From Adineta vaga (taxonomy: Eukaryota > Animalia > Rotifera), in the NCBI GenBank assembly GCA_021613535.1, contig CP075496.1, positions 14,136,001-14,200,000 on the forward strand: a DNA stretch of 64,000 nucleotides. Reading direction: 5' to 3'. This document shows positions 1 to 64,000 of this stretch, in pieces. The notes under the pieces were generated by a model. That model was not told the DNA's origin, searched no databases, and saw only the letters and a list, made by a program, of their open reading frames with translations. A program made the position numbers and the translations under genes. How positions within the stretch are numbered: the first letter of the stretch is position 1; the number at the start of each line of letters is the position of its first letter.

Positions 1-1335
<1,335 letters not shown>

Positions 1336-1427
1336 GTTTTGTTTATACTTATCTAGAAAAGAACGAGAAACGGATGTTTATTTCATTTTTTAACGCGTTT
1401 TTAAACAAAAAAAAACGACAAGAAATT

Positions 1428-3561
1428 TTAAGTAACACGAAGACTTTGAAGATGTGCTTGAGTTGAATGTAATGCCTGTTCATGTAATTGTTTCTGTTCT
1501 TCTTGTTTAAAAGCAATTTTCGTTGCTTTTTTAATAATTCGTCGATCCTAAATGAAAGGATTTGAATTTTCAAAAAGAAAAATAAATTTTCGTTTTTTTA
1601 CTTTTCGAATTTCTTTCACTGCGTGTTTTCTCGCACGTCGTTCTTCACTTGTTTCTCCTTTTTTTCTTTCAAATATCATTGATTTTGTATTATTATCTTC
1701 TTCATCATCATCATCATCATCTTCTTCGTCTTCTTCTTCTTCTTGATTGGTATTACGTTGTTCTTTTATTGAGATTTTATTATTATCAGCTAATGGTAAA
1801 CCAGTTTTTCTCGATAAACGAATTCTATTTGTTGGGATTTGTGTAATTAGTTTCGGATGATTGTAAAGATTTGAATATGTTGAAAGAATACTTTGACAAT
1901 CCCATTTATCATCAGCTTTTTCATCATCTTGAAGCGTTAGAGTTGTTACTGCTTCCGGTTCATTTAATAATCGTCGTGCTAATCGTTTCGTTTTTTCAAT
2001 TGCGATTTGTTCAATTTTTTCATCACTACAACAAATTCATAAGATAATATCACAGTATGACATGAAAAGATTCTAGGACAAATCCTGTGGAGTATAATTA
2101 GCTCAACAGAATGTCAGTTGGAAGTTTTGTATGAAAAGAACATAACGATTCGAACTAACATTGCACGTTTAACAATCTTTTGTTTGAATAGCGTCACATC
2201 TCCCAATTATATTCTGTTCTACGTATAACTATTTCGAAAAGAAATAGTAAAGATCAATGCGTACATTTGTATAAGAAAGAAAGAAAGAAAGAGAAAATAT
2301 TGTTGCATTCATTAGGTAGCTTAACTTCAAATGAGTTAGAAAAGCATTTGAATCTTACGTTTGCATTTGTTGTTTTTCGAAGTGTTGAATCGTTTGTTTA
2401 ACTAAATCATCTTCAATCGACGCACCTTCTTGATTAATTTGTTGTGAATCTAATGCTCCGATTTCTTCATCATCATATTCATCAAACACTTTATCAAAAT
2501 GATCATCAATATTTTGTAAACCTTGATTTCTTCTTATAACTGATGATGTCATTGAATAATTTGTATATTTTGTTTTTGATGTTTGTCTATCATCATCATT
2601 ATGTGAATAATTTGATTCCATATCTGCATCATGATCATCGTCATCATCGTCATTGAGAAAACGTCTTAATGCAAGTGGAATTGGTTTATTTGTTTTGGGA
2701 ACGAAGAGTGGTGGAATAGTTGTTGGAAGATTTTCTTGAGCAATTTCATCTCTATTGAAGAAAAGGATTTGATGAGGAAAAAGATAAATCAATTTGATTT
2801 ACTCGAATTCGTCACATTCGTTTTCATCAAGTGGTTGAATTCCATTTGCTTTTAACATAAAATCATCATCAAGAGTATTTTCGCCATCTTCATAATCGTA
2901 TTCATCATCATCAAGTGCAGCAATAACATCTGGATCCCAATGAATTTTTGGATCTAAAATCAACGAATTGATTGATTAATAAAAGATGTTTTTCTTTTCA
3001 AGAAATCTTTACCAGAATCTGGTGCTGCAAGATTTAACATTCCAATTTCATTTGTTGTTTTACTTTCGAATACAGTTGATGGAAGATTAAAACGTGACAT
3101 TAACTAAAGTAAAAAACTCCTTTTTCTCTCAATCTTTCTTGTCATTAAATTATTCATACATGATCATTATCTTTATCATCATCTTCATCTTCATCTTCAT
3201 CTTCATCTTCGTATTCATCGTCATCATCATCATCTTCTTCTTCAATTTCATTTGTTTTTTTATCAACATGAACAGAATATTCTTCAGGTGGTGCACATGG
3301 ATCACGTAAATGTTGTAAATAATCATAATCATCATCATATTCGATTCCATATTTAAGTTGTTCAGCTTTTCTTTTGTCAGTCTAAATAAATCTTTTCGAA
3401 ATATAATAGAAATGATTAAAAACGAAGAAATTTACATTAAGTGGAACAAGTACATGTTCACCAGCAGTATCATCAGCAATCAATGGATCATGTTGACTAC
3501 GATGCACTAATTGAAATGTTATTGCCTTTTTTTTATCAATAAATTTTCGACGTTGAGGCAT
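1428..3561 (-). CDS. LTV1: LTV1 40S ribosome biogenesis factor (multi-exon)
   Basis: Starts MPQRRKFIDKKKAITFQLVHRSQHDPL. Contains YSMTSSVIRRNQGL and WDCQSILSTYSNLYNHP, and ends RRIIKKATKIAFKQEEQKQ...SLRVT* (TAA at 1430-1428). These match LTV1 family motifs. Confidence 0.92.
2109..2264 (-). ncRNA. Candidate intronic box H/ACA snoRNA-like RNA in LTV1 intron
   Basis: Lies in an unusually long intron (2026-2358). Hairpin 1 has the stem ACUAUUUC/GAAAUAGU with UACG/CGUA at its base; ANANNA hinge at ~2215-2207; hairpin 2 closed by UUGGGAG/CUUCCAA; ACA at 2114-2112. Confidence 0.35.
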
Positions 3562-4134
3562 TTTTTTCGATTATTATTAACGATTATCTAGAAAAAATAA
3601 GATCAGGACATATAAGTACATCCAATAGTTTATGTTGCAATTGTAATGTATAAATAAAAAAAACTTCTTCGTTTTGGATTCCATTGTCATACGATTAGTT
3701 TATTTCTTGATTCAATACATTAATAAGATGATAGAGGGCGCTTCTTATTAGAATCTTGAAAAGACAATATCTTCATCTGAGAGTTTCCTTTGCCTAAATT
3801 GCAAATAGACTATCGGTTTAAATTTAAATGAAACTATCTATTATTCTATGTTTATTGACTTTTCTCAAAATAGGATGATATTACAATAAATACGAAATAA
3901 ATCATCCTATTTTTCAAATAATTTTTGTCAGGTTCTGTAAATATTTACAATCGCGATATAATCATCAGATTTCGTTTGACTAAGTACACCTGAAAACTGA
4001 CATTTCATCTATTAATACGAGTAATATTCAATTTTCTTAATCATGTAACAATTTTCGAGAGAAAAAAGACGCGCGATTCTAAATTTTTGTTTTTTCAAGC
4101 GAATTATTGTTTTTTCGTCAAATCGATCTTCTCA

Positions 4135-4359
4135 ATGTATTCAATGACTAATCAATACAATCGTCAATTATCAAATTCATCCATAGATTCTATTGGAAAA
4201 GAATTCGAATCATTAAAATGTATTCCCATCCAACAAGAAAGTTTATTTAACGGAACTTTTATTCAATATTATCAATGTTCAAATAATAATAATCGAGTTA
4301 ATTTAAATGTTAAAGTTGAAATTACACAAGATTCATCACCTATTCGACAATTCAAATAA
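4135..4359 (+). CDS. Small orphan ORF (74 aa), possible gene
   Basis: ATG at 4135, open to TAA at 4359 with an overlapping AATAAA; divergent from LTV1; no recognisable domain. Confidence 0.3.
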   Translation: MYSMTNQYNRQLSNSSIDSIGKEFESLKCIPIQQESLFNGTFIQYYQCSNNNNRVNLNVKVEITQDSSPIRQFK

Positions 4360-4587
4360 ATACATTTTTTCTAAAGTTGTTGTTTTATAAATCAAATTCA
4401 TAAAAAGAAATGTGCTTTGTCAAAGAATGTTGATATATTCGTTGAAAACATTGTTAATCATCCTTTGATAGTATCCATGATAAACTAAGTCAAATAAAAC
4501 ACTTATATTATTTTGAAATTTTGTTTCTTAAAAAAGACAAAATTCATCTAACCTGACTTCAACCTCTATTTATGTTTGCTTAAGGAA

Positions 4588-7500
4588 TGATTTCATCTTG
4601 GCATTCTTTCTTTTTTTTTCACTTATATATTCTTGTCATTCTGATATTAGGTGAAGTAACAAACAATTTTACCTTTCGTTTTTTTCTCTGTTTTTTTTTA
4701 TTACTAAAACATATTTCTCTTTTACTATTCTACACGTGTTGACAGACTTGTATAGACACATAAATATAACAAGAAATCCTTTTTTTTCTCTGATAACGAT
4801 TAAGTATTCATAATTTACATTTACAGTTTCTTAAACTACTGACATTCAACAAACGATTTTACAATCCTTGTTTTCGATTCCTATAAGTTATTCAAGCTGA
4901 AATTACGATCATCTTCAGATAGATTTTATTATGAGTATAATTATTCAAAGGTTATGGACGATAATACAATTGATGATCTTGGTAAAACACGAATTCAATA
5001 CAGAAGAATTTGAACTATGTCATACTTTTTTTAAATTTTAGGTAACTATAAATATGGATGTTGTATTATCAAATGATTCGACTATCACTAGTTCAAGTAT
5101 TTCATTCTTATTTTTACTAATTTTTTGTTACTTCTCCGTAATCATTTCATAAATAGGCATTTCAGAGACTCTGAGCACAGACATCACATATACTAGCACT
5201 GATACATTTAGTACTATTGAAACCACAACTGAAGAACTTACTACTACTGAATTGCCTACTACTACTGAATTGCCAACTACTACTGAATTGCCAACTACTA
5301 CTGAATTGCCTACTACTACTGAATTGCCAACTACTACTGAATTGCCAACTACTACGATGAAACCTAGTAAATCATTCATTCCTTTTCCTATATAAGTTTC
5401 TTAATTCTTTTCGAAATTTCCTTTTATAGTTGATCTATGTGCTAATCGAACAATTCAAGATCTTACTGTAGTAAAACGATCACCAGACATGTTTACAGTA
5501 CTTATTGCATACAAATGTAATTTTACAAATCAATATAATTTTACAATATCATATAATGACACATCAGCTAACTGCAATGAACCTGATGAACTTATGAATC
5601 TTACTGGAAATATCACTTTAAATGTGAGTTGTAGTAACATTCAAGGTAAAGCTGGTCGCAACTTTGCATTTGAACTACAACGAGAGTCAATAGAAAGTGG
5701 AACATTCATTGATCGACCGATCAATATAACGCTTGAACCATTACATCTCAATACAACTATTCATAATGTGACAGTTGATAATAGTTTAACATCAGCATCA
5801 ATTATCGTACGAAATTGTTCGAAAATAGCCGATCTCAAATATCTTGTTGTGCGATGTAATAGTTCCGATATGTCAAATATTTCACTTGGAACAGATTGCA
5901 TACACACCTGCTTAAATCTGGAACCGGGTTCCGAATACAATGCATCATTAGTTCGATTACCAATTCCAATAGCTGATAGATACGACAATTTTACAGAAGA
6001 AAATCTACCCATACACGTTACTATAGGTAAAAAGATTATTGATGATACTAATTTGATCTAAAAATTTTACTATCTTCTTATTCTGTATTATTAATTACAT
6101 TAGACCTTGATAAAGCAACGAACTTAAGTGGTATGTCAAGAGAAAATGATTCTGCCGTACTTAGGTTTACATGTCCACGTGGAAATTTCGATGAGATTAT
6201 TGTCAATTGTACTGCAAGATAATAAGTGTCTAATCAAAAGCGTCTATTTGAAAACACAAACCAATACTTGTTCTAATCCCGCTTCACTGTCATTACACAA
6301 CATGACCGCAAAAGTGGGATATAAATGTCAAATTCTCACAAAAAAATTCGGATTTTGCGATGTTCTGTCAAACATAACTGAAATTCAAACAGGTAAGATC
6401 AAAGATATTTCCATAACTGAACTTAATAGAATTGTAATTCTTATCTGTTTAGAACCACAAAGTATTACGTACAAATTACTTAGTACGTCTAACGAAAGTT
6501 TAATGAATTTTATTGTTAATCCGAATAATGATTTCGAGAAGATTGATTTAACTTGTACGGTAATTGATGATCATTCAAATGATTGTAAAGATCTCACAAA
6601 AATAACTGAAAATTGCACAACCAGTTTACAATTGAGGGGAACTCGTGGATGTGATTATGATTGTTTCTTTACAACAACAAAAGTAAACTATACGAACATT
6701 ATTTCAGAACATTTCAATTATTCGATTTGTGAGTTTTCTTTTCTTCGTTTTGATCATCAAGTTGCAAAAAAATTAATTTTATATGGATTTAGATCCTCCA
6801 GAACCAGAGATCACAAAATTTAAATCAGGAGCTCGATGGATATCTATTGATTGGATGATAAATGAGATAGCAAATATTCAATCATTCAATATTATCAGTA
6901 ACGATACGATTGAGAATCGAAATGAAACAACATTCTTAACGAATCGAACAAATTTTTCACATACATATAGAACGAGCATCATGCCATTTAGAAGGCAAGT
7001 AAAGTTGTATTCTTTATATTAACTCATCGATCTATTTATCCTATTTTAGTTATATACTTTCTATTGAACTTATTTCTAATCAGAATGTTTCATCAAACAA
7101 TATTACAATAAAAACATTACAAGAATGTAAATACTTTATTTCATGTTTTATATTCTATAGAATTTCTTCTTCTTATTTTTTTTTGACAGCGCCTCCTAAA
7201 CCAAATCCTTCAGATATAGAATCAAAACTTGTTCCAAAAACAAATCATCCATCATCATCGTATGATCAGTTTGTCATTGAGATAGATCCATCATTATTTT
7301 CTGATGATTATGGTCCTATAGAAAGATATTTCATCTATGTTCGGAAAGGTAGAAAATTGTTTTTCATCTTTTCAATTTCACATCTGTATTGATAAAAAAT
7401 ATAGATCGAACTCAAAATTCCTCGGAAATAGTTTTGAATGGAACATATGATGAAGCAAAACATAATCAATCGATTGATTATTTAGCCGCTGCATTGTCAA

Positions 7501-9908
7501 TAGGTTCTTTAACAAGAACTGGTGAGTTTAAGTTCCTACATTGAATTTGACAAACCCAAATTCTATGATCTTATTGTTTTTCTCCTAGTTTAGCTAGGAA
7601 CAATATCAGTATCTTACTTGGAAATGAAACACAATGTGAAAATGGATCTGCAATTTGTAACGGTCCATTAGAACCATCCACGTACTATAAGTATGTTCTC
7701 GATATTTTTTTGTTGAATATTTATCTCGAAATTGAAATGAGTAGTGTAATTGTCAGTGGTTGTAATAATGCCAATTGTACCAATGTTCTATCGAGAGCAT
7801 TTCAAACAGGTGATTAATGACACTGTGTTTTGAGTTTACTAAACGGTAGTTTCATATCAATTAAGGAGTAAAACCATCACCACCATCAAAGCCAGCATAT
7901 TGGTTGTTGGTATTTGCTGCTTTGGGACTTGTGGCTATTGGTCTACTTGTATGGAAACGAAAACTAGTGAAAGAACTCATCAATAAAAATGTTAGCAAAT
8001 ACAAAAAGTAAATGATTTTTAAATATAAAATATAACTTTACAATATAGTTTATTTTAGAACATCAAGAACATCTCGGTAAAAGACATCAAACTTTTATCT
8101 ATAACATTGACATAACTTATTCTACCTTTGTAGTACTACATCCATAGAATTTCAATCTTTTGAGCCAATTATTCCAAGAAGAAGGTAAATCGTTTTTCGT
8201 TATTTTCAAGATAAATAATTTTCAATTAATTGATTCTAGACCAAAACCACTTCGTAAATATATCAATATGTCCAGTGAAGATGAAAGAGCAATCTATAAA
8301 GAATATCAAGTGCGTTAAAAGTTTCATGGATTCATTGAAATTATTGAAATTTTTCTTCAATAGGAATTAGATAATGAAGCTCCACCCTATCGTCAATCAG
8401 ATTATGATCCAGAATATTCAACTCGTAATCGATATGCTAATATTCCTGCTCGAGGACCTTGTAAGCGCTCGATTCTCTTCGAAAACGAAATTTCTCAAAC
8501 GTTTCGTATATATTTATAGGGAATAAAACAGCTGTTCGATTGAATGGTGATGATCGTTTTGATGATTATATTAATGCCAATGAAATTCGTGTAATTTGAA
8601 TTATCAATGAACAATTTTCGAAAAGAAAATTTTTTCTATGTTATCAAATTTAGGGTTTAAATAATGAAAAACATTACATTGCTTGTCAAGGTCCATTACC
8701 AGATACTTGTCAAGATTTTTGGGAAATGATTATTCAGTATCATGTATCGAAAATAGTCATGTTAACAAGAACTGAAGAAAAAAATCCTCATAACCCTTCA
8801 CAAACATTAGTAAGTGTCAATATACATGAAGAAAAAGAGAAATTTCTTTTTGTTTGATGTTGTGTTTTTAGCAAAAATGTTCCCGTTATTTTCCGAGAGA
8901 TAAAGGAGATACATTACAATATGGTAAAATTACTGTTCAAGTACTCGAAGTTGATACTCGAGCATGTGCTGATCTAGAAATTCGTCTTATTCTAGTTAAA
9001 GATGTAAATATTCTTTTTGTTTTTCTATGAAAGTCACTAGTAGAAATGATGTTTTGATTAAGGATCAATCCGAACAACGAATTCATCATTATTATTTTAC
9101 TGGTTGGCCGGATTTCGGTGTTGTTGATATACGAAAACTACTTGAACTTCTTGACAAAATCAATAATCATGGACAGAAACCAATGTTGAAAGATAGAGCA
9201 TCACATACACCAATTGTTGTTCATTGCAGGTAAGAAGAAAAAGAAGAAGAAGAAGAGAAAACAAAGTTATTTTTGTTTTATTTTAGTGCGGGTGTTGGTC
9301 GAACAGGAACGTATATAGCCGTAGATATGCTTACACAATTGATTAATCAAGCAGGAGATAAATTACCAAATATGGAACTTGATGTAATGGGTATTGTTTC
9401 TAAGCTGCGAGAAGATCGAGTAAAAATGGTTCAAACAAAGGTTTGTTTTATTTATCTAAAATCAGAATGGTTCTTTTCTATGGAAGTATTTTTATTAATA
9501 AATAGGATCAATATATGTTAGTTAATCGTTCTGTCGAAGAACATTTAAAACGAATTAATCGATTAAACGATGGTAAATTCTTTTCATTTCTTTTCTTCTT
9601 ACGTTTCTTTCTTTATTTCTTTAGTTTTACAAGAGTCAAATGAATATGAAAGTCCCACATATGTATCTCCGGCTACTATCGACAGTATCTATTTGAACGA
9701 AAAGTCAAATACAAATAATTTTCATGAGCGATCATCATTGAACAAAACGAATAAAAAAGAACGTGATTCTTCCTCATCGTACAATCGTCGTCGTGAATCG
9801 ACTAGTACTCAACGACGATCAAAACCTGAACAACCTTATGAACATTATTATGGTGACGTAGATGATGATAAAGCACCACCGATTCCCGATCGAAATAGTT
9901 CAAAATGA
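4588..9908 (+). CDS. Receptor-type protein tyrosine phosphatase (single PTP domain, R3-like), many exons
   Basis: Hydrophobic N-terminal exon at 4588 (start uncertain); TTTELP mucin repeat; Cys/N-glycosylation-rich FN3-like ectodomain; TM AYWLLVFAALGLVAIGLLVWKRK (~7896-7964). PTP motifs NRYANI, DYINAN, YIACQGP, DFWEMI, WPDFGV, HCS|AGVGRTG and MVQT. Apparent frameshift at ~6215. Confidence 0.92.
5239..5355 (+). repeat. Coding 18-bp tandem repeat (ACTACTACTGAATTGCCW, ~6 copies; TTTELP)
   Basis: Directly visible. The antisense 'VVVGNS' ORF is its shadow. Confidence 0.95.
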
Positions 9909-11056
9909 CAATCATATAAAATGTAAACTAAATTTTTTATTTTTTCGAAATTACTTGTTTTTCCGTTTTTTTATATAATAATTGTGTTATTTAAAATAAT
10001 GATTGATCTAATAAAATAACAAAGATAAATGTTAGAAAAATTTTCTCTTGAGCATTTATGAGACATATTTATCTTTACAATATTCGTATATTAACTATGT
10101 GAAATGATTTCTTTTGAAGCAAAACATGTATCTGCCTCGCTTGCTGAATCTGTCCATTGACTGAAAATCGAAAATAATGATAACAAACAATTTTATCAAC
10201 TTTGTTTAATTTTGATCCATTGAAAAGTATTTATTTACATCAATCATTTCTTCGTCCACAGAATTCTCATAAATTTTTCTTGTTGATAGGAATTGTTTTT
10301 GACAAAAGTCAACTGAAGAAGAAAATCAAATATTTTTATTCATATTATACACGCACAAAGAATGCAAATCAGATTTACGTTTGTATACAAGAAATCTCAC
10401 TTTAATTTAAATGGTGTTTCCAATTGTACATGTATTAGTACTTACAAAACGAATACTTTCATAAGTATAATAAATAAACTCATTTCTTCTAATAACAATA
10501 TCCCGTACTTCATCTTTGTCGTGATCATTAACAAGGTGTAAAGTTGAATGTGATAAAGTATCGATTGAAAGTATTGTTTATAACAGAAAAGTTTTATTTA
10601 TATTCCTTGAAAACTATCAATACTATCTGCAATCCGAAATTCTCTATATCAATAATGAAATTAAAAAAACAACAAGAGTAAACGGTAGAAGAACACCGCT
10701 GAGGTCATATGGCTTTTGTTTTCTAAGACAGATAATGTGATTTTTATGTTGCTAGCATTACTCTTATCAAACATTTGATAACAATAAGGATGAGAAAAAG
10801 TATTCCTATTAGATATTCATATATTTCAAATGCAATGAAAATGTACAAATAAAACAGACAATTTTTTTACATTTGCACAAGAAAATATTCAATTATAACA
10901 ACAAAGTTCTATGCAATACAAAATGAACATAACTATTGGTATGAACAAACAGTGATGACCAGAAAAAAATCTATTCAATCTATATGAGATTTACAAATTG
11001 ATAGATGAGTTGTTTTTCCACAATTTGTTTGCTGTATTTGTTTAATCATGTGTTTC

Positions 11057-11539
11057 CTATAGAATATTCCTATATGTTTGTCGACGAGCGTGCTCTACTT
11101 TTTCTTCTTCGTCTTGTGCCCGAGTCAGCATACGATTCAAACGCGCATTCCATACGAGATAGAAACGATTAAAATAGAATGTACCTAAAACAAAATCAAC
11201 AGGCAATTCTGGTATTAAAATAGGATGGCCCCATGCTATCAATTTAAAAGTAACAGGATTAATTGATATAAATGTTGTTTCACATCGTCGGTAAATATGA
11301 GTAGTTGGAACGATATCATTGAGTGAGGAACCGGGCAGATGTCGAGGTGGTACGTCGTCGATCTCTAGTCCAAGACGTTGTCGCATCGATTCACTAATCA
11401 ACGAACATGTATTCCCTGGCAGCCAAAATACATTTGATATTTGAACACGATGGACATCGGACAAGCTAATAAAACCACTTTCAGCATTTCTCTGATCTCT
11501 TGCGTTACTGATGATTAAATTAAAATCGATGGATTGCAT
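11057..11539 (-). CDS. Intronless bacterial-type clan AA (retropepsin-fold) protease homolog, catalytic DTG replaced by LPG (copy 1)
   Basis: IISNARDQRNAESGFISLSDVHRVQISNVFWLPGNTCSLISESMRQRLGL resembles the bacterial aspartyl-protease N-terminal pattern (N.xDxxxA.xGxI...V.....NVLVDTGA...L...LGL). C-terminal DFVLG matches the retropepsin hydrophobic-LG motif. Confidence 0.6.
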   Translation of the reverse strand: MQSIDFNLIISNARDQRNAESGFISLSDVHRVQISNVFWLPGNTCSLISESMRQRLGLEIDDVPPRHLPGSSLNDIVPTTHIYRRCETTFISINPVTFKLIAWGHPILIPELPVDFVLGTFYFNRFYLVWNARLNRMLTRAQDEEEKVEHARRQTYRNIL

Positions 11540-12048
11540 TTATTCGAGGTATTAAATTCAAATGACGTCATAAATCTGAAAGAAAAGAAAGAGATTTGTA
11601 TACGTATAAGTAGGTATATATGGAAATAATCTTATGTTTAATAGAGTCTTTTTCAAGCTAGAACAGTAGTGGCAGCTTCACACTGATACACCCTTCCATT
11701 GTCAGCCACTCACCCTTGAAGAACGTAGCTGACATCATATGCTTTTATTTGTTTTCTAAAAATAATGTTATTTTTTATGTTCCTATTCTCACTTTTATCA
11801 AATATCAAATAGAAGTAGAGATGAAAAATAAAACTATTTCACCTGATATTCAATTATTTCAAATAAAATGAAAATATTCAATTACAACAACACGTTTTGA
11901 TACAATACAAATTGAACATAATTATTGGTATGAACAAACAATAATGACCAGAAAAAACGATTTAATCGAAAAAATGTACTTAATGTATTTGAGATTTACA
12001 AATTGATAGATGAATTGTTTTTCCACTATTTGTTTAATCATGTGCTTT

Positions 12049-12531
12049 CTATAAAATACTCCTATATGTTTGTCGACGAGCGTGCTCTGCTTTTTCTTCT
12101 TCGTCTTGTGCCCGAGTCAGCATACGATTCAAACGTGCATTCCATACAAGATTGAAATCATCAAAATACAATGTGCCTAAAACGAAATCAACAGGCAATT
12201 CGGGAACTAAAAGCGGAAATTCAAATGATAGCATTTTAAAGGTGACAGGATCAATTGATAAATATATATCTTTACATCTTCGGTAAACATGAGTAGTTGG
12301 AATGATATCATTGAGCGCAGAACCAGGCTGATCTCGAGGTAATATTTCGTCGACCTCTAGTCCAAGATGTTGTCGCATCGATTCACTAATCAACGAGCCT
12401 GTATTCCCTGGCAGCCAAAATACATTTGATATTTGAACACGATGGACATCAGATGAGCTGATAGAACCATTTTTAGCATTTGTATGTTCTTTTGCGTTAC
12501 TGATGATTAAATTAAAATCGACGGATTGCAT
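12049..12531 (-). CDS. Intronless bacterial-type clan AA protease homolog, catalytic DTG replaced by LPG (copy 2)
   Basis: 160 aa paralog of 11057-11539 with an intact frame of the same length. Confidence 0.6.
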   Translation of the reverse strand: MQSVDFNLIISNAKEHTNAKNGSISSSDVHRVQISNVFWLPGNTGSLISESMRQHLGLEVDEILPRDQPGSALNDIIPTTHVYRRCKDIYLSIDPVTFKMLSFEFPLLVPELPVDFVLGTLYFDDFNLVWNARLNRMLTRAQDEEEKAEHARRQTYRSIL

Positions 12532-13814
12532 TTATTCGAGGTATTAAATTCAAATGACGTCACAAATCTGAAAGAAAAGAAATAGATTTGTATATGTATA
12601 AGTAGGTATATATGGAAGTATTCCTATCTGGCTATGTTTTCTTTTTTTTCCTATAAAGTGCAGCGATCTAAACACACGTGATTACATAAGTATATTCAAC
12701 TTATTCGATATTTTATCTCTGCAAATAAAATCAAAAGTAAGAATAGTCTTTGATTCTTTATAAGTTAGCTTTTCTGTTTACCATATCGATACACATGTTT
12801 GAATGTTGAAAGCTTTTAAAGTGTAATACATAAGTCTTTTGATAAAATATCTGACTAAATGAATGACAGTGCTTTTTGCATATATCTTTGATATCTTGAG
12901 ATCGTCCTAAAGATATCTGATTATATGATAATCGTACGGAAGGATATAATAAATAATATCAAACAATATGCAAAACGGAAAATTCGTTCGGTGAAATCAC
13001 TTTATGATTTTACAATGTTTTCTAGAAACTCTATATATAAAATTCTGTGAAATATTTTGTCTTATCAATTTGCTCTTCAAAAACTATGCTGTCATGACTC
13101 ATGTAGCTGGTTTTTTATTTGATTTTAAGTTAATCAAATTAGAAAAATCATAGCAACTTAAAACGAAATCTGATTATGTATAGATTCAAAGAAAAATATG
13201 AAGGATAAAGATTTTCTATTTTCACTTATCTTGTTGAATGATCGGAAATTTCATTATATAATTTATGTGAAAAGAAAAGCATTGTTCCATCATTCAAAAT
13301 AAAATCGAAAAGAATTTCAAAAAAAATAAATCACATAGTGCATTGAACATGAAATTTCGTATGAATTGAATATATTGACATTGAAATGTTGATTAATATT
13401 AATAAATCCGAACAGGAATTTAAAAAACCGAATCAGTTCAATTAATAAACGAAATTTTTCGTATAAAGGAAACAATCTTTTTGAATTTAAATAAAAATGA
13501 ATAATATTTTAATTGATAAATACATGCTTTGAACTAAAGAATAAATAATCGAAGAGTATCACGGGTTAACTGATAATTTAAATGAATAGAATATCTAAAA
13601 TTAAGAAAATTCGAACTTATTCAAATAAGAATTATTGATCCTGTTCAATATGTAATCAAGAAACTAATCTAAAAATAAAAGATAAGAGTTATGAGCTAAA
13701 AAAAAGTGTTGTAAATGAACAATACCTATTATCAATGAGTCTTTTTGCGATTTTTTTTATGAAAAATTACACATGTATGATTCTATTTCGTTTTCTAATT
13801 GAAATTCGTAGATT

Positions 13815-14254
13815 ATGGCTGGTGTTAAAACAAACGAAGAAAAATGGTTGGAGATAGTGTGTGTTTGACGAAGAAATCAGATGCAGAAAATAAAAAGAAG
13901 GGTTTATTAGCTGCTACTGATGTAAATATGATTAATTTAACAATTAAAATCGATACAGACTGTACAGAATTAGCATTGACTACAGCACTTGTTGAGATGT
14001 TAAAGTTGGAATATGTTGATACAGTGGAAGTATCATCTAGTACCGACAACAATGTTCCAATAAACCGTTATGGACCGTTGGTCATTTTCTGGAAGGAGTT
14101 GATCTATGATTGTAATGCTTATTGTATGCCATCATTAGATGCACCATTATTAGGTTTAAAACCATTACTTCAATTCAAACCAGATTTTGAATGGGCCAAT
14201 AATACTGTAAAACTCAGTATTTTCTCATTTCCTCAAAAACAATGGAGGAAGTAA
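13815..14254 (+). CDS. Intronless bacterial-type clan AA aspartic protease homolog (DTD motif)
   Basis: IKIDTDCTELALTTALVEMLKL...Y...CNAYCMPSLDAPLLGLKPL fits the DTG...LGL...PLLG.PL layout of prokaryotic clan AA proteases. The ATG at 13815 is out of frame by one GT unit at ~13860; an in-frame ATG lies at 13844. Confidence 0.65.
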
Positions 14255-15655
14255 AATGATACTTACCATATGTGCAAGTCGTCTCGATGTTGATATCGAT
14301 TCCGTTGCTCAAAGAATTGTTAAAGTTGCACCAAGCTTAACACAAATATAATTTGAAAAAAAGAAAAAAAAAGAAGTTAAATTGTTATAACATTCTCTGT
14401 TTATTACAAATAAAAAATCTGACAAAAAATTATTACGTGTAAAGATAGAAGTCGACATAAAAAACAACTTGTAAAGGAAATACAAATACAACAACATTGA
14501 ACTTAGTTTATGACAAAAAAGTGATTGAATGAATCATTGACTTGATTTTTATGGTTGTTTATATTCATTACAATGGTGTTGAACATTAACCAATCGATAT
14601 TTTTCTTTGTAACTTACCTATTAGCTAGAGATCGTTGGTTTACATATTTTTATTGGAATAGTTGTTAGCATACAACTCGTAAGAAACGAAGAAAACGAAA
14701 TTTCATGCGGATAGAATCAAATCAAATTAAGAAAAAATCTTGGATCAATGAATACCGTTAGAATTACTATAGTCATCATAGGTTCAATTGTGATATGTTG
14801 AAACTCTGGTTGGTGTAGTAAAATATTTTTTAAGATACAATCTACTCATATATTGTTCGACAAAGAAATTTTTAATTGGGACGAATTTAACTATGTAAAT
14901 GAGACAATTTAATCTATTATTTTATTTAAAATACGAACTAACATAAATCAATAGTTTGTAATATGAAAAATGTCTTTTTGTCTGGATAAATATACATAAA
15001 TCATTTCTACACGAGTTTGTGTATCATTTTTTTAATTATCAGTATCAAATAACAAAGTTGGTAGCAATTTAATATTCATATTCTGTCAACAGTTATTAGA
15101 AAACAGAAATCTCACTTATGGAATTACTATTGTGACACTGGAATCATTGTCTTTGAATGTAATTAATCATAGCGTAACAACAGATGACGTCTGAATGTCA
15201 ACATCGAAAACTGTATAGGTTGCTCACAAATAGAAATTTTCTATTATCTTTTTATGTAGTGCAACGACTACGAAACGTCGAATATCTTATTTGCAGAACA
15301 TTATAGATTTACTCTCAACAATCTAAAATCAGGTTTCATAGTACATGATAATGCAGTTACCACTTCTTTTATAACAAAATTATAATAATTCTACATGCCT
15401 ATTCCATGTATTCTTGATGTTTCTTTTCGATAAAAAAAAGATATTATTCAAGTCTTTTACTCGAAAAATGAAAATCTATATGTAGATAGATTATTAATGA
15501 ATACTTTTTTATGCTTGCTGAATGTTTCATTTTAATTTAACTATAAAAAAAAGAACTTTGAAGAAATCATCAAAGAAAAATATTCAAAACACATTCATAG
15601 AACATTTTCAATCGACTAGAGATATGTAATACATTTTAAGAATAAAACGAACTAT

Positions 15656-18095
15656 TTATGAGTCGGAATTCGTCTCATCGGTTAAACCTCGTCGACGATT
15701 AATTAAAGCACGTTGCCATTCAGGTCTTCCTGTTGCTGATGATGTAGATTGAGAAGATGAACTGATAAATTGATGAGATATCGATGTTGGCATAGCAGAT
15801 AAATGCTAAATTTTATTATTACAATGAATTTTTATTGATTTTATTGATTTGTTTCACTTACGGTTACATATCCTGTTCTTTGCCATGATCTATTTTGATC
15901 AGTTTTTTCCGATAGAAGTACAGGTGCTCCTAACGATTGACTTTGCCGAGATCTTCGATTGCTGAATTTATCATTTGCATTCTCTGTTTCTCTTATATCT
16001 TAAAAAAAAGAAGAAAAAAAAATTCGTTTCATAAAAAGATATTTTTTCTCTCGTTCTTACTGTCTCTTCCAACTTTTCGTAAATTCGATCCAACTCTTCT
16101 AGAAAAAAGAAAAGGAAAGGAGAATATTTCGTTCGATATTTCTTATATATCGGTGAAATGAAAGAAAAAAAAACTAACTACTGAATATTTTCCCCATATG
16201 TTAGTCATGCAAACTAGCGAATGAATATCCTACCTATAATATTTAGTTTATCTTTAGAAAGAAAGAAAAAGTATTAAAAAAATATATCATTTGCAAAAAG
16301 AAACAAACAAACTTACTCGATTTCTTCTTGAAATGCTTGTGCTGTCATATTGCTATTTCGAAGCCATGGTGCATATGTTTGTGATGGTAATTTTGCTCGT
16401 TTTCGATTTCCACTAAGTTGATTTAATGAATCCATACTATGCATAAGTACATTGTCATTCATTGATATTTCACGTCGAGATGCATCATGTTTTTCTACTC
16501 GAGCTCGAAGTTCCGAAAGATCAAAACGTGAATTGATTAATTTGTCCGATGAACTTGTAGTATTATGATAATCTGATTCCGAAACTAAATCATTTTCTTC
16601 AACCTGATTCGATGCATCATATCGTGAAATATTACGTTTTTTCACAACCAATCGAACAACAGTGGCATTTTCTAATTGAATTTTCTTACTATTTTTGGAA
16701 GATTTCTCCGGAAATAATGATGGATTATCACGATGACGAAGATAATAAGCCAGTTCTCGATAACCATATTGTTTAGCTGAATCAATTGCTGTTAATTGAG
16801 CATTATTACGTGTAGTTATTAAACAACCAGCACGTTCTATTAGTATATCACAAGCACCTTGATGACCATTTTCAGCTGCCTAAAATCAATATAAATGATA
16901 TAGTTTCTTATTACTCATCTCATAATTGATAAAACTGAAGGTTAAGTCCTTGAAAAACATCTGATAGTTGTTTCAAATGATTATTGAAAACAAATTGAAT
17001 CGAAGAAAAAAGAAAGTCTATACTAACCACATGTAATGGAGTATTTCCATCACTTGATTTCGTAATTCGAGCTTCTCTTTCTAATAAATAAATTAAAATT
17101 GGTTCACTTCCACTAGCAGCTGCATAATGAAGAGGTGTATTATTTCTATAATCAACAGCATCAGTCGTAGCATTGAGTTTTTCTACCTAATATACAAACA
17201 AAACAATTTTTAATAAATTCCTTAATTGATTTAATTATACCATCCATTGAACAATACTAAGATGTGCATATTGACAAGCTAAATAAATTTTATAAATAAG
17301 AAACGCAAAAAGTTGATTCTATCTTACCAATATGCAAAGAATTCAATCCATTTTCGTTTGTTAATTTATAATTTCCTCCATGTGAAGCTAAAATTTTCAC
17401 GGTTTCCAATGAACCATGTTGACAAGCAAGATGCATTGGTGTTAAAAGAGCTGTTGTCTGTTCATTAACTGTATCTGGTGCTGTAGCTAATAACTTCACA
17501 CAATTTTCATGACCTGATGAAGCAGCATAATGAATCGATTGAAAACTATTATAAGAACGGACATGAGCATCAGCAGCTTCATGATCAATTAGATAATTCA
17601 GAGTTCGTATTGAACCGTAAGCAGCCGCTAAGAACGAAGAAAAGAAAACATTTCAAGGAGAATAGAAAATAATTCGATTTATTTATTACCAAGATGTAAT
17701 AAATTATTTCCATGACCATCACGACTTGTCCAATGAATTTTTTCGGAAAAATTCTGTCGTTTATTTAATTTTTGATATTCAAATATATAATGAAGTGTTT
17801 GAACTTGATCACAAACAGCAGCATCATGCGCACATGTAGCACCATGTTCTGTACGTAATTGACTTAAATCTAAATGTTTATTTTCTATTAAATATTCTAG
17901 AATATTAATGTGACCATAACGAGCAGCATAATGAGCTAATGTTGCACCTTGATTATCTCGTATTGATGGAATTTCTGATGAAGATATTGAATCTAAATTG
18001 ACTCGTAATGTTTTTAAATCACCTTGTTCAGAAGCAGAAAATAAAATGGCATTTTCATTGGAAATTAAACGATCGTTTTTCTTTGCTAAAGCCAT
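15656..18095 (-). CDS. Espin/forked-like ankyrin-repeat protein
   Basis: N-terminal ankyrin array with espin-like signatures (GATLAHYAARYGH, HGATCAHDAA, TPMHLACQHG, TPLHVAAENG); WH2-like EIERVGSNLRKV; C-terminal RPEWQRALI; multi-exon. Confidence 0.75.
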
Positions 18096-19764
18096 TGAAG
18101 AATCAAAGTTTACATTTTATCTAAAGAAGACAAAAAAGAAATGAGCGACACTCAAATTCAACAATATAAATGACGTTCTTTTATTGTCGTTTCTTATCAA
18201 ATGTTAAATATGTGTCTGTTTAATAAAAAAATAATCAATTGATTAATTTTCTGTCAAAGAAAAAACGAATCTTTTTTTTTCTCTTCTTCTATTCATGTCT
18301 AGATTATAAGATACATTAAATAAATAGAACGAGTTATTCAAGGTTAAGAATATAAAACAAATTTGTTATCTTTCTTTTTATCTACCTTTTTTTGTCATTT
18401 ATTCTTTAACTCTCTCTCTCATCAAATTCAAGTAGAATCGGAATAAAAGAAAGAAATATACGAGTTCAACTGTACCATGATCCGAAAGAAGAGATTTTCT
18501 TTGATAATCTTTACCATAAGTAAAAGAAAATGGAATGACTGCAGATGTTCCAAGGACAATGATAAAATGATTCACATCCGAAAGAAAAAAAAAGTAGCAC
18601 ACAGGTAGTCTTATTCTCAAGAACATCCACTAAATTATATAGACGATAGAGGACTCTCGGAGAAATATGAAAGGAAGGAAGAGAAATATCTATTCACCGT
18701 GTCAGAACAAAGAAAATTTTAAGAATGTTATAAACATATTATTCATTTTATGATTTATAGACTTCTTTCTTTTTCAAGTATGTTATATATTTTATATCAA
18801 GTTTTTCATGGTCATAAAATGAAGATAGACAATTTCGTCGATTTCCAATAGAAACGAGTTTTTCGTATGATTTCGTTGTTAAAATTTATTGAAAAATAAA
18901 TCTCTTTTTTGGTACATTTATGATTTTATGATTAAAATGAGTATCGAAGTATAGTTATCTTCATAAGAATTCTTATTTATCCGAATATCATCGTTCATCT
19001 GAACATAAAATTTCATTCAAATGTTTAAACAAACAGTTTGATCTCTTCTTCACAAGAAGATTTGTCCTATCCTATGTAGGTGAGTGTTAATTGAAGTTAA
19101 AAGAGTCGGTTATAATAATCACACACTGAGACAAATTTCATACTGATGAAAATCAAAGATTACAAAATTCATTTACCGACTACGGGAAAAAAAAGAGGAC
19201 AGAATGTTCATATGAGAACATAAAAGATAATTGTCTCCTCATGGAATTCATACATTAAGAACAAGAAGAAATACAACGCGTCACCATGTTTAATATATTT
19301 TCCGAAAGCAATCTCGTTTTCATTCGCTACAATTGAAATAATGTAATCGAGGTCATGTACAGGTCATTGAAAAGAAAAACAAAATATTGCTTTTTCCTTC
19401 AATATTTCTCACCAATAACAAATCGAGAAGATATTTTCCATACATAAGGTCATCTAATAATTTTCAAGTTCGAATAGAGGTGAAAGATATTTTTATGAAA
19501 ATAAAAAGACAAAATTGAATTCTGTTGATATGTTAAACGTTTATTTATTTCGACAAAAAAAACAGATCGTCTAAACTAATCATCGTTTTGTTTTATCTCA
19601 CTCAACACACATGTTTTATTTCGTTTTTTTTATACAAGATTTGACACTCACTCACACACACACACAGAGAAATGTTGACGCTCGTTATTTTTTTAATGTT
19701 TTCAAGAATATCTGACAACTACGAAACTACATGAAAAGTCTTTTTTTAATGCATAATTGTGAAT

Positions 19765-20674
19765 TTATTTGGCTGCTTTCTTTGGTGAGGCAGCTTTTTT
19801 TGGAGCTTTGGGTTTGGCAGCTTTCTTTGCAGCAGCTGGTTTTTTTGTTCCGGCAGCTTTGGGCTTTTTAGCGGTAGTTGCTTTTTTAACTTTAGGTTTT
19901 ACGACTTTTTTTGTTGCAGTTTTTTTTGCACCAGTTGATTTCGTTGCACCTGCTTTTTTGGCTTTAGCTAAAAGAGAAAAATCAAACAATAAAAACATTG
20001 AAAGGAAATTTTGATTGAAAATCTTTACCTTGCGTGGGTTTTTTTGTTACACCAGCAGCTTTTGGTTTTGAGCTTGATCGTGATTTTGTAGCTTTAGCTT
20101 TCTTTGGTTTAGCAGCAGCTGGAGCGGCAGCAGTAGCACCAGTTGATGGTGTTGCTGTTGTTGCAGCTGATGTTGTTGCAGAATTATTTGTATTTGCAGC
20201 AGTTGCGACTTTTTTGGCTGGTTTAGTTCCAGCGGATTTTGAACGAGCACGTTTCTTTGTGCCAGCTGCAGATGTTGTTGAGCCAGTTGGTTTTTTTGTT
20301 TTGGTTGATTTCTTTTTCGCTGGTTTTGCATCACCTGTTGCTAATTTAAATGAACCACTTGCACCATTACCTTTGGTTTGCTTGAAATATTTGGCTTTAA
20401 CACCATTTTTAAGAGCTAATTTAAGATGTTGATTTGCTTGAGCAGGATCAAGATGATAATTAGCCAAGACAAATTTAAGAATAGCAGCACGTGAACTTCC
20501 ACCACGATCATTTAAAGATTTTAATGCGGCTTTAATCATATCGGAATATTTTGGATGTGATGATCCTTGTGCTGATTTAGCTTTTGTTGGTTTTTTTGCG
20601 GCTTTTTTCGGTGATGCACTTGTATTGGCAACATTTTGAACGGATGAAACTGGAGCTGATGTACTTTCGGTCAT
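19765..20674 (-). CDS. Linker histone H1/H5-like, intron-containing
   Basis: Globular domain HPKYSDMIKAAL...RGGSSRAAILKF...KQTKGNGASGSFKL; K/A/P-rich tail with SPKK; intron 19968-20028; apparent 5'UTR introns upstream. Confidence 0.95.
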
Positions 20675-21631
20675 TTTTGATGTAAAGTTCTATTGAAATA
20701 AACAATTTATTCATGTATAATACTGAAATGAAATCAACTAACCTGATGAGAACTGTTGGGTTTAATAGATAATTTGTGTTGTTGAAAATGAAAAGTGAGA
20801 GATGAACTCTGTAGAAAAGAATTCAATAAATAAACAAACGAACAAACAAAAAAAGAAGAAAACACTTACCTAACGTTGTAGCTTGCACGTTGTTATATGA
20901 AATTAATGATGGTTGTGCATGGATATATATATAGATCGTTCGTATCGACTCTCACTTGGGACATGTCTTTGTTCGAATTCTTTTCTCTTTCCTTTCCTTC
21001 GTTTCTCAACCAATTGTTTTGGAAGAGAAATTGATAGAAATTTTTTTGTTCTTTCGATATTTGATGAAATTTCGAAGATTTACGGAAACGATTTCTAATA
21101 CATTTTATATCATTGAATAGAGAACTATTTTTTCTATAAGATAAGCGAAAAATATTTGTAGAATTTTGTTAATTTGATCGAGTTTTAAAGGCAAAAAGTG
21201 GAAAAAACATGAATGAATCGAGTAGATTTTGAGAATATTTTCGATTTTTCGCCGGGAAAACTTTTTCAAACTAAAATCAAACTAAATAGAATCGATAGAG
21301 AAAAGTTTCCTTTACAATTTCATATAAAAATCTCCTTAATTTTTCAATAAAAATCGCATATTTTAATCAAAACAAGGTCGATGAACACGAACAACTTGCG
21401 TTTTTTCATCAGAACTTTTCTCAGAAAATTTCACAGAAAAACTTTTAAAAATTTCTTAAGATTTTCGTATTAAGAAATTCACTAAATATTCTCGTTAAAT
21501 CAAACAAATATTTCTACTTTTATACCCCAATATTACATTACTCAATCGAAATACATCTCATTCGTTTGATAAACAAAATATGTACTTAAACAAAGATAGG
21601 ATAATATTTGACAAAACAAAAAAAAACAAGA

Positions 21632-22549
21632 TTAAACATCAGTTTGTATTGATTCATTTGTCCATCGATTAATTTTTGTAAGAATAAATGTTCGAATGGG
21701 ATTCGTAAATTGAAATAAAGCAATAATTACAAAGACTAATGAAAGATCAACAAAGAAAAACGCAATACGAAAATGATATTTTGGTGGTAAACGAAAAAAT
21801 GATAGAAAATAAAAGAATGTATAAGGTAAACCAAGTGTAATAAGAAAGATAACAAGAAAAACAATTCGACGTACCATTTGTAATTCACGTTGTGCACGTA
21901 ATAGTTGATTAACAGGTGTAATGATTTGACTCATATATTGAATATATCGAACTAATTTAAAATAGATAAGTATTATGAAGAAAATCGGATTTAAATATGC
22001 TAGAAAACATGTATAAAATATCCATAAATATTGTTGAAATGGCATATGACAAACTTGATTATTAAGATCATATTGAATTTGATTTGGAAATAGAAATGGA
22101 AATGGATGAAAAATAGAAAATATCCATGTTAAACAAATCAAAAAGAATTGAAATCGTTCGGATTGATAAAATGTTCGTGAAGGATAAACAACATTCATAT
22201 AACGATATATACTTTGTAATAAATATGAATGACTTCGAACAGCAGATATCGCATAACTAAGATAACCACGAAAAATACAATACGAATCTTTTGTTGAACT
22301 TTGTTTCCAATCATTTTGAAATGTAAATAAAACCATACTCAACATAATTCCTGCAAAGAATGATTCCGAAAGAAAAGAATTACAAAGAAGCATCATAGAG
22401 ACAGTTCGACATTTTTTATCATAAATAATTATAAAAAAAAATAATAAAGCAGTAAAACAAACAAAACTTGTTGATACAATCATTAATAGATCAATCGGAA
22501 TAAACCAAAATTCATTTGTGATTTTTCGAGAACTATTCTCATATAACAT
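21632..22549 (-). CDS. Intronless rhodopsin-like 7TM GPCR
   Basis: Seven hydrophobic segments; YC..RGY before TM3; QSIYRY at the DRY position; LGLPY in TM6; FTNP in TM7. Confidence 0.85.
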   Translation of the reverse strand: MLYENSSRKITNEFWFIPIDLLMIVSTSFVCFTALLFFFIIIYDKKCRTVSMMLLCNSFLSESFFAGIMLSMVLFTFQNDWKQSSTKDSYCIFRGYLSYAISAVRSHSYLLQSIYRYMNVVYPSRTFYQSERFQFFLICLTWIFSIFHPFPFLFPNQIQYDLNNQVCHMPFQQYLWIFYTCFLAYLNPIFFIILIYFKLVRYIQYMSQIITPVNQLLRAQRELQMVRRIVFLVIFLITLGLPYTFFYFLSFFRLPPKYHFRIAFFFVDLSLVFVIIALFQFTNPIRTFILTKINRWTNESIQTDV

Positions 22550-23015
22550 TACGAAGAATTCTAAAAAGAAAGAATAACAATATTTATAATAATTTATTCA
22601 AAAATGAAGACTTAATTAAACTTTTTCTACTCCTCTATAATTAGTATTTTATTTCGAATAGGTATAATTATTCTACTGAAAGGCTTCTCTTCCGTATTTG
22701 ATGAGTGAAGATAAACAAATGACAGCTTATATTTTTAATGCGATATAGTCCTGCACGAGTTTTCTTTTTCTTCCTTTCTTTCTAACTCAATGCACGCATA
22801 TAAAATTCTCATTTTCTGATGTGATCATCATCATCATCATAAGAAACCAAATTGAGAAAATTTGTCATCGATGACATTCAATTCGTAAACAGGATTTTGA
22901 TTATGAAGTTGTCAAGAAGAAGAAAATACGTTTCCCCCTTGTGACGCATGGTCAAACTAATGAATATTTATTTCTTTTTTTACTAATCTCTATTTTTCAT
23001 CCAATGATGATGCAT

Positions 23016-23109
23016 CAAGGGGAAACGGCAGATTCCAGTATTCCGGAACTCCAAACCTATGGGAGTCCATGGAGTCCGTGGAGTCCTGGAGTCTGCTGTT
23101 TCTCCCTTG
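23016..23109. mobile_element. hAT-like MITE (94 bp)
   Basis: Imperfect TIRs CAAGGGGAAACGGCAGATTCCAG / CTGGAGTCTGCTGTTTTCTCCCTTG; exact 8-bp TSD TGATGCAT (23008-23015 and 23110-23117); internal GGAGTCC repeats. Confidence 0.7.
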
Positions 23110-24278
23110 TGATGCATGGTCAAACTAATGAAAATTTATTTCTATTTTTACTAATCTCTATTTTTCATCTCAACAACTCGATAATCACAATCTAAAGGTA
23201 CAGTCAAAATGAAATTTATAATCTAAATTGTTGATGCTTCAATCTTTAATTGATCACTTCTCAAAAAAAACTCGATAATCACTTAAATGACAAAGAAAGG
23301 TGGGGCTTTTAATTCTTGTCCTGATGTTCAGTACAGCCGAGAGTAAAAAACATTTCTTACTTTGATAAAGGTGTGTATTAAAGTCTACAAGACATTTTGT
23401 ATAATCTATCGTAAGAAGTGATGTAATATCATGTATGATCTATTTAAATTAGAAAAAAAAAATAACTTCATGACAGATTATTCAACTTGACGATGATCAA
23501 TGTTGTGTTTAAACTTATTCTTAGATGATAATCCTTTTTTAACAATCAATAATAACGTATTGATTCATACTGCTTGTTACTAATTGTCGAAATTCTGAAA
23601 TATATCTATACATTTGATTACTCATAGACGAATGATATGAATTATATCGAAAATAATTGAATTCTTAATAAGATTAATCAATGCATTTTATATTGATTTG
23701 TTCAGTATTAATGTGATCTATGAATAATTTTGAAAAAAATTTTCATTCCTTAAGTTAAATAATATTTCCTATTAATGAATCTATTAATAAATTATATGAT
23801 TAATTCGGTTTTATATTGAAGATTTTAATTAAGAGCGCTAGAAAGGTAATCGCTTGTGAAATAATCATCTATTAATGAAGACTTAGGAAAAAAGTGCATT
23901 TTCATATCAGAAATAATGTTTAAAAAAAAGATAAGAGAAATTGTTATAAAGTACTTCAGCGAACATATATTCCTGTGTCTTATACGCATATTCTATTGAA
24001 TGGAACGTACCAGGAGTTTAAGGTAGAATCGGATGGAATGAAGTTTTTATTGCTTCGATTACGATTACATTGTGGAAGAAGTGAACTAGTTGTCATTCCG
24101 ATCGCGGTTCATCTTAATTCGTTTTATAACATATAATTATATGTCAAATTTGACAGTTGTCTTCATTTAACCGATTCAACAAGATACATCTTTTCTTATG
24201 ATTCTCATCTTCTAAATAAGTGTGATTATGTTTTATTAGATTTATTATTATTTATTGAAAAGAACTGATAGTTATAGT

Positions 24279-25220
24279 TTAATATATAAAATTTTTTAAA
24301 TTGGGTATTGGATAATTAAATACTTGAAAATCGGGTTTGTAATAATCAATTAAAACATTGAAATCATCATCATTACTTATTATTTTTCTAAAAAATTGAG
24401 TCAATTTTGAATCATTGAAATAAATTTGATTAGTTTGTTTTTTATCAAGTTCTTTTGATGGAAATTCGAGATGATTTTGATTGGAATTTTCATTAAATTT
24501 CTTGAGTAAAACTTTTCTATCATGATGAAAGTTTTCAATTTTACCAATAAAATCATAATTAATCAAACAAAATGCACATCGATGAACGATTTGTTCCCAA
24601 TGACTATTGATTAATCGTTTTTTTCTTATTGAATCAATAATATACAAAAGAAATGTTCGTAAATCTAATCGTATATCATATCGTCTTATCTTAATTAATG
24701 TATAATTTCTATTCATTTCTAATAAAATATCTTCTTCCATCTGTTTCCAACCGAATAAAGTATCATCAAGATGATTATTAACAAATTTATCATAATAAAC
24801 CGAATAAATTCGTTGAAATGGATGACGAACAAGAAGAAATTTAAAAACATTCTTTTCAGAATTTTGAAATAATTGATCAAATGTATTTTTTGTTAAATAA
24901 TATTTCTTAAAAAAACTTTCATAATCGATCCAAATCTGTTTTCGATCAAGATAAATATATGAATTTGATTGATTAAAATATCCAATAATTAAACGTCGAA
25001 GATTTGTTGATGCCGCTTTTGGTACATCACAAAAGAGAATGTTTAACGATGAAATATAAACGAAATTTGAATAGAATTTTTCATCGATTGTGATGTTATT
25101 TGTTAAACAATATTCATCGGATTGAGATTTCAATTGATTTTTGTGAAAAGTTAAATAAATGAGTAAGGTTAGAAGAGTTAAATTCAAAATACAAATCAAT
25201 CGACGACGATGTCGAAACAT
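24279..25220 (-). CDS. Carbohydrate sulfotransferase (Sulfotransfer_2; CHST8-14/HNK-1ST family)
   Basis: Type II signal anchor after MFRHRRR; 5'-PSB CDVPKAASTN; 3'-PB VRHPFQRIYSVYYDKF; NSHWEQ; YDFIGKIE; YKPDFQVFNY. Confidence 0.92.
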   Translation of the reverse strand: MFRHRRRLICILNLTLLTLLIYLTFHKNQLKSQSDEYCLTNNITIDEKFYSNFVYISSLNILFCDVPKAASTNLRRLIIGYFNQSNSYIYLDRKQIWIDYESFFKKYYLTKNTFDQLFQNSEKNVFKFLLVRHPFQRIYSVYYDKFVNNHLDDTLFGWKQMEEDILLEMNRNYTLIKIRRYDIRLDLRTFLLYIIDSIRKKRLINSHWEQIVHRCAFCLINYDFIGKIENFHHDRKVLLKKFNENSNQNHLEFPSKELDKKQTNQIYFNDSKLTQFFRKIISNDDDFNVLIDYYKPDFQVFNYPIPNLKNFIY

Positions 25221-25590
25221 TTGATTGAAGACACACACACAAAACAAAAACTGTTCTTTTCTTTCAAAAGTAAATAAATAACGAAGTTTGTTCTTCTTAT
25301 GTACAGTAAATATATTCAAGAATGAATCATTACAATTGACAAATCAACGATTTTTTATCGTAAATCTTTTTATTTTAAAGATTTCAAGGACAACAAATAA
25401 ACATATAAATAGAATCAATAACCCTGTAGTAGCACTTCAAACATCTACATGAACATTAAAAAAAAAAGAAAAGACGTTAAATGAGAACCGGCTATGAACA
25501 TTGTCGATAAATTCTCTTTTTAACTGATAGTTCGTTTTTTATTTGTCTTTACTTAAATCAAAATAGATAAAATAACGAGAAGAAAAGTGT

Positions 25591-27051
25591 TCATTCAAAT
25601 AGAGCAACACCAACCATGATAAGAACACCCATAATCAAAGCAATCATTTCTAAAATTGATTGTTTTAATCCACTATTTGTTTCTAATAATTCCGGAATAA
25701 CACTAACAGTTGCAATATAAATAAATCCACCAGCTGTAATAGGAAGAAATGTTTGTGTTGCCCAAACTTCTGCACCAGCTGAATGAAATAATAAACCAAT
25801 TAAACAACCAAGTAAAGCACCTATTGCTGTTGTTAATTGTAGAAGTATTGCCTGAAATGAAAGTTGCAATCAATGAAACAAACAGATTTGAAAACAAACC
25901 TTTTTTCGACTACAACCATTTTGAATTAAAATAGCATAATCACCAATTTCATGAGGAATTTCATGAAGAAAGATTGTTAAAGTAGTTGTTAAACCTTAAA
26001 TTAAAAGAAAGTTTGAATATAAAATCAAGTTTAGTAAAGTTTACTTACCAACTTTTCGTCCAAGTAAATAAGTTGAACCAATGGCTAAACCATCAGTAAA
26101 ATTATGAAGACCATCAGCAATTAAATTTAAATAACCGGATATTTTCATTCTTGATTCTGGTACAACTTCTAAAATAACGGAAAATTTTCTTTCAAATCTC
26201 GAAATCAAACGAAATTCAAACCTGTTTTCTTTACTGATTTTTTGTCTTTCTTCTTCTTCTTATCGTTAGGATCATCATCAGTATCATCAGGAGTGACAGG
26301 TGTAGTTACTTCATGAGAATGACTATGACTATGAGAATGTCCATGACCTTGAAATAGATTGATAAACTAAACAATAGATCGGAATGATTAATTTACCTTT
26401 AACGTGTCGAACAAATTTTTCAACAATAAGAAAAAGAAAGATTCCAAGAAGAATATATAAACCAACTTGAATATCACCAGCATGATTATGATCATGAGAA
26501 TGTGAATGAGAATGACCATGTCCATTGTTATCACCATATGCTGACATTGCATGAGGAATTAGATGAAGAAATGCATCACCTAATAAACCACCTGATGCAA
26601 AACTTAAAAGAATTTTTAAGAATGATTGATCTTTTGGACTATCCGTAACACGTATAAAAGCTAAGATCACCACCGGTGCTAAACTTATTCCAACTGTTGA
26701 TAATAATGCCCATGTTATAACAGAAAATGGTGCAACTTTTTCATCATCATCATCATCACTATCACTATCACTTCCGTCGTTGTAATGTGGTGGAGCATAA
26801 GTAACTGATTCTTCATGATGTGCATGTCCATGATGGGCTTCATTGGCTTCACGAGAGTATTTAAACGATGGTGGTTCATCATGTGCGTGTCCGTGATCAT
26901 GTCCATGATCGTGCGCATGTCCATGTCCATGCCCATGATCATGAGCATGTCCATGTCCATGATCATGGGAATGACCATGACCATGAGAATTTATCTTACA
27001 AATTAAGATTCCTAAAGTTATGAAAACAAGAAGAAGAAGTCGTCGAGTCAT
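25591..27051 (-). CDS. SLC39A7: Zinc transporter ZIP7/KE4/Catsup (LIV-1 subfamily)
   Basis: Signal peptide; His-rich N-terminus; [21 protein letters not shown]; [20 protein letters not shown]; [14 protein letters not shown]; TAGGFIYIA. Confidence 0.95.
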
Positions 27052-27480
27052 GATCTAGAAATATGAATATACAATTTTATGTAAAACATGGCAATGTTTA
27101 TTTTTAGTTACAAAAGTCCGCATCTCTCTGAAATTATGCTTGAAAATGATATGAATATTTATTCCTGATTATTTTCATTGAAAAAAACAAACTTTCTACG
27201 TCAAATTTCTACGAACACTACGAAAAATCTAAAAACAAATTACAAACAAAATTGTTGCGTATTTTCAACCCGTCAATCCTTTCTTTTCTTCATAAATCTA
27301 CAAAACAGTGACAAATATTTCTTATCTAACAAATTACTGTATATATATATACACACACACAAGTCATATGTGAAACTACGTCATCAAAATGAACTCGAGA
27401 AAAATGAGCTAAGTAAACCTTTTTGATGATTATCAATTATATCACAGTATTAAAAGACAAATTCTGAATAGAAATCGATT

Positions 27481-28282
27481 CTATTGTTGTTTATCTGGAT
27501 CACTCATATGTCTTGCAAGATCTTTTAACATGCCAAATGCTCGTACACGTTTTCGACCTATGAAAAATCAACAAAATTTCTTCCATTTTTCTTCAAACAA
27601 CAAATTGAACATACCAAAGATTTTTGACAAGGTTTCATCACAATTGATATATTGTTTATTAATTGGATCCTAAAGTGGAAAAAAATCAGTTTTTCAAACA
27701 AAATCAACCCATAATTTACCATTAATTTATGTGCTTTTATATAAACCCACATACGTTTAACAACTTCCGATCGTGGCATCTAAAAAAACAAAACGAGATT
27801 CTTCAATAAAAGACTCAATTACTGAAAACAATTTACTCGATGTCCATCAACAATCAAAGCTAATTGATCACTTATATCTAATTCTTTATTATAACATGTT
27901 CGTCGTCGTTCGATTTTTAATGACGATGACGTTGTTGTTGTTATTGAGATTTTCGGTGTGACAGATGTTGCTGAAGTTGTTCGAATATTTGGACGATTTT
28001 CTTGTTGATGAACTTCCATTGGAATTTGTTGATCTGTTTTTGAATTATCAGATTGTATTTGAGATTGAGTATTATTGATTTGACATGGAATTGGTATAAT
28101 ATCACGTGCGTTATTTCTGACATAAGAATATCATCAATTTCTTTTTTTCGATCAGTTAAATCACATTGAAAGATTTCTTCAAGCATTTGACGAACTTTTT
28201 TCGATGATAAATTGTTTAAATCTCCATCTTTGAGAATAATTTGAATTTCATGACGTATTTTATCCGCACTAATTGAAGCCAT
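27481..28282 (-). CDS. DEK_C + SWIB/MDM2 domain protein (UAF30/spp27-like)
   Basis: DEK_C (ILKDGDLNNLSSKKVRQMLEEIFQCDLTDRKKEIDDIL) and SWIB (ISDQLALIVDGHR|MPRSEVVKRMWVYIKAHKLM|DPINKQYINCDETLSKIF). Apparent 1-nt frameshift at ~28111. Confidence 0.88.
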
Positions 28283-31200
28283 TTTTGAAAATAGCTAATC
28301 AATGAGGATATGAAAACGTTTTCTTTTCTTAATAACTAATAACTATTATGTCGGTAATTCAAGGCTATTTTTTTCGTATAAATCAACAGTAAATACAAGC
28401 AAAGGAAAAAGAACAATCAATGTGTATGACCTGTTCACACGACACGAAATATCTGATGTCCTTCACTCATTTGATATAAAATGAATACCAATTAGATTTC
28501 GAGACATGACCATTGATTATTCATTTTTGAAAATTTATTAATAAATTTCATGAGAAATTATTTGAAAATATCACAAGAACATTTCAAATAGCTGGTTTTA
28601 AGCTTATCTCAATAGATGTCGTTAGTATCTAGAAAATTGATCTACACATATGGTTTTATAACTTTTAATCAAGTCATTTTGTGGATTCTTATTTTTGAAA
28701 ATCTTCTTAAAGAAAAATTAAACTCTGCCAAGTATTCATTTCAACGTGATAATCTTGTGAAAACATCAGATTTGTTATTTATTTCTACTAAATAATACGA
28801 TGAATGATTAACATGTTGTTAGTCTATTGACTAGAACATGTGATTCTAAATATACACGATACTAAACATATTTTTTAGTAATTTCCTTTTCTTTTCATCA
28901 CGCCCACTTATTCTTTCAGTTCCTACTGTTCTAAGTGAATATCCGGAATGAGTTAAATCTTATTCAAAAGATCTTTTCTTCTTGAAAATTTTCATCATGA
29001 TCATTTTCTTCAATAACTATCAATTACATTTGAATGTTTTGGTAAATAAATATGCTTTTGTAATTTGAATATTAATTCCATCGCATTTCTTTTGTTTTTC
29101 TCTTTTCATAAAGTTATTTGATTGAAGAAATAAATATTTATCATCTCTTCTCAAATGACTTTCAAACAACAACATTCGATCGATTTCTCAAATGTATTGA
29201 TGTGAAAAGCAAAAAAAAAGAAAGGAAGAAATGATCTTTATTGTAAATGACAAATCATCTTGCCATTTTCTTTTTCATCTTTCATTACACATCATCTCAT
29301 TTAGTTCGCCTCTGGTGCATAGAACCATCGAATATATTGCTTAGTCGTCATTCTCTCTCTCTCTCAATCCCACTTCTAATGATCTGTATCCTGTTCATTG
29401 TTATTGAAGAATAGTTTTGTAACAGGATATAAACAGCAGTTGTTGCTCGATTATGTATATTGATGAGAAGGAAATTTTGTTTTCTTTATACCTCTGAAGA
29501 GATTAATGGAAAAGAAGGACGTAGTTCGATTAGGAAGTTTTTCTCTCTTTTTTTTCTGCTTTAACCTATTTTTAGACTTTGAGTTATTTAATTGATTTGA
29601 TCGTCTTTGCTTCATTTCGAGCTTTTTTCCTTTGGGCATATATGACAAGAGATATTATCGCTATAGGAGATTTCCGAGTACTTTAAGCGATTAACATACA
29701 TACAGATATATCCAGATTCAATCGGGGTTTTTTTTCTTCTTCTTCTTCTCGTTGTTACCTCAATAAAGAATAAACAAAGTTAATAGAACAGTAAGTCAAA
29801 CTAATGATGAGTCTTTCTTGTCAATAACTCGTCTTTAGTTGTTCTTAATCAATAATCAACTCGATAAAGAGCACAAAATGAAAAGGAAATCAGAAAATGT
29901 CGTAATATACAAAAGCGAGAATCTGCAAAATCGATGATCATTGCTCGACATAGATAATCACTGATTACGCGAGATAGAAAGAACTGTCAACGTCTTATCT
30001 GTCGATGTCTATGTCTTGAGTTAAAACATATGACAATAAAGAAAAGGACACAAAAAAAAGAACAATTAAGTTCGTTTGATCGTGTCGAGGTCATATCTAC
30101 GAATGTCTTGTCACATATACCAACAAAAAGAGAGAGAAGCAGAAAACAAGATTCTAGAGCTTCAAATGATGATGATGATGATGAAGAAGACAAACCATAA
30201 CAGAGAATGAATTCATGCTTTAATTTCGACACAAAACAGAAGAAGAAGAAGGGGCAATGCTGAATTCATTCGACAGAACATAAAAAATATCCAAGAAAGA
30301 TGCATTATGTAGAGAAATGGAGAAAAAAATCATATAATAAAACAAGCCTTAATAAAAATATGCATATACTTAACAAACATTTAATAAAATTGATATGTAT
30401 ACATATGAAATTTGTTATAGGTAAAAGAAAATATATTAAATTTCGTATTCATTGACGCAATTGAATTAAATATAATCTAGAAGGTGCAAACAACTTCATT
30501 ATCACGCTCTATATGAGAGAACACATTCTTCTCATCGGCAGCATTCCACTTATAAGCGGCCCAAGGCGGCCTGGTTATGTCAGTCCTATAATAATAATCA
30601 TAATCATCATCATCATTCAACAACGAAGTCGATAAGAGGAGAAGAAGAAAAAAAAGGACATATCAACAAGAATGACTCTTTAAGTAACAGATCTTATCAC
30701 CTGTTGCTGATCAGACCAATAAAAGACACATATCGAAATCAATGGTGCACTCTCTCTATGCTTTGAAATAAAAAGCAATATTGAATCATTCATATCTATC
30801 CTCTAGTACTCTCAGAAATATATATCTCTGAAGAAGAAAAAAAAAAAAACGCCTTAGTATACGAGAAAAGAAATCGATTTCGTTTTTCTTGTCTTTCTCT
30901 CTTTCTTCTACTTCTTCTTCTCTCCTCCCTCGCCTCCTTCATCGTTCTTCTTTCTCTTCTTTTTACCCATAATTGCTACAATTGGCAACTGTGAAAACAC
31001 ACATACACATACGCACATATATACAGAACACCACACTCATCTCTATACAGACATTGTCGTTACGACGATTACTCGTGCGCATATTGTTAAACGACGTCAA
31101 TAATAATAATAATAATAATAATGATAATCTTTTGTTATCTTTAACGTTCAATAATCATTTGATTTCTTCTTACATTGTTTCTTAATTAAAACATTTATCA

Positions 31201-31338
31201 ACGTCAAGATTTTCTTTATTCAATCGTATTAATTCATTTGTTTTGTGATTCTTCGTCTTCTTCTTCTTCTTTTAATTTTTACCTTTCTTTCACATTCTCA
31301 TTTCTTATTTTACAATCATCAATGTGGGATTAAACTTA

Positions 31339-33853
<2,515 letters not shown>

Positions 33854-34148
33854 ATGAATCTTCTTCTTTCTTTTTTTTAATCTTTCCGTCCATTTGTTTT
33901 GTTATCTTCTCTACCTTATCTTCTTCTTCTTCTCTTTCTTTTTTTTCCCTTTAGATTTTCTTATCTTGTACGAGTTATATTCGAGAATAATATTCATATT
34001 CATTTCCTCGTTTTCTATGTTGTATATAGACAAACAAATCTCTCTCTCTCTCTCTTCTAATTCGATATTGTCATTATGTTGTAGTTGTCTGTTTATATGT
34101 GTCTGTCTATGGGATGTTTATTTTGATATGATAGTGATTGACTTTGAT

Positions 34149-34490
34149 TTAATAATAAAAAAGTCCAAATACAGTGACAGCACAAAAGATCTTTTCATTA
34201 GAATAAACATATGAAACATAATTATCTTGTTGAATATCCCATAAACAACGACATGTCATCATAAGATTCTCATGTTCACATTGACCAAGTACAACTTGAA
34301 TAACATATTTATATCGATCATAATTCAATGTTTTTATTGCATCTTTAATTATTTGAGAAAGATCTTTGGATAATTGTGTACATTTCAATGAATCATAAGT
34401 TTTTTGTCGATTAACTATTGGACAAATAATTTGTTCAAGAATCTGTTTAACTTCATTGGAATTAAATGGATGTGATGATCGACTATTCAT
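34149..34490 (-). CDS. Tctex1-domain dynein light chain
   Basis: PFNSNEVKQILEQI...IKDAIKTLNYDRYKYVIQVVLGQ...CRCLWDIQQDNYVSYVYSNEKIFCAVTVFGLFYY; true start uncertain. Confidence 0.9.
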   Translation of the reverse strand: MNSRSSHPFNSNEVKQILEQIICPIVNRQKTYDSLKCTQLSKDLSQIIKDAIKTLNYDRYKYVIQVVLGQCEHENLMMTCRCLWDIQQDNYVSYVYSNEKIFCAVTVFGLFYY

Positions 34491-35323
34491 AGATAAACAA
34501 AATAAATTAATTGAAGAGAAAAAAAACATATACTCATAACAATGGCGCATTATTTTGATAGATGAATAATTGATAACAATAAGAGTTGACAGATCAATTA
34601 ATTGAAGACATATATTAAATTTTGTTTTTCTTATTAATTAAAGAAATGGAATCGATATAATTGTTTGAAAGTTTGAAGATGTTTATTTGTTCTATTTATA
34701 GAAACTTCTAATAGAGTGGAAAGTACAAGTCAATATCCCAGATATCGTCTAGTTAAGTATTATCAAAGGTTATCTGTTTCTATACACATCATAAAGCGTA
34801 ACAAACATAATCTTCAAACGAAAATAGTTTTCCAAGTGTTAACAAGAAAATCTTTCACGATGTATTTGTAAGCAAACCAGAACGATATGGTAAAGTGATA
34901 AAAACAGTGACGATATACTTCATTGATAATGAATATTAGATTCTTTTTTCTTCTTCTGGTCTAACTCACTTAGAATGTCTGTCAAAAGATAAGAAAAGAT
35001 CTGACGATCGATTTCTTTCATTCTGTCATATATAGAATTAGTAATACTATTAAATCCATTGAAAAAATTCAACGTTTTTTGTTTTACCCTACTGATCATT
35101 CATTATCTAAAAGAATTTTATTGAAGATTTGAAACAAGAATATCGATTAACAAAATTTTCTCATTAGAATATATGTGTTGATATAATACAAAGAAGAACA
35201 AAATGCAAACAACTAAAAAGTTCAGAGTTTTTTTTTGTCTGTTTGACTAGTTGGATGGACGGACATTTCTGCTTTTGTTTTTTTTAAGAAAACGAACAGA
35301 TCTTTTGTATTTTTCAACTAAAA

Positions 35324-38300
35324 TTATCTTAATGTTGGAAGAAGTGAACTTTTACCATTACAATCCGTAATAAATGAATGTGGTGATTGTTGTTTACTAT
35401 CATCTAATAATGATGGATTGATTAATGATGATGATTTTGTTGTTATTGATCGTTGTCGAGTTTTTTTGTTTTGTTTTCGACAACAAAGAAGAAATAAAAG
35501 ACTAAAAATTCCAATAAAAATCACAATTGTTGATAAACTAAATGTAAGAAAAACAATAATTGTTTCCTGTCGTTTTCGTTTATTATTCGCTAATTTTTGT
35601 GTCATTAATCGATGATGTTGAGATGTTTCCACTTGTTTTTCATAATCATTAACAAGACGATCACGATCAAGTGTTGTATCACCAATTAAAATAATTAATT
35701 TATCTTGTTTTATACATGGTTCAGGAACAAATGAATCAGTTAATGTATAATCAAGTTCAATAATTGAAGGATTTTCATGAAGATTTTCTTCAAGAGTTAA
35801 TAAACCATTGGAATTTAAATGGAATTTTGATGAATATTTCGATGAAAGTAATGTAAATGTAATATTATTTTGATCGGATATATCTTTATCAAATGCATAT
35901 AAACGATAAGAAAATTTTTCGATTGAAGATTTTTTTAAATAACGTTGACGAGAAATAAATATATAAGGTTCAGAAGAAAAATTAACTAAATGTGGACAAT
36001 ATTCATTTAAATCATTGACTTTTATTGTTAATTTTGCATCTGTTGATAATGGTGGTGTACCTAAATAAGAATTCTTTTAAAACATATCGATTATTTCGTT
36101 TCAATAAACTTACCATGATCTCGAACAGTAATTATAAATTGATGTAAATGTTGTTGTTCAGCATCAGGAATTCTTGTAACTAAAACTTGTCCAGTATGAC
36201 TTGTATGAAAGAAGAATTCGGAATAGGGTGTTATTGAACGAAGAGAATAGGTTAATTCTCCACGTCGTGTTCCGGGTAAATCTTTATCTTTACCAAGAAT
36301 TTGTCCAATAATTGTTCGTACAGGAACATTTTCATCAATTTGAAAATAATATTCATTTCGTTCAAATTCCGGTCGATGATTAAGACCTTCGATGGATATT
36401 GTTACATGAGTTTGACCGATATATTGACCATCGGAAACTGTAACATTAAAGTTTAATGTTTGATCAGTCATATTTGCGGAAAGAGGAGAAGTTAAACTAA
36501 TTTGACCTGTTTGAGGATCGATATGAAATAAATTGGAATTTAATGAATAAATTAGAGAATTTGTTGAAGAATCTGGATCTGTTGCATGAACTTGTCCAAC
36601 AATAGTTGAATCAAATGTTGTTGTTGATGATTGAATATTAGTTATAAAATGATAATATTCATGTTCAAAATGTGGTTTCATATCATTTATATCATCTATA
36701 ACTATATTGATAATAAAACGTGAATGTTCACCACCACCATCGATTGCATCGAGAAATAAAGCTAAAGATGGTTCGATTTCATGATCTAATGGACTAATTA
36801 ATTCAATCTAAAAAGAAAAACAAAAAAAGGGTTTATTTATTTTGATCGCAAAGAAAAAATGAAATCGATCTTCTTACTTTATAATGTTTCATTGATGTTG
36901 GTTTCAATTGAAAAGCTTTTTGATGTTTTTTATTTGATGTTTGAATCATTAAAGTTAATTGTATTTGTCCATAAATTCCTTGATCAATATCTTCAACAGT
37001 AACCATTGCTAAAAGTCCAATAGAATTTTCTGTAATATGAATTTGTGAATTATTTCTAATCATATCAATTGAAGAAATAATTTGTCGAACTTGTATATTT
37101 GGTTTATGATCATTAATATCTTCAATAATTAATTCTAATGGATGATAAACAGGTAATGTTGAACTCATTCGTGAACCACAATCTTGTGCACGAATTGTTA
37201 ATAATAAATGATTATTTAATTGTAAAAATGGTATTAAATCAATTGAAGTTAATAATAATGGTTGAAGAATTGTTATACAACCAGTTTCGTTATTTAAATT
37301 TAAAAATTCATTTAATTTTTCATCAAAATGATCAAATGAATAAATAACACGACCATTATTACCTTCATCAGGATCATAAGCTCGAACACAAATTAATTCA
37401 CCTAGAAAAGATAAATAAAAAATAATTATAAATATCCTGAAATGATATTTAACCATGAGAATCAATTTAGAAAAGTAACTGAATGAATTATATAAGAGTA
37501 TCTATGAAATAAAAGAATCTTTTCTTCAAGGGTTTAATCTTGAAAATTGTCAATTGTTTTTAAAACCTTGAAATTACTAAATATACCTGTGAATGTTTCA
37601 TTGAGATGAATTTTTGTTAAATTTGTTGCAAATGTTGGTGAATTATCATTAATATCTAAAACTTGAATAATCAATTTCATTTTTGCTTGTTGTTGATCTT
37701 TATCTGTTGCAATAATCCATAATTGATCATAACGATCACGTTCTTCTCGATCTAAAGATTGACCACGAATTCTTAAACATAAATCATTTCCATTGATTTG
37801 TTCAATTTCAAATTGTTCACTTCCATCACCCGTTAATTCATAAATCATTTGATTGGTTTCCGGTAAATCTTTATCTTCTACAATTGGAATTCGATAACAT
37901 TGTCGATGATGAATATTAGTATTTTCTGGAATACGTAATTGTATTTCATTTAAACGAAATGAATGTAAATTATCATTTAAATCATTGATTGTTAAATTAA
38001 CAAAGATAATTTGATGTTGAGGTTGAGAAAGAATCTTCAATTGAATTGAACAAGATGTTAAACACGAACAAAGTTGTTCTGTGCAGAAATATTCACGATC
38101 AAGTTTTTCAAGTGCATAGAGATGTGTTTGATTTTCAATAGAAAAATATTGATGTATTTGTGAATTACTTGAAACTAATTGATAAGATTTAATTGAATTG
38201 GGTAAATTAAATGATAATAATAAATGTGGAGAGAATTCGTTTTCATTAATAGATAAATGATGAAAACGAGAATTTAATCGACAAAAACAAAACGAATTGA

Positions 38301-38340
38301 AGAAAAGAAGACAAGAAGTCAGAAGAAAGGAAAACATCAT
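35324..38340 (-). CDS. Protocadherin-like protein (~7 cadherin repeats, TM, short tail), 4 exons
   Basis: Signal peptide; LDRE with protocadherin-type EC1 cysteines (LDREYFC...C); repeated DxND.P and AxDxD motifs; TM TIIVFLTFSLSTIVIFIGIFSLLFLLCC. Confidence 0.92.
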
Positions 38341-41300
38341 CTGAAATGAATATGAAATCGTACGATGGAAAGATTTTTATGCACGAGATAGTTTCTCTTG
38401 CTTTCTTTTGAACCTTGAAGAGAGTATTAGAAAAAGTGAGAGAAAAGATAATGAAGAGATCGTTTTCTTTAAGTCTTACGCACGACAAAACGAAAAAAGA
38501 GAATTGAGCATGTCGATGGATTTCTACAATCGATATGTTGATCGATCGCTTGGAAAAGAAGGATTATTCTAAATTATACTCACAATTTTGTCGCTCGTTC
38601 CAAAGAGGAAAACAATCTGTCATCATCATCATTTCTCATTTCATACAACAGTAATAGTTTTCCCTCTGTCTGTCTCTCTCTCTCTCTGTCGGCACTGTAA
38701 AAAAGAGAAATACCCTCCATCTTCGATTGATTTCATATCAATTCAAACTGCTCATATACTCGAGGTCGTTTATATAAAAACTTCCGTCTACTTGACACTC
38801 ATATACATACATACAGGACGGAAGTACAGACAAAGAAAGAAAAAGAAGATGAATTGTCATAAATCCTAGAAGGCAAAAAGGCGATTATTACTCCATGAAT
38901 TTTGATTACTAACTTAAAATAATGACGCGACACTACTTAACAAATCAATTTCATCCATCTGTGAATTTTTCACGAGAAATTCTTTGAATTAAATCGAAAA
39001 TCTGTTTCTTTTCTTCTCGTTCAATGCAAATACTATCATCCGAAAAAAGAAAAAGAAAATCATTGTGTTTAGTGACTTGGAAAAAAATGCTATTTCTTCT
39101 CGCATCAATTTAAAATAGTAAAAAAAAGAAGAAGAAGAAGAGAAACGGCGTGTCGAAACAAAATGTTGACATATATTGATGAAAGAATCAAGAGTTTTGT
39201 CTTCTCTAGTTAATTACTTGCCCTTTATCAAATGAATGTAGACATCCTCTTTTTTTGTCTTTTTTTCATGGCTTCATGTCGTGAATAAATGAAGACAAGG
39301 ATTCTTATTATATAAAGACTTGCATATTTTCCTAAGGCAAACTTCAGATTATTCATGAAAGAGAGAGAGAGAGAGAGGAAAAAACGTTTTTCTTCTCCAC
39401 CCATCTTTCTATGTTCAATATACAATCCCTACCGTGTGCGGAAAAGGACAAGACAACAAGAAGATAAATCGCCGTTGGAGATAAACATACTGGTGATATC
39501 TGTTCAATCAAATTGACTGACAAACTAACCTCAATAGATTGATCGATGAATGTTTGTAGAATTTCTCTTCAAAACGTTTCCCCGGGTAGAAGCTCAATGA
39601 CCTTTTCTCATTTTTTTCTTTATAAACTATTGTGTATCTTTCTCCTCTTCTTCTTCTTCTCTCGTTATTATGTAAACGAGCTTTTTTTTTAGATAAACAA
39701 ACAACATATAACTCAATAGTCCCCGTGTTGCAACACTTGTGCTGTCAAATGGACAGATGCTAAGTGGCTGACTCAACTTATTCGACTAATTTTATAAACA
39801 GTAGTTCCTTCTTCTTGCCATCGTGTCATCCTTATTATCATATAGAAAGAAAAATTATTATTATCTAATCTTCTTCATATCATACTTCTACTAAGGCTAA
39901 GCTTAATAATTGATTTTCAAACTTTGAGAGGGAAGAAAAAAGGACACATTCATCCTCAAGCAAGAGAGAGAGAAATGTGTCTTCCTACGTATGATGCAAC
40001 TCGATTGCAATTCCAATACGAATGAAACGAGAAAATGGAGATGGATCAGAATAGAGAGGAAAAAGAGACCTTCAGGCCACGGCTACTACTAACACCAAAA
40101 TCACATGAGACAAAAAGGAAAAAACCGTTCAATGATTAGTTAAATTATCGTGAACAAGAATGCTGACATGTAAGAGCATTTAATGAGTTCTTCTATTTTT
40201 CTTCATATAAACGATAGAGAGATTATTGATTGTGTACAGAAATACTTACAAAGAAATTTTCATTGAAATCATCAGAACAATTAACTTAAAGGTTATTCTA
40301 ATTATTCAGAAAAAAAGAGAGGAAAAGGAAAACTGTTTGTTCGATATTATTTACAATTATGAAATCATCAGTGGATCATATTGATTCTCATCTTTCTCTT
40401 ATCAATGAACATGTCCGTATGATTATTTAATAGTGTCTTGTTCTGCTACCGTTTATTCCTAATAATAACATTGATATTTGTATTTCCGTCTATTATCTCT
40501 CTAAGCACGTTCTCTTCCTATATATATATACACGAATGGATAATGGTCAACATCATCTTCTTCTCAATGACAATTCAAGGATATTTTGTTTATATGATTG
40601 TTCATTTTCTTCTATTCTTTCTGCTGAAGTTAGCCTTTTTTTAATGTTCAGAATAGAATGACATGAACATCAATAGACAGGCATATGATCAAACGTCGGA
40701 TTGCATTCACCAGACTCGATCAAACGATTCTTGATGTGAATAACAACGATGGACGCACGCGTGCGGACATCGAATGATCGATGAGATTTGTTTTTAGGGA
40801 AATAAAAAGTAGACCTGACTGTTTCTCTCTCTCTCTCTAGACATTAATGAAAACTTCCGATGTTGGTCACTTACTCGAAAGCGTTCATGCACGAGAGACA
40901 ATGTACAACTTGTTAGATTAGACTTTCGCCGTTTTCCTTTTTTTCTTCGACATGTATTGTTTGTCCACTTAATCAAATGTGTGCAACTCACACAAATAAC
41001 ATAGATTTCTATTCTTTTTCCTATATGTGTTCACTAACATTGAATAATTGATCGATAAAAGCTGAAGAAGAAGAAAAAAAAAGAATTTACTATAATGATT
41101 ACATCATCTTTTCATCACTTGTCTTCTATCAATCAAAACCGACACTGTATTAGTTGACGAATTTACCTTTCTCAAGAGATGTTTGTTGTTTCTGGTTCAT
41201 TGAATATGAGAGTTCTCGATTGCATCACATAAGAAAGAAAAAGTGATAATGGTAACGAAATCAAGACATGAACCGGAAGGAAAATGGTGATGACAACTAC

Positions 41301-43179
41301 TAAAATCAGTTTGTATGAAAGATTAGTGAAAGAAAGAAAGAGCAAAAAAAGGAGAGTTGAATTTAATGATTATAGCGTGCAGATATGGTGAACACGCCTT
41401 GTTGCATTCAAGTGGAATGAAGAATAAAGAGAGGATTTTCATCTGAACAAGATGGTTGAACACGCTCAACTAAGAACAACAGAATATGCACATTTGTCGA
41501 TAATTATTGTATTTTAATAATCAAATGTAATACTTGTAAAACACTTTATCATCGATTGGTATTGATCAAATAGAAACTATTCGTCTTCAAACTACTTACA
41601 TGCTAAAGTAATAAACAATTATGACTGTACTTACTTGCTCACACATCGTCTTAACTAGTCTTACTCGATTATACGCATCAATTCAAATCGGTCTCTTTCA
41701 CTGTTGTTACTCTGCATTGATGCAAATACAATCAATATCTTTTTCTCTTTCTCATTTGGCAACTGTGCAATAAACAGCACGACAGAGAGAGAGAGAGAAA
41801 AGAAGAAATGTTCTTTAATGTTCATTTATAGTTCTTTTCTCATTCTTTTGCGTGTGTGTGTTCATCACAATCGTTCGATTGCATGCATGCAACCGACAAT
41901 GACGATGTTGACTAGTAACCACATATAGATCAATCAGTCATGACTTTTTACACGTCATATGTGTCGATGTCAGCTAGCTGAGTCGAGACAAATTATACTT
42001 TAACACACATACATATATATATATTGTTTAAAAGTCTTCTCACAGTATGAACTAAAACGGATAAGAAGCTTTAGGAGATGAAACTGACATTTTCATCGAC
42101 AATATCAATATAAACATATTGCCACTGTGCACTCATGTGTTAATCATTTCAATCTTCGACCGCCTGTAAAGATTGAACAATTTTCTTTCCAATCAACTTG
42201 ATCTTTCGTATTTTATCTTCGAAAATCATTTCTAATGATATTCGAACAATTAATGTAAACAAATATTTAAACATTGAACAGATTAACTATATTTAAGACA
42301 CGAAATCGAATAGGTCTCTTTTCGTCTATATAAACATTTATTTACATTACATTAATCTTAGGCTTCTCGTCAATTAACAACAAGAACATTTTATTTTCAA
42401 TTCAAAACATGCTTTTCTTTTTATCTGATTGAGTTGTTGACAGGTGTGATACTCGGTTTTTTTCTTCTGTTCGTTCAAATTTGATAAATTGATATCGTCA
42501 GTTGTTCATTTGAAGACAAAAACTATATATATTAATAATGATGATGATGATGAGAAGAAGAAGAAGAAGAAGACGAAGAACAATTGAAGGACAATAACAT
42601 CAATTGGAAAGAATAGGCGACATACACCAGACACACATACATATACATGTATATCCTCTTCAATTGTCAATGACAAGTAGATGACTGGCAACAACTGCTT
42701 AATTCTATATGGATGTCAATATCATTCTTTCAATTGTTAATTAACAGAAACAGTGAAAGAATGTCAGGGCCTTCATAGTTCTACTTCGAATATATATATA
42801 TATATACATCGATGTATGTTTTATATCAATGATTAACTGTGATATATATGAACAACTGTTTATGAACATTGTCTTATTTCATAAATCTTGATCTTCAATA
42901 GACACGTAAAGAAAGATTAAAGTATAAGATTCAATTATTTGAAGCTTTAACATTCTCTCTCTCTCTCCTTCTCTTTTAAAGTTAATTCTTCTATTTAACA
43001 CAGTCGAATGTAACCTTTAGTCATATTTTCTTATTTGATCGTCACATTCTTTCGTATTGTCTTTTTAATCTTTGTTTTGTAATTACATAGATAAACCTTG
43101 AAATTTTTATTGAAAAAAATGTTGATGAGTATGAACGATGAACAGAGGATGATAAAAAAGTCAAAAGACTTGACACACA

Positions 43180-43959
43180 ATGTGTTGTGTGACACTACAA
43201 AAACGTTCATTGAACGATCTTTTTTATGTGCCACGTCCATCCTTTGTTATTCCAATATTTCGAGCACCAACAACAACACCGTCAATAGCAACAACAACAA
43301 CAACAACAATAACAATAACGGGAAAGAAAATTTTTTCAACAATTCTTAGACCAGAATATAAACAAAGTGATTTAACAAGTACATCAACATCATCGTCATC
43401 GATTATGATTAGTCAACGTATATTTGAAAATCTTGTTTTAACAAATACAATTGTTGCTGCATTTTGTATCGTTCTTATGGTTACAATTACTGGTTTTCTT
43501 ATTTTTCTATTGATACCATCAATTCGACGTCGATGGCTTAATGAAACTTCGCGAAACGAACGAAAATTTGATGATTTACCAGCATTAAGTCGACAACCAT
43601 CTTTACATCATTTTACATTAGGTCCATCTAGATTTAATCCAATATTTGAACCAACAGCAGGAACAACAACGACAACAACTCAATTTGGAACTTTATTTCA
43701 GCCACATACAACAACCGCAACACTTCTTCATCCGACTATTTGGACATCAATGGCACCGGCTTCTGTTGTTTCTACACCTGTACCTACTCAACAACCTCAA
43801 ATAGCATCAACACCACCAGCTTCTATAAGAACAAAATCATCACCAGCAGCGACAACATCAACAACAACAGCAATCGCATCAACGGCACCAGCTGCAGCAC
43901 GACCACCACTACCAGCACATCCACCAACAACAGTACAAAGACCAGTAAGAAAACGATAA
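43180..43959 (+). CDS. Orphan single-pass membrane protein, Thr/Pro/Ala-rich
   Basis: 259-aa intronless ORF; TM IVAAFCIVLMVTITGFLIFLLIPSI followed by RRRW. Confidence 0.7.
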   Translation: MCCVTLQKRSLNDLFYVPRPSFVIPIFRAPTTTPSIATTTTTTITITGKKIFSTILRPEYKQSDLTSTSTSSSSIMISQRIFENLVLTNTIVAAFCIVLMVTITGFLIFLLIPSIRRRWLNETSRNERKFDDLPALSRQPSLHHFTLGPSRFNPIFEPTAGTTTTTTQFGTLFQPHTTTATLLHPTIWTSMAPASVVSTPVPTQQPQIASTPPASIRTKSSPAATTSTTTAIASTAPAAARPPLPAHPPTTVQRPVRKR

Positions 43960-45119
43960 ACATATTCGATATGATTTATTTACATATATTGATTTTTAAA
44001 ATATTTATTATTCGAAATTCATAATAGAATTTAGTTTGATTTATCTTTACAGTTAATAGAGTATTGATATTCTATCTGCTGAATATATTTTGTCCCATAA
44101 TTTTCCCATTCAAAATAATATAACATAGAGCTAAAAACTTACGAATCAACTATTTAAGTTTAAAATCAATATAATTCAAACTGAATTATTTTGCTCTGCA
44201 AATCAATTAATTTCATAATTATGATCGTAGGTGAATAAAATTTCCATTGGCATATTCATGGAGGTTTTTGCATTTTTTTCAAAACAGTTTTGATTCTGAA
44301 TGGATCAATTCATTTCTATACAATACAATGAGAAAACGTCCATATTCAAGTTTATTTAAATTATTTAATGAAAATATCGGGATATTTATTGAAAAAATAA
44401 ACAAATAATAATAATAAAATCATTCAAGTTTCCATTGGTATTTAAGAAGAAAAAAGTAAAATACTTCTTTGATCTAGAAGTTATTTTCAAATTCGAAATA
44501 AATTATTTTTAAGAACAAAAAATCTGTTCTTTTTTTCTTGACATTGTTATATTTCAAAATATTGTTGATCTCATTTCAAGAGATGAGAAAGAAATGTCTA
44601 TTGATTTGAAAAATAAATACTGACTTAGAATTTATAGAACATTTTTTGTTTAAACTGGTGTTAGGAATCAATATTGTTGAAAGTTCAGTTTCAATTAAAT
44701 AGTAAAAATTTCTCTTCTTCTCAGTGCATATACATTATGAGTTATTTATTTGCCGGAATATAAATGAATAATTCATCATATGCATATATATACACACTTT
44801 ACCTTTAGACACTTTGTTGCGTGGCTATTTTTTCTTACTCAACTCAGAGAGATTCTTATTGTTTTTTGACACAAACAAAGATAGTTGTGTAGGTGTTTTG
44901 TACCAATACATGTCTAAAAAAGACATGCACTGTTGAACTCATTACGATGGATGATTCTGCCCGGTCAGTATTTTTAAAAGGGCGAGCAGAGTTTTTCTGT
45001 ACACGTACATGTATATTATCGGATAGTTTTTTCTTTGATACAGAAAAGTAAGACAAATACGAGCTATAATTTCGTTTCTATACGCTCGAAGTTTCTATCA
45101 TACAATTGAAAACTAGGAC

Positions 45120-45235
45120 GTTCCGATGACAATGATTGTTGTTGAATTGCAAGAACTTTTTCATTGTATGAAAGTGCTTTTGAATAGTCGCCCATGCTAT
45201 CATACACATTACTGATGTTGTTGTACGAATTAATC
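45120..45235 (-). pseudogene. TPR-repeat gene fragment
   Basis: SYNNISNVYDSMGDYSKALSYNEKVLAIQQQSL is one TPR unit; truncated at the 45246 hairpin. Confidence 0.7.
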
Positions 45236-45245
45236 AACTCAGAAT

Positions 45246-45300
45246 CTTGAGGGTGGGTGTGGGTGTAGGTGATACTCTTTTCTTCACCCACACCCTCAAG
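45246..45300. repeat. Telomere-like hairpin (CTTGAGGGTG...CACCCTCAAG)
   Basis: 55-bp inverted repeat of TGAGGG/TGTGGG units; related ends at ~52580-52610, 59304-59333 and, degenerate, at ~11705-11720. Confidence 0.8.
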
Positions 45301-45642
45301 TGGGAAAATAGTATAGTTTGCGTAGTAGATAAAGACAATCATCGTGCAATGAAATGGATGAAAAATGCTCGAGGAAAGAATTTCAATCAGCTGGATACTC
45401 CAAAGGCAGAGGTTATTGATCGTTCTGGTAATGTCTATGCGATTGAAAGTATGCGAAATCGAGTAATGTGTTGGTCTTTAGGAGCGAAAGAAGATGTTAT
45501 TATTGCCGATGGAAATGTACTTGCACCACAATCATATCAATTTCTTTTTCCTGAAGGTTTAACATTCGATCGTCAAGGTAATCTTTATGTTGTCGATAGA
45601 CGTACTCATCGAATACAAAAATTGGAAGTTGACTTTACTTGA
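45301..45642 (+). pseudogene. NHL-repeat gene C-terminal fragment
   Basis: VVDKDNHRAMKW, IDRSGNVY, PEGLTFDRQGNLYVVDRRTHRIQK; no start codon, 5' truncated at the hairpin. Confidence 0.75.
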
Positions 45643-46519
45643 TATTTCTATAAAACAATAAATTGTTTTTTTTTATTCATGAAATTATATATCTAACGAA
45701 TAAATCATCGCTTAATAAATTTAGTTATATGAGACTGGAATTATTTCTGTGAATAACGTGATATTTGATAAACCTACATCAAAATAATCATAATTTCTCG
45801 ATCTCTTTTCTTCTCTAAAAACAATGTTATTAGTTCAATCTGACGTATTTCTTGACATCAGTTACTCTAATTGCTTTTACTTTATTTAAAAACAATTCTT
45901 TTTATTCATCAAATTTTATTATTTGTAACTTGTTCTCTTCGTAAGTTGCTTTGTCATTCATTTATCTGATAAATCACGACGAAAAGCAAAGTTTTCTTCA
46001 TCTAATCCTTATATTTTTTTTCTTGTTGTTTATTCAGTCAATAATTTTTCTTTCGTATTTTAATGTCTGTCGTCAAGTATCGAAACTTTAATCAAATGAA
46101 TGTACATGTCATTCAAGTGCATGTAAAGTTTCTATTGAAACGACTTTCTTTTTCACTTCATGTAATAACGAAAAGAAAGAAAGAATCATAATCGAAAGAA
46201 CATCAATCCAATTCAGAGGTACTTTTTTTTGAAATATTATTAATCTGTTGATTTGATCTGATTTCTAACATTGTAGATAGAAGGAAATGCTTTTCTTTGG
46301 TAACCTAGGAGAGATTCTAATGTGTATTTTTCAATTGTTTGAAAATGTTTTTTTCTCTACGAGAGAGTCTATGTTAGTTTTATTGTCACAGTAGAATTGC
46401 TTCAATGATCGAGAAAGTTTTTCTTTTTCTTCTTTTATTTTAATTTGTTTCAAGGCGCGTGTGTAATTTTTTATTTAATATTTGTTTTTTTTTGCTTCCC
46501 GTCGAGCAATTTCCTTCTA

Positions 46520-47524
46520 ATGACGGGAAGTCCTCGAACATCGACAGGAACTTTCGATGGTGGTGGTGTTGGTAATTCTATCGTCGAACAAACGACAGAT
46601 ATATTTACTCGTTTTCGAAATAGTCTGATACGAAGTCGAAAAGAACGTTTACTCGATGAAGATATTCAAGCGACAGAAAATCTCCTCGATCAAATACATT
46701 TTACGGATCTAATAGCGAAAGAAACTTTGGGCAAGTTAATTTCTCAAGGTGATTCTATGCAACGATCGTATAATTTAATCAATCAATTAGAAAAAGATAT
46801 AAAAGATATTGCAGAAGATTTAAATGAAGTTAATGGAGGAAAATGTTGGGGAGCTTGTGCGAATGGAACATTTTTTGGTTTTACATGCTTTGGATGTTTG
46901 AAAAAGAAATCGAAGAAAAAAAAGAAGAAAAAGAAATTAAAAATTATTGAACCAAATTCATTGAATCAAATTCGTTGGGTAAGAAGAAAAACAAAATTGA
47001 CCATTTGATCGTTCGTCTTTGTGACTTTTTAGAGTTCAGCAAGTGAACGAGACGAAATGATTGCACGTACTCGAGAATTAGCACGTGATCGTCGTGAACA
47101 TCAAGATTTTCTTCAAACAATCAATCGATTAAATCAAACAAAACAAATTGAAAATAAAAGTAATGAAAAAAAACTAAATCAAGTTCGTGATTATCTTTTA
47201 CAACATCATTCTTTATCTTATGGTTATATCGATCAACCTGAACGTTTATTCAATGAAATTAATCTTGCCATTCATTTTACACAATTAAATACACATTTAG
47301 ATCATTTATTTCAAGTCACAGATTTAATGTCCAATGAAATCAATAAACATAATATTGTTATTACGAAAATTGAAACACAAGCAATGCAAAGCGGTGATCT
47401 ATTAACTGATTATACATTACTTGGTCATCAAATATTAGGTTCATCATCAAGACAATCTCAGATATTAAACAATTCATTACCAATTTCTCCAGGACAAAAA
47501 GTTCTTTTGAATACAGTTATCTAA
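46520..47524 (+). CDS. Divergent SNAP-25-like Qbc-SNARE
   Basis: SNARE1 TLGKLISQGDSMQR; Cys cluster KCWGAC...TCFGCL followed by poly-Lys; SNARE2 HLDHLFQVTDLMSNEINKHNIVITKI; intron ~46979-47032. Confidence 0.75.
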
Positions 47525-47675
47525 TTTGAAAAGTAATTGTTACAGGTACTTTCATAGTATTTCTCTTACTTCTTTTCTATATAGTCGGTCTGATGTAGAG
47601 TGTGTATTTTTTCATCATTAAATAAACCCCTAGAAGTAATCGTGGTTTTATTTCGATGAATTTTAGATATAAAAA

Positions 47676-49978
47676 ATGAGTTCAGGATCTTATTTTTATG
47701 ATCAATCGTCTCGTGTATCGCATTTAGGTGGAATCCATCGATCGAAACGAAATCTTAAAGATTTAAATCAAGCATTATGTCAATCAAAAGTTGCGGTGAC
47801 TTTTCAAGAAGGACAAATCAATCCAAATGATTCAATTAATCCAGAGAAAACATTCGAACATATTCCAATGCCTCTTTTACCTGATATTATTCTCAAAGAA
47901 TTAGATTCAACTTTACAAACTTCTGATGAAAATCATTCACAGACAACTTTACCAAGTTCATTAATTCTTCAATTCCATTCCACATGGAATGATTTAATCA
48001 AAAATACGGAATATAAACAAAAGGTATTGTTTTATTTTTAAGAAAAGACGAATTTCGATTTTGTTTTTCAATTTAAAGATTTGGAGAACAAAAGCTGGTG
48101 AAGATGCATGGCGTCATTATCTTCAACGGAAACGTCTCGAACAACTCAAATCTGAAAAACAACAAATTATCCATGAAAATAAAATTCGACAACGTCAAAG
48201 TATCGCATCCGGAACACATGGACTTCATCGACCATCATTAGGGACACATTTACAATCAAGCCGACCATCATCACGTGGATCTGTTATGAGTACAACAGAT
48301 ATAATACAAGAAAATCATCGACCAGCAAAAGCAGTAGCAGATCAAAGTGGCGAAACAATAAAGAATGGTGTTCATGTTGAATTTAAATTTTCGACACAAG
48401 TTTTCAAAACTGTACACAAAAGCCCAATTGTTGAACCCAAATGTAAGTTGTTTCGATGAAAAACTTCATTGAATTTTTCTTGTTTTAGTTGTTTTATTCG
48501 ATGTACAAAAACCAGGAATTAATTTTTATCAAGAAATGATTCTTTCAACACAAAATAAATGTAAACGATTCTTAGCGGAAGCAAAACAAAAAATGTCCGT
48601 TTTTCTCCTCTCCTCTCTTCGTCTTTATTTTGAATTTTTCTGAATAGACTTGCAACAACTAATGATGGTAAACCATTAAAGATTTGTCAAGTTTGGTTTT
48701 ATGATGATAATCCATTTATGAAAAATAAGAATAATTTATTATTATTAAATGAATCATCTCGTTTGTTATTTTTACAATTATAAAACATAGAAATCATTCT
48801 TTTGTTTTTCTAGGACGACAAAGAGCAAAATTTGTTCTTTCGATTCTACGTCGTGAAATTCCCGTGAAATATAATATTAACATTGAAATTCCTGAAATGA
48901 AAAAGAAATGTTATATCGAATTACCCGATGGTTCAAGTCAAATCTAGTAAATAACAAAACTCAAACTTTCATTTTCTTTTCCCTAATTTTTCTTCTCTTC
49001 AGTTATCCATCAGGTCGTTTGGCTGTTCTACGCCTTCGTTCTCTAATATCAACAATACTTTTCTTTGATGATACTACAATTCCCACCAAACAATTTCTTG
49101 GTCTTGTGACTTCATCGGGTAATGTTCTCGTCATGCAACCAACATTTCATACGCGTTTTATAACTAATAATCGTTATGAATATGCCTATTTATGTCATGG
49201 AAAAACTGGTCTTATTGAAAATCAACTACAATGGTCATTTAAAAGAAATATTCATAGACAATCAACTCTTTTCCATGAAGATGATGATGATGATGATGAT
49301 AATCAACACATTCCATTGATTGAAAATACAGTTCAATTACAATTGAATTCTTCTATGCAACTCGAATATCAAAATCCATCGAATATTCGTTTTGCTTTCT
49401 CGTGTCACAGTGAAGAATTTAAATATCAATTAGGAAGTTCAATCTTAAGAACTCATTCACCAATTGTGATGGATTCAACATCATTAACAAGAAAATTTTC
49501 AAAGAAAAGAACAAGTTCGATAAATGCGAACGAATATCTTCATCAAAAATCAAACGATGAACAAATGGATTTGTATCATTTACCAATTATGAAAGAATTA
49601 ATTATAATGAGAAAACGTATTAAAACACTTTGTGAAACTTGGCTCAAAGAATATCGAACAATCTTAGGTATTATGGATATTGAAGCGTATTGTTTGGCTG
49701 ATCTATCTCCCCCAACTAATGAAGATGAAAATATTAAACCATCGGAAACTGTTTCATCTTCACCTATACAAATCGATAAATCACGTTCAACAAAAAGAAC
49801 TGATAGTATAAAATTTCTTTTTCTTTCTCTAACTTTAATTCTTCTTATTCTTCTAGAAAATATTATTACACAATCCATTGAACAATTCATTCCTCGTTCT
49901 GAAATCGGTCGAAGAATGAAACAAAGAATTCATTCGCGAAAATCTATTCTTTCAACTACATTACCAATTATTAAATAA
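47676..49978 (+). CDS. FAM194-domain (ERICH6-like) protein, multi-exon
   Basis: Spliced LPDGSSQIY|YPSGRLAV, then QLQLNSSMQLEYQNPSNIRFAFSC, matching the FAM194 domain layout; the exons checked join in frame. Confidence 0.65.
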
Positions 49979-50046
49979 ACAATTCATTTCTTTTCTTTTT
50001 TTTCACATCTATTCGTTTTGAAATACATCTATATAAATCTTGATAG

Positions 50047-50995
50047 AATCCAACTGGATGATCGATCGATTAATGATGAGAAATCTGGAACGAGAGACAG
50101 AAAGAACATTAACACATTCATATATCGACTTGTGTGACATACACGTGCTTAAATTCTACTAAAAAGTCAATTATGAGAAGTTAAAGAAATGAAACATAAA
50201 TCACATTCAACGAAAGAAAATCATCTTTTTGTTTATATTCCAATTAGCTGAACGAAGAAGTAAATGCTTTTTTAAATACATTTCGACCTACTGGATAATG
50301 GCAATTTGTTGATATAAATATCGATGATAAAGATATACATTCTTCTCCTCCTCCTTCTTCTTCTTCGAACCAATCGAATTGTTAAGGTCGACTGAGAGGG
50401 CATTAAAATACAACAATTTACCAAGGCTGTCTTCTTCACTGTATTATCAATAGGAAAGGAAAGGAAAGAAAAAGATGATGAGCTATTATTTCTCTGATTT
50501 ATTTTCACTATAAAGACTAATCCAATAAGAACGAAGAGAATAGTATCAATAAGGAAAGAGAAACGAAGTGTTATTCATCTAGTTCTTCGATCAGAGAACA
50601 TGTGCCAATATGTATTTGAAAGAAATGTACAAAAGCATATCGTCATTGCTCAAAGCAAGAAAACATACTAATCCATTATCTGTCAGAAAATGATTACGAG
50701 AATGAAAGATGACAAGACCATGATAAAGTCGATGTGGAAAAAGATGCATTTGCTTCCGGTTAACTATATATACACGAACATTACAAATAAATAAGAAATC
50801 GTTTTTCTTTTTAGTTTTAGTAATTGTCATATTCAATGGGATGAAAATTTTTGTTAAGCAGTGATTCAACAACAACTACAGATACTATGATCATTCTTCA
50901 TCCAACTATTTGGACACCTATTGCAAATCAACAATGACGAATAACTCATTATGATAAAACCAACAACAATACAAAGATCACCAAGAAAATAATAT
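50047..50995 (+). pseudogene. Duplicated bHLH promoter/5' end, pseudogenised and chimeric
   Basis: Block-wise homology to 53833-54940; ATG GGA TGA replaces ATG GGA CGA; downstream sequence matches the 3' end of the 43180-43959 gene. Confidence 0.8.
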
Positions 50996-51654
50996 AAACA
51001 AAATCAGTATTCCATTTTAGATTTTCATATATAAACATATTTTTCTTTCAAAGATTATTTAACCCATCGTCGTCAATTTGAATGGACATTACAATCAACT
51101 TGATGTTCGTATAGTGATTGTCATTAAAAACTAAAACTGATTATTCATTTAGTAATAAAATAAAATCACAAATATTTTCAGTTCATCAGATATAGGTAGC
51201 ATTTCAAACTTTTTCCATATGAGAAATGTGAAAAGAAAGAACAAAAATGGGTCGAAATAATTATGCTTTTGAACACAGATTTGCTTTAGTTTTCACAACT
51301 GATTTTATTGTGGACGAATATAACAACACGTATCTTTAAATGAAAAAGAAAACTAATTAATAAACTTCGCATCATTTTCCGTTAGGAATTTTACCCATTT
51401 ATCGAAGACGTTTGTTGTCATTCATAAAATATTGGAAATAATTCAAAGTAAAAAGTTTCCATTCACATTACTGTATTAATGTATATAACTATAGAATTCT
51501 ATGTCACTTTGTCATCCTAATGTTTTCTTTTGAAATGATATGAAACACAGCAGAAGATTACGAGTTAGAAGTTTTATTTTTCCAAGATATAAAAAACTGT
51601 TACATCAATAAAATACGAACAATTTCTTTAGAATCGATTTGATTGTAAGCTACC

Positions 51655-51912
51655 AGTAGCAACTGTTGTTGTTTTGATGCCGCCGACGATTGTAAAATCC
51701 ACCCAAAGCCGTATTCACAGCTCGGCGACATGCATTAAAAAACTTGGAAATAAATCGAGCAGCTTCTTATAAGTTGACAAGCATAACGAAGAACAACAGA
51801 ACACCAACAATGATTGCTTGAGTTACTCCTGAATAGGCACTGAATTTATTAACTAATACATCAACTATTACAGCAAGTGCAATTGAAGCTAAGGATTTGA
51901 ATCCCATATGAC
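51655..51912 (-). pseudogene. Possible decayed exon of a membrane protein
   Basis: Acceptor tttgtag| followed by a hydrophobic frame (HMGFKSLASIALAVIVDVLV...AIIVGVLLFFVMLVNL*EAARF) with an in-frame stop. Confidence 0.3.
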
Positions 51913-51945
51913 CTACAAAAAACAAATTTACATAAACTATGTGAA

Positions 51946-52167
51946 GGAATGAGGGGCTACCAGGATTTCTTTTTTTGGGATATATATTTTTTCTGCAGGA
52001 TTTGTTAGGATTTATTTATTTCATATGGATTTATTCTCTAACTCACACTCTCACCCTCACTTACCACTTCTTCCTACACTCTCAATATCTATTCCGAAGT
52101 GTAGGGTGAGTTTTTAATAAATCCAAATAAATCCCAAATAAAGAAATCCCGGTAACTGCTGAATTCC
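51946..52167. mobile_element. MITE-like inverted-repeat element (~220 bp) with a CACCC-rich core
   Basis: Left GGAATGAGGGGCTACCAGGATTTCT...TTTGGGAT versus reverse complement of the right end GGAATTCAGCAGTTACCGGGATTTCTTTATTTGGGAT; internal ctcaccctcact / agtgtagggtgag. Confidence 0.6.
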
Positions 52168-53832
52168 AATTGTGAGGTTAAACATTTAAATTTCACAAAA
52201 AAGAGAGCAGTTTTTTTATAAGCAAACGTGTCATACATACAAAACGTTTATTTAACTTTTTCTGATCTTTGTTATTATTAAACCATATAAATAATCGATT
52301 TCATAGACTAGTAGTAGCATCTAATCAAATCAAACGTATAGTTAATTCTCGATCAGATTCTTCCGACTATTTTCTTTTTCTTAAAATCACAACACTGATC
52401 AGTTCAGGCAGTTTTAAAAGCTCGGTCTCCGAACTTTACATATGATATACGTAATATATATTACTTAAAGTAGAGTAGTGTAGAAATCGTTAACTCGATT
52501 CGAGTATTAAACTTATATATCTAGAAGTCGAAGCTTCGAGTTTTAAACTTTTCAACCTCCACACTTTCCTCCTAGCCTTCCAACACTCGCACCCACACCC
52601 ACACCCTCAAGATGATCAGCGACATCTGTCGTATAAGCTCGTTCTTCTGTTTTGAATATAAATTAAATACATAATTTCAATCGATATCATTCAAGAATTC
52701 TGTAAAGTTCTTCTTTGTATAATTCAAATGGTAAAATGAATGACATGAAATAACTTGTTAGATATAGTTCTGAATCACTGATTGATTCTGCATAATTTCC
52801 AGCAAGATCAATAATAAAGCTTGATGAAGATACAAATGTTTTTGATGCTGAAATATAAATTAAAAATATTCTGTATCTGACTAACAATATGATTATATTT
52901 CATCCATTTCCCAATATTCGAAAAGATCGTTTAGTTTATTTAGTTGTTTCATGTATAACTAATATACAAAAAAAGGAATAAATTTTAATCAAGAAATGTT
53001 ATGTTGAATTATTCAGTACTTCAAGTCAAATATTTGGAAAGATATTTTTCAGTCGTGCTATTTTATTCCTCTTTTAAACAAAATGTTAACTTGCAAATAA
53101 AGCATTGGATGTCACACCGAACATCTGCTTTTTCAGTGCTACAAAAGAATCATGACGTCGCTATATGCCGACAGAAGAACAAAGAATATTTGAAACAAAA
53201 CTATATGAGAGACAGAAAGACGAAATACAATATCCTAGATTCACAAATCCGACAACGGATCCGATCGAATCCGGGATGATGAATACAATTGTCTACGACC
53301 TCAATGACTTCGAATTTCTATTTATTTAATGTAAACTAAAAGCTTTCTTCTACTAAAAAGTAGATGGAAGAGCATAGGTTCCACAGTCCTCAAAGGACTA
53401 ATTTTCTGTCTGTTCCACATCTGCAACCACTAATTTGTGAGGAATTTCAATATTAACATTTCAAGTGCTGATATATGATAGTTTTTTAGAAAAATATTGA
53501 ACTATTTTAGGTCAATTATTTTAACACCAATGTCATATAATTTAGCTGATTCGTCAGGGTCAACCAATGAAAACTTTATTATCTATGTTAAATAATAAAC
53601 TACAGCGAGAACTGATAGTATAAAATTTATCTTTTCATCTTGTTTGGAAACAATGCTCTTTTATTTTTAGAAGATGTGGTATCTTATTTAGATATTGCTC
53701 GAGGGATGAAACAAAGGATTTATTCGTGAAAAACAAATTTTTCAATTACTGTATCACTTAACGAATAAAATAAAATTTTTTTATTATATCACATTTATAT
53801 TTTATGTCGATATAACTTTAATGAAGAGATGA

Positions 53833-54898
53833 AATCCAACTGGAGTCAAAAGATGAATATGATCGATCGATTAATGATGAGAAGTCTGGAGAAAAGCAAG
53901 AACATTAACACATCAATACATAGATGTGACATACACGTGCCATCCTTCTACTAAAAAGTCAATTATAAGATTGAATGAGTAACGCATAAATCACATGATG
54001 AAAATCATTTTGTTTATATTTCAATTAGTTGAACGAAGAAGTAAATGCTTTTTTAAATACATTTCGACCTACTGGAAAATGTCAATTTGTTGATATGAAT
54101 ATATTGATGATAAAGATATACATTCTCCTCCTTCGAACTAATCGAATTGTTAAGGTCGACTGAGAGGGCATTAAAAAACAACAATTTACCAAGGCTGTCG
54201 TTCGTCTTCACTCTATTAGCAACAGAGAACGAAAGGAAAAAGAGGAAAGAAGAAGATGAGCAGTTATTTCTTTGATTTATTCGAACATAAAGAATAATCC
54301 AATAGGAACGAAGAGAAACAAACCAATAAGAATTCTTTCTTTTTCTATTTAGCCTTCGTGTTCGTGATAATATCCGAATGACATACTCGCAAATAAGACA
54401 AAAAACATCTGCTAGTAAGTTTTAACATTGAATTTCTTGAAGGAAAAAAAAAGAATCGATTGATTTTGCATCATTCTCTAATTAGAAATAAATCTTCTTG
54501 GTGTTAATTTTTCTCTAAACGAACATATGTTTTGATAATGTTTATTATTCTTTCCTAATAAGAAGAAAAACGAAGTGTTATTCAAATTCTCTGATCAAAT
54601 CATCAGAGAACATGTGCCTTTGAAACATATCGTCATTGCTCAAAGCAAGAAAACATACTAATCCATTATCTGTCAGAAAGTGATTACGAGAATGAAAGAT
54701 GACAAGACAATGATAAAGTCGATGTGAAAAGAAAAGATGCATTTGCTTCCGGTTAACTATATACATAAACATTACAAAGAAACAAACCAATCAAATGAAT
54801 AAAGCGAATGAGAGAGAAAGAAAGAAAGAAAGAAAGAAATCTTCTCTCTTTCTTTTTTCTTCTCTTAGTTTGGTTTCTTCTTTTTTCTATTGATTCGA
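53833..54898 (+). promoter_or_regulatory. Upstream regulatory region of the bHLH gene
   Basis: Blocks shared with the 50047 copy, including the E-box CACGTG (~53934) and TATA-like CTATATA (~54757) about 140 nt before the ATG. Confidence 0.6.
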
Positions 54899-55544
54899 AT
54901 GGGACGAAAACGTTTGTCAAGTAGCGATTCAACAACAACAATTACTAGTTATTCACCATCGAAATTAACTAATACAGGAACGGGTGGAATGCAACAAAGA
55001 AATGCAGCAAATGCACGTGAACGTGCTCGAATGCGTGTTTTAAGTAAAGCATTTATTAAATTAAAAACTCATTTACCATGGGTAAGAATATCAATTAATT
55101 TATTTTAATTTATTTCAATTTCTTATTTTTAAGGTTCCACATGATACGAAATTATCTAAACTTGATACACTTCGTTTAGCAACAAGTTATATTCTTCATT
55201 TAACACAAGTTCTTGATAATGACGAACTTCCTCTTCAAACAATCACAGCACCACCAACAACATCGATTTCAATTCAAGCACCAAATAGTTTTGTTAGTTT
55301 TTAATACAAAAAAGAAACAACAACTGAAATATGATTATTTTTTGTTTTGTTTAAATAGAGTTGGCCTTATTCATCCTGTCATCGAGCTTCATCATTATGT
55401 TCAATGAATGGTCGATTAACAACATCAGCAACAAATATAACAAATCATTGTTATTCAAATCATGAATATGATTATCAAATTCAATCAGAACTTCTTAATG
55501 ATCACCAAGAAAATATTATTGAAGAAAAACCTCATGTTTGTTAA
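54899..55544 (+). CDS. bHLH transcription factor, MyoR/TCF21/musculin family (3 exons)
   Basis: [29 protein letters not shown]|[27 protein letters not shown] and spliced PNSF|SWPY (family motif LTWPF). Confidence 0.93.
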
Positions 55545-55914
55545 ATAGAAATTATTAAAAAATGAAAAGCAATTGTGATATATTTTGTATATTTTGTTTG
55601 ACTTGCTGTGCTGTGTATTCAAATATTTACAATTATTCTTTCTCTGTCTTTTTAAATAATTATTTCGAATAAATTATTGACTTATGGGACGACAAATCTT
55701 ATTGATCTTTTCCGACATAAACAATTCAAAAACAATGATCAACGATTTCGGATTCGATGCAAATAGAGATAATTCAACTCTTAGATAGTACGAATATAAA
55801 TAGTTCTTTTAATAGATGAGTCTATATTGTTTGGTATATTTTTAGTCATTAGTAGTAAAAATTGAGTAATAGAATTGAATATGTAAGATACAGGAGAATA
55901 ATTGAAAGAAAATA

Positions 55915-58498
55915 TTAACATGTTTGTAGTGACACTCCCACACTGTTTCTGTTCTTATTAACAACGACAATATCAAACTTATTATCTTTGTTTAGGTCAC
56001 CAATAGCCTAATGATACAGAATTCGATTTATAACCAGTCGCATACGATGCTTTTGTACTGAAATGTCCATTATCATCGGCGAGAAGTATACGAACTTGAT
56101 TACTATTCCTATCAACAACAATCATATCTAGTCTTTTATCATTATTAAAGTCAGTAATTGTGATTGAAGTTGGAAAATATTCATCTGTAAATGAATATAC
56201 TGTTTGAGATGTAAAACTTCCATCATCATTTCCAAATAGAATGTCTATATTGTGAGCACTTTTGTTAAGCATAGCAATATCCAATCGATTATCAGCATTA
56301 AAATTCGCAACTGCTAATGATGTTGGCTGAAGTTCACTTACAGATTGATGTGTTGTATTGATTACAAAACTTCCATTTCCAAATCCAAGAAATATCTGTG
56401 GATTTTTCACAAAAAGAGTACCAACGGCAAGATCAAGTTGATTGTCATCATTGAAATTTCCAACTGCAATCGACTCTGGCAATGAAAAATATCCGGTTGA
56501 GTATGTAGTATAATCATGAAATGTACCATCACCGTAACCAAGAAATATATTTATACTGTTCGAAATATCATTGGTTATAACGATATCCAGATAATGATCA
56601 TTATTAAAGTCACCAGCCTCAATGGATCTTATGTTTCCTGATTCAGCAATTAAATTTGGCTTACGTGTAAAAGTTCCATTGATCTGTCCCAAAAATATGA
56701 CGACACCAACATAATTATGTTCAGTGGATATGGCAATATCTAATAAATTATCGTTGTTAAAATTACCCATCACCATATCTGTTAATTTGTAAGGGTAAGT
56801 TGAGTACGACATTTGATCACCATAATTTCCACTTCCATCTCCAAAAAATATACCAATACTCGCTGTTCTTCTATGGACAACTAGAATATCCAAATTAGAG
56901 TCATTGTTAAAATCATGAATTGCAACACTTGTAGGTTCCGATGGAACTCCTGTTAGGTAGACTGTTCGATTTAGAAACGTTTTATTACCATATCCAAAAA
57001 GTATGTCTATACTGCGAGTTCCGAGGGTGATCGAACCAATATCTATTTGATTATCGCTATTAAAGTCCGCAGCAGCAATCATCCATGGAACCCCAACAGC
57101 AGTATCATACTGTACTGAATCTTGGAAACTACTATTCCCATACCCATAAAAGATTTCTAATGCATCTGCATTATTTGCAGCAATATCTGGATAATTGTCA
57201 TTATTAAAATCATTAATGATGACTGTTGACCCAGTATGATGTCGTAATGCATAATTCTCTGTCGAAGTAACAAAGGTTGCATTGTCTTGTCCTAAAAATA
57301 TATTTATTTTCTTGGTTCCTCCACCGACAACAACAATATCAAGTCGATTATCTTTATTCAAATCGCTTATTGCAATGGCGCGCGGTTGAGAATCATATCC
57401 AGTCGAATATGTTGTGTGACTAACAAAATTGCCTTTACCATCACCCAAGTGTATCACTAAATAATTTGTTCCATAGTTAAGAACGGCAATATCTTGTCGA
57501 CTATCATCATTAAAATCACTCACAGCGACTGACCACGGTAAAGAATCAAATCCAGTCGAATATGACATATGACAAGTAAAATGTCCGTTGCCATCGTTAA
57601 TAAGAATGTTCAGAGTATGTATGACATCACTAACAAAGACAATATCTAATAGATTATCATTATTAAAATCACCAACAGCCAATGAACGTGGTTTAGATGG
57701 ACCAGTTGAATACACTACTTGATTTTCAAAACTTCCATTACCAAAACCCAAAAATATACGTATATTATGACTATCATAATTAGAAACAGCGAAATCTAGT
57801 TTCTTGTCATTATTAAAATCGCCAACGGCAATATACACTTCATTTTTATCGTAATCATTTGAATATCTTATTTCATTACTGAAACTTCCATTACCATAAG
57901 AAAGAAATACACCAATATAAGAACCTTTTTGATAACTTACAACTATATCTGTTTGATTGTCATCGTTAAAATCACCGATCGCCATGCAACTTGGTAATGG
58001 TGCTGTACCAGTTGAATAATGAACGATTGGTGCAAATGAAAATCTACATGTTTTGACTGAAATATAAAGATTGAAAAACAACATTCTCTAATTTGCGTAT
58101 ATAAAATGAATTTTGTCTCTCGTATTTCTCATTTAAATATTATTCTTGATATTTTGAAATAATATACATAAACTCAAAGCATCAATGTAACGAAAGTAGC
58201 AAATACCTGGCTTAGGTGATGTAAAGATCACTATCAGAACAGCTGTAATTATTGTTACAGCTACGAACATCATTATTGCACAGATTAATTTTACAGTTGA
58301 TGGTATAGATAGGACAAAATATTCTAATTAGAATAAATATACAAGGTACTAGAAATTCTCTATAAAAAAATCATAATACTTACCAAAACGTTGCATTCTT
58401 CTTCCTTTTTGAAGAATTATTATTTTGACTTCGTTCCACATTGTGATTATCGTTGATTTTTCACTCATCGATGAATCTACTTCATTAAATAAGTTCAT
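55915..58498 (-). CDS. FG-GAP/VCBS-repeat type II membrane protein
   Basis: Two short 5' exons (58498-~58385; ~58324-58208 with TM), then ~14 GDFNNDxxLDI...GNGSF repeats in one long exon. The last repeat (AIGDLNKDNKFDIVV...QTC*) follows a frameshift at ~56007. Confidence 0.9.
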
Positions 58499-58558
58499 TT
58501 TTATCTAGAAATCAAGAAAAAGAAAACAATAAACCAAATTCAATATGGAGCATAAGTA

Positions 58559-59354
58559 GGTATTACTAATTTATGCACACAGCACAAACACCCAACTTGT
58601 TCAACTTATGAAACAAACAGACCGTCCACAAAGTTGAAAAAACTCCACCTTCAACACTAACACTCAAACCAGTCATAGGAAACATCCACAGAACTTCATA
58701 ATATATACACTTGAACCTCAATAAGTGTCATGCCTAAATGTTTTCTCCTAATAAAATCTCCTACAAAAGTATAAGAATCAGAAAAATGCACGAAATCACA
58801 GAAAAAATATAAAAACATTTAGTAATGTCGAGTTAGATAAGATATACACTTTAATATATCCGAATTAAAGATTCTAACATCATAAATGTATCTTAATTAA
58901 TCTATAATGTACAGTTCGAAATATCTTTTTATGATTCTAATACAATAAAACATTTAAAATCATGTAAAATATCTTAATATGGATATTAATGTGTGATAAC
59001 GATTATAGATTATTTAAGATGCATTTATGATGTTAGAATCTTTCATTCCGATATATTAAAGTATGTATCCTATCTAGCTCGACATTATCAAATGTTTATA
59101 TATTTTTTCTGTGATTTCGTGCATTTTTCTGATTCTTATACTTTTGTAGGAGATTTTATTAGGAGAAAACATTTAGGCATGACACTTATTGAGGTTCAAG
59201 TGTATATTATGAAGTTTTGTGGATGTTTCCTATGATTGGTTCGGGTGTTTGTGGCTAGAACTCCCTGAGTTGTGGGTGTTTGTCAACAGAACTTATGCGC
59301 GTTCTTGAGGGTGAGTGTGGGTGAGTGTGGGTGTTTGCATAAGTTAGTAGTACC
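58559..59354. mobile_element. Foldback-type non-autonomous element (~800 bp palindrome)
   Basis: Arms 58661-58907 and 59002-59247 are near-perfect reverse complements with a ~94-bp spacer; termini GGTATTACTAATTTATGCA / TGCATAAGTTAGTAGTACC. Confidence 0.88.
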
Positions 59355-60388
59355 CATGTATAAAGCACATCAAGGATTCGCTTCATCGCATATGATCACG
59401 ATTGTGAAGGTAAAAGTACTTATTGACAAATAGAAAAATGTGAAACGAATAATATTATGTACATAATATATGAAAAACAGAGCAAAACATGTTTGACTTT
59501 AAAAAAACTTTTACTTAAAGAAATATGAATGTAAATTAAACCATCATTCAACTCATATAAAATATCATTAAGATAATGACAAGAGTCAAAACTATTCTTC
59601 GATATACTCGCTGGAATCAAATCATCGTTTCTCATCGTGACCTTGTACTTATTCTTAAATTGTAGTATGACAATCGAATGAAATACTTTTAATGTTAGTC
59701 ATAATTAAGTTAATATTTCATTTAAAAGTGAATTCGACTAAGATTTCAGTGAAAGAACTACACGAGAGTAGAATAAACAAACGAAAAAGCAAACTTTAAC
59801 AATAAATATTAGATTTTATAAAGTAGATCGAAACCTTTCGTAGGTTCATTTCTATTCAAATCATCTTCTTTTATAATGCGGGTATATGTTAAAAGAATTT
59901 ATTACATATCTTTGTATTCATATTCGATGTTAAAATGATCTCGAGATTTTCTGTTATTCTGTCTTAAAACGAAAACGTGTTTATCGACATAGACGACAAT
60001 CATATTTGTGTCACACGACTTAATCTTTACTCTGCATTCGGGTAATATTTACCATGAAGTAGAAATGTTTTGTTTCTTATAGGAAAGAATGTTAAAAGCA
60101 TTTTACTTACATCAAAATAACATTCAATCGATTGATTTTGATTGTTAACGAAGCTTTATAAGTATGAAATCCTACCAATTAAACTGTTATCTTTAAAAAG
60201 CATTTTATTTTTTATCAATTGAAATCAAATTTTGCTTATTTTACGCCCTGCAATTATCCTATAAAGTGTTTATCAGAAAAAATACGTTGTTTATATTTCA
60301 TAATCAGTAGTAAACGTATGTCTTATTTAATTGTCTATTAACAAAATAACTATCATTTGTTATCGTGTTGTTTCATTGTTAAGCAGAC

Positions 60389-62461
60389 ATGGATAATAGT
60401 ATAGACGAACTAACAAATCTAGTAAGATTTTCATTTTGTTATAAGAGTTCTATTATTGAAAAGAAACTTAAATGTTCAAAAGGGTTATTCGTCATCGGCT
60501 AAACGAGTAAGATTAAACATAAAAGAACTTCGAACTGTCGAATCGGAATCACGATTAAAGTATGATAAGATTCTTTTTAACTTTAATTATCTTTGAACAA
60601 GATATTTTCTCTTGGATAGTGTAGATGGTGGACGAGAAAAAGACGTCGAATTGCCTTAGGTATTCTTGGTTCCTCCGTTTGCGGAATATTAATTGCTGTG
60701 GCTATTGTCATACCTATTTCAATGAATCAAAAATCTACTCAAACTACTAGTGGTAAGTTTCTTAATAAAAACATTCCGAGAGTTTCGCTGACAGTGACGT
60801 AACTGAATTCTAACTATGAGTTCTGACTTTTCACCGCTAGCCTCTGCCTAATTCTTTCTAATATCACAATTATTTATTTCTATTCTGTAAATCAAACTTA
60901 AGAGTTGTTAATATCTTCTTCTATGAGTTACACCTTATATAAGCAAGTAATAAGAAAAGCTCATCATTGATGTTGCTCATGATGGTCTTTCGGTTATGAT
61001 AACATAAAGTATTATAGTGACCACAACAACAACAACTACAACTTCCACTTCCTCGACCAGTTCTACATCGACCTCCTCTACATCCACTAGTTCTACATCG
61101 ACAAGCACTAGTTCTACAAGTACCAGTACAAGTTCTACATCGACCTCCTCTACATCAACCAGTTCGACTTCAACCAGCTCAACATCGACTAGTTCCACAT
61201 CGACTAGTACCACTTCTACAAGTACCAGCACCAGTTCCACCAGTTCGACATCAACTTCCTCTACATCGACTTCTTCCACATCAACCAGCTCGACATCCAC
61301 CAGTTCTACATCAACAACTACTAGTTCTACAAGTACTAGTACAAGTTCTACATCAACCAGTACGAGTTCTACAAGCACCAGTACAAGTTCAACATCCACT
61401 AGCTCAACATCAACCTCTTCTACATCCACCAGTTCTACATCAACAACCACGAGTTCCACAAGTACCAGCACCAGTTCCACCAGTTCGACATCAACTTCCT
61501 CTACATCGACCTCTTCTACATCAACTAGCTCCACGTCCACTAGTTCTACATCAACCAGCACGAGTTCTACAAGTACCAGTACAAGTTCAACGTCCACCAG
61601 CTCAACATCAACTTCTTCTACATCGACCTCCTCTACATCCACTAGCTCGACTTCAACCAGCTCAACATCGACTAGTTCTACATCGACTAGTACCAGTTCT
61701 ACAAGTACTAGTACGAGTTCTACGTCAACAACAACCACGACATCTCGAACAAGTACGATGAGTCTCATTTACTTGTCATAATTAACTAATTTTCGTATAT
61801 TTTATTTTAGCTACATCGACTAGTACGAGTTCTACATCAACTAGCACGAGTTCTACTTCATCAACAAGTACAACATCACGAACAAGTATGGCATGACTCT
61901 CATCTATTTTGAATAATAACTGATCTTCGTCTATTTCATTCTAGCTACATCAACCAGCACTAGTACAAGTTCTACTTCAACAACAAGTACAACATCACGA
62001 ACAAGTATGACATAGTTCTCATCTATTTTTAATATTAACTGATCTTCGTGTATTTCATTCTAGCCACATCAACGACTACATCTGTCGCACTTCCAGCTCA
62101 ATGTTCAAGTTATACAATGATTACAGATGCCACTCGATTAGCAACAGGAGGTGCACCCACTATTATCTGTGATAATATTCTATTTACAGCCACACCAGTA
62201 TGGATACGTTTCTCAGGTAGTGCAGGAACAATGCTAGTTAATTATGCTCCAACTACATACAGATGTAATACTCATGCTCCAGGATGGTATACAGGCAGTC
62301 TTCCTGCTGTTGGTTCAACTGTCAGTGGTACTGTTTGTTATAATTGGAGTGGTAATACATGTAATTGGTCAAATTCAATTTCGGTAACGAATTGTAACGG
62401 TTTTTATCTTTATCGATTAATAGCTCCACCCGTATGTTCACTAAGATATTGCACAATGTAA
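60389..62461 (+). CDS. Type II membrane protein with Ser/Thr mucin stalk and UMOD/GP2/OIT3-like D8C domain
   Basis: TM RRIALGILGSSVCGILIAVAIVIPI; ~245-aa S/T exon; C-terminal CDN..WIRFSGSAGTML..RCNTHAPGW..VCYNWSGNTCNWSNSISVTNCNGFYLYRL..PPVCSLRYC. Confidence 0.85.
61018..61752 (+). repeat. Coding low-complexity STSST repeat
   Basis: Directly visible; units have diversified synonymous codons. Confidence 0.95.
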
Positions 62462-62622
62462 TTATTATTATTCATATTTGTTTTTGATTGAGTCGCTTTG
62501 TAGTTTTATAGAACAAAAAGACTTTTAGTCATAACTTTGTTTAACAATTTTATGTAGAAGAATGCGAATGAAACTGATATTCATTCAATTTTTATTTGAA
62601 TAAAGAAAGAAAAAAGTATTTT

Positions 62623-63114
62623 CTAATAAACGATCTTTTTAATTAATAAAAAAGAGATAAAACCGATAATTATTTGTTCGAAGACATGACAATGAATACT
62701 GAATGCTTTGGAAGTAGTAGTAGTAGTAGCACATGGTCCACTATTACTTTGACATTGAAAATGTGCTGTACAATAGCGTTGTTGATCTCCACATTTTAAA
62801 TCAAACGATCGTTGTTTTGGTATCCATAAACCTGTACAATTTGTATCAAAATCCATTCCCGGTATCCAACGCATCGAAATTTGTGTCTGTTGTCCATTAT
62901 TTATCGTTGTTATTTTTCCAAAAGCTGCTAATTTATTGGATTGATAGTTAATTGTCATATCTCCATTCGCCGATTGATATAATCGATAAGGAGAAACTTC
63001 TAAACATCTTAGAACAGTACATGAACAATGTAGAAAATGATAAGATCCTGATAAATCTTGAGGAATTGCCAAAATAACATTTACTGTAAGAAGAAAAATG
63101 ACAAAGAAATTCAT
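62623..63114 (-). CDS. Orphan secreted, Cys-rich, possibly GPI-anchored protein
   Basis: Signal peptide MNFFVIFLLTVNVILA; several Cys; Thr linker; hydrophobic C-terminus. Confidence 0.7.
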   Translation of the reverse strand: MNFFVIFLLTVNVILAIPQDLSGSYHFLHCSCTVLRCLEVSPYRLYQSANGDMTINYQSNKLAAFGKITTINNGQQTQISMRWIPGMDFDTNCTGLWIPKQRSFDLKCGDQQRYCTAHFQCQSNSGPCATTTTTSKAFSIHCHVFEQIIIGFISFLLIKKIVY

Positions 63115-64000
63115 TATGTCAACGAATGTTTGACGATGTTATTTGTGATCTTTTTATAGGATGATCAGAGGTGATATCAATGAGTAAATATCAACGTGGG
63201 TTAGAAAAAGCAAAGAGATCAAAATGATTCACAAAAGAAATGATTGTAACGCGTAGGTTGTTATATCCTACTTTAATAAGAATCATTTCAACTTTGTTTC
63301 AAACTAAAAAAAGATAATCATATCTGAGTATTTGTATATAGAAGATATTGAGACATAGTTGCACTGAGAAGCAAGGACATTATTCTGGTAGAATAAGCTT
63401 TTCTTTCTGTGTTTGTTGTGTTTATACATAAATAGAAAAGAATAATGATATGGGAGGATAAGAACAACGAATAAATATTGTTAAACTAATTAGAGATACA
63501 AAATTAATCGAATGAAAAAAAAAATATGTAAATTGAAATGGAATACGTATTTATTTTTTTCTTAATGAATAAATTCGAATGAAATTACTGATTGATGAGT
63601 TCGAAAGTAAAAAGGTCGATCGGTAAGTTTTGAATAAATTTGATAAAAAGAAGAAGGAAAAAAAACAGGTGTGTATTGTTTTTGCTCATTTGTTTCGAAA
63701 AGTTATAGTATATTTTTCTTTAAAAATATCTCATTCTAGCGGATATTTGATATCACTCGACAACTAGCGACATCATCAATAAAAATGTAGGAAACAAAAG
63801 TAAATATTATTTCATTGAATATAATCTTCTAATGATAAAAATGAAAATGTGAATAATTTATCGAGAGAAAAAAAAAGTAAATAAAATCTGAAAATAAATT
63901 GACCTTGTTGAGAATATTTCTCATATGGCCGCAATTTGTTGTTTGTTCTGATGTTGTTTATTTAGTCTTTTCTTGTCTATTATAGAAGAAAACAAACATT

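Follow-up and report, generated by a model that had tools for sequence, protein, structure and literature searches.

The question raised by this locus is whether three short intronless open reading frames (ORFs) on chromosome 4 of the bdelloid rotifer Adineta vaga form a working system, and where such genes could have come from. The initial annotation had read them as a three-gene system, in which one protein with the motif D-T-D supplies the Asp subunit of a retropepsin and two proteins with L-P-G serve it as dead partners in a heterodimer or as inhibitors. In the window, by which we mean the whole analysed stretch of 64,000 nucleotides, the three ORFs and their motifs lie exactly where they had been placed, and none of the ORFs has an internal stop codon. 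On the upstream side the ORFs are flanked by a gene for a receptor tyrosine phosphatase and on the downstream side by an ankyrin-repeat gene; both are broken into many short ORFs, as expected of intron-rich genes. A scan against Rfam for non-coding RNA yielded one chance-level snoRNA match and nothing else. Sequencing runs guessed to be RNA gave partial word matches only, a hint of transcription. The features are as follows.

10881-11640, no strand assigned: tandem duplication unit 1, with direct repeats D1-D3
11057-11539, minus strand: gene A1, a predicted 160-aa retropepsin-fold pseudoprotease; intact ORF, the more derived tandem copy
11414-11422, minus strand: L-P-G codons of A1 at the catalytic D-T/S-G position, read from the sequence
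11560-11596, minus strand: conserved 5' element (A1 copy), in which a polypyrimidine tract with CAG at its end is followed by the palindrome TGACGTCA
about 11870-12640: tandem duplication unit 2, with a period of about 990 bp
12049-12531, minus strand: gene A2, a predicted 160-aa retropepsin-fold pseudoprotease; intact ORF, adjoining B and transcribed divergently
12406-12414, minus strand: L-P-G codons of A2 at the catalytic D-T/S-G position
about 12552-12588: A2 copy of the conserved 5' element
13815-13868, plus strand: ancestral start codon of B and a 17-codon dead-end frame, cut from the rest of the gene by a 1-nt deletion
13844-14254, plus strand: B remnant, a 136-codon ORF with the retropepsin domain only, starting at an internal out-of-frame ATG
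13952-13960, plus strand: D-T-D codons of B
14229-14346, plus strand: out-of-frame tail of B, the last strand and helix of a former KH-like domain, with ~32 codons deleted between tail and ORF (bounds given to 14346; the stop codon lies inside 14347-14385)

Fold and nearest relatives of A and B

Retropepsins are the textbook case of an enzyme active only as a symmetric dimer: they cleave only when two subunits, each carrying one Asp, come together. As had been proposed, A1, A2 and B are all predicted to have the retropepsin fold. For A, this assignment came solely from structure prediction; scans of A against Pfam and NCBIfam gave no match, and nothing relevant came up when PDB sequences were searched with the A profile. 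The AF2 model of A1 (pLDDT 82) was searched against 48,161 chains, and the top nine matches were all retropepsins with Z from 8.5 to 6.7, including the proteases of M-PMV (8.5), EIAV (8.2) and RSV (7.6) as well as Ddi1 (8.1) and Rickettsia APRc (7.5). In Foldseek, the retroviral-protease-like domains of Ddi1 ranked first for A, and its language-model neighbours were aspartyl-protease clusters (0.92). The model of the B family matched APRc and the HIV, XMRV and FIV proteases (probability 1.0, with E of 1.7e-4 at best).

The N-terminal layout and C-terminal Gly motif common to the three proteins, also noticed in the initial annotation, are borne out by an alignment in register of A, B and small prokaryote-type proteases. 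The hydrophobic-hydrophobic-Gly motif near the C-terminus is V-L-G in A and L-L-G in B, and its Gly does not vary in the alignment of A, B and the prokaryote-type relatives. The L-P-G of A aligns with the D-T-G of B and of these relatives. At the catalytic triad, A1 and A2 have L-P-G and intact B orthologues D-T-G, while in window B the Gly is gone and the motif reads D-T-D. In every copy of the A family examined, the first catalytic position is never Asp, the motif being L/I-P-G/K or similar. The A family has 17 invariant positions. It has also gained a charged helix at the C-terminus and a loop insertion with the conserved pattern P-x-L-P-x-D-x-V-L-G-T.

Window B matches the small-protease family TIGR03698 with E 7.6e-6 and 26.2 bits, which is below the curated cut-off of 57.35 bits. 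Its orthologues match with E 6e-12, the best bdelloid one reaching 45.8 bits, and A gives no match to this family. In an exhaustive search with the B profile, the bdelloid set came first, followed by about 100 proteins, mostly of 130-160 aa, with E from 1e-10 to 1e-4. The nearest non-bdelloid relatives are TIGR03698-like proteins of 136-145 aa, about 21-29% identical to the B family. All ten relatives tested match TIGR03698 itself (E 6e-10 to 2.5e-17, 39-63 bits), three of them above the cut-off. Most matches carry no taxon label; a bacterial context was confirmed in two lineages, by the contig of P0046 and by the relatives of P0095 in Treponema/Spirochaetia. The A profile independently finds the same set of proteins, with scores of up to 25 bits and about 42 matches at E<1e-3, while the maximum among 1,880 shuffled sequences was 14.2 bits.

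Between A and B, BLASTP produces no alignment, and a profile-profile comparison (hhalign) matches the two only weakly, but in the correct register (E 0.0019, probability 14%). A single origin of the two is not rejected (AU test, p 0.64), the tree being unrooted and deciding for neither one origin nor two. In the reading favoured here, A and B both descend from one kind of small TIGR03698-like retropepsin of prokaryote type. Horizontal acquisition, as proposed in the initial annotation, is the most economical reading; it stays short of proof, since the identities are as low as given above and the tree cannot be rooted.

The genes could also be domesticated proteases of LTR retrotransposons or relatives of DDI1, rather than of prokaryotic type. 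TIGR03698 does touch proteases in long retroelement-like ORFs of A. vaga at a similar score (29 bits), and the leading Foldseek matches of A are the Ddi1 domains. However, the protease of an A. vaga LTR element (L031) scores 5.1 bits with the B profile and 3.5 bits with the A profile, where the small prokaryote-type proteins reach 40-59 and 13-25 bits; this retroelement comparison comprises a single protease from one of three fetched stretches, the other two having given no stop-free frame, and DDI1 was compared by structure. Moreover, the small prokaryote-type proteins have the N-terminal strand-insert-strand arrangement in common with A and B, the likeness extending over their full length, and among the best 150 matches of the B profile only two proteins, one of them from Planctomycetota, exceed 400 aa. 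On these comparisons, an origin from retroelements or DDI1 is very improbable, and the prokaryotic type originally suggested is retained.

Gene B as the remnant of a longer gene

The Asp-retaining copy of the initial annotation is not an intact partner. Window B is a degraded remnant of an ancestral 212-aa gene, and is 62% identical to 212-aa orthologues bearing D-T-G. Three lesions are seen in it. One nucleotide, near 13857, is deleted downstream of the ancestral ATG (13815); the triad Gly is replaced by Asp (D-T-G to D-T-D); and most of the KH domain is deleted with a shift of frame, which affects the 3' third of the gene. The upstream region and the ancestral ATG align with their counterparts in A. 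ricciae and on a contig labelled Didymodactylos. Translation from this ATG fits the N-terminus of the orthologues and then stops, and the B-family profile matches the out-of-frame tail as a separate hit. The frames of A1 and A2 are full, with 160 aa each; that of B is secondary, with the ancestral ATG cut off and the 3' third lost. In GenBank, B is annotated as a gene, and the model (P0001) joins the ORF to the tail via a 31-nt GT..AG gap at 14217-14247. This model is probably wrong, the 31-nt 'intron' bridging a frameshift.

Comparison of the orthologues indicates that ancestral B was a D-T-G retropepsin of 212 aa with a C-terminal KH-like domain. There are two types of B. Two type-2 proteins match PF00013 with 22.3 and 25.5 bits, above the cut-off of 21.5, and type 2 has a G-P-D-G loop. 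Type 1 has a G-S-D-D loop and no Pfam match, but its model still follows the beta-alpha-alpha-beta-beta-alpha order. When window B was examined for a type I KH domain, only the last strand and helix were left, out of frame. The KH domain type in question is modelled by Pfam as eukaryotic. To our knowledge, the combination of a retropepsin with a KH domain has not been described, and no description of it turned up in the literature searches, in which the fusion was not itself the direct query.

The A. vaga assembly contains four traces of the B family and four A genes. The traces are all broken, so that the assembly has no intact B, whereas each of the A genes is intact. Similarly, a 563-kb ENA contig has one broken B trace and an intact A. 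The B gene at C5:10.67 Mb carries frameshifts. In the B gene at C5:15.68 Mb, the two halves of which were searched separately, the interruption is an in-frame TAG; an intron was considered there and rejected, as the gap is this TAG. The catalytic motif varies among B copies, with NTG, HTG, DAG, DTD and DTR observed. On its own branch, the window B remnant has dN/dS of about 0.26, so it may have been broken only recently or may still be used.

For the working three-gene system, this low branch dN/dS can be cited, as can the three open ORFs, the gene annotation of B in GenBank, and the pairing of A with B, which is kept in every lineage examined. Yet window B has lost its ancestral start, its triad Gly and, by frameshift, most of the KH domain, the other three A. 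vaga traces are likewise broken, and under the classical mechanism a heterodimer with one Asp does not cleave. We consider such a system unlikely. In particular, given that the A. vaga assembly has no intact B, it is unlikely that a heterodimer or inhibitor system operates at the window locus today.

A/B pairs in bdelloids and constraint on A

Judging from database matches, the A/B gene pair is restricted to bdelloid rotifers, all named close matches being bdelloid. A and B lie head to head at three A. vaga loci, on C4 (the window), at C5:10.67 Mb and at C5:15.68 Mb. They are also divergent neighbours in A. ricciae and Rotaria socialis, on the contig labelled Didymodactylos (an uncertain label, with dS of no more than 0.62-0.76 from the A. 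vaga copies), and on metagenome contigs: a JGI contig that also bears a nuclear-receptor gene, and the 563-kb ENA contig. The pairs fall into two old paralogous types, and whole pairs duplicate as units. The bacterial relatives have no conserved neighbour gene, and in a synteny comparison with A. ricciae no peroxiredoxin was found near any A. vaga A/B locus. The suggestion that the system is undescribed agrees with the literature searched, which contained no account of the pair.

A1 and A2 align over 160 aa without gaps, at 75% identity. Between the two duplication units, the coding sequences are 86.5% identical, the 60 nt on the 5' side 96.7% and the 56 nt on the 3' side 93%; identity drops beyond about 11640. 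At the sites where the two proteins differ, A2 keeps the majority residue of the family 13 times and A1 four times, and A2 is the top match of the A-family profile in the A. vaga genome. The 5' element is common to type-1 A genes, with the palindrome about 25 nt 5' of the A ATG. The three A. vaga copies carry the palindrome unaltered, and in other species it differs by 1-2 bases. In a search of the 101-Mb genome with up to two mismatches, A1 and A2 were the only sites.

With pairwise dN/dS from 0.17 to 0.66 in the family, A is a pseudoprotease under purifying selection. For the tandem copies, a comparison called for by the initial annotation, the value of 0.65 does not fall significantly below 1 (p about 0.11), so that constraint may be relaxed on one or both window copies. 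This value, together with the clear damage to B, would fit the view that all three window genes are functionless leftovers in decay, their frames still open only for want of time since the duplication and the lesions. On the other hand, the chance of both window A ORFs staying open under 65 neutral substitutions is 0.026 for substitutions alone, and between A1 and A2 there are no indels in the coding sequence but several in the flanks. The invariant positions and dN/dS range of the family, and the 5' element, nearly identical between the units and kept across species, also speak against decay of all three genes, which we find quite improbable.

Proposed role of A and comparison with known systems

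The explanation that we favour, with reasonable though limited confidence, is a bdelloid two-gene module composed of dead A and ancestral D-T-G/KH B, the latter decayed here, in which A would act by dimerising and, in A. vaga, would do so independently of intact B. Since every A. vaga B is broken while every A is intact and constrained, the present role of A in this animal must be independent of an intact B protease. A is probably a non-cleaving dimeric binding or regulatory module. It would function through dimerisation, and the homodimer could bind peptides without cutting them. Where intact B exists, A could form with it an inactive heterodimer with one Asp and so restrain B, and such regulation may have been the ancestral role of A. 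A shared divergent promoter would keep A and B in step.

Two observations are in tension here. If A depended on B, the loss of all A. vaga B copies should have let A decay; if A is independent of B, the strict head-to-head linkage in every examined lineage is left unexplained.

This linkage, with whole pairs duplicating together, is also what one might expect of a toxin-antidote-like or conflict module, in which the B protease with its nucleic-acid-binding domain is harmful and A is a dominant-negative antidote, lingering under weaker selection after the decay of B. The repeated independent decay of B beside intact A (the four A. vaga traces and the one on the ENA 563-kb contig), the scattered loss of catalytic residues in B and the relaxed constraint on the window A copies would all fit. 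But the toxicity of B is hypothetical, purifying selection acts on A across species, also where B is broken, no mobile-element features were found at the A/B loci, and drive is hard to envisage in a largely asexual lineage. We regard this reading as rather improbable.

A bolder form of the two-gene module, which we consider doubtful, would be a natural two-subunit retropepsin: an active protease of bacterial derivation joined to an RNA-binding KH domain and controlled, through a one-Asp heterodimer, by a linked paralogue lacking Asp. In A. vaga it would now be undergoing dismantling, only the dead subunit surviving, with a role of its own. If true, a naturally paired dead and live subunit would be a new mode of regulation for the retropepsin fold. 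More generally, the locus illustrates the fate of a probably foreign gene in bdelloids: duplication, fusion of one copy to a KH domain and catalytic loss in the other. Both copies gained conserved eukaryotic-style 5' regions, after which the parts decayed at unequal rates.

Among known proteins, the TIGR03698 (clan_AA_DTGF) small proteases are the closest, being the best non-bdelloid matches of both profiles. Like A and B, they have a single retropepsin domain (136-145 aa in metagenomic and Treponema/Spirochaetia proteins), and they align in register with A and B at the N-terminal strand, the insert, the second strand, the helix after D-T-G and the hydrophobic-hydrophobic-Gly. The prokaryotic genes are solitary, lack the KH domain and mostly retain D-T-G; A differs from their products in having no Asp, a five-residue loop insertion and the C-terminal helix.

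Among solved structures, APRc of Rickettsia conorii (RC1339; PDB 5c9b/5c9f) ranks first both for the B-family model (22% identity, E 1.7e-4) and for the B-family sequence profile (E 0.02), and it is among the retropepsins matched by the A model. APRc is reported to be a membrane-associated, active, retropepsin-like enzyme (PMC4140852). By contrast, neither A nor B shows an evident membrane or signal segment, the sequence of A is that of an inactive protein, and B has the KH-like domain. Ddi1/DDI2, the first Foldseek match of A, likewise shows a retropepsin-fold dimer domain in a cellular, non-viral protein with accessory domains. It differs in keeping the catalytic Asp and in having ubiquitin-like domains, and the likeness is structural, while A and B group with prokaryote-type proteins.

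Pairs of a dead paralogue with a dimerisation-dependent enzyme are known from cFLIP and caspase-8 (PMC7586951) and from prozyme and AdoMetDC (PMC5201418). The folds are unrelated to that of A and intact B, and the analogy is one of proposed mechanism only. If the two-subunit system is real, clan AA would have in it a counterpart to the pair of caspase-8 and cFLIP.

The A/B gene cluster and the fold of its proteins

The cluster consists of two tandem intronless genes, A1 and A2, with L-P-G in place of D-T-G, and a facing gene remnant, B, with D-T-D. The window corresponds to A. vaga C4:14136001-14200000. The initial annotation had placed the three open reading frames exactly where they are read in the window.

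Genes and associated elements of the A/B cluster (window coordinates)
11057-11539, minus strand: A1, open reading frame of 160 aa
11560-11596, minus strand: A1 5' element, a polypyrimidine tract ending in CAG, then the palindrome TGACGTCA
12049-12531, minus strand: A2, open reading frame of 160 aa
12552-12588, minus strand: A2 5' element, same layout
13795-13817, plus strand: pyrimidine-rich stretch of B ending in TAG
13844-14254, plus strand: B, open reading frame of 136 aa
14229-14346, plus strand: leftover last strand and helix of the B KH domain, out of frame

A1 and A2 show 75% identity in a gap-free alignment and lie inside a tandem duplication repeating every ~990 bp. The flanking genes are typical animal genes split by introns, coding for a receptor tyrosine phosphatase, an ankyrin-repeat protein, and histone H1. 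A histone H1-like ORF of 230 aa at 19982-20674 (minus strand) is intronless and is directly followed on that strand by a lysine/alanine-rich ORF (19765-19998); an A-rich stretch is found at 14347-14385. In read runs guessed to be RNA, 16-34% of sampled words of the region were present, which is only a hint of transcription.

The AlphaFold model of A1 (pLDDT 82, from 12 family members) was compared exhaustively with 48,161 solved chains, and the best nine were all retropepsins (Z 8.5 to 6.7). Foldseek and language-model features gave the same assignment for A. For B, a model built for a full-length orthologue (pLDDT 79) matches APRc, the retropepsin-like protease of Rickettsia, and retroviral proteases; hence, the retropepsin fold claimed in the initial annotation is borne out by the models of both families. 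Ddi1 domains were structural matches only. A, B and the prokaryote-type relatives align in register over the N-terminal strand, the insert, already noted from the sequence, the second strand, and the catalytic loop, where L-P-G of A falls on D-T-G. The catalytic-position Asp is absent in every A copy, as expected of the pseudo-proteases proposed initially.

Relatives and origin of the two families

The best database match of B was the A. vaga GenBank protein I4U23_021642. Against TIGR03698, the NCBIfam family of small prokaryotic clan AA aspartic proteases, B scored under the cut-off (E 7.6e-6) and was rejected as a member on score; the 212-aa B orthologues reached E 6e-12. For A, no curated family was matched in Pfam or NCBIfam. 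All searches were run without joining exons.

The B-family profile, searched exhaustively against 1.84 billion representatives, gave 217 matches. At the top is a bdelloid set (E <= 1e-11) with named members from A. vaga, A. ricciae, and Rotaria socialis, followed, after a clear step, by ~100 proteins, mostly of 130-160 aa, which were TIGR03698-like in ten of ten cases tested. One small prokaryote-type match sits on a plainly bacterial contig, and for another, relatives occur in genomes of Treponema and Spirochaetia. Run independently, the A profile picked out the same prokaryote-type set (up to 25 bits, ~42 at E<1e-3; maximum of 14.2 bits among 1,880 shuffled controls). One A. vaga LTR-element protease (C3:734224-734808), the only one in this contrast, scored 5 bits with the B profile, versus 40-59 bits for the small proteins of prokaryote type. 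On this contrast, the genes do not group with LTR-retrotransposon proteases, an alternative raised in the initial annotation; DDI1 was compared by structure only. The A. vaga genome also has open frames of 1151-1210 aa, probably LTR-retroelement pol genes, whose protease segments match TIGR03698 at 24-29 bits (C5:4617552-4617845, C5:4028199-4028486, and C3:734374-734658). The two C5 segments, for which no stop-free frame was recovered, stayed outside the LTR-element contrast.

In trees, A forms a single group (support 99), as does B (support 97). One common origin for A and B was not rejected (AU p 0.64), long branches limiting the meaning of the test. Among known families, the TIGR03698-like small prokaryotic retropepsins come closest to A and B, together with APRc. 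As most prokaryote-type matches bear no taxon label, the horizontal origin proposed initially is the economical reading, short of demonstration.

A conserved pair: constraint on A and decay of B

A-like and B-like genes stand head to head at three A. vaga loci, in A. ricciae, in Rotaria socialis, on a contig labelled Didymodactylos carnosus, on a metagenome contig also bearing a nuclear-receptor gene, and on a 563-kb ENA contig. The pairs fall into two old types, type 1 including this window and type 2 including C5:15.68 Mb and the Rotaria locus; therefore, whole pairs were duplicated and stayed together. No conserved neighbour gene was found for the bacterial relatives. The Didymodactylos label needs caution, as its A gene differs from those of A. 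vaga by a synonymous divergence of only 0.62-0.76. Compared over matching species pairs, synonymous divergence is ~0.75 for A versus 1.5-1.7 for the adjacent B, and G+C is 37-38% over the A genes versus ~30% over B. Codon bias, a constraint on A at the nucleotide level, or wrong labelling of the contig could account for these differences.

The non-coding 5' element of the A genes is more conserved than the coding sequence, and is also found upstream of A genes in L003, L010, L011, and L012 (stretches around related loci); genome-wide, with up to two mismatches, it occurs only at A1 and A2. Judging by sequence, its polypyrimidine-CAG resembles an acceptor for splicing or trans-splicing. The CRE-like palindrome sits ~25 nt ahead of the A ATG and is exact in the three type-1 copies of A. 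vaga; the other species deviate from it by 1-2 bases. In B genes, the pyrimidine-rich stretch ending in TAG lies 3-4 nt ahead of the ancestral ATG (also L010 ~4985-5003; L011 ~1467-1485, minus strand). Possibly another acceptor-like site, this stretch is conserved across A. vaga, A. ricciae, and the contig carrying the Didymodactylos label.

All four A. vaga A genes are intact, pairwise dN/dS in the A family is 0.17-0.66, and 17 positions are invariant. Between the tandem copies, where the initial annotation had suggested this check, the ratio of 0.65 (dN 0.133, dS 0.207) is under 1, but not significantly so (p about 0.11). At sites differing between the copies, the family residue is kept 13 times by A2 and 4 times by A1. 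Under neutral substitution, both frames would stay open with a probability of 0.026, and the duplication has no indels in the CDS and several in its flanks. The A family has its own five-residue insertion ahead of V-L-G (residues 110-120 of A1, ~11180-11212, minus strand), and an invariant Asp (D115) within the block P-x-L-P-x-D-x-V-L-G-T. A strongly conserved A block directly precedes the hydrophobic-hydrophobic-Gly motif, a region which presumably lines the substrate pockets, as in the HIV-1 protease structure.

Intact B proteins of 211-222 aa comprise a D-T-G retropepsin domain and a ~70-aa C-terminal domain. In type-2 B, the latter exceeds the Pfam KH_1 cut-off (22.3 and 25.5 bits vs 21.5) and carries a G-P-D-G loop. 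In type-1 B, the loop is G-S-D-D and the domain has no Pfam match; its predicted strand/helix order is that of a type I KH domain. Relative to intact orthologues, the window B, as assembled, still has the ancestral ATG, at 13815, with the conserved upstream sequence, and three lesions. A 1-nt deletion after this ATG closes the frame after 17 codons, and the ORF of 136 codons begins at an ATG in a different frame; the catalytic triad is D-T-D; and ~32 KH-domain codons are deleted, with a frameshift. Thus, the copy initially described as Asp-retaining does keep its Asp, while its start, triad Gly and most of the KH domain are damaged. The GenBank model I4U23_021642 (158 aa) restores the frame to the KH tail by dropping a 31-nt GT..AG stretch, 14217-14247 (plus strand). 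This gap is probably an annotation artefact; as an intron it is doubtful, being much shorter than animal introns usually are. As own-branch dN/dS of the protease part is ~0.26, either the damage is recent or the remnant is still in use.

Other B-family traces in A. vaga
C5:10.67 Mb: several frameshifts, D-T-R
C5:15.68 Mb: in-frame TAG at codon 63
C2:13.107 Mb (13106868-13107194), plus strand: E 3e-10, four stop codons

Chromosome C2 gave no A-like gene in the A-profile search. On the 563-kb ENA contig, B is frameshifted and its A partner intact. Most B-family representatives have D-T-G; NTG, HTG, DAG, DTD, and DTR are also present. This repeated decay of B would fit an unlikely alternative in which the pair is a conflict-type, toxin-antidote-like module.

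Possible role of A

Activity in retropepsins requires a dimer, each subunit contributing one Asp. Since A keeps the fold and lacks the catalytic Asp, we infer a dimerising, non-cleaving protein. It might bind peptides as a homodimer or, where an intact B is present, form the dead half of a one-Asp heterodimer restraining B, in which case a shared divergent promoter would balance the two. As the A. vaga assembly has four A genes and no intact B, the role of A here must be independent of an intact B protease.

In the literature on bdelloid retropepsins, TIGR03698, and bdelloid aspartic proteases with horizontal transfer, these genes were not found described, nor was the locus tag I4U23_021642 found mentioned. 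Among known dead-paralogue regulators, A resembles cFLIP and prozyme by analogy only.
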